Counted from the whole stretch's first letter, positions 1 through 61,731 are shown. The stretch: 61,731 nt of DNA, filler included, from Dimorphilus gyrociliatus (GCA_904063045.1; 4 parts of 4 records of this genome joined end to end with filler, not necessarily neighbours in it); one strand, 5' to 3'. The notes: generated from the sequence alone by a model not told the origin. Program-made: numbers and translations.

Positions 1-3000
1 TCTATTATCGCCAAGGTATATTTTCTCCAGTTTAGAGCAATTCTGTATGATTTTTCCAATTATCTCTCCGTGTATCTTTTTCAAATAGCATTCTGATAAG
101 TTTAAATTTCTTATTTCCGAATGTTTTTTCAACGATGATAAAATTGAATGGAAACTATTTAAAATTGTTTTATTCCCGCCTAAATTTATCTTAATAAGTT
201 GATTTGAATTCTTTAATAAATTTGATAAATTTACCGAAGTTTTCTCACTTAAATCACACCAAGAAATATCTAATTTTCTCAAATTTGAACATTTTTGAAG
301 AGATGAGAAAATGGTATTAAATTTTCTTTTAATGTTTTTATTCCAACTAATATTTAACATTGTTAAATTTTGATTTTCGAACAATTTACTTAATTGATCA
401 ACTTGATTTTCATTGAAATTGCATTTAGAAATAATGATTTCTTTCAAACAATTGCAAGTGGTAAGTGATGATATTATAACTTTTAAGTTATTAATATATC
501 TATTTCCACTTAAATTAATCTTTTCCAATGTAGAACACTTTTTTAACAATGTCCAATAAACTCCAAATTTTGATGGATCTGATCTTAAATTACTTAATCG
601 TATTTGTTTTAAATCTGTTAAATTCTTTAATGATGAAAAGATTACTTTATATGATTCTTGTAATCTTTCCTCGTTAGTTAATATAATCTCGTCCAATGAA
701 TTAGAATGTATACAAAGCTCTCTAATTAAATCAGCATATTTTTCATTAATATTACAATTTCTCATATGAATTTCTTTTATTTTTCTACAGGATCTGAGCG
801 ATTGGAAGATTGCAGACAATCCATCTTCAAGAGTATCATTTTCGTTTAGAAATACCTTTTCTATGTAATGGCAATTCTTAAAGACTCTACTCAATAGTTC
901 ACCATTTTTCTCATCCAATTTACAGTCCGAAAAGTTTATCTCTTTTAAATTAGGACATTTTATAAGCGACGAAAGAATATCCTCAAATCCTCTTTTAATA
1001 TTTCTATTACAGCTTAAATTAATTATCTGAAGATATTCGCTTTTATCAATAACTCTGCTTATCACATTACCATGTGTCTCTTTTAAATTGCAGGAAGAAA
1101 GTACTATCTCTTTTAAATGTAAACATTTACTGAGTGCAGAAAATATATTATACAATCCGTTTTCAAGAGCCGTATTACCGCTCAAATCCAATTTAGTCAA
1201 AGATGATAAAGATACCATCACATCTCCAAGCAGTTTTCCCTCATTTAAACCCATTTCGCAATAGGATAAATTTAATTCTTCCAATTTGGATAGTCTCATT
1301 TGAGAAGAACTCAAGAAACAAAAGTCACTTTGAATTATTTTGTTATAACTTAGATTTAGTACTCTAAGTGATTTGGTAGTTTTCATGATAGTTTCCAGTT
1401 CTTTTCCATGTTCTTTCCTCAGTTGAAAAGAAGGCATATGAATTTCCTTAAGTAGGCTACAGTCTCTGAGTGATGTTAGAACAGAAGCTAAACATTTACG
1501 TACATCTTTATTACCATTTAATAGTAACGTTTCAATAGAGGAACACTTGGATACTGTTTTACTTAACAAGATTAGATGAGATTCATTTAATTTGCAGTTG
1601 GAAAAGTTTAAAATTGAAATATTTGGACAATTTTCTAAATATCTAAAAATCTCTTTAAAACCATCTCTAATCATTGTATTTCCTTCCAAGTTAAGAATTT
1701 TAAGATATTTAAGATACTTAAGAACATTTCCAATTAATCGTCCTTGTTCTTCATTAAGTTGACAATAAGATAAATTGATTTCTTTAATATTTGGAGAATG
1801 AGTATCGAGTAACGTTATTATATATTTGAAATCGTTACTCGAAAGAATAGCGTAAGAAAGATTTAATCTTTCAATATTCTTATGAAATTTCCATGTTTCA
1901 TCCGGGAAGAGACTAAAATCCAAATTAATAAAAGCTATCTCCTTTTGTGATTGATCTGAACTATTAAAAATCATCTTAAGAGCTTTATAGAGTCTATTCA
2001 ATATATGATTTATATGATCATTATCTCTTTTCCGTACGATTTCCTTACCTAATTTTAATATTATTCCGCGTTTATTCTCTCTAGAATTATCATCTTCATT
2101 TAAAGAGTTATTGAACGCTTTATATTCTGTAAAATTTGAACAATTTCCCTTTTCATTAAACCAATTTGAATACAAGTTAAATATATAGATTTTCTCTTTT
2201 TCCCTATCATTGTAAAAACTTTCGCCATCTTTAAAATTATAATTTCTAAATTCGTAGTAGAACTCTGATTGAACAGTTTCAATATTTTTCAATAAAATAT
2301 TGTGAATATTTATCAATTTTATAGAGTTTTTTCTCCTTTTAGTTTCAATAGTATTGTAGAAATGATTAAATAGGTCAATTGATATCATCTTATTGCCTAG
2401 TATTAGCATTTCAAGTTCATTAAATTTATTTAACGTATTAATATAACCCTCGTTAATATTAGGAAGGAATCGGGTACTTGAATCTTTAAAGCAATTCATG
2501 AATATTGGTCCTTTCCAAATTTTTATATTACATGTATTAAAATCATTTTTATCATTAGAAATATGAATTTCTTGAATATATCGATAATCTTTATCATTCT
2601 CTCTAGAAATATGAATTGTATACTTTGATAATTTAATTAAATAGACTTTAGTTGATTTTAATAAGGAGAGAAATTTTTCAAAGAACAATTCGCTATTATA
2701 GAAAACTATGAATGATTCTTCATCTTCTATTCTAAGTATTTCTAAATGATATAGATATTTAACTATTGCCTTCATAAACACTGTATAATCAATTTTCGTA
2801 TTCTTTATGTTAATTTCTCTTACATCTTTTCCAATTTTCTTCAATAAGACTTTAAGCATTACACCGTCAATTCTTTCGTTTGTTAATGATAATATTTGTT
2901 TTTTAAGTCCCTTCTGTAATATATTTTTAACGAAATTGCTTGATTTATACATTGAATCGATAATTTTCGATTTTTGCAGTAACTTTTGAAAGAAATTCTC

Positions 3001-4533
3001 ATCGCCTTGCTGTACAAATTCCATAACGTTAAATAGTTGAAATTTATTACTCTGTTTAAAAAAATCGTCTAACTGTCTACTAGATGATCCCTTTTTTAAA
3101 AAGAACTGCTTAATACCATTATTAAACATATGAGAAAAATGATTAATAATAAATTTAGCAGCGAAAAATTCTTGAAAGGAAAGATGATAGAATTGAATTT
3201 CATACTCATCTTTGTTGCAATCTTTCTTTGGAAGAGTTTGTATGATGTTTTCTAAACATATTTTCACTTCATCTAACTCTTTGTCATGAACGCATAACGT
3301 AAATTCATTCTTCTTTAAACTATCGAATGATAACTTGTATATCTTATTCATAACACTCTCTACATCAATATTATTCTTATTAAGAGATTTAGTTTGTATA
3401 ATTGCAATTAGTTTATCGTAAAATTCGTATAGATTCTCTTTAAAATGATATTTACTATTTTCCCATACAAAATAGACGATCATCGCCAATAATGGAACTC
3501 TACAAAGATCTCTTATTTCCCAATTCTGTTTTTCTAACTTTTGAAGAAAATCTGATATTCTCTCCTGATTAACAATACATTTCTCAAAGAAACTTTTCAT
3601 TTGATTGTCACTAAATCCGACAAGTTCAAAAGTAAGTTCAAATGATTCTCGTATTTGTTCCGCTTTCCACTTTCTGGACCAAATAACAGTAGCAACGTCC
3701 GGATAAGGTTTCTCAAGTAAATCATTAATCTTATGGGGACTTATGTAAAATTCATCTGCGCCGTCTAAGAATAATAGAATGTTTTTATTTCTTTCTTTAA
3801 ATAACAATTCAATTATCTCTTTATCAATATAATCAATATTTCGAAAATTCTGTTCTAAAATGGCATCGTAAAGATCTTGATCTTTTCTAACGTCTCGTAG
3901 AGTTATAACTATTACTAATTTCTCCGAATTTACATTCCAAGCATCCTCTGACCAAGATTGCACTAGTCTCTTCACTTGAATTGTTTTTCCCATTCCAGGT
4001 TCACCGTATATTAAAATCTTATTAAAACCATCTAAAATTTCATGAAAATTCTCATATGATACACTGGTACTCCTCGAAGACGACTTTAGCGTTGAAGCAT
4101 TGTAGATTTGGGCGATTTCAATGGTAGTAACAATATCAACTAGCTTTACCTGTTTAATATCTTTAAAAGGTAGTGGTGTTATACAGTGCATATCTTTTTT
4201 TCTCTCTTCCTTTGTGTCTTTAACAAATGTCTTCCATACGAAGAGTGTATCTAGCAATTTATCGGCCAAATCTTTTAATGAACTCTTATCAATGGTTAAC
4301 AGAGCATCCGTTGTACTATCTAATGAAGTTTTGCCAAGTATATTCATCAAGTAATTAAGAGCCGATTCTATATTTTCTGTAGATTCTAAGTGTAAATGTT
4401 CAATTTCTGCGAATGATATAAGATTTCTTTCTGTAATCCCATCAAGAAATTGACGAAACGTTATTTTCTTATCCAATTCATCTTTTAGTAATTTCTTATA
4501 AAACTTTAAAGAGAGTAATTTTAAAGATTCCAT
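1..4533 (-). CDS. NLR-type protein: N-terminal death-fold (CARD-like), NACHT NTPase, ribonuclease-inhibitor-like LRRs; intronless, 3' end outside the window (>1511 aa)
   Basis: Manual translation from ATG 4533 (MESLKLLSLKFYKKLLKDELDKKITFRQFLDGITERNLISFAEIEHL) shows Walker A GEPGMGKT, Walker B ILLFLDGADE, CRVPLL and FYHLSFQEFFAA. LRRs follow (LNLSYCQL, LTKLDLSGN) and the frame is still open at base 1 (KLEKIYLGDNR). This explains its absence from the ORF track. Confidence 0.9.
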   Translation of the reverse strand, partial: MESLKLLSLKFYKKLLKDELDKKITFRQFLDGITERNLISFAEIEHLHLESTENIESALNYLMNILGKTSLDSTTDALLTIDKSSLKDLADKLLDTLFVWKTFVKDTKEERKKDMHCITPLPFKDIKQVKLVDIVTTIEIAQIYNASTLKSSSRSTSVSYENFHEILDGFNKILIYGEPGMGKTIQVKRLVQSWSEDAWNVNSEKLVIVITLRDVRKDQDLYDAILEQNFRNIDYIDKEIIELLFKERNKNILLFLDGADEFYISPHKINDLLEKPYPDVATVIWSRKWKAEQIRESFELTFELVGFSDNQMKSFFEKCIVNQERISDFLQKLEKQNWEIRDLCRVPLLAMIVYFVWENSKYHFKENLYEFYDKLIAIIQTKSLNKNNIDVESVMNKIYKLSFDSLKKNEFTLCVHDKELDEVKICLENIIQTLPKKDCNKDEYEIQFYHLSFQEFFAAKFIINHFSHMFNNGIKQFFLKKGSSSRQLDDFFKQSNKFQLFNVMEFVQQGDENFFQKLLQKSKIIDSMYKSSNFVKNILQKGLKKQILSLTNERIDGVMLKVLLKKIGKDVREINIKNTKIDYTVFMKAIVKYLYHLEILRIEDEESFIVFYNSELFFEKFLSLLKSTKVYLIKLSKYTIHISRENDKDYRYIQEIHISNDKNDFNTCNIKIWKGPIFMNCFKDSSTRFLPNINEGYINTLNKFNELEMLILGNKMISIDLFNHFYNTIETKRRKNSIKLINIHNILLKNIETVQSEFYYEFRNYNFKDGESFYNDREKEKIYIFNLYSNWFNEKGNCSNFTEYKAFNNSLNEDDNSRENKRGIILKLGKEIVRKRDNDHINHILNRLYKALKMIFNSSDQSQKEIAFINLDFSLFPDETWKFHKNIERLNLSYAILSSNDFKYIITLLDTHSPNIKEINLSYCQLNEEQGRLIGNVLKYLKYLKILNLEGNTMIRDGFKEIFRYLENCPNISILNFSNCKLNESHLILLSKTVSKCSSIETLLLNGNKDVRKCLASVLTSLRDCSLLKEIHMPSFQLRKEHGKELETIMKTTKSLRVLNLSYNKIIQSDFCFLSSSQMRLSKLEELNLSYCEMGLNEGKLLGDVMVSLSSLTKLDLSGNTALENGLYNIFSALSKCLHLKEIVLSSCNLKETHGNVISRVIDKSEYLQIINLSCNRNIKRGFEDILSSLIKCPNLKEINFSDCKLDEKNGELLSRVFKNCHYIEKVFLNENDTLEDGLSAIFQSLRSCRKIKEIHMRNCNINEKYADLIRELCIHSNSLDEIILTNEERLQESYKVIFSSLKNLTDLKQIRLSNLRSDPSKFGVYWTLLKKCSTLEKINLSGNRYINNLKVIISSLTTCNCLKEIIISKCNFNENQVDQLSKLFENQNLTMLNISWNKNIKRKFNTIFSSLQKCSNLRKLDISWCDLSEKTSVNLSNLLKNSNQLIKINLGGNKTILNSFHSILSSLKKHSEIRNLNLSECYLKKIHGEIIGKIIQNCSKLEKIYLGDNR

Positions 4534-5137
4534 TAGTATATTATGACGTTATAACTACTGGTAAAGGAAAAGCGTATATATTCTTAGAGCTTACTCAGCA
4601 GAATGTTTACCTTTAAAAAATAATTCCTTTGAACATATTCAACAAAGTAACTAATTGTTAAAAATAGAACGAAAACTGAACTAAAAAGGAAATAACTATA
4701 ATTGAAAGCTTGAACTTTGATACTAGTTGTAAGCCTATAGTAGTAAAAGGAAAGAGACTTAATGTTAATTTACATTAAGTGCAAATAGAGCTGAATTTTT
4801 TTAAATGTTCAAGCAAACTAGGCAGTTGAAACAAACATTCTTTTTTATTCAATTGATCAACTGGAAAATTCAAAACAACAATATTTTAAGAAATTAAACT
4901 AGTAATAAATTTATAGATTTGTCGTTCAGTCATTCTTTAACGACGCAGTATACCATTTAAACAATTTAATATTTCCTGAGCTGAACAAAAAGAAATAGGG
5001 ATAATTAAGACTTAATCCTCTCAACTCAACACAATTGCCACTTCTTTTCTCTATTAGCTCTACCCCTTTTATACTGGGAACAGATTTCTTTAAAATACAG
5101 CAAGCTTATAAGATATTCATTTAATAGATAACTGAAT

Positions 5138-6110
5138 TCTATGTCTATCGGCTAAGAAGTCATATGGAAGAAGAAAGCTGTTATCTTTTCATTAGCAAAC
5201 TGAATATCGTATTTAGAACGATAACAAATTAAAGTCGATAATTTATGTTTCTCTTATAGGTTCCCTAAAAATTTCCTTCAAGTCATAATTACATACTACA
5301 AGTCAAAATTGGGTTCATATAATAGGAGAATTTTCTTTGCATTGCTTTTTTCCTAATGTTTTCTTTATCACTTACAAATGGTTTACAAATCTGTTTTTAT
5401 TTTAAATCCATTTCAAAATTGTCTCGTCTGTTGTGATTATGTTTCAGATTCCCGTTTAATAAATAAATTTCCATTTTGTTTCTGGTTACACTTCTTTTCG
5501 TCCATTGATTGGCTCTCTGAATGAGCTTGATTATTATCTTTTACAACTGATTCTCTAAACTTTGCTTTTTCATCCTCCAATGTTGATTCTTCAAGTCCGA
5601 TAGTTTTGTGTTTATTATCAATCAACCTCTTTTTGCTAGAACCACTTTGTCCAAATTTATTCAGGAAATATAATTTGTCTTTCCAAGTATACACTGGCCA
5701 AAGTGAAAGTTTCCTTCAACCACTTCCACTTTTAAAATGGCTGCCATTCACTTTTCAACATTATCTTGTTTTTTGAAATAATAGTTCATAATGTTCAATC
5801 ATGCATAAAGTTTACAATCAGGCTATGTATTCAAAAAGTCAATGAAAAAATGAATTTAAAGACGGTACGAACGTCCCAGGGTACATTCACATAACAGAAT
5901 TTTATGTCTATCGGCTAAAAAAACCATATGGAAGAAGAAAGCTGTTATCTTATTGTAATCAAGCCGAATATCGTATTTGGAACCATAAAAATCTTTAAAC
6001 TTATCATTCAAATCATTACAACTTATAAGTCTTCTCGTAGTAATTGTTGCCATTCGAAACAATAATATAGATTTCCTTAAAAAGTTCTTTCAAGTCATTA
6101 TCACACATCA
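5138..6110. repeat. Local direct duplication (about 5138-5300 and about 5900-6110) flanking a MULE remnant
   Basis: TATGTCTATCGGCTAA..CATATGGAAGAAGAAAGCTGTTATCTT..GAATATCGTATTT occurs near 5140 and near 5902. A second shared block, TTCC(C/T)TAAAAA..TTCAAGTCAT, occurs near 5262 and near 6072. Confidence 0.65.
5437..5890 (-). mobile_element. Internally deleted MULE-family element remnant
   Basis: 5641-5760 is the reverse-complement homologue of 43150-43270, the 5' region of the MULE at 42948. The ORF 5437-5694 tail (HSESQSMD) matches QSENQSMD near 43800 and HSDSQSMD near 57680. A GGTACGAACGTCC/GGTACATTCAC terminal-type motif lies at 5863-5890. Confidence 0.55.
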
Positions 6111-6377
6111 AAGATTTTTCCAGCTTTCGTGGCAAAAATATTTCAATAAATTTTAGTAATCTTTAATGATACCGTCAATAAATATAATCTTACTAAGATA
6201 CTTGATTCAAGAAATAACAAACAAAAATCTATTCTATCCAAGTCGAAAACAAAGAGTTCAGAAACTAATAACATGACACTTAAAGACAAGACAAGAATAA
6301 ATTTTATCAAATGTTCAATAGATAAGTTTTACGTTATATATTACAATAACAGCAATGATTTCTGCACAAAGTTGAAA

Positions 6378-8304
6378 ATGAAGGCTTCATCAACAGCATT
6401 TATATTAGGTGAGTGACAATTTTCATTTTTTTAAATCGTTCATCATTCTTTACCCTATTCCACTAGCAACGATAATTCCACTCTTTTATGGAAATCAGTT
6501 TCAATGTCCGCTCAATGAGAATCTACAACCCATCAATGGTACATTCCCTGATCCTACTTTTTGTAATGTATACTATCACTGTGTGAACGGAAATCCTTTC
6601 CCGCAACAATGTCCTCCAGGATTATTCTTTACTGTTAAACTGAAAAGTTGTCGATACTCAATCTGTGTAGATCCAAGTCAAGCAAAATGTCCAGGCGACA
6701 CTCCAGTTATATTCAATAATCATCAGCATCATGAGTCAGCAGAACAAAGAAATGATTACGCAAAATCTCCTGAAAAGAAGCAAGAGAATAGAAATGAATT
6801 TGAATGCGATCCAGCAATTGATGGTACATTCCCAAATCCAAAAGATTGCCGTCAATACTATCATTGTGTCAATGGCGTTTCTTGGCCACAACAGTGTCCT
6901 TCCGATTTCGCTTTCAATCCGAAACTGAATGTTCGAAACTGTAACATTCAAGTATGCGTTCCTACTTCAGAAGCATTTTGCGCAATAGATGGAGGGTGGT
7001 CCGAATGGGGCCAATTCGGAAACTGTTTTCCATCGTGTGGAAACGGTCTAAGAGTGAGAACACGAGAATGTAACAACCCTCCTCCATCGAATGGTGGTAC
7101 AGGATGTTTGGGTAATAGTGTTGACGCAGTGGAGTGTAATCAAGATGACTGTCCGGTGTTGGGCTCACCTTCTCCCGCTTTTTACGTTGGTAACAGAAGG
7201 TTAATTAGACCAACTCGTCGACATCCTTTTGACAAAGTAATGATAAATAGTGAAAACCTGTATGACTCTTCCGACTCAGCAATGAATATAACTACACCGG
7301 GTGTATATTTCGCTTCATTTGTTTACACAAGTAAAAATACTTATAGAGGAAGAGGAAGGCTGAATTCTCTTCATACTGAATTTTGGAGATCAGGATCAAA
7401 TGTAGGCGAAACAACTGATCAAATTCAATCACTTTATAAATACACTTCGCCTATTCAAATAACTCGAACAATCAATGACCTTTCTGGTTCAATATATGGA
7501 AGTGAAGATGGATTAGAAAGTTCATGGTTGGGATTTCGCTATGAAACCGACAATTTCTTGTTTGTATTGAGAAGTAGCTCTAGCTCAGCTGTCACAGTGC
7601 CTTTTACACGAACATTTGCTCGAGAAGGAATAACAGGAAGTTCTCTTTTCACTGTTAGTACGGCAGGCTATTACTACATCACTTTTAACTATGGCGTTCA
7701 TACCTCTTCTAACTTCTTGCTAAGGAAAAATGGAAATGATGTTCCTCAGATGCAATTTTTGGTTACAAGAACAAATACCCGTATCGATATGAAGTCAAAA
7801 TCGGCCATTTTACATTTTAATGCTGGCGATACTTTCAATATTGCGAGAAGAAGTGGATCGATATACGCCGATGGCGATAGGCAAATTGGACTTGTCGCTT
7901 TTAGGATAAATGGCACAAATGATTCTCCTTTAATATCAGTTGAAAGAACAACAGAGTTTAATTCAACCGCCTTAAGCACTGTATCTTTTGACAATGTTAT
8001 TCACAATGTCGGAAATGGTTGGGATCCTGATAATCATAACTATCGTTGTCATGTACCAGGCATTTACATGGTTTCATTGACTGTAGGAGGAAAACCTTTG
8101 AATCAATTGATAGCAGAAATTACAGTTAATAACGAAGTTCAAGGAAGATTGTTAAATTTGAATTCAAATTCACTTGAGAAATACGTTTCAAGGTCACTGT
8201 TAGTAAAAATGAATGAAAATGATGTTTTAAGAGTTCGAGGTAGAGGAACATTTGGAGTGACTTCAACTACTTCTCTATTCAATGTATTCTATGTTTCAAG
8301 TTAA
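6378..8304 (+). CDS. Secreted 2xCBM14 (peritrophin-A-like) - TSP1 - 3x gC1q protein, gene A (intact)
   Basis: Exon 1 is 6378-6408 (MKASSTAFIL), a phase-1 GT-AG intron spans 6409-6466, and exon 2 is 6467-8304. The protein has two C..C.YYHC..CP..C chitin-binding domains, a TSP1 (GGWSEW..CGNGLRVRTRECNNPPPSNGG) and three C1q-like modules (PGVYF, AGYYYITF, FDNVIHNVGNGWD..PGIYMVS). Confidence 0.9.
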
Positions 8305-9399
8305 ATTCAATGAATTATTTGATCATTGAATATGTCTAGTTATTTTAAATCCATAAATTGTAGCTAAATTTGAATACTTTTTAAAGGGTAAAAGTTAGTA
8401 TATACACGACTTTTTTTGAAATACAGGATTTATATTGAACACAAAATGGTTATTACATGTCAAAATTTCAGAAAGGTAGTCGAGATAAAGTGTACATAGC
8501 CTATGTACTTAATGTTCTTTGGTAAACAGCCCTTTTTGTTAGTTCATACGGATATGCTGCAATAGCTATCCGTTATAATTTATTTTTCCTCCATTATAAC
8601 CTTAACGCACAAAATATCCTACTCATCTATTCACCCTCATTCTTATATCAGTCCCTCAGACACTGCTCAAGTTCTACTAAGCGGTATTCCGACGTACTTA
8701 ACCCATTATTAGGATATAAACACGAACAAGAACACAAAACAAGAGATTCATATTCCATTTACTGATTAGTGAATCATGAACCATGAAACGCGAACCTCAT
8801 GTTCTCCTTATATCATTCAATCCTATCACAGATTTATATAATCATATATTATACATATTTAATAAATTAAACATCTTTTTTCAAGTTAATTTTTCAAGAA
8901 ATCTTTGATAGCCGGAATTGTAATCGGCACTGGTTTACCGATAAAAACAATTATATAATATATCATATATCGTTCTATAACAAGTTAATTTAAATTTAAT
9001 CAGTACTTTGCGTTTGTTATAGTAGTTGTTTCGGCTGTTTTCAGTAATATTCTATTTTGTCTATGTGCTAAATCATGACCGATTAGAGGAAAGTGCATTA
9101 GATAAAAAGATTTTAAATAGTAGCGCGAATTTATTGAATTCTAGATATTTTACTATTATACATATATATTATGCCATAATTAATATATTAGTATATGTCT
9201 ATACAAGATAACTATATAAAAAAAAAGGGATAATTGTCGCCATTTCGAACGCTTTTCGTCCTAAATTAACTTGATATGTAATTTAGTAAAAATTTTTAAA
9301 TGTGATCTCTTTGGTGATATCAATAAATAAGATAAGGCATTTATCGGACTATATATGAGCACCTGGTTTGAATTGTAATCTTCTATTTTAAAATCTACA

Positions 9400-11317
9400 A
9401 TGTTGAATACTTTGGTTGTTTTAGGTAAGAATATCCTAATCGACTATATAGTGATTTTTATTAAATTTTCATTTTATAGTCCTATATTTTTTGGTACCAA
9501 CACATCAGCAATTTCAATGTCCTTTAAATGAAAATTTACAACCAATTGACGGTACTTTTCCGGATAATGTTTTCTGTAACATCTATTATCATTGCATCAA
9601 TGGCACGGCGTATGCTCAACAATGTCCGCCTGGTCTTCTTTTTACTGTAAAACTAAAAAATTGCCTCTATTCTCTATGTGTAAAACCAAATCAGGCAAAA
9701 TGTCCAGGAGATAATCCCGTTATACTTAAAGAATTACATTCAAACAATTTAAAGCAAAAAGAGAATCACCTGAATAAACAATCGTTTACTTGTGATCCAA
9801 GAATTGATGGAACATTCCCAAATCCGGGAGATTGTAGGCAATACTATCATTGCGTAGGTGGTGTTTCATGGCCTCAACAATGTCCTGCCGACTACTACTT
9901 CAATCCAAAATTGAATATTCGTGATTGTAATATTAAAGTATGTGTTCCTCTATCGGATGCAAATTGTCCCATAAACGGAGAATGGTCTCAGTGGTCAGAA
10001 TTCACGGAGTGCTTTCCAACATGTGGTAATGGATTAAAGGTGAGATTCCGAGAGTGTAATAACCCACCTCCATCCAACGGAGGAAGAGAATGTGCAGGAA
10101 ATAGTGTAGACGCTTTAGAATGCGATCAAACCGATTGTTTGACGCCTACTAGTGCAGAGCCAACGTTCTTCGTTGCTAATCGGAGGGGAAGAATTGTTGA
10201 TACTGTACACCCTTACGATAATATACTAATTAATAACGAAAACTTGTTTGATTCTGGATCATCGTATATAAATGTCACGGAGAGTGGATTCTATTTTACT
10301 TCTTTTGGTATTACAAATAGTGGTAGCTATTTTGGATATGCATCAAGTGGTGCTGGAACAACAACGGAATATTCAAAGTTACACTCAAGAACAGGAATGC
10401 AAGGCCATTCTTATATAGCGTTACGAAAGTGGGAAAAGAATAGCATCATCAATCGTGCAGTTGTAACTAGGTCTCATGTTCATGGTACTGAAGATGGAAG
10501 AGATACCTACTGGCTTAGTTTTAGATACGTCTCTGATCATGTACTTTTTTTAGGTAGACGAACTCTCGTTAATACACCGGGATTAATCGACTTTACAGAA
10601 ACTATTACAAAACAAGGAATCACGGGAACTGATTCTATATTCGAGATCAATGAAGACGGACTTTATTTCGTAACAATTAATTTTGCACTGAGAGGACAAT
10701 CTATTTTCTGGTTAGAGAAAAACAATAATAGAGTTCCCGAAATGTCATTTAACTTCACCGCATCTTCTCCTTTTAGAAAAGATGCAACATCTAAATCAGC
10801 AATCATTCATTTTTCCAGGGGAGATAAATTTAACTTTCGTCTGGAAAGTGGACGTCTAGAATCAAATGTTTTTCTACCACTAAGTGTGGTTGCACTACGA
10901 TTGAATGGAACTGATGGCTCCCCTCTAATTAGTCTGGAGAGACGAACGTCATTTAATTCAGCTAATCAACTTTCAAGATTTACTTTTGACAATGTACAAC
11001 ACGATATCGGAAACTCGTGGAACTCTAACAGGAATGAATTTATCTGTAAAGTTCCTGGAATTTATATAGTCTCCATAGCAACAGGTATTGGTCAAGCTCA
11101 ACAAGGCTACCTAGAAGTTCACGTAAATGGTAGAATTGAGGGACGGATAATAAGTCTATTAAACAACGATAGATACACAGGCTTGATATCTAGATCTCTA
11201 TTGGTTACTTTATCAGAAAACGATGTGATAAGCATTGAAGGAAGAGGAATAATTGAATTGGATTCATCAACTACTGTTTGTGCTATTTTCTATGTATCAT
11301 CAACTGTATTAAATTAG
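9400..11317 (+). CDS. 2xCBM14-TSP1-3xgC1q paralogue, gene B (intact)
   Basis: Exon 1 is 9400-9424 (MLNTLVVL), a phase-1 intron spans 9425-9479, and exon 2 is 9480-11317. Domain order is the same as gene A. Confidence 0.9.
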
Positions 11318-11990
11318 ATTACTAGTTATTGTTACAAATTTATGGTTAATTCATTTTTAATTACGAGTTGAATATTCAATAAAATAAATTATAGAGTACC
11401 TTCACTACATCATAGATAGAAAAGTATCTTCCTTGTGGAGATCTTCATTCCGTATATATAAAATTTTTACCCAGTTGCCAATATATCATACAGTACTCAA
11501 TTAAACAGATACTTTTTGAAATGACACGTTTCCTGGTGTGTCATTGCAAAGTTATATGTTGTATAGGTCATTGAACTTCAAAAATAATAATAAAGGCCTA
11601 TTTTTACACATCTAATATCTTTCTATTCTTTTATTAGATAGAAACTTCTTTAGTTGACTAGGCTTGTTATTGACAATTGACTCAGCATTTCTGTCAAGTT
11701 CATCATAATAGGCCTAAAATTATTTTAATAATTTGATATTAAAACAATTAAATCTATAAAAGCATCCAAAATATCGGCATAATTAATTTTCTAAATAATG
11801 TAATCCATTGAGTATTTCCCTAAGTAATTTAGATATAAGTTTTACATTCGAAAAGCGTATTCCAAAACTTTAAATACTGAAATAATACAGTCCTTATCGG
11901 GAAGGTGTCTTTGTCGAAGGTGACAAAAGAGATAATAACTTTTATAAAAGCCATGACGAATTTCTTAAAAGATCATTAACTTTTCAAAGT

Positions 11991-13417
11991 ATGGAAAATA
12001 TGTTTAGATTACTTTTCATCGGTAAATCTATTTATAATTTAATTTATTATAAATTGTAATTGTTTGAAAATTGTATTTTTCAGTTATCTACGTCTATTAC
12101 GGATCGGTTCAAGGTTTTCAATGTCCTCTTGATGAAAATCTTAAACCAAAAGAAGGAACTTTCAGTGATCCTATTTATTGTAATGTTTATTACCACTGTA
12201 TAAACGGTACAGCATACCCTCAGCAATGTCCACCTGGATTACTTTTTACAGTAAAGCTTAAAAACTGCCGCTACTCTTTATGCGTAGATCCTAGTCAAGC
12301 ACATTGTCCAGGAGAAGAAATCGTTATATTAAACAATGTCTCAAATCAAAAGTCTGCTGTACAACAACCATCTTCTAAAGATAACTCTCATCAGGATTTT
12401 AAGTGTGATCCGAATATTGATGGAACTTTTCCAAACCCTTCAGATTGTCGCCAGTATTATCATTGCGTATCAGGCATTTCTTGGCCACAGCAATGCCCGT
12501 CAAACTATTATTTCAGTCCAACATTTAATGTTCGCGATTGTCAAGTGAAAGTTTGCGTTCCACTATCAGAGGCTCAATGCCCTGTGCATGGAGGTTGGTC
12601 TCAGTGGTCTGAATTTGGAGAGTGCTACCCTTCATGCGGCAATGGATTAAGAGTGAGAACTAGGGAATGCGACAATCCACCACCTTCAAATGGAGGAAAA
12701 CCTTGCATAGGAGATCAGGTTGAAATAAAACAGTGTAGTCAATCTGATTGTTTAATACCAGCAAATTCAGAACCAGTATTTTATATCGCCAATATAAGAA
12801 TTAGAGAAGTACAACACACTCATACGTTTGAAAGAATTCTAATAAATCAAAGAAACCTTATAAATGTAACAAATTCACATTTAAATGTTAAAGAAGCTGG
12901 ATTTTACTACACTTCATTCGGTATTACTACCTCTAAAAAATATTCTGGATTTATGAATGGTCTTGATAAGAGAACTACTATATACAAATCACATTCAAGG
13001 TCTGGAATGGAAACTGATGCAGTTGGATCATTAAACAAATTGCTACCAACATCAACTTATCGTCGTGAAGTTGACACAGCAACCTCTGTACTTGGTACTG
13101 AAACGGGATTCGATACTTACTGGCTCGGATTTAAATATACAACAAATCATGTCCTATCTGTTGGTTCATTACAAATTACAAGAGGGCCAAGAGTAGTAAT
13201 CTTCTCTCAGATATTTGAAAACAAAGGAATAATAGCAACTCCAACAATGTTTCGCGTAATTGAGGATGGATATTATTTTGTTGATTTAAATGTAGGAGTA
13301 AGGAAACAATCAAACGTTCGTATCAGAAAAAATAATCAACCTATTCCAGAATTATCTATAAATTTAGTTGATAAGCAAGAAGATTGGTTTTATACAAAGT
13401 CAAAATCGTCAATAATT
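11991..13417 (+). CDS. 2xCBM14-TSP1-gC1q paralogue, gene C (open up to the assembly gap; 3' part missing)
   Basis: Exon 1 is 11991-12021 (MENMFRLLFI), the intron is 12022-12083, and exon 2 is open until the N gap at 13418-13427, midway through the second C1q module. Confidence 0.85.
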
Positions 13418-13427
13418 NNNNNNNNNN

Positions 13428-14753
13428 AAGTTGTCAGCAGGGGGAGATTGTGAAACCATATGTGGTGAAGAAGAAATTCAGACTAGAAGGAGAAAGTGTG
13501 AAAATTCACCTCCATCTAATGGTGGAGATGACTGTCCAGGTGTTTCAATTGAGATAAGGTCATACATGAATCCAACTGTACAGAATATGAATATACAACT
13601 TTAATGGTTTCAATGAAAAGGTCTGTCCAGTTGAACAAAGGCAAAGTTAAATGGAGTTCAGTTGATTTAAATATTAATAATCTATTTAGCATTTCAAATA
13701 ATGCCATGCGTATTAAAGATCAAGGCATTATTAACTGTCACAACAGCAAGTTCATCAGGGGTATCAATGACCTGAAAAAAACTGGCAGATCTATAGAATT
13801 AACCAGAGCAAAAGGTAGTGGTGGATTGGATGTGTCAACAAGAGCTGGATTATTTTCTTTAAATAGTCTTTTTAGTCCTTCTGTTGAACAAGATTTTGAT
13901 TCAGCTCATGTTATTGGTAGTAATGATGGAAAAGAAATGGCATGGATGGGTTTTAGATATCAAACAGATGCGTATTTATTTGCTACAACTGACTATTCAG
14001 CAAATTATCAGAGTGAAAGTGTTCCACTTCCAAATATTATTACTCTAAAAGGATTTCACATTAGTCTAAATTTTAATGAGTTTAGAGCTCCAAGTGATGG
14101 AATTTACTTTATTCATTTTGGCTCTAGATTTGGTAATTATCATGAAATGTTTTGATACTCAGAAGTTTCGTTACAGTAGGTAGATTTATTTTGAGTGAGA
14201 GATAATCTGTAGAACATCAAGTGTCCAGGGGACAAATAGCAGTTGAGAGACTGGGTAGAAAACTCAAGTTTCAATCAAGGGATATAATTTTATCTACATC
14301 TAAAATGGATACTTATTTAATAGCTTTCAAATTAAATTCTGATCTACCTGCAGTTTCTGTTGAAGTAATGAAAATGAAAAATAGAAGGATAGATTGCTCA
14401 TTTAATGGTTTTTCAAAACAGTCAAATTTAACCTTATTATAGTTGATACAACAAATTCTTGGAATAAACAGAGGAATCTTTTCATTGCAGACTTAGAGGC
14501 CCTGTATTATGTTGATGCAACAGTCACAGCTCCTGCTGGAAAATCTGTAGAAAGTTTTATGGAAGTAAAAGGAGTGAAAATGAGTAGATTAGAGAAATTG
14601 AGCTCTACACATCATGGTGGAGAAATAGTTTCTAGAGGCTATTTAGTAAAGTTGAAGGTAAAGGACACTTTGAAACTAGTTTTTAAGGGTTGTCTAGAGT
14701 ATGAACAACTTCAACCATCGCTTACCATATTTGCTCTTCAAAAAGAACTTTAA
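13428..14753 (+). pseudogene. TSP1-3xgC1q paralogue, gene D (5' part lost in gap; disrupted)
   Basis: A TSP1 remnant (CGEEEIQTRRRKCENSPPSNGGDDCPG) is followed by C1q modules split over ORFs 13604-14155, 14221-14442 and 14559-14753. It is closest to gene F (KGKVKW vs KGKVEW). Confidence 0.7.
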
Positions 14754-15246
14754 TTACATTTGGAACAAAAACTTGATGTTAAATAAAGGGGATTGTCAGT
14801 CTATACTGATTGTGCTAATCCCTAACCTCAACAACTAATCCATGTCCACATAAAGAGAAGAATATATTCAAATAAAGGAGACAAAAATTCCCGACCCATT
14901 TTACCAACTCATTAACAAATCTATTATCTGAAGTTACAAGTGAAGAGTAGTGATAAGATAACAAATGAACTTGGACAACAGCACTTTCCTGATAAAGGAC
15001 AACATACAGTTTTAAGCTTATTTGTAGTTAATTTCAAATGGGATACACCAAACACAATGAAGAGTTCAAAAGCTGTAACTGTTTTCTAGATAACAGAGAT
15101 TTATGGTAATCTGAACAAATTTATGATAAAAAATTTTTGAAACTTTTATTTACACACAGAGATAGGTGAGAATTTTGCAATTTCTGATTAATCTAATTAA
15201 TCTAAATTTAACAAAACAGGGAAAAAAAATATTGAGTTCTGTCAGA

Positions 15247-15554
15247 ATGATGATGATGATAAAAACTGCAAAAGCATTTTTTCTTATTTTTGTAATAGGT
15301 AAAAAAGTTTGAATAATTATAAAAACTGGTATTAATTTTGCAGTGTGTTTGGCAAGACAGAGCATCTGTTTTCTATGGCCAGAGGATCCCATTGGGATGA
15401 AGATTTGCAACTATTAGATGGTGCATTTGCTAATCTGAATAATTGCACTATTTACTACCATTGTATTAATGGAACATCTTATGCTCAGCAATGCCCACCT
15501 GGCCTGTGTTTACAAACAACTGTGTTTACAAGTTTGAAGTATAAAAGCAATTAA
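15247..15554 (+). pseudogene. Truncated single-CBM14 copy, gene E
   Basis: A signal-peptide exon ends ATAG|GTAAAA near 15298 and the acceptor TTGCAG is at 15342. A frameshifted CBM14 (DGAFANLNNCTIYYHCINGTSYAQQCPPGL) follows and ends in a stop. Confidence 0.6.
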
Positions 15555-15649
15555 TTCTTATCAAGATTAAAGATAATATAGTAGATAATAACATATCCTT
15601 TTTGCTATATAAAGGAAAGCCATTTTTTCTTAAAACACACAAATAAACT

Positions 15650-17611
15650 ATGTATTTTTCATATGTAATTACTTTAATGGGTAAATTTTTTATTTCTTTT
15701 CAAATTTTCCTTAAAATTCAACATAAGGTTTTCTTCAGTAATATCATTGGTGGAATGGAGCAATGCCAAATTTGTTTGTCCACTTAATTCTGAATTAAAA
15801 CCAGTTGATGGTTCTTATCCTGATCCTGACTATTGTGGAATTTATTATCATTGCATTAATGGTACAGCCCATCCTCAGCAATGTCCACCTGGTCTTTTCT
15901 TTACAGTTTCTTTTACAAATTGCAAATATTCTTTATGTGTTGAACCACATTTGGCTGATTATCCAGGAGGAGGTAATTCATCAACAGCAATTTTATCAGA
16001 TGATGCTCCTGTGTGTTCCAAGGATGATGACAATACAGTAAACACTTTTGAGAGATCTTGTTATACAAAAATAGTGACTGTGAAGATGATCTAAATGGAA
16101 CATTTCCTAATAAGAATGATTGTAGGCAATATTATCATTGTTACAATGGAGTTTCTTGGCCTCAGCAATGTCCCCAAGGTTACTTTTTCAGTCCATCATT
16201 AAATCTCCGCGAATGTGCAGCAAGAATATGTGTCACTGCTGAAGAATCACAATGTCCAATTGCTGGAGGGTGGTCTGAATGGTCAGAATGGAGTGGATGT
16301 GAACCAAACTGTGGAGATGGTTTGAGAGCTCGTTCAAGAACTTGTACAAATCCTCCACCAGCCAATGGAGGAGATGAATGCCCAGGATGTTCTTCAGATG
16401 TTAAATTATGTACAAATCCTCCTTGTAATTTAAATAAATAGCCAGCATTTATGGTTTCATCAATCAGAGGTCCACACTTTACAAAAGGAAAGGTGGAATG
16501 GATGTCAATAAATCATGATAATGGAAATGTATTCAATGCATCTACAAATGAATTAAATATAAAGAAAAGTGGTTACTATTATATTTCAAATACTGCCACT
16601 ACAACTAAAACTAGTGCAACTAACTTATCATTAAGAAATAGATAAGGGTTAAGTACAACTGCTCAACTTTATCAACAAGAAAGCTATTTCCAGGACACTT
16701 TTGCAAGATCTGGATTATACTTTCTAACTTCTCTCTCCAAGCCAGACATATATTCAACAACAAACTCAATAACTTATAGCAGTAAAATGGGCTCTGAAAC
16801 ATTTTGGTCTGGTTTTTTTTATGATCCTGATGTTGCATTTTTTGCTGGGAGATTTAATAGTGATTCAATAGAGGGAGATGAACGGATTCTTACAAGGATT
16901 GTTTCTATAAAAGGTGCCTATTTAAATAGTGACAGAACACGAATAATAGTAAAAAAAAAGGGATGGTTTTATATTAATTTTGGAACAGGTTTTTCTAGTT
17001 TCATAGATGGTATTGTAAGCTTAACATCAAAAGGCACTTCGATATCTTATGAAAGATCTGCTGCAAAAGGTCATAATAGTATGAAAAGTAATCAAGTCTC
17101 AAGAGGGATTGTTATGGAGCTTGATGCTAACGATTGGATATCTCTAAAACTGGTAAAAGGCACTTCTAGATCACACGAGTTTGATACCTATGTTTCAGGA
17201 TTTCAATTAAATACATCAGTACATACACCAGCATTTTATGCCTATAGAACACGAAATTTAGTAACACAGTCAAGAGTAAAAATTGACTTTGATGAAGTTG
17301 TATTGGATACACATTCTGGATGGAATTCTGCAGATAATACATACAAGACTGCAGTTTCAGGTTTGTATCACATTGATATATCTGCTGGTTCATGGCCAGG
17401 AATACAAACTGTGGTACATGTAAAAGTAAACAACAAGCAAACCTTAAGTATGCAAAGGTTGAAGGCTAGAACAGCATTTGAAAGTATGAGCAGAGCAGGA
17501 ATATTAAAATTGGAAGCAGGTGATACTGTCACAATTGAGACATTACACAGTCTTTATATTGATACCTGGAAGTTAACATCTTTTGTATTGTTTCATGTTT
17601 CTCCACTATAA
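15650..17611 (+). pseudogene. 2xCBM14-TSP1-3xgC1q paralogue, gene F (one frameshift, two in-frame stops)
   Basis: Exon 1 is 15650-15680 and the intron is 15681-15738. There is a frameshift near 16060 and TAA stops ending at 16441 and 16645. The full domain set is still readable through to 17611. Confidence 0.8.
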
Positions 17612-17712
17612 ACTACATTGTCTTTGATTTTAATTCATAATATCAATTTCAATTTCTACATTCCCCCAATCTTTATTCTATCGCTACTCTTATCTAACAA
17701 TTATTATATCCA

Positions 17713-19470
17713 AAATGAATTTAAATTTAACAATCTTCCTTGAACTTTGTTATTAACTGTAATTTCAGCTAACAATTGTGTTAAATGTGTACAGTTAATG
17801 AAACCATATAAATGCCTGGTACATGACAACAAAAGTTATGATTATCAGGATCCCAGCCATTTCCAACATTGAAAATAACATTATCAAATGATACAGTGTT
17901 TAAAGCTGTTGAAATAAAGTCTGTTGTTCTTTCAACTGATATTAAAGGAGAATCATTTGTTCCATTTATTCTGAAAGCAACAAGTCCAATTTGCTTATCA
18001 CTATCGGAGGATATTCTTCCACTTTTTCTGGCAATATGGAAAGTATCACCAGCATTAAAATGTAAAATTACTGATTTTGACATCATATCAAAAACTCTAG
18101 TACTTTTTGTAACTAACAATTGCATCTGATGAACATCATTTCCATTTTTCCTTAGTAAAAAGTGAGAAGAATATTCAGCTTGATAGTTAAAAGTGATGTA
18201 GTAATAGCCTTCTGTAGAAACAGTGAAAATAGAATTTCCAGTTATTCCTTCTTGAGCAAATATATTTGTAAAAGGCATTACCACCAAATTGTGAAAGTCA
18301 TTAACTCTTAGTGCAAACAAGACATTCTCTGTTTAATAACGAAATTCCAACCATGAACTTTCTAATCCATCTTCACTTCCATAAACAAAACCAGGACTTA
18401 AATAGATTTTACGATATATTTGAATAGGAGAAGTGTGCTTATAAAGTGATTGAATTTGATCAGTTGTTTCGCCTCTTCTTATTCCAGTTCTCCAAAATTC
18501 AGTTTCCAAACCAGGCAATCTCCCACGTCCTCTATAGCCACTTTTACTTATCAAAATAAATGAAGAGAAATATATTCCAGGTGTAGTTATATTCATTGTT
18601 GAGTCAGAAGCATCATACAGGTTTTTGCTATTTATCACTACTTTGTCAAAAGGGTGTCAATCATTTGGTTGAAAAGATCTTCTATTACCAACATAAAAAG
18701 CAGGAGAAGGTGAGCCCAACACTGGACAATCCTGTTGATTACATTCCATTGCATCAACACTATTACCCAGACAGCCTGCACCACCATTGTATGGAGGAGG
18801 GTTGTTACATTCTCATGTTCTCACTTTTAGACCATTTCCACACGAGGGAAAGCAGTCTCCAAACTGTGACCATTCAGACCATCCTCCATCTATTGCACAA
18901 AATGCTTCTGAAGAAGGAACACAAACTTGAATATTACAGTTTCAAACATTCAATTTGGGATTGAAAGCCAAATCAGAAGGACACTGTTGTGGCCAAGAAA
19001 CACCATTGACACAATGATAGTTTTGACGACAATCCAAATTGCACTCAAATTCATTTCTATTCCCTTGCTTCTTTTCAAAAGATTTAGCAAAATCATTTCT
19101 TTGTACTGCCAACTCATGATGTTGATGATTATTGAATATAACTGGAGTGTTGCCTGGACATTTCACTTGAGTTGGATCCACACAGATAGAGTATCGACAA
19201 TTTTTCAGTTTAACAGTAAAAAGTAATCCTGGGGGACATTGTTGAGGGAAAGGATTTCCGTTTATACAGTGATAATATACATTGCAAAAAGTAGGATCAG
19301 GGAATGTACCATTGATGGGTTGTAGATCATTATTGAGTGGACATTGAAATTGATTTCCATAAAGAAGTGGAATGATCATTGCTAATGGAATAATATAAAG
19401 AATGATGAATGAGTTAAAAAAATGAATATTTGAAATTACCTAATATACATGCTGTTGATGTAGCCTTCAT
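17713..19470 (-). pseudogene. Inverted, 3'-truncated pseudogene copy of gene A (gene G)
   Basis: High nucleotide similarity to gene A, including the promoter, exon 1 (ATG 19470) and the intron. It has a deletion in CBM14-2 and CGA>TGA stops. Homology ends near 17713. Confidence 0.88.
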
Positions 19471-19519
19471 TTTCAACTCTGTGCCGAAAATGTAGCTGTT
19501 ATTGTTATATATAACTGAA

Positions 19520-19650
19520 GGGGTCAGGTGCGAATGTACCTGGGTACTATCTACTCTGCTATTTAACTTTTATATTGTTACCAGTGTAAGTATTTTATTT
19601 CAAATAAACTATTTAAATGAAACATTTTGTTTAAAGGTTCAAGTAGAACC
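19520..19650. mobile_element. MULE-type terminal sequence plus a dispersed repeat segment
   Basis: GGGGTCAGGTGCGAATGTACCTGGGTAC matches the terminus at 42948 (GGGTCAGGTGCAAACGTACCTGGGTGC). 19548-19650 is homologous to 52621-52730. Confidence 0.6.
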
Positions 19651-20123
19651 AACTGTTGGCCGTCGTAGATCATTGTCTTGGTTAGGTGCCACATATTTTC
19701 AATTGGGCTCAGGCCAGAACTCCTTGCTGTCCAATCAATGGGCTTGGTGTTGTTCATTTTAAAAGCCCTTTTTGTTCTTCTTCCGGTGTGTTATTAAATG
19801 AATAAATGCGTTTGAGACAAGAATGAAATTCCTACAATCTCAATTCTACGATATACTTTACATCAATAATCAGAAATATTACTAATACTCCATTTTTAAA
19901 CACTAGTGAGTTTTTCTTACAAGTGCAGTCAACAATACCCCAATTTTGGGATTGCCAGCCTACACTGATTGTGCTAATCTCTAACCCAAAACCTAACCCT
20001 AAATTTTTTGCTCTATACATCCTTAGACTGGTTTTTTGGCAGTTACATGTAGCACAATGTAATTTAATATTTAAAACTGTTTTTCATACTAGAAATAAAC
20101 ATTTATAGAATAATTTACACATT

Positions 20124-23100
20124 TTATTTTTTTTGTAAAAGTCTTCTCAACAATAGGCCTGATCTTTTAATATCTTCCCTTGAGAGAGATTTTGACCAGG
20201 CAGATGATGTTTTAAAACTGATAAAATAGTCTTCTTGTTCAAAAATAATTGCTTTGTAATCAATTGCCTCATTCAAACAGAAAAAATATTCATGACAAAA
20301 TTCAACAGCAGTAAATATATTAAAAGCTATATTCTTTAAATTTGATGGACTCAACATTTCTTTATCAAAGTTTGCTAATGTTTTAGAGTCATTTGGAGAA
20401 TTTTCAAAGAGAATTTTTTTTGAGAAAGCATTCTTATAAAAACTAAAATCTAAAGAAAAATAGCAAATTTTTTTTTACTGGGACAACAACTGGTAGAGAA
20501 AACAAGTAAAATATTTACATTTTTCACCAATTTCTAATTCTAATTTTTGTTTTTTGTTTTTTCTGAAGAAATTAATTAAAATAAATTGAAAATTTTTAAA
20601 TTTTCTAATTTTACCTGTGTCGTTTAACTATTTCTTTGACTTCTGAAATTGTATAACAATATGGATTCAAAATAGAATTTAAAGGTAGGCAAAACATCAT
20701 TAACCAAGCGTATAGATCATTAGGAATATTCACATCAATTATAATTGATACTAATCCTGATGTTGCATTATCAAAAGAGTGAAAAAAGATAAAAAAAGAC
20801 CTACCTAAACCTGACATAGGAAACCATATTATTGCATTAGATAATGCAATAAAGAAAATACTACTCTTCACAGTAAAACTAGTTTTTTTGGCATAAGAAA
20901 ATTTTCCATCTCTAATAATTAAAAGTGACCACATTTTTATATAAACAATAGATATTGCCAATGTAATAACAAATTGAAAGCAACTTTGAAATAGAAAAGA
21001 AAAAATCCATCCTTCAACTTTTAGACTTCTAATAAAAAAATTTATACAAATTGGAAAATTTGAATAATAGTCCTGAAAAAAAAATTAAGTATATAATAGA
21101 AATGACAATAAATAGAACAATCTACTTTGTAATAGATTAAAGGAAATAATGAACCAAGCAATGAGATGAAGCCAAAAATGATCATAATACCAAATACTAT
21201 TACCAAATTATCAAAATATTTTCTAAAAGGATATTTAATGACAAGATATCTTTCAAGAGAAATTATAAATATTATTAATGAAGATAGAGTTAATGAAAAT
21301 GAAATCATAAATCCAATTGCATTACAAGTAGTACTTTTCCTCCATATTCCATCAATCATGAAATATTTCCCTTTAAATTGTTCATTCTTTATTGCCAAGA
21401 TAATAACTTGAATGCTAGTCAATAAATCACTTAATGGTAATATAATTAAAAAAAGATGAGATTTTCTCTTAAATCTAAAAATTCTAAACATAATTGACAA
21501 TATATTTCCAATAGCTCCAAAGGTACTTATCAACCAACAGAACACTTTCAATATATCTGAAGCTAAGATATCTGAACAAGAAATATACAAAGCACTAGAA
21601 GGATAACAATTAAATGGGTGTTGAATTTTATGCCAAAAATAACAACAATATGAAAAATATTGACTGGAAACTAATTGAATAGAATTTAAATATTTAAAAA
21701 CATCTAATGTTTCTAAATGTATTTTTGAATAATTCAAAATTAAATTGGTTAGTTTGTGAAAGCTAGAGAAACTATTTTGTTCAAAATTTGTAATAAAACA
21801 ATTTTTAATGATTAAATGTGTTAAATGGATATTCTTGTAAAAATGTCTGTTACTGATGTAGTGTAATGACACATTGTCAATTTGGATAAAGAGAATATTG
21901 GGAAAAATCTCAAATGAAAAATCATCTATATCATTTGTATCAATATTTTGCAATGAAACATTTTGAGTAATTGCCATTGGTTTTCTATTAAAGTATTTTG
22001 AAAATTCAATATTCATATTTTGAATTTGAACTGTGATAAGATTAGGAAATACATTATTAAAGAATATTTCATTTATACTTGAGCTATTAATTCTAAGTAT
22101 ATAAATATTTTTAAACATTGAAGTATTCTGGAAAGCAATTATTGCATAATTTATAATTAAAGTTTTGTAATGTGAACTTTGTATCTTGTCAGCAAATTGA
22201 AGTTTTAAATGTTTATTTGTATTATTACAAATGATTGATTTACTTTTAATGTGTAAATCACAGGAAATGTTGAACTCAACAATTGAACATTCAAGTTCAT
22301 CACTGCCATCTGAGCAATCAATGAATTTATTGCAAACTTTATCCAAAGGAATGAATATATTAAATTTTTCACATTTAAAGAAATCTTTTAGTATGAAATT
22401 TTCTAAAAAAATTAAAATTTCAACAATTTGTAGTTTTTATGATAAAATGGTATGAAAAGGTAAACATCTAACATATCCAGAACACTTCAAATCGATATAT
22501 AATATATTAGGACAAGTAAGGCAAACAGAAAGGGCTTTTGGCAATGACACCTTCTAGAGTAAGCAATACTTTAAGATATAAGACACCCTTACAAGAGACT
22601 CACAGAAAGACATTTACCAAGAAAAAGTAGGACTGTGAGAAGGCTTAAAAGAAATTAGGAGAGGGTGACAGCTGGGAAGATTTTAAATGAATTAGAGATA
22701 GCTGTAGGTCTTAAGACAATTCAGAGGGAGGTGAAATGGCAAAAGAGAATACAAGAAAGTGTTGATCTCACACCTAAAAACAATGCTGTTTGAACACTAT
22801 CTGTGATAACTTAGAATGGTCCAGAGTGATTTTTACAGATGAGGCTAAATTCTCACTGAGGACTTCGGGACCTGGACAAATAAAAGCAGAAATGACAGCA
22901 GATTGAAGAAAAATATGGGCAGGGGTGGAGTAATGGTTTGGGGACTAATAAACTCATATGGGGGTTTTTGAGGTTTGATTTTTTAGTTGTTTACTTTATT
23001 ACCGCAATCATTTTCATCATCTCCAAGTCTACAATGTCTAATATTATCGCACAGCAGATTTATTGGTATACAGTAGCCATCTTCTTTACATTTGTATGTT

Positions 23101-23549
23101 CCATGTTTACATTTATAATCAATGCATTGGTATTGATAATGGATTAGATTAACAAGAGGTAAAACTATTCCATTTAGGATGTCGTAATAAAGGTAGCAAT
23201 CATCCTTCGATTTTGAACAGTCTGTAAACAAAACTGGTAAGGTAAAAAATATTCTTTGTCGCCTTCTTTTCTACCCTCTTCGCCTTGTTTGGAACACAAC
23301 TTTGACATTTCATCGCTGCTATCATCGCATTTAAAATTTTTATTACATGTTTCTTTGTTTGGTATGCATTTCTTATTGTCGCAATGAAATAGATTTTTTT
23401 GACAATACTCTTTCAAAATGAATGTTTTCAACAATGTTTTAAAGAATTAAAAAAAAATTATTTTACTATTTTCTCCATTTGGTATGATATTTTTACAAAT
23501 TTCATCAGAAAGGTCTAAACAATTTGGTTGTGCATCACAAAATTTTTCC
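20124..23549 (-). CDS. GRL101/relaxin-receptor-like LGR: multiple LDLa repeats, LRRs, 7TM and a kinase-like C-terminal tail; 5' end cut by MULE insertion
   Basis: LDLa repeats include CIPINLLCDNIRHCRLGDDE, CIPNKETCNKNFKCDDSSDE, FCDAQPNCLDLSDE and CNKFIDCSDGSDELEC. The LGR hinge FSYCC and 7TM motifs (GAIGN, LSDLL, SLERY, CLPLNSILNPYCY) are present. Short GT-AG introns join the ORFs in frame. Confidence 0.82.
22620..22900 (+). mobile_element. Tc1-like transposase fragment within the receptor gene span
   Basis: Reads RRLKRN..TAGKILNELEIAVGLKTIQRE and EWSRVIFTDEAKFSL (22811-22860), the first catalytic D region of Tc1, with stops. Confidence 0.55.
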
Positions 23550-45410: not shown

Positions 45411-46519
45411 AATTTTTAAACAACTACTCATTTCATCAAATTCATTACAAAAGATCAATTTATGTTATTGTGATTTAGGCAAGAACAACTGTGAAACTCT
45501 ATCAATCTGCTTTCAAACTGTTCAAAAATTGAAAAAGTTAATTTAAGTTGGAATCCAAATGTTGAACACTTTTTACCTAAAATTTGCCAAGCACTTTTAA
45601 TATCGTCAATTGGACTCAAAGCTATAAACTTTTGCAATTGTAATTTGGATGGGAATAGTATTAAGAATGTTGCAGATTTATTAAAGAAATGTTGTTCTTT
45701 ACAAAAAGTTGACTTTTCATTGAATAAAGATTTAAAAGACAGCTTGCCTACTATTTTGGATGGACTCTACAATTGTTGTAATACTCTAGCAGAAATTTAT
45801 TTAAAAAGTTGTCTTTTAAATGGAAGTATGGCCAGAGAAATTGGTAATTTTTAAATAACTGCCATAAAATTGAAAAGATCAATTTATCATTTAATGACAA
45901 TATGGAAAATGGATTTTTTTATATATGTAAACATCTACACAACTCTTCAAATACTCTAAAAGAAAATACAACAATATCAGAACAAATATTAAGGAATATT
46001 GCTGACACATTAAAATCAGTGAAACAGCTGATAAAGATTGATTTCAAAGGCTGCAATTTAGAAGAGGAACAATGTAGAAAGATTGGAAAGCTTTTCTAAA
46101 GTTGCTCTAAAATAGACACAATCAACTTGGCATGGAATGTTCAGATGGGAGAAGGATTATTTAACATTTGTAAAGGACTCATCCAATCGTCAAGCTGTTT
46201 AAAAGAGATAAATTTCGGCTGTTGTAATTTAAACAATGGGCAATGTAGACATATTGGAAACCTTTTTAAAGAATGCGCCAAGCTAGAGACAATCTACCTG
46301 ACAGGAAATCATACAACAGGCAATGGACTATTCTATATTTGTGCACAACTTCTTCATTTGTCAAATACTTTAAAATGCCTCAACTTTACAGAATGTAATT
46401 TGAGCGAAGACCAGTCTAAAATAATAATTAACTTGTTTAAACACTGTTCAAAACTTAAAAGAATTTCTCTGGAACGGATATGGCATTGCGGAAGTGATCT
46501 TTTTGAACTAAGCAAATAG
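45410..46519 (+). pseudogene. RI-like LRR pseudogene (family of the 50367 gene)
   Basis: Repeats such as LQKINLCYCDL and GLIQSSSCLKEINFGCCNL are split by stops and frameshifts. The 5' end is replaced by a Tc1 remnant. Confidence 0.75.
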
Positions 46520-46589
46520 GTTGTTTAATTACACTGCTCTTAAATATTTTAATTATTCTTCTAATATTCCTGGTGATTGTTTAAAATAG

Positions 46590-46810
46590 TTTAGAACTAG
46601 AAACTCATTTACTCAATAGATATTCTTTAAACAAAATACTGGCATTTTGTTGATTAATTTCTACTGAAATTACATTTCTTAAGACTACTTGTGGACGAAT
46701 TTGAAAGGTTCTATTTGTGTGAGTACTTTGGTGCATTGATAAATGATTGGAAAGGACGAATACTGTTCTGAAGAAGGAGAAATTCCTACAATTACAATAC
46801 AACAAAGTAC
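46590..46810. repeat. Dispersed repeat of about 250-300 bp (copies near 46590, 54040, 58240 and 59700)
   Basis: Shared blocks GAAATTCCTACAATTACAAT, GTTCTATTTGTGTGAGTACTTT and AAAATACTGG..TTTTGTTGAT. The 58240 copy is inverted. Confidence 0.8.
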
Positions 46811-48160
46811 AATTTTGTTCAATAATTTATGAAATTGATATCAATCATCCAAGGAGTTACATTATAGAGGGGAGTAGGATTCAATTAGATGTTCGACAGA
46901 TTGCCCATAATGAAAAAATAACAGTTGATGATTTGTCAAATTTTAATATAGAGGAAAAGATTTGTCACTGTCTCAAATTCAACAATGAGACAGACGCCAC
47001 TGTTGAATTGTCATCAGAATTTGAAGGACATTATTTTATTTGTAGAGGACATTATGTCGTGTCCTTTTGGAAGTATAACAACACCAAAGTTCATGTACTG
47101 GATAATGAATGTGGAAACGTTGACTTTACATTACAAAAAAAAAACAGAAAATCAGCCTGAGAATAGGTTTTTCAGCGTCTTTTTAAAAAGCTTTGCCAAA
47201 GTGTCAGTTTTTGTTGTCGGTGAGGCAATTGGAGGAGGTTTCCGAAACTCGGCTAGCTTGTTCTGTATGCTTAGCTGGCCGTATAAGCTTTTCATGGTAT
47301 TAAGCATATATGTATTAACGACAAAATGTTAAACAGCGTAAACCTTTGATGTGTCAAGTGCAGACAACAATTAATATAGTAACATAAAAATGTTTCTATC
47401 ATGTGAAATATATTCTATACAAATATCCTGTCAACCAGTTCTGTGGATATGGCACATACGGATGATATTGACTATCCACTCTTAAGAGCTGCCAAGTTGG
47501 AATTCCTACCTTCTCTTCCCTACTTTTCACTCTTCCAATTTTTTCATATTCATGTTGTGATTTCTATCAAAGTTTGTGTGAAAAATGCAAGCTAACAAAT
47601 ATTCATTCTACTTTTTTCAAAACGGAAAAAGGAAATTATAAAAAAAGTAAAAGACACTTTTGAAATAAAGAAAACTGGTATCCATTACTCTGAAAATTTT
47701 TTAATTTTATAATAATTATTATTCATATCTGGAACTATTATTGACTAATTATTTATTTATTGATGTAAAAAAAAAGTTTTTAAAGCAAAGTTAAACATTT
47801 AAAAATTCATAACAAAGTGAAGCAAGGGCCGGTAAATCATTATGCATTCAAGGACGACAGTTCTCAAAGCTAAAAGAACAACAAATTTGCCTTTATATAC
47901 CAGTATGAACAATTATTGAGTTGTATCAGGTACAATCTGAAAAGTATTATACATTTTGCTCTAATTTTAAAATGACTTAACAGATGCTACTCATACTTTC
48001 CAAATATATTACTCAATCTGTAAACTTTCATTGTGAAAACTTTCATGCACTTCTGCCAAGCCATTACAAAATTATTTCATTGCAAGCAACAGCAAGTCAT
48101 GTCAACATGTTCCAATCAGTGAAAAATTATTGCATTCTTAGTCCATGATGAGGTCTCTTC

Positions 48161-48271
48161 AAAGAATATTCACACAAAGTTAAAAAGCTATTTTGGGGAT
48201 GAAACTCTGCATGAAGCTTCGGTAAGAAGGTGAGCTATCAAAATAAAAAAGGAAGAAAAAATCTTAAAGAC
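48161..48271 (+). mobile_element. Mariner transposase N-terminal HTH remnant
   Basis: Reads IHTKLK..FGDETLHEASVRR*..KKGRKNLKD, similar to mariner IHxxLxxxYGD..V.RW..FK.GR.SL.D. Confidence 0.55.
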
Positions 48272-48789
48272 TAAAGAAGAAAAACAAATATGCAATACTT
48301 TGAGGTCGTACCTGATATTTATTTGCAACTAGGCAACTTTTAAAAGAGTCAAGCACAAAAATGTGGCTTAATCTTTAATGTAAATACTGTCTGGGGGATT
48401 TGTGGTTAACAGGAAAAAGTGTAAGGTTATACGGCCATCTTAGCAAGAAGTGAATGAATCAGTGATATCAGTTGGAATATTTTAAAATTACAGCAAAAAG
48501 TTTCATATTTTTATAGAATCACTCTCTAAACTTTTGTGAAAAATGAAAAATGTTTGAAACGAAGCTAATAGAGAACTGATCCTAAACAACTCAAATTTTC
48601 ATTTACTTAACTCTCAACAAGATGTCATAGTTCAAAAAATAAAACTTTGTATCTCTCATTGGCAAAATGTAGAGTTTAATAAATTATTATAGGCATTTTA
48701 TAGATTAGATTATGCACATACATTCGTCAGCTATATTCTACAATAGAGAAGTAGTATTGAACCAGTATTGTGCAATGCAGATAGCACTG

Positions 48790-49984
48790 ATTTAGTTGGA
48801 ATGAAAATTTTTCAAGTTGCCAATGGAGATGATAAACCATTTGCTGAGAATGAGCTGGAATTTTTTTCTTCAGATATACTTCATTTAAAAAATGTCTCAT
48901 TGAAATATCTAAAGTTTGAACATATAAAGAATTTAAACTTTTTATTAAAGCATCCAATCAGATCTCTTTCATTAGAAAATTTTAAAAGTTGACTTTTCCA
49001 ATTGCCATATTAGAAAAGAGTGTGATTATTGGTTGGGTGAATTGTTTAAAAAGTGAAAATTGTTATAAGAAGTCAATTTGAGTAGCAACAAGAACTTTGA
49101 TGATGGTTGGATCTACATATTTAAAGGTTTAAAGTTATCTTCACAGTCAATCCTAAAATTTGATATTTCCAATTTGCTGTTTGAGCAATGTTCATGGTAG
49201 ACAATTGAGTGATTTATTAATTAATTGTACTTCCATTTTACAACTTAATTCGAGTAAGAATAGACGAATACCCAATGGTTTTAATAAAATTTTTAAAGGG
49301 CTGACATCATCTTCAAAGACTCTTTAAAATATTAACAATTCTGATTGCGCATTGAATAATAAAACTCATCTCTAGACTATCTTAGAAAAGTTAAAATTTC
49401 ATCTTCTTCAATTACTCGTAGACAATACATGATGGCTTGAAATCCTCTTCAAAGTCCCTTGCCTATATAAATATATCTGAATGTCATTTAACTGAACAAT
49501 GTTTTTGGCTAGGTGACTTATTACACCGTTGTACTTCACTAGAAAAGGTTAATTTCAGCCATAGTAAGTTATTTTTTGGTGGAGAATTTAGGATGATGTG
49601 CAAAGGCTTAAAATCATCTTGTCCATGCCTTCTCGAAATAAAGTTTACATTTTGTGAACTAAGCAAAGATGATTTTTATTGGTTAAACGATTTATTTAAA
49701 AAGTGTGCTTATCTAGAAAGTGTTAACTTGAGTTACAATACAGAATGTAGAAAAACATGCTAACATTGCTAAAAGTTTGTTCAAATTTAAAAACTATAGA
49801 TCTATGTGGTAATACAAAAGTCAGCAACACCTTCAATGATTTCTATAAAGTACTGAAACAATCAGTAAAGACCTTAAAAAGTTTGAATTTCTCAAGCTGT
49901 AATTTACTTAGTGGACAAATTATTCAATTGGAAAATTTGATTAAAAAATTATCTAAAAAGAGTAATGAAAATGTTTATAATTAG
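48790..49984 (+). pseudogene. LRR pseudogene paralogous to 50367-52007
   Basis: DDKPFAENELEFFSSDILHLKNVSL..LLKHPIRSLSLENF aligns with DNKPFFRNDVNFFSNEILQLKNISL..LKNHPINSLYLSNF. Multiple stops follow. Confidence 0.78.
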
Positions 49985-50366
49985 AACAGGAAGTAATAGA
50001 AACTATATCTACAATACAGTGGAAAATGTTGATGAATAACATTAAAATGTTCAAAAATTAGATTAATATCTGATTTATGATTACTTAAAAAGATTATCAT
50101 GATGAAATTTGTATGATTATTATTGCTGACTGGCCTAAAAAATTATTATATCATCAACTGTTATCTATAAGGACAATAATTCTTTTTTTACAACTTTAAC
50201 TAAGGTTTTGAGTGGCGTTTAAGTATTTTAATACTTAATTAAAAATGTAGGCCTAAAATGTAGTGCATAATAAATCGTAACAAACACCTCATTCTCTCAG
50301 CCAGCTTGGTGTGATATTTATAGTGAGAATATTTATTGTCAGCTACATTAAAAAATCCTTCTGAAA

Positions 50367-52007
50367 ATGTCAATAAAATCTTTGAAAGAAATTTCATTGG
50401 ATAGCCTAAGAAATAATTTGCATTTGATAACTAAAATCTGCAAGAAACACTCTATTATTTTACCAGCAACTTTAAGTGAGAAAATCTTCAAGTTATTCTG
50501 TTCTGATAATAAACCATTTTTCAGAAATGATGTCAACTTTTTTTCAAATGAAATTCTACAATTGAAAAATATTTCTCTAGATCAAAACAAGTTTATTAAT
50601 ATTCAAAAGTTTGATTTTTTGAAAAATCATCCAATAAATTCCTTATATTTATCAAATTTTCAAAACATGTCAAATTTATCTCTATATTCAAATATTCAAA
50701 TATTGGAATTTAAAAAATGTAAACTTAAAAAGGAGACTTATCTTGAAATTGGCAGATGTTTACAACATTGTAAAAATCTGAAATCATTTTCAATGATATC
50801 AGTAAAAAATACATTTGGTGCATTGAAAAATATATGTCATGGATTAAAAACTTCCTCATCAGGCCTATTAAAAATTTGCTTTTCAAATTGTAATTTATCT
50901 CAAATGCAATGCTATTGGTTAAGGGATTTAATGTTTAATTGTGTAAAATTACAAACAATTATATTGGCAAAGAATCAAAATTGGGAAAATGGATTAGAGA
51001 TTATATGCAATGGATTATCTTCATCATCTTCTTCTCTATTAGAAATTAATTTCAACTCTTGTAATTTATTGTATAGAGATTGTCAATTTTTATGTAATTT
51101 ATTAATAAAATGTACACAATTACAAAAAATTTCTTTCAATAATAATCCACATATTCAAAATGGTTTAAAGAAGATTTGTTATGGATTAACATCTTCAGCA
51201 TCTTCTCTTTTGACAATCAACTTTTCCTATTGTATTTCAACAAAGGAACAATTCAGTTGGTTTTGTAAATTGATTGGCCAATGTACTAAATTGGAAAAAT
51301 ATTTTATTGAAGATTATATAATGGAATCAGAATATAAAATGTTATTACAAGCTTTAAAATCTTCTTCATCTTCCCTCTTAGCACTCAATTTATCGCCTTT
51401 CGTATATGTTTATGATGGTATTATAATTGGTAATTTTTTGGCATTGTGTACTTCATTGAGAGAAATTAACTTGGCAGATAATTCTAAATTTGGGAATTTA
51501 GGATTTGAAACCATTTGCAATTCTCTAAAGATATCTTTATCTTCAACTCTTTTGAGTATTGACTTTTCACACTGTAATCTATCTTCTACTCAAGGTTTTT
51601 TGTTGGGTAGTTTACTAAATGAATGTACAATATTGGAAACTATTTATCTTGGATACAATGGAAAAATTCTTGAAGCATATGAAAGTGTATTCAAAGGATT
51701 ACAATCATCAAGTTCTACTTTGATATCAATTGATTTAAACACATGTTGTTTAATGGAAAATCAATGTTGCTATCTGATTGATTTATTGAAAAAATGTTTA
51801 AAATTGAGAAAACTTAATTTGTGTTTTAACGACAAAATTGGAAATCAATTGAAAACAATTTGCAATATATTACATACATTGCCAGCTTTCAATTGTTTAT
51901 TGCTTGATTGTACTCAATATTGTTCATTTGAAGTAGAGTTAAATAACTTACCAAACTCCATTTCTTTAATTGACTCATTCTCAAGTGAAAATTTTTTTTT
52001 TGATTGA
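50367..52007 (+). CDS. Intronless 546-aa LRR protein with N-terminal BC-box/Cul2-box-like motif (ZYG-11/ZER1/PRAME-like architecture)
   Basis: Open ORF. SLKEISLDSL fits (S/T/P)LxxxC/A/SxxxL and LPATLSEKI fits LPxxLxxxL. RI-like repeats of about 28 aa follow (GLSSSSSSLLEINFNSCNL). Confidence 0.8.
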   Translation: MSIKSLKEISLDSLRNNLHLITKICKKHSIILPATLSEKIFKLFCSDNKPFFRNDVNFFSNEILQLKNISLDQNKFINIQKFDFLKNHPINSLYLSNFQNMSNLSLYSNIQILEFKKCKLKKETYLEIGRCLQHCKNLKSFSMISVKNTFGALKNICHGLKTSSSGLLKICFSNCNLSQMQCYWLRDLMFNCVKLQTIILAKNQNWENGLEIICNGLSSSSSSLLEINFNSCNLLYRDCQFLCNLLIKCTQLQKISFNNNPHIQNGLKKICYGLTSSASSLLTINFSYCISTKEQFSWFCKLIGQCTKLEKYFIEDYIMESEYKMLLQALKSSSSSLLALNLSPFVYVYDGIIIGNFLALCTSLREINLADNSKFGNLGFETICNSLKISLSSTLLSIDFSHCNLSSTQGFLLGSLLNECTILETIYLGYNGKILEAYESVFKGLQSSSSTLISIDLNTCCLMENQCCYLIDLLKKCLKLRKLNLCFNDKIGNQLKTICNILHTLPAFNCLLLDCTQYCSFEVELNNLPNSISLIDSFSSENFFFD

Positions 52008-52620
52008 CAAGTTATTTTGAAATATAGAAATAAATAATACCAATGTTTAATATTGTATAAATCCATTGTAGACAAGAATTTATATCCTCCTCACAGATAG
52101 TCAAATAAATTATCTTGGTTTAGGAGTGGATACTTGTTCTTTATTGTCATGTTTAATTTTTGATAGTCCACACACATTCTTAGACTACTGTACAACTTTG
52201 GTTATATTTGATGCTTATTCTATGCTACTATGTATCATTTATCCATGTACTTATTCAAAAAAACTTAAGCAAGAAATGCGATCACCTTTGGCCAAACATT
52301 ACTTAAGGTTCACGTTTATGTGGCACTTAAGATTTTGGCCAAATTGTGATTGATGACCTTGTTTAGGGTTTGGTCAAAGTATGATCAATTAGTTTTCTCA
52401 AATTTTGAATTTTGTGACATATTGTTCCTAGACACCAACTGTAAAGTGGTCATTGGATATTGGAGACAAACCTACAAGTATATAAACCCTCACTGCTTTA
52501 CAGTAACTGTCTTACCTTAAACTCGAAAGGTGAACTGGAAATAGCCCTACTGGGACAAGCTTTCTACCCTTGCAACTTTGGACATTAGTTTGGTAACTTG
52601 GCAACCTGCTATTACAAACT

Positions 52621-52730
52621 ATCTACTCTGCTATTGAAATTCTATATTGTTTCAAGCTTAAGTATTTTATTTCAAATAAACAATTTAAATGAAACACTTT
52701 GTTTAAAGGTTTGAGTATAACCAGTCCTGC
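52621..52730. repeat. Dispersed repeat segment shared with 19548-19650
   Basis: ATCTACTCTGCTATT..AAGTATTTTATTTCAAATAAAC..TTTAAATGAAACA..TTGTTTAAAGGTT occurs in both places. Confidence 0.7.
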
Positions 52731-54039
52731 TGTAACTCGCAAACACTTAATTTGCCAAGCAAGAGCAGTACAATATTCAAAAAACTTATATTGATGGTAA
52801 AATTTGAAAGCCTAAGTTTTGGTCTGTCTAGCAACTTGTTGTCAGAACAGACAAAAGTGTTGAGGGTTGGCACACAAGATTAAATAGAGCAGTAGGAATT
52901 GATGAAAATTTTTATAATTTTGTCAAAGTAGCATGAGAGGCTGACCTACTACAAGTTGATAAGAAATTGTTATCAGAGGGGATATTGAAAAAAATTACAG
53001 CTGCAGGTTAATATTTTTAATTTATGGGATCAGTTTGAAAAAAGAGAGATAGATAATATTTTAGATCAATTAGTTACATTAAATGCTAAAAATATCTGCT
53101 TTAGTAGATTTTGTTTTCTGTAATTTGTCATTATCAATTAACAATATTTACAATAAATATTTAACAGAGTAAGAATGTTTTTAACAAAACAGATCAAATT
53201 TCCAAAAATGTAAGACTAAATTGATATCCATATGGACAGAATGTCCATACAAAGGGGACGAAATGTCCTAGAGAACCCTAACCCTAACCTAAAACTCTGA
53301 TGTTAATCCAATACATTGATGTTATTTAAAACTGAATTCTTTCTAAAAGCTTAGTGTTTTGTGGACAAAATTGAGGTTCCATTTAAACAAATACTTTAAT
53401 AAATTGGTAAATGATTTCAGTGTTGTTAGCTGGTTCATTCATTCTTGGTGAAAGCCTTTCTCGGTTTGAAGCGGCTAATTGAGCTTGATTCCTTTCTTGT
53501 TCTTGCCTTTGCGTTGTCCCATAAGACGGTGGACCTTCGTCTTCATAATGTTGAGTTTCTATTTATTTTATTTAGTGAATGATATAAATAGGAAGTAATG
53601 ACTCATTCATTTATTTGGAATATCAGGAGGCTTACCTTTGTAAGAATTATAGCAACCCTTACCATCTGGCTCTTTGCTATTATCTTCATTAATATTTAAT
53701 GAATCATGATTTGAAAATCTTTTAGCTTTTGTTATTGTTGTTGTCATAACTTGCATTAAAATTTCATCTCTTTGATATGTTTTATTGCTTAAATACAGAT
53801 ACTGTGTTCAAGATAGTAATCGTATTGATGATTAATGCCATCTATCAAAAGTTTAAAAATTTCTGATAATCATATGATACATATCTTGTCACGTGACATC
53901 ATGGCGTCGGGTTGTATCATGAAATTAGGGAATCTTGAGATTTTTCTGAGGCAAAGATGGTACAAAGTGGCCTGGGACTCTTCAGGGTATAATACAGTAT
54001 TTAAAAAGAGAGGTTTGAGAAGTCTTTGTAGTTTGTTGT

Positions 54040-54350
54040 ATTTTCTGAAGAAGCAGAAATTCCTACAATTACAATACAACAAACTACAACTCGAAACGTT
54101 CTATTTGTGTGAGTACTTTGGTGCATTGATAAATGATTGGAAACCTTTCAAGTTCGTCCCCAAAGAGTCTTAAGAAACGTAATTTCCATAGAAATTAATC
54201 AACAAAATACCAGTATTTCATCCAAAGAATATGTATTGAGTAAATGAGTTTCAATTCTAAACAAGTAAGTTTAAACAACCAATTAACAGTTACAGAACTG
54301 AACTGCCAAACTGGTGAAATGTATTTCCTTTTATACATTTCCCAAAGCTT
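54040..54350. repeat. Scrambled copy of the 46590 repeat family
   Basis: The 3' block, the middle block and an inverted 5' block of the 46590 copy are juxtaposed out of order. Confidence 0.7.
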
Positions 54351-54678
54351 GGGTTCAATTTATCAAAGGATTACATATGTCACAAAAACATAATCCCCAA
54401 ACAAAGGCTATATGGTCAACATATGTTGCCACATAACACATCTGTCCTAAATTGTTTTAAAAAAATATTGACTAAAATGAAGGAAATTTTGTCAAGTTTT
54501 ATGAATAGTTTTCAGATACTCTCTACCTCTCCTAGTTTACAAATGATCAAGTGTCTCTTGAATGCCTTTTTCAATTGTATTCATTTTCATACCAATTATC
54601 ACACCAAACAAACCTTTTACCAAATCAGATAATAGACATAATCCAGCATGAATATTTATGTTAATCATTTTGGAAGCG

Positions 54679-54778
54679 NNNNNNNNNNNNNNNNNNNNNN
54701 NNNNNNNNNNNNNNNNNNNNNNTTAATTAATTAANNNNNNNNNNNNNNNNNNNNNNNNNNNNNNNNNNNNNNNNNNNN
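54679..54778. other. Artificial contig-joining linker
   Basis: 44 N + TTAATTAATTAA + 44 N. Confidence 0.97.
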
Positions 54779-55775
54779 TAAAGGGTTTATTTGGTGTGAT
54801 AATTGGTATGAAAAATGAATACAAATAGAAAAAAAAAACATTAAAAGATACACTTAATTACTTCGCACATCAAATGTAGGCCTAAAGTATTTCTATAGTT
54901 GCGTCATTGAAGAAAGTTTGAATTCAAACATCAATAATATGAAAGATACGAGAGATTTTAGTATTTATAAACTGCAAAAGATGACTACTTCTTTTTTCCA
55001 GTATCAATTGTGCTAAAATGACATTCCATTACAAGTGGGTTGTACCATTAATACAATGATAATAATTTATATAACAGGATAAGGACAGTGATTATTTTTT
55101 TATATTTGGGAAAAAAAAACTAGTATAGCCCTACTTCCAACAAAATGGCGGAGAATGTGCCAGGATGAGTATGTAAGAAAAAGAGAGGGAGTGGAAAGTT
55201 CTTCCATAAAAACTGAAAAATTAATTTTTTTTCACCATTGCCATTCTGTAACTTATTATTTAGATCATCATAGTATTCATTAACTGCCAGATTGAGATGC
55301 TCAACAGTGTTCAATCAGTTTTGCCTATAGAGATTTATCAAATAAATGCAATAAATGTAGATAGGATACTTCTATTTCTAATGTACAGTGAGAAATTTGT
55401 CAATCAAAATATATTATCTGTGCAATGGACAATTTAACTCCAATGATAAAAGTGATTGTGGGGAAGATGAATGAATTGTATAGCTATGGAAGAGGTTTGT
55501 GATTGAATTTCAAATTTCATTCAAAGTTTAATACATAATTTTGAATGAATATCATTTATTTGCTAATGCTTGTTTATACCATATATAATTCAAACATCAA
55601 TTTAAAACAAATATCACTGAATATCTTCCTAGAACATGAATCATATTTGTTATATGACTGTCATTGCTATTACATTATTGATTGGTCTACAACAAAATTT
55701 AAAACAATAACAGTAAAACTTTAAATTTTTGAGAAAAGAATAGAAAAGATAATAGATATGACAATCAATTGAAAT

Positions 55776-56950
55776 TTACAAGTTATTTTAAAATATAGAA
55801 ATAAATAATACCAATGTTTAATGAACAATTTGAGAAAAAATAGTAACACTATTAATAGCTTTAAAAATTCTGCTTTTGAAATGGAAATGTTGAAAGCTAT
55901 AGATGCTACATTTTTCAATTGTTACAAAATCTTAATTTAACTAGAAGTGGATTAACTGGTTTAAAATTTCTAGTAAGATTAAAATGTAGTAATCTATTAT
56001 CTTTGGATTTGTTTGGTTCAAATATCCAAGTTTAAGGAAAGATTATTTTAAATATTTGAGAAATCTTACCCAATTAAGAATAGAGAAGAGTAGTATCCAG
56101 CCTATAGAAAAAGGAGCATTTAGACATGTAATTAACCTGAAGATGCTTAATCTAAGATGTACCATTTTTCCATTAAATGATTTACAATCATTATTTAAAT
56201 GTGTTACCCTTTACCTACTCTAAATTTATATCGCTCTATAAAAAGAGATGCTGTCTTGTCATTCAAAATAAATGATATCCAATAAGTTAACATTTTTTAC
56301 CAACACACTAACATCTGTTCTTATGTCTTTAATATGAGGTTATGGATTATATCATGTCTACAAATTTATATTTTAATACAACTGTCTTGGCAAATCCATT
56401 CAATAAGAATTATTGTACTTTTTCTCAAGCTTCACTTTTCACTCTCTGGTCAAAATTGGTATTTCAGGCATTGGTAATCTTTTACAAATATTGATATGAC
56501 TAAGAGTCAAGAATTATCTTTTAACAACTGCAATCTATATTTTAGAAATATCCCTTTTGAAAAAGAAAAGTACAACATCCTTAAATAAAAAAGTTATAGT
56601 AAAATAACCAACCACCATTTAGAATCAGTAGCTAGGTAGCATGTCAATAATAAAGGGTAAATACAATATCAAACTTAAAAATATTTGCCAACTTTGGAGC
56701 ACTGAGATAAATAAATGAATATTGAATATTTGTAGAGGACTTCAGAGGTCTTCAAATACTTTAAGGAAGTTAATTTACTCAATTTATGATTTAAATGAAA
56801 AACAACATAGTGAAATTAAATATTTGCTGATACATTGTTCCAAAATAGAAACTTTAAAATGAACTGAGAATCATTACTTGGGTGAACTATTGGTCAATAT
56901 TAGTAGAGGACTTAAAAGGTCATCAAATACTTTTGTACTTTGTTGTATGC
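55776..56950 (+). pseudogene. Highly decayed LRR gene remnants
   Basis: 55776-55822 is nearly identical to 52004-52051, the 3' end of the intact LRR gene. GLQRSSNTLRKL and GLKRSSNT LRR fragments lie near 56735 and 56905. Confidence 0.5.
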
Positions 56951-57279
56951 AGATTGTAGGAATTTCATTCTTGTCACAGCTGTAGATGTCAGTATTGCTC
57001 ATTTAATGTTACATACTATTTTTAAAATATACCATTCATAATAACTTTAGCAATGACATGGCAAAATATCCTGTTTTTATAAAAAGAAAACACCACAGAC
57101 TGTGCTCAAAACTATTTCTGATGAATGATTGAAAGTACCTGATGTGCAATACTATTTGTTATGCCAATCATGTTGCATTAGAACAAACCAAAAGGAATTC
57201 TTCTGTCAGAAAAGTATACAGTATCACCTGATCTAGAGTGACATTTTTAAATTTTCACCCTATACTGTATATTATACAA

Positions 57280-58145
57280 GTAGGGGTGCAAATGTACCTA
57301 GGCATACCAGTTTGCACAACATGTAACAAAAGAAAAATGTACTGTTAGCCTTAAGAAGTTAACAAATATGGAAATTGGATGGGGGTGCGAACGTACCCAT
57401 GGCGGGTTGAAGCCTACCTTAATATATCTGAAATATCTGTGTTTTTTATATTCCCTAACCCTAAATTGGAGCCCCTCTAACAATAAATTCATCCAAATAT
57501 TAAAACTAACCCTTTCCTAAAATGTTTTCATGGTTGGAAATATTTGCTAACAGGTACGTTCGCACCCGATCCCATGGAAATTGACCAATACCAAAAGAAT
57601 AATAAGAAGAGCTTAAATGATAACAAAAATGGTCCTGCTGACTTTAAAGATTCAACTTTGGAGCATGAAAATCTTGTACATTCAGATAGCCAATCAATGG
57701 ACCTAGACTGTTTGGAAGAAGTTAAGGGAAATGCAGAAGATGATAGTGATTCAATCAGAAAGAATGATTTTGAGTAAAGGGAAAGAGCAGAAAGGGACAT
57801 GACATTCTTCTAAATGATATTAACTCTTTTCTTGTAAAAACACTTACAACTACAATTTGGCTGTGCAGTGTGAGAAATAAGAAGAAAAGATGTGTAGCTA
57901 GACAAAATGGAAGTATATTTATTAAAGGCAATCTGGGACATAATCACAACAGAAAAGATAATTTAGAAGTAGATGTTAGAGTAAAAACAGATTTGCAAAA
58001 GTGATAACAAAACATCTGGGAGAAGCATTGCTGAAAAAGTTCTTTTATTATATGAACCAAATGCTAAATGTCTTCCTTTATCAATAACTTGAAAAGAATG
58101 GCAAACTCAAATAGACAAAAATTTAGGCCAGTTGAACCAAAAGTG
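57280..58145 (+). mobile_element. Decayed MULE copy homologous to 43630-44290, interrupted by a MITE
   Basis: Colinear with the 42948 element (ACATGTAACAAAAGAAAATGTACTGTTAGCCTTAAGAAG, through to AAATTTAGGCCAGTTGAACCAAAAGTG). Confidence 0.8.
57377..57573. mobile_element. MULE-type MITE, 197 bp, 9-bp TSD ATGGAAATT
   Basis: TIRs GGATGGGGGTGCGAACGTACC and GGTACGTTCGCACCCGATCCC. The TSD lies at 57368-57376 and 57574-57582. Confidence 0.92.
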
Positions 58146-58239
58146 TTATCTCTTTTTAATGCCATAACTCTCTCTTTGTTTCTATCAATATACTTTGTAA
58201 TATTGAAGTCAAGGTATAATATCAATATTTAGCTTTAGT

Positions 58240-58560
58240 TTTGTTGTATTGTAATTGTAGGAATTTCTGCTTCTTTAGAACAGTATTTGTCCTTTCCAAT
58301 CATTTATCAACTCACCAAAGTACTCAAACAATTAGAACCTTTCAAGTTCATCCACAAATAGTCTTAACAAATGTAATTTCAGTAGCAAATTATCAACAAA
58401 AATACCAGTATTTTGTTCAAAGAATATTTAGTGAGTAAATGAGTTTTTAGTTCCAAACAAGTAAGTTTAAACAACCAGCTGATAGTTAAAGAACTGAACT
58501 GACAAGCTGAGGAAATGCATTTTCTTTTATACATTTCCCAAAGCTTACATTCAGTTGGTC
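58240..58560. repeat. Inverted copy of the 46590 repeat family
   Basis: Reverse complement of 46590-46810, with an extension shared with 54250-54350 and 59690-59760. Confidence 0.75.
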
Positions 58561-58878
58561 AAAGGATAAGAAAGTCGAAATCTGACAGTCTCACAATTCT
58601 CAAGTAAAAAAATAAGCAAGACTGCTTTATCACACATATAAAGTATAGTGTTCAGATGTGGCTAACATGTGCCAATGAAAATAAACCTGCATCTTCAGAA
58701 TATGGTATTGAATAAGATTCTATGATATATAATATTTATCACTTAATACAAATAAAAATTTTGAATAAAAGTCATCCAAATACTGGGTGAAACTGTACCT
58801 GAGTGAAATCATACACATTTTGGGTGAAATCCTACCCAGGAAATTCTAGGCATTTTTTTATTTATACTAAAGAAAAGT

Positions 58879-59085
58879 GGGATCGGGTGCAAATGTACCC
58901 ATTAGGAAATATTTCCAACCCTGAAAACATTTTAGGAAAGGGTTATTTTGAATATTTGGATGAATTTATTGTTAGAGGGGCTCCAATTTAGGGTTAGGGA
59001 ATATAAAAAACACAGGTATTACACTCAATTTCAGATATATTAAGGTAGGCTTCAACCCTCCTTGGGTACATTTGCACCCCCATCC
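58879..59085. mobile_element. Second copy of the MITE, inverted, 207 bp, 9-bp TSD AAGAAAAGT
   Basis: Reverse complement of 57377-57573. The TSD lies at 58870-58878 and 59086-59094. Confidence 0.92.
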
Positions 59086-59689
59086 AAGAAAAGTATGTAT
59101 AAAGTAATACTAAGAAAATGATAATAGATTAAGACATAACTTTGAAGGATAAAAATATGAAAAAAATGAAAAAAAAACATTTAAAAACATGAATATTATG
59201 GAGCATAAATATCAGATGTTTGAACTAATAATTCATCTGCCAAAACCTGAATGAAAGCAGAATGCACAGCTTTTTAGAAAGAAAATCAAAACAATCAACT
59301 TAATGATTAGTTGTTGATCAGTAGAATGAACTTTTGCTCATGAATGATAATTTTCTTGACAATCTGCAGAGGTTAGAATAAAGCTTTTATGAATAATTAC
59401 TCATTCGCATGCAAAATCATTCCGATAATCTCTCCCATATATCCATTTTGTTAAATAGGGTATTTAACAATTTATCATACCTGCTGTGAAAATATCTGTA
59501 ATTGAATTATTTACTCTTTCAATATTAACAGTCCTACTTTTAGTTTTAGATGATGGTTATTTAGAAGAGGAAAACAATAAAAACATGACTATATTTACAA
59601 ATTTTCTTTGTCTTAAAATGTTACTTTTGTTTTTGTGAACATTGAAATTTGTGAACTATCAACCTTTAAAAGAGTATATAAACCCTACG

Positions 59690-59970
59690 AAATAACCAGT
59701 TGATAGTTCAGTTTTCTAACAGTCAGCTGATTGTTTAAACTAGCTTGTTTAGAACTAGAAGCTCATTTTACCCAATACATATTCTTTGGACAAAATACTG
59801 GTGTTTTGTTGATTCATTTCTACCAAAATTACATTTGTTAGACTATTTGTGGACAAACTTTAAAGGTTCTATGTGGTGTGAGTACTTTAGCAAATTGGTA
59901 AATGATTGGGAAGGATGATTACAGTTGTGACAAACCAGAAATTCCTACAATTACAATAAAACAAAGTTGA
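59690..59970. repeat. Fourth copy of the 46590 repeat family
   Basis: Same orientation and block order as 46590-46810. Confidence 0.75.
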
Positions 59971-60894
59971 AATTTCTGATTATTCTACAAAGGTCACCAA
60001 ATTTATTTTTAGAAAATACTGCTTTAAGAATAATAAAAATACAAAGCAGATCCGTTTTTCAAAAATTTCAGACTGAAATATATGAATTACATTGAAAATA
60101 TGCAACACTATTTTTCTAAGTAAAGAGTAGTTGTTAAAAGAAGTTTCTTTGTTATGCATTAAATTTGACATCAGAAGAATAAGCATTATTTTCTATAGAA
60201 AGTATGAGTTCAAAGTTTCAAAAAAAAAGTATAAACAACAATGAAATTTACTCTACTTTGTATTTGAGCTATTTTTGTACTAACAGAATTGGTTGCTGTA
60301 CAGTCTTCTTGGACAAGACATTCTGAAAGATGCAATGAAAATCTTGAAACTGCTCTTAAGGAACATTGTTTTTTTGAAAGTTATTTATAGAATGTTATAC
60401 TGAAATTATGTTTTAGGATTCTGCTGACAACGACCTAACTAGACAAAATGTTCTTATTCTGCATTAGAGAAAAAAAGAGAAAACAAAAATTTTTAAGTGT
60501 AATAGAAGACAAAAATGAATATTCTGAACTGTCATTAAAAACAAATTGCATTTAAAAGACATATTTAGTATAAGAATCTGGGTAAATTAACTCTAAAACA
60601 TTTAATAATGAACATTCATCAAAAGTTTGTCTCTTCTGTTTTCTTCCAATTGCCAATTTTCCATTTACTAATAAAAAGTTCTTTTCATTATCTTGAATGG
60701 ATGGTAGAAATTTAAATTTCTTATTTCCAATATCACCAATTAGACCAAAGCTGAGATGCCTCCATTATCGTTCTGGATGTTTATATTTACAAATTGAGTA
60801 TTAAAAATATTCAAACTTTTATATATGTAGGCTGTGAATGAGTTTTTTGTTGCAAATTTTAATTTTATGAAATTTTTGCTTAAATGAATTTGAA

Positions 60895-61400
60895 GGGGTC
60901 AGGACAGTTCGCCCCTGGACAGTTCGCCCCAGAACAGTTCGCCCCATTTTAGAGACAGTTCGCCCCATTTTGGGGGACAGTTCGCCCCATTTCAGGGATA
61001 CTTTATCCCTTTCAAGATTGATTGACCCTTCAGTAGGGAAAGAGTGATGTTCCACTTATTACATTTTGTTATTTGTTATTTTACTGTTATTTTTATATCT
61101 TTGATATTCTCAGCAAAACATACCTCATTAATGTTACTGTTACCAGTTTTTTTTACAAATCTATTTCCTGTTCCTCTGAAGGAAAAGTCTTTTGAATTAA
61201 ATGAATTTTTATTATTTTGAATGATACTTTACAGAGATTGGTTTAACTATTGAATTGATTGGTGTAAAAATGAATTTAAAAACCTGTTGGTGTTGTATGA
61301 GGAAATTTTATTGGAATCAGCAAAAAATAAGATGCAAATTATGTAAACACTTTTATCACCAAAAGTTCTCAAAAGGTAATCGAATTTATTTTTTTTCATT
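60895..61400 (+). mobile_element. 5' end of another MULE: terminus, subterminal repeats, PHD-like exon
   Basis: GGGGTCAGG terminus, five ACAGTTCGCCCC repeats (60904-60988), then CWCCMRKFYWNQQKIRCKLCKHFYHQK, similar to the PHD exon near 43480. Confidence 0.7.
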
Positions 61401-61731
61401 TATTTCAATGAATTTTTTTATAAAGCAGATGCTGATTATTGTGTTGATTGTTTCAATATTACAAAACAACAAGTTGTTATCAGAATAAGAGTAGATCAAA
61501 TGATGGAAGAAAATGGATTTGATAAAAGTAGTCCTAAACATATGTCTACTGTTAATAAAACCTTTCAGGAAGAAAATCAGATGATGTATTAAACTTAATC
61601 TTTCTTCAATTATTAACATGAAATTCTGCTTACAGTTAACATTATCATTTGATTTTGAAAATAACTTTGTGGAAAATGAGGAAGGCAGAAGTCATTCATC
61701 AGATAATGATCAAGAAAGAAGAATTGATGTA

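What the first reader, a model, noticed from the sequence alone, without database searches (positions are those of the whole stretch)
6378..19470. Tandem array of secreted chitin-binding / TSP1 / triple-gC1q proteins: candidate VCBP-like mucosal recognition system
Seen: seven copies in 13 kb (two complete, one open to a gap, four degenerate). The complete copies are signal peptide, 2x CBM14, TSP1, then three tandem gC1q modules in one chain, with one phase-1 intron after the signal exon. Established: gC1q heads work as trimers and bind varied ligands, CBM14 binds chitin, and TSP1 is the properdin module. Chordate VCBPs tether variable Ig-V domains to gut chitin. Inference: three heads in one polypeptide could fold as a single-chain heterotrimeric C1q head anchored to a chitinous matrix or to chitin-walled microbes. 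That would be a C1q-based analogue of VCBPs. I do not recognise this architecture as a named family.
Basis: partly seen in the sequence, partly recalled or inferred. Interest (0 to 1): 0.85.

Follow-up and report, generated by a model that had tools for sequence, protein, structure and literature searches.

The report
Annelid chitin-domain triple-C1q gene cluster
A tiny marine worm carries a cluster of genes for secreted proteins that join chitin-binding-type domains to a predicted one-chain, three-headed C1q binding unit; this unnamed family may tether microbes to a chitin lining, but neither its binding nor its tissue has been tested.

Summary
There are seven copies: A and B intact, C cut by the gap, D–G broken. 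Intact copies read signal peptide, 2x CBM14, TSP1, 3x gC1q, with one phase-1 intron. The gap is not continuous: it joins copy C's second C1q domain to the TSP1 domain of copy D.

AlphaFold folds the three C1q modules into one single-chain trimer (pLDDT 93; TM 0.88 to single-chain human C1q head, 5HKJ). The architecture is an unnamed family of dinophilid annelids: 13–14 annotated genes in Dimorphilus gyrociliatus, plus unidentified runs. Capitella has a CBM14 + triple-C1q fusion that is probably independent. Secreted triple-C1q proteins are known in bivalves; I found no paper on the chitin-domain fusion.

Evolution fits a conserved anchor with a variable head (about 50% versus 25% identity) and gene birth-and-death. 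Positive selection is not shown. Chitin binding is unproven: both CBM14 domains are 7-cysteine variants that probably lack the chitotriosidase Trp465 equivalent. Expression was not testable.

Verdict: a new variant of multi-C1q lectins. A VCBP-like barrier role is most likely (about 0.5); a structural matrix role is the main rival. It is not a VCBP.

The parts
6378..8304 (+). Copy A, intact gene, 622 aa: signal exon 6378-6408, 58-nt phase-1 intron, exon 2 6467-8304
6499..6693 (+). A: CBM14 domain a (7 Cys, extended hairpin)
6799..6981 (+). A: CBM14 domain b (7 Cys)
6985..7155 (+). A: TSP1 repeat (6 Cys, WxxW)
7174..8301 (+). A: three tandem gC1q modules (7174-7545, 7546-7911, 7924-8301), predicted single-chain trimer
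9400..11317 (+). Copy B, intact gene, 620 aa; signal exon 9400-9424, 55-nt phase-1 intron
11991..13417 (+). Copy C, open frame cut by the assembly gap inside C1q module 2; signal exon 11991-12021, 62-nt intron
13418..13427 (.). Assembly gap; the two sides belong to different paralogues; probably 1.1 kb or more is missing
13428..14750 (+). Copy D, broken (TSP1 remnant + 3 C1q; 3 frameshifts, 1 stop); closest relative D. gyrociliatus DgyrCDS14474
15250..15506 (+). Copy E, 5' fragment (signal exon, 45-nt intron, part of CBM14 a, frameshift); closest to DgyrCDS14811/14774
15650..17611 (+). Copy F, full length but broken (frameshift near 16065, stops near 16440 and 16643); sister of DgyrCDS2148
17716..19470 (-). 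Copy G, inverted duplicate of A (83% nt), 4 in-frame stops, 30-nt and 7-nt deletions, truncated in C1q module 3

Best explanation
A dinophilid-annelid family of secreted two-ended binding proteins that works like VCBP at a mucosal surface, most likely the gut. Shown by sequence: signal exon, 2x CBM14, TSP1, 3x gC1q, no collagen or coiled-coil stalk. Predicted: the three gC1q modules close into one asymmetric C1q-type head, so no oligomerisation stalk is needed and each of the three faces can evolve separately. Inferred: the conserved CBM14 pair anchors the protein to a glycan scaffold (chitin of a peritrophic-type membrane, or chitin of food and microbes), TSP1 is a rigid spacer, and the divergent head binds microbial glycans. 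Paralogues give different specificities and turn over by duplication and loss.
For: Fold: pLDDT 92.9, pTM 0.93; whole-length match to single-chain C1q 5HKJ, TM 0.88; Z 46.6-47, rmsd about 2.1-2.2 A over about 365 residues. Mean paralogue identity CBM14/TSP1 49-52%, C1q modules 23-29%. A versus G dN/dS: 0.14 (0.07-0.24) N-terminal, 0.48 (0.34-0.67) head; apex loops 48% changed versus 14-18% elsewhere, Fisher p<1e-4, dN/dS 1.06 (0.70-1.55). Arrays with broken copies here and in D. gyrociliatus. Neighbours: a NACHT-LRR gene upstream and RING-LRR genes beside the closest homologues. Triple-C1q HcC1qDC6 binds bacteria, LPS and PGN and is induced (PMC5519582). Annelid peritrophic matrix contains chitin and VCBP-C tethers bacteria to chitin (PMC6109156). 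Dinophilids lack chaetae (PMC7854359 supplement), removing the usual structural chitin target.
Against: No expression or binding data. The CBM14 domains are atypical: spacing, the Capitella alignment and the modelled strand register put an acidic or polar residue at the Trp465-equivalent position, and EHEP and Der p 23 have this fold without binding chitin. Apex dN/dS does not exceed 1 and G is a pseudogene. The apex excess is absent in both recent D. gyrociliatus pairs (p=0.87, 0.07) and significant in only 3 of 9 pairs. Disulfide-rich domains evolve slowly anyway. Several subfamilies are kept across species. Chitin in the dinophilid gut was not verified.
Confidence: 0.5

Rival explanations
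1. Structural matrix or adhesive cross-linker. The protein is secreted into cuticle, egg cocoon, cyst, gliding mucus or peritrophic matrix. CBM14 binds the polysaccharide scaffold, the single-chain C1q trimer is a protein-protein node like collagen VIII/X NC1 trimers, and the odd seventh cysteine of each CBM14 could form interchain disulfides. Head divergence is then relaxed constraint.
For: CBM14, TSP1 and C1q are common in lophotrochozoan shell and tube proteomes (PMC6368272; PMC8476170; PMC13425148). Both middle cysteines are kept in 25-28 of 27-28 sequences per domain, leaving one unpaired within each domain. No dN/dS significantly above 1.
Against: Four of seven copies are broken and arrays turn over quickly. 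No low-complexity, Gly/His-rich or collagen tracts. Dinophilids have no chaetae. NLR and RING-LRR neighbours.
Confidence: 0.3
2. Soluble opsonin, agglutinin or feeding lectin. Both ends face outward: the CBM14 pair recognises foreign chitin or other glycans (fungi, diatoms, biofilm) and the C1q head binds a host receptor or mucus, or food-derived compounds as EHEP does. There is no self-chitin anchor.
For: Bivalve C1qDC proteins agglutinate and opsonise (PMC6835236). A CBM14 triplet in Aplysia (EHEP) binds polyphenols, not chitin, and is a PDB hit of domain a. Dinophilids live on biofilm and algae.
Against: A host-receptor-binding head should be conserved, but the head is the divergent part.
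Confidence: 0.17
3. The array is largely an assembly artefact (uncollapsed haplotypes, consensus errors).
For: An internal gap; one frameshift lies in an A run; no reads could be checked.
Against: Copies are 50-83% identical with saturated synonymous sites and fall in separate subfamilies with their own relatives in D. gyrociliatus.
Confidence: 0.03

Closest known systems
Secreted multi-C1q proteins (smultiC1q) of bivalves, e.g. HcC1qDC6 (PMC6835236, PMC5519582)
   Same: Signal peptide, usually three tandem gC1q domains, no collagen, tandem gene clusters.
   Different: No CBM14 or TSP1 described there; genes here are two-exon; the intramolecular trimer was not discussed in the passages read.
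Chordate VCBPs (VCBP-C; PMC6109156)
   Same: Secreted; CBM14 joined to a variable binding end; multigene family; proposed tethering logic.
   Different: Binding end is gC1q, not Ig-V; CBM14 is N-terminal, doubled and 7-Cys; TSP1 spacer; no homology outside CBM14; no functional data here.
Dimorphilus gyrociliatus unnamed genes (DgyrCDS2147, 2148, 3194, 9668, 14474, 14696, 14764, 14767, 14774, 14811, 14961 and others)
   Same: Same architecture, same phase-1 intron after the signal exon in the three genes checked, same 7-Cys CBM14; subfamilies shared with copies D, E and F.
   Different: 29-35% identity to copy A; the A/B/C/G clade has no D. gyrociliatus member among the hits; unnamed and uncharacterised.
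Capitella teleta CAPTEDRAFT_223943, 223944, 190519
   Same: Signal peptide, CBM14, three gC1q in one exon; tandem pair; phase-1 intron at codon 11.
   Different: One CBM14 without the extra cysteine, a Thr/Pro stalk instead of TSP1, two more introns; its C1q triplet nests among Capitella triplets and a joint clade is rejected (p-AU 4e-5).
Human C1q head (engineered single chain, PDB 5HKJ) and gastropod QREPs (Ig + C1q; PMC8878817)
   Same: Three different gC1q modules in one head (predicted); QREPs show C1q fused to another recognition domain.
   Different: Natural C1q uses three chains and a collagen stalk that recruits C1r/C1s; none here. QREPs carry Ig domains and no CBM14.

Membership tests
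C1qDC / smultiC1q | gC1q fold | tested here: met
   Pfam C1q above cut-off; each module matches gC1q structures
C1qDC / smultiC1q | Secreted, multiple tandem C1q domains | tested here: met
   Hydrophobic signal exon read by eye, no SignalP available; three modules
C1qDC / smultiC1q | Only signal peptide, with or without coiled coil, before the C1q domains | tested here: not met
   2x CBM14 + TSP1 precede the heads; this falls in the 'other' class of PMC6835236
C1q-like type I / complement C1q | Collagen Gly-X-Y stalk | tested here: not met
   No Gly-X-Y runs; no Collagen Pfam hit
VCBP | Two N-terminal Ig-V domains | tested here: not met
   No Ig hit; the non-CBM part is TSP1 + gC1q
VCBP | Single C-terminal CBM14 | tested here: not met
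   Two N-terminal CBM14 domains
VCBP (works like) | Binds chitin through CBM14 | tested here: inconclusive
   Pro451/Gly453/Leu454 equivalents kept in domain a; Trp465 equivalent is Tyr in one register but Asp/Glu in the register favoured by spacing and the model
VCBP (works like) | Gut expression and tethering of bacteria | not testable with these tools
VCBP (works like) | Hypervariable recognition end | tested here: inconclusive
   Head about half as conserved as the anchor; apex dN/dS about 1 in A/G only; not reproduced in D. gyrociliatus pairs
Peritrophin / insect peritrophic-matrix protein | CBM14 repeats with or without mucin tracts, six Cys per domain | tested here: not met
   Seven Cys per domain and a 380-aa C1q head
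Properdin | Chain of 6-7 TSP1 repeats | tested here: not met
   One TSP1 repeat

The most novel reading that the evidence does not exclude
Annelids evolved, probably twice (dinophilids and Capitella), a functional analogue of chordate VCBPs in which a single-chain heterotrimeric C1q head replaces the Ig-V pair: a diversified repertoire of chitin-anchored microbe traps on the peritrophic membrane.
Probability: 0.33. Interest if true: 0.78.

Novelty: new variant of a known kind. Interest (0 to 1): 0.56.

Why it matters
Annelid gut chitin barriers are known but their immune proteins are not (PMC6109156 lists none for annelids), and annelids are described as having few secreted C1qDC proteins (PMC8878817). 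A family of 13 or more genes in a lineage with very compact genomes, coupling a CBM14 pair to a single-chain C1q trimer, gives a concrete testable candidate in a culturable worm. If it tethers microbes to chitin it is convergence on the VCBP design with another recognition fold. The trimer model also suggests why lophotrochozoan multi-C1q proteins usually have exactly three domains. If it is structural, it is a modest lineage-specific matrix protein.

Tried and rejected
Reading through the gap: rejected, the two sides are different paralogues. Word-index search with the C1q region alone found nothing; the whole-protein and HMMER searches worked. Exact look-up: window proteins are not in the collection. 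Paper searches found no description of the architecture; subscription papers such as Gorbushin 2019 were not readable. Positive selection: tested, not shown. My first reading that domain a keeps the Trp465-type aromatic was weakened by the alternative register. One clade of Capitella and dinophilid C1q triplets: rejected by AU test, with a long-branch caveat. The species of the Logan runs could not be named. Broken copies were read with X at each break.

Full report
Observation. tblastn of the three long ORFs against the window gives seven copies. A (6378-8304, 622 aa) and B (9400-11317, 620 aa) are intact; C (11991-13417) is open up to the gap. A, B, C, E, F and G share one GT-AG phase-1 intron of 45-62 nt after a signal exon of 25-49 nt. 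Pfam finds two CBM_14, one TSP_1 and C1q. D has three frameshifts and a stop; E is a 5' fragment; F has a frameshift and two stops; G, an inverted 83%-identical duplicate of A, has four stops and two deletions. Broken copies were read with X at the breaks. Reads were unavailable, but several independent stops are unlikely to be consensus errors.

The gap. Left of 13418 is C1q module 2 of copy C; right of 13427 is the TSP1 module of copy D, whose best relative is a different subfamily (DgyrCDS14474, 79% nucleotide identity starting about 608 nt into that gene). C lacks about 167 codons and D about 600 nt, so the gap is not continuous and is at least about 1.1 kb if both genes are whole there. 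Whether C is intact is unknown.

What it is. All named full-architecture hits are unnamed genes of the dinophilid annelid Dimorphilus gyrociliatus, 13-14 annotated; the rest come from unnamed Logan runs. Four further unannotated copies, two with stops, lie in D. gyrociliatus loci L005 and L013. Non-coding and transposon matches of 72-97% to D. gyrociliatus contigs suggest the window comes from a close dinophilid relative (inference). In the tree, F pairs with DgyrCDS2148 and D with DgyrCDS14474, while A/G and B/C group with three Logan proteins. The array thus mixes old subfamilies with newer duplicates. The three D. gyrociliatus genes checked have the same single phase-1 intron.

Structure. 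AlphaFold2 on the 379-residue C-terminal part (82-sequence alignment, no templates) gives pLDDT 92.9 and pTM 0.93, all beta. The best PDB matches are engineered single-chain trimers over the whole length: C1q head 5HKJ (TM 0.88), adiponectin 4DOU, Cbln1 5KCA; Z 45-47, rmsd 2.1-2.3 A over about 365 residues, against Z up to 19 for single domains. The intramolecular trimer is well supported as a prediction, not shown by experiment. There is no collagen. In the full-length model the CBM14 and TSP1 domains fold and the linker between the CBM14 domains is low-confidence.

The chitin-binding claim is weaker. Both CBM14 domains have seven cysteines, with an insertion in the C-terminal hairpin. In chitotriosidase, Pro451, Leu454 and Trp465 matter most (PMC5459812). 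Pro, Gly and Leu are kept in domain a. An ungapped alignment puts a conserved Tyr/Phe (22 of 27) at the Trp position, but spacing to the last cysteine, the alignment to the Capitella domain and the modelled strand register make the next cysteine the canonical fifth one, leaving Asp/Glu there. Domain b lacks an aromatic in either register. Binding residues differ among CBM14 domains and some do not bind chitin (EHEP preprint 10.1101/2023.06.04.543649). The spare cysteines may pair between the two domains or between chains (inference).

Evolution. Mean pairwise identity is 49-52% for CBM14/TSP1 and 23-29% for the C1q modules. For A versus G, dN/dS is 0.14 N-terminally and 0.48 in the head. With loops defined from the model's strands and the standard jelly-roll topology (apex assignment from my own knowledge), apex loops differ at 48% of sites against 14-18% elsewhere (p<1e-4), dN/dS 1.06, CI 0.70-1.55. 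This fits diversification or lack of constraint; G is a pseudogene; and two recent D. gyrociliatus pairs show no apex excess. A NACHT-LRR gene lies just upstream and RING-LRR genes flank the closest homologues in two other samples: weak context evidence. The D. gyrociliatus genome paper reports nine expanded families, mostly local and immune-related (PMC7854359); I could not see whether this is one.

Wider distribution. Triple-C1q proteins of about 400 aa without CBM14 are many among the hits and known from bivalves (PMC6835236; PMC5519582). Capitella teleta has three genes of signal, one CBM14, Thr/Pro stalk, three C1q. Their triplets nest among other Capitella triplets, and holding them with the dinophilid triplets is rejected (p-AU 3.8e-5, 38 rows, quick tree, long branches). 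Two independent fusions are the simpler reading; one old fusion with losses is not excluded. A molluscan TSP1+C1q cluster exists.

Mechanism. Most likely (0.5): a secreted two-ended lectin, anchored by a conserved CBM14 pair to chitin or a similar glycan of a mucosal lining and binding microbes with a variable single-chain C1q head, in the manner of Ciona VCBP-C (PMC6109156, which also states that annelid peritrophic matrix contains chitin). Dinophilids lack chaetae. Architecture is shown; trimer is predicted; anchoring, tissue and ligand are inferred. Rivals: structural matrix cross-linker (0.3), soluble opsonin or feeding lectin (0.17), artefact (0.03).

Membership and novelty. It is a C1q-domain protein with a smultiC1q-type head, not a VCBP, peritrophin, properdin or complement C1q. 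I found no paper describing the fusion, though subscription papers were out of reach. New variant of a known kind; interest 0.56.

Noticed in passing
window 1-4533 (-): Intronless NLR-like ORF of at least 1511 aa (NACHT E 2e-15, LRR region), cut by the window edge, head-to-head with copy A about 1.8 kb away.
   Followed up: partly
window 20611-23434 (-): LDLa + LRR + rhodopsin-type 7TM receptor pieces (GRL101/LGR-like); a relative (31% identity) also lies near DgyrCDS14474 in L015.
   Followed up: partly
window 23557-25646: MULE/FLYWCH transposon remnant; 23617-23963 is 97% identical to D. gyrociliatus L013, far above gene-level identity, suggesting a recent or horizontally shared element.
   Followed up: no
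L012 2117-4428 and 10001-12052 (Capitella teleta): Tandem pair of signal-CBM14-Thr/Pro stalk-triple C1q genes, apparently undescribed.
   Followed up: partly
L005 6673-19569: D. gyrociliatus cluster of five family copies, three unannotated; another unannotated broken copy at L013 14203-16089.
   Followed up: partly
L001 1227-3098, L004 2081-4189: RING(-B-box)-LRR genes next to the closest homologues of copies A-C.
   Followed up: partly
P0178 (DgyrCDS14768): 1813-aa model joining a caspase domain to a complete family member; probably a gene-model fusion.
   Followed up: no
window 5128-5227 and 5891-5991: 100-nt direct repeat (84%) between the NLR start and copy A.
   Followed up: no
P0042, P0049, P0063: Annelid proteins with six C1q domains (two triplets) or PAN + triple C1q, suggesting the triplet is a shuffled unit.
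   Followed up: no
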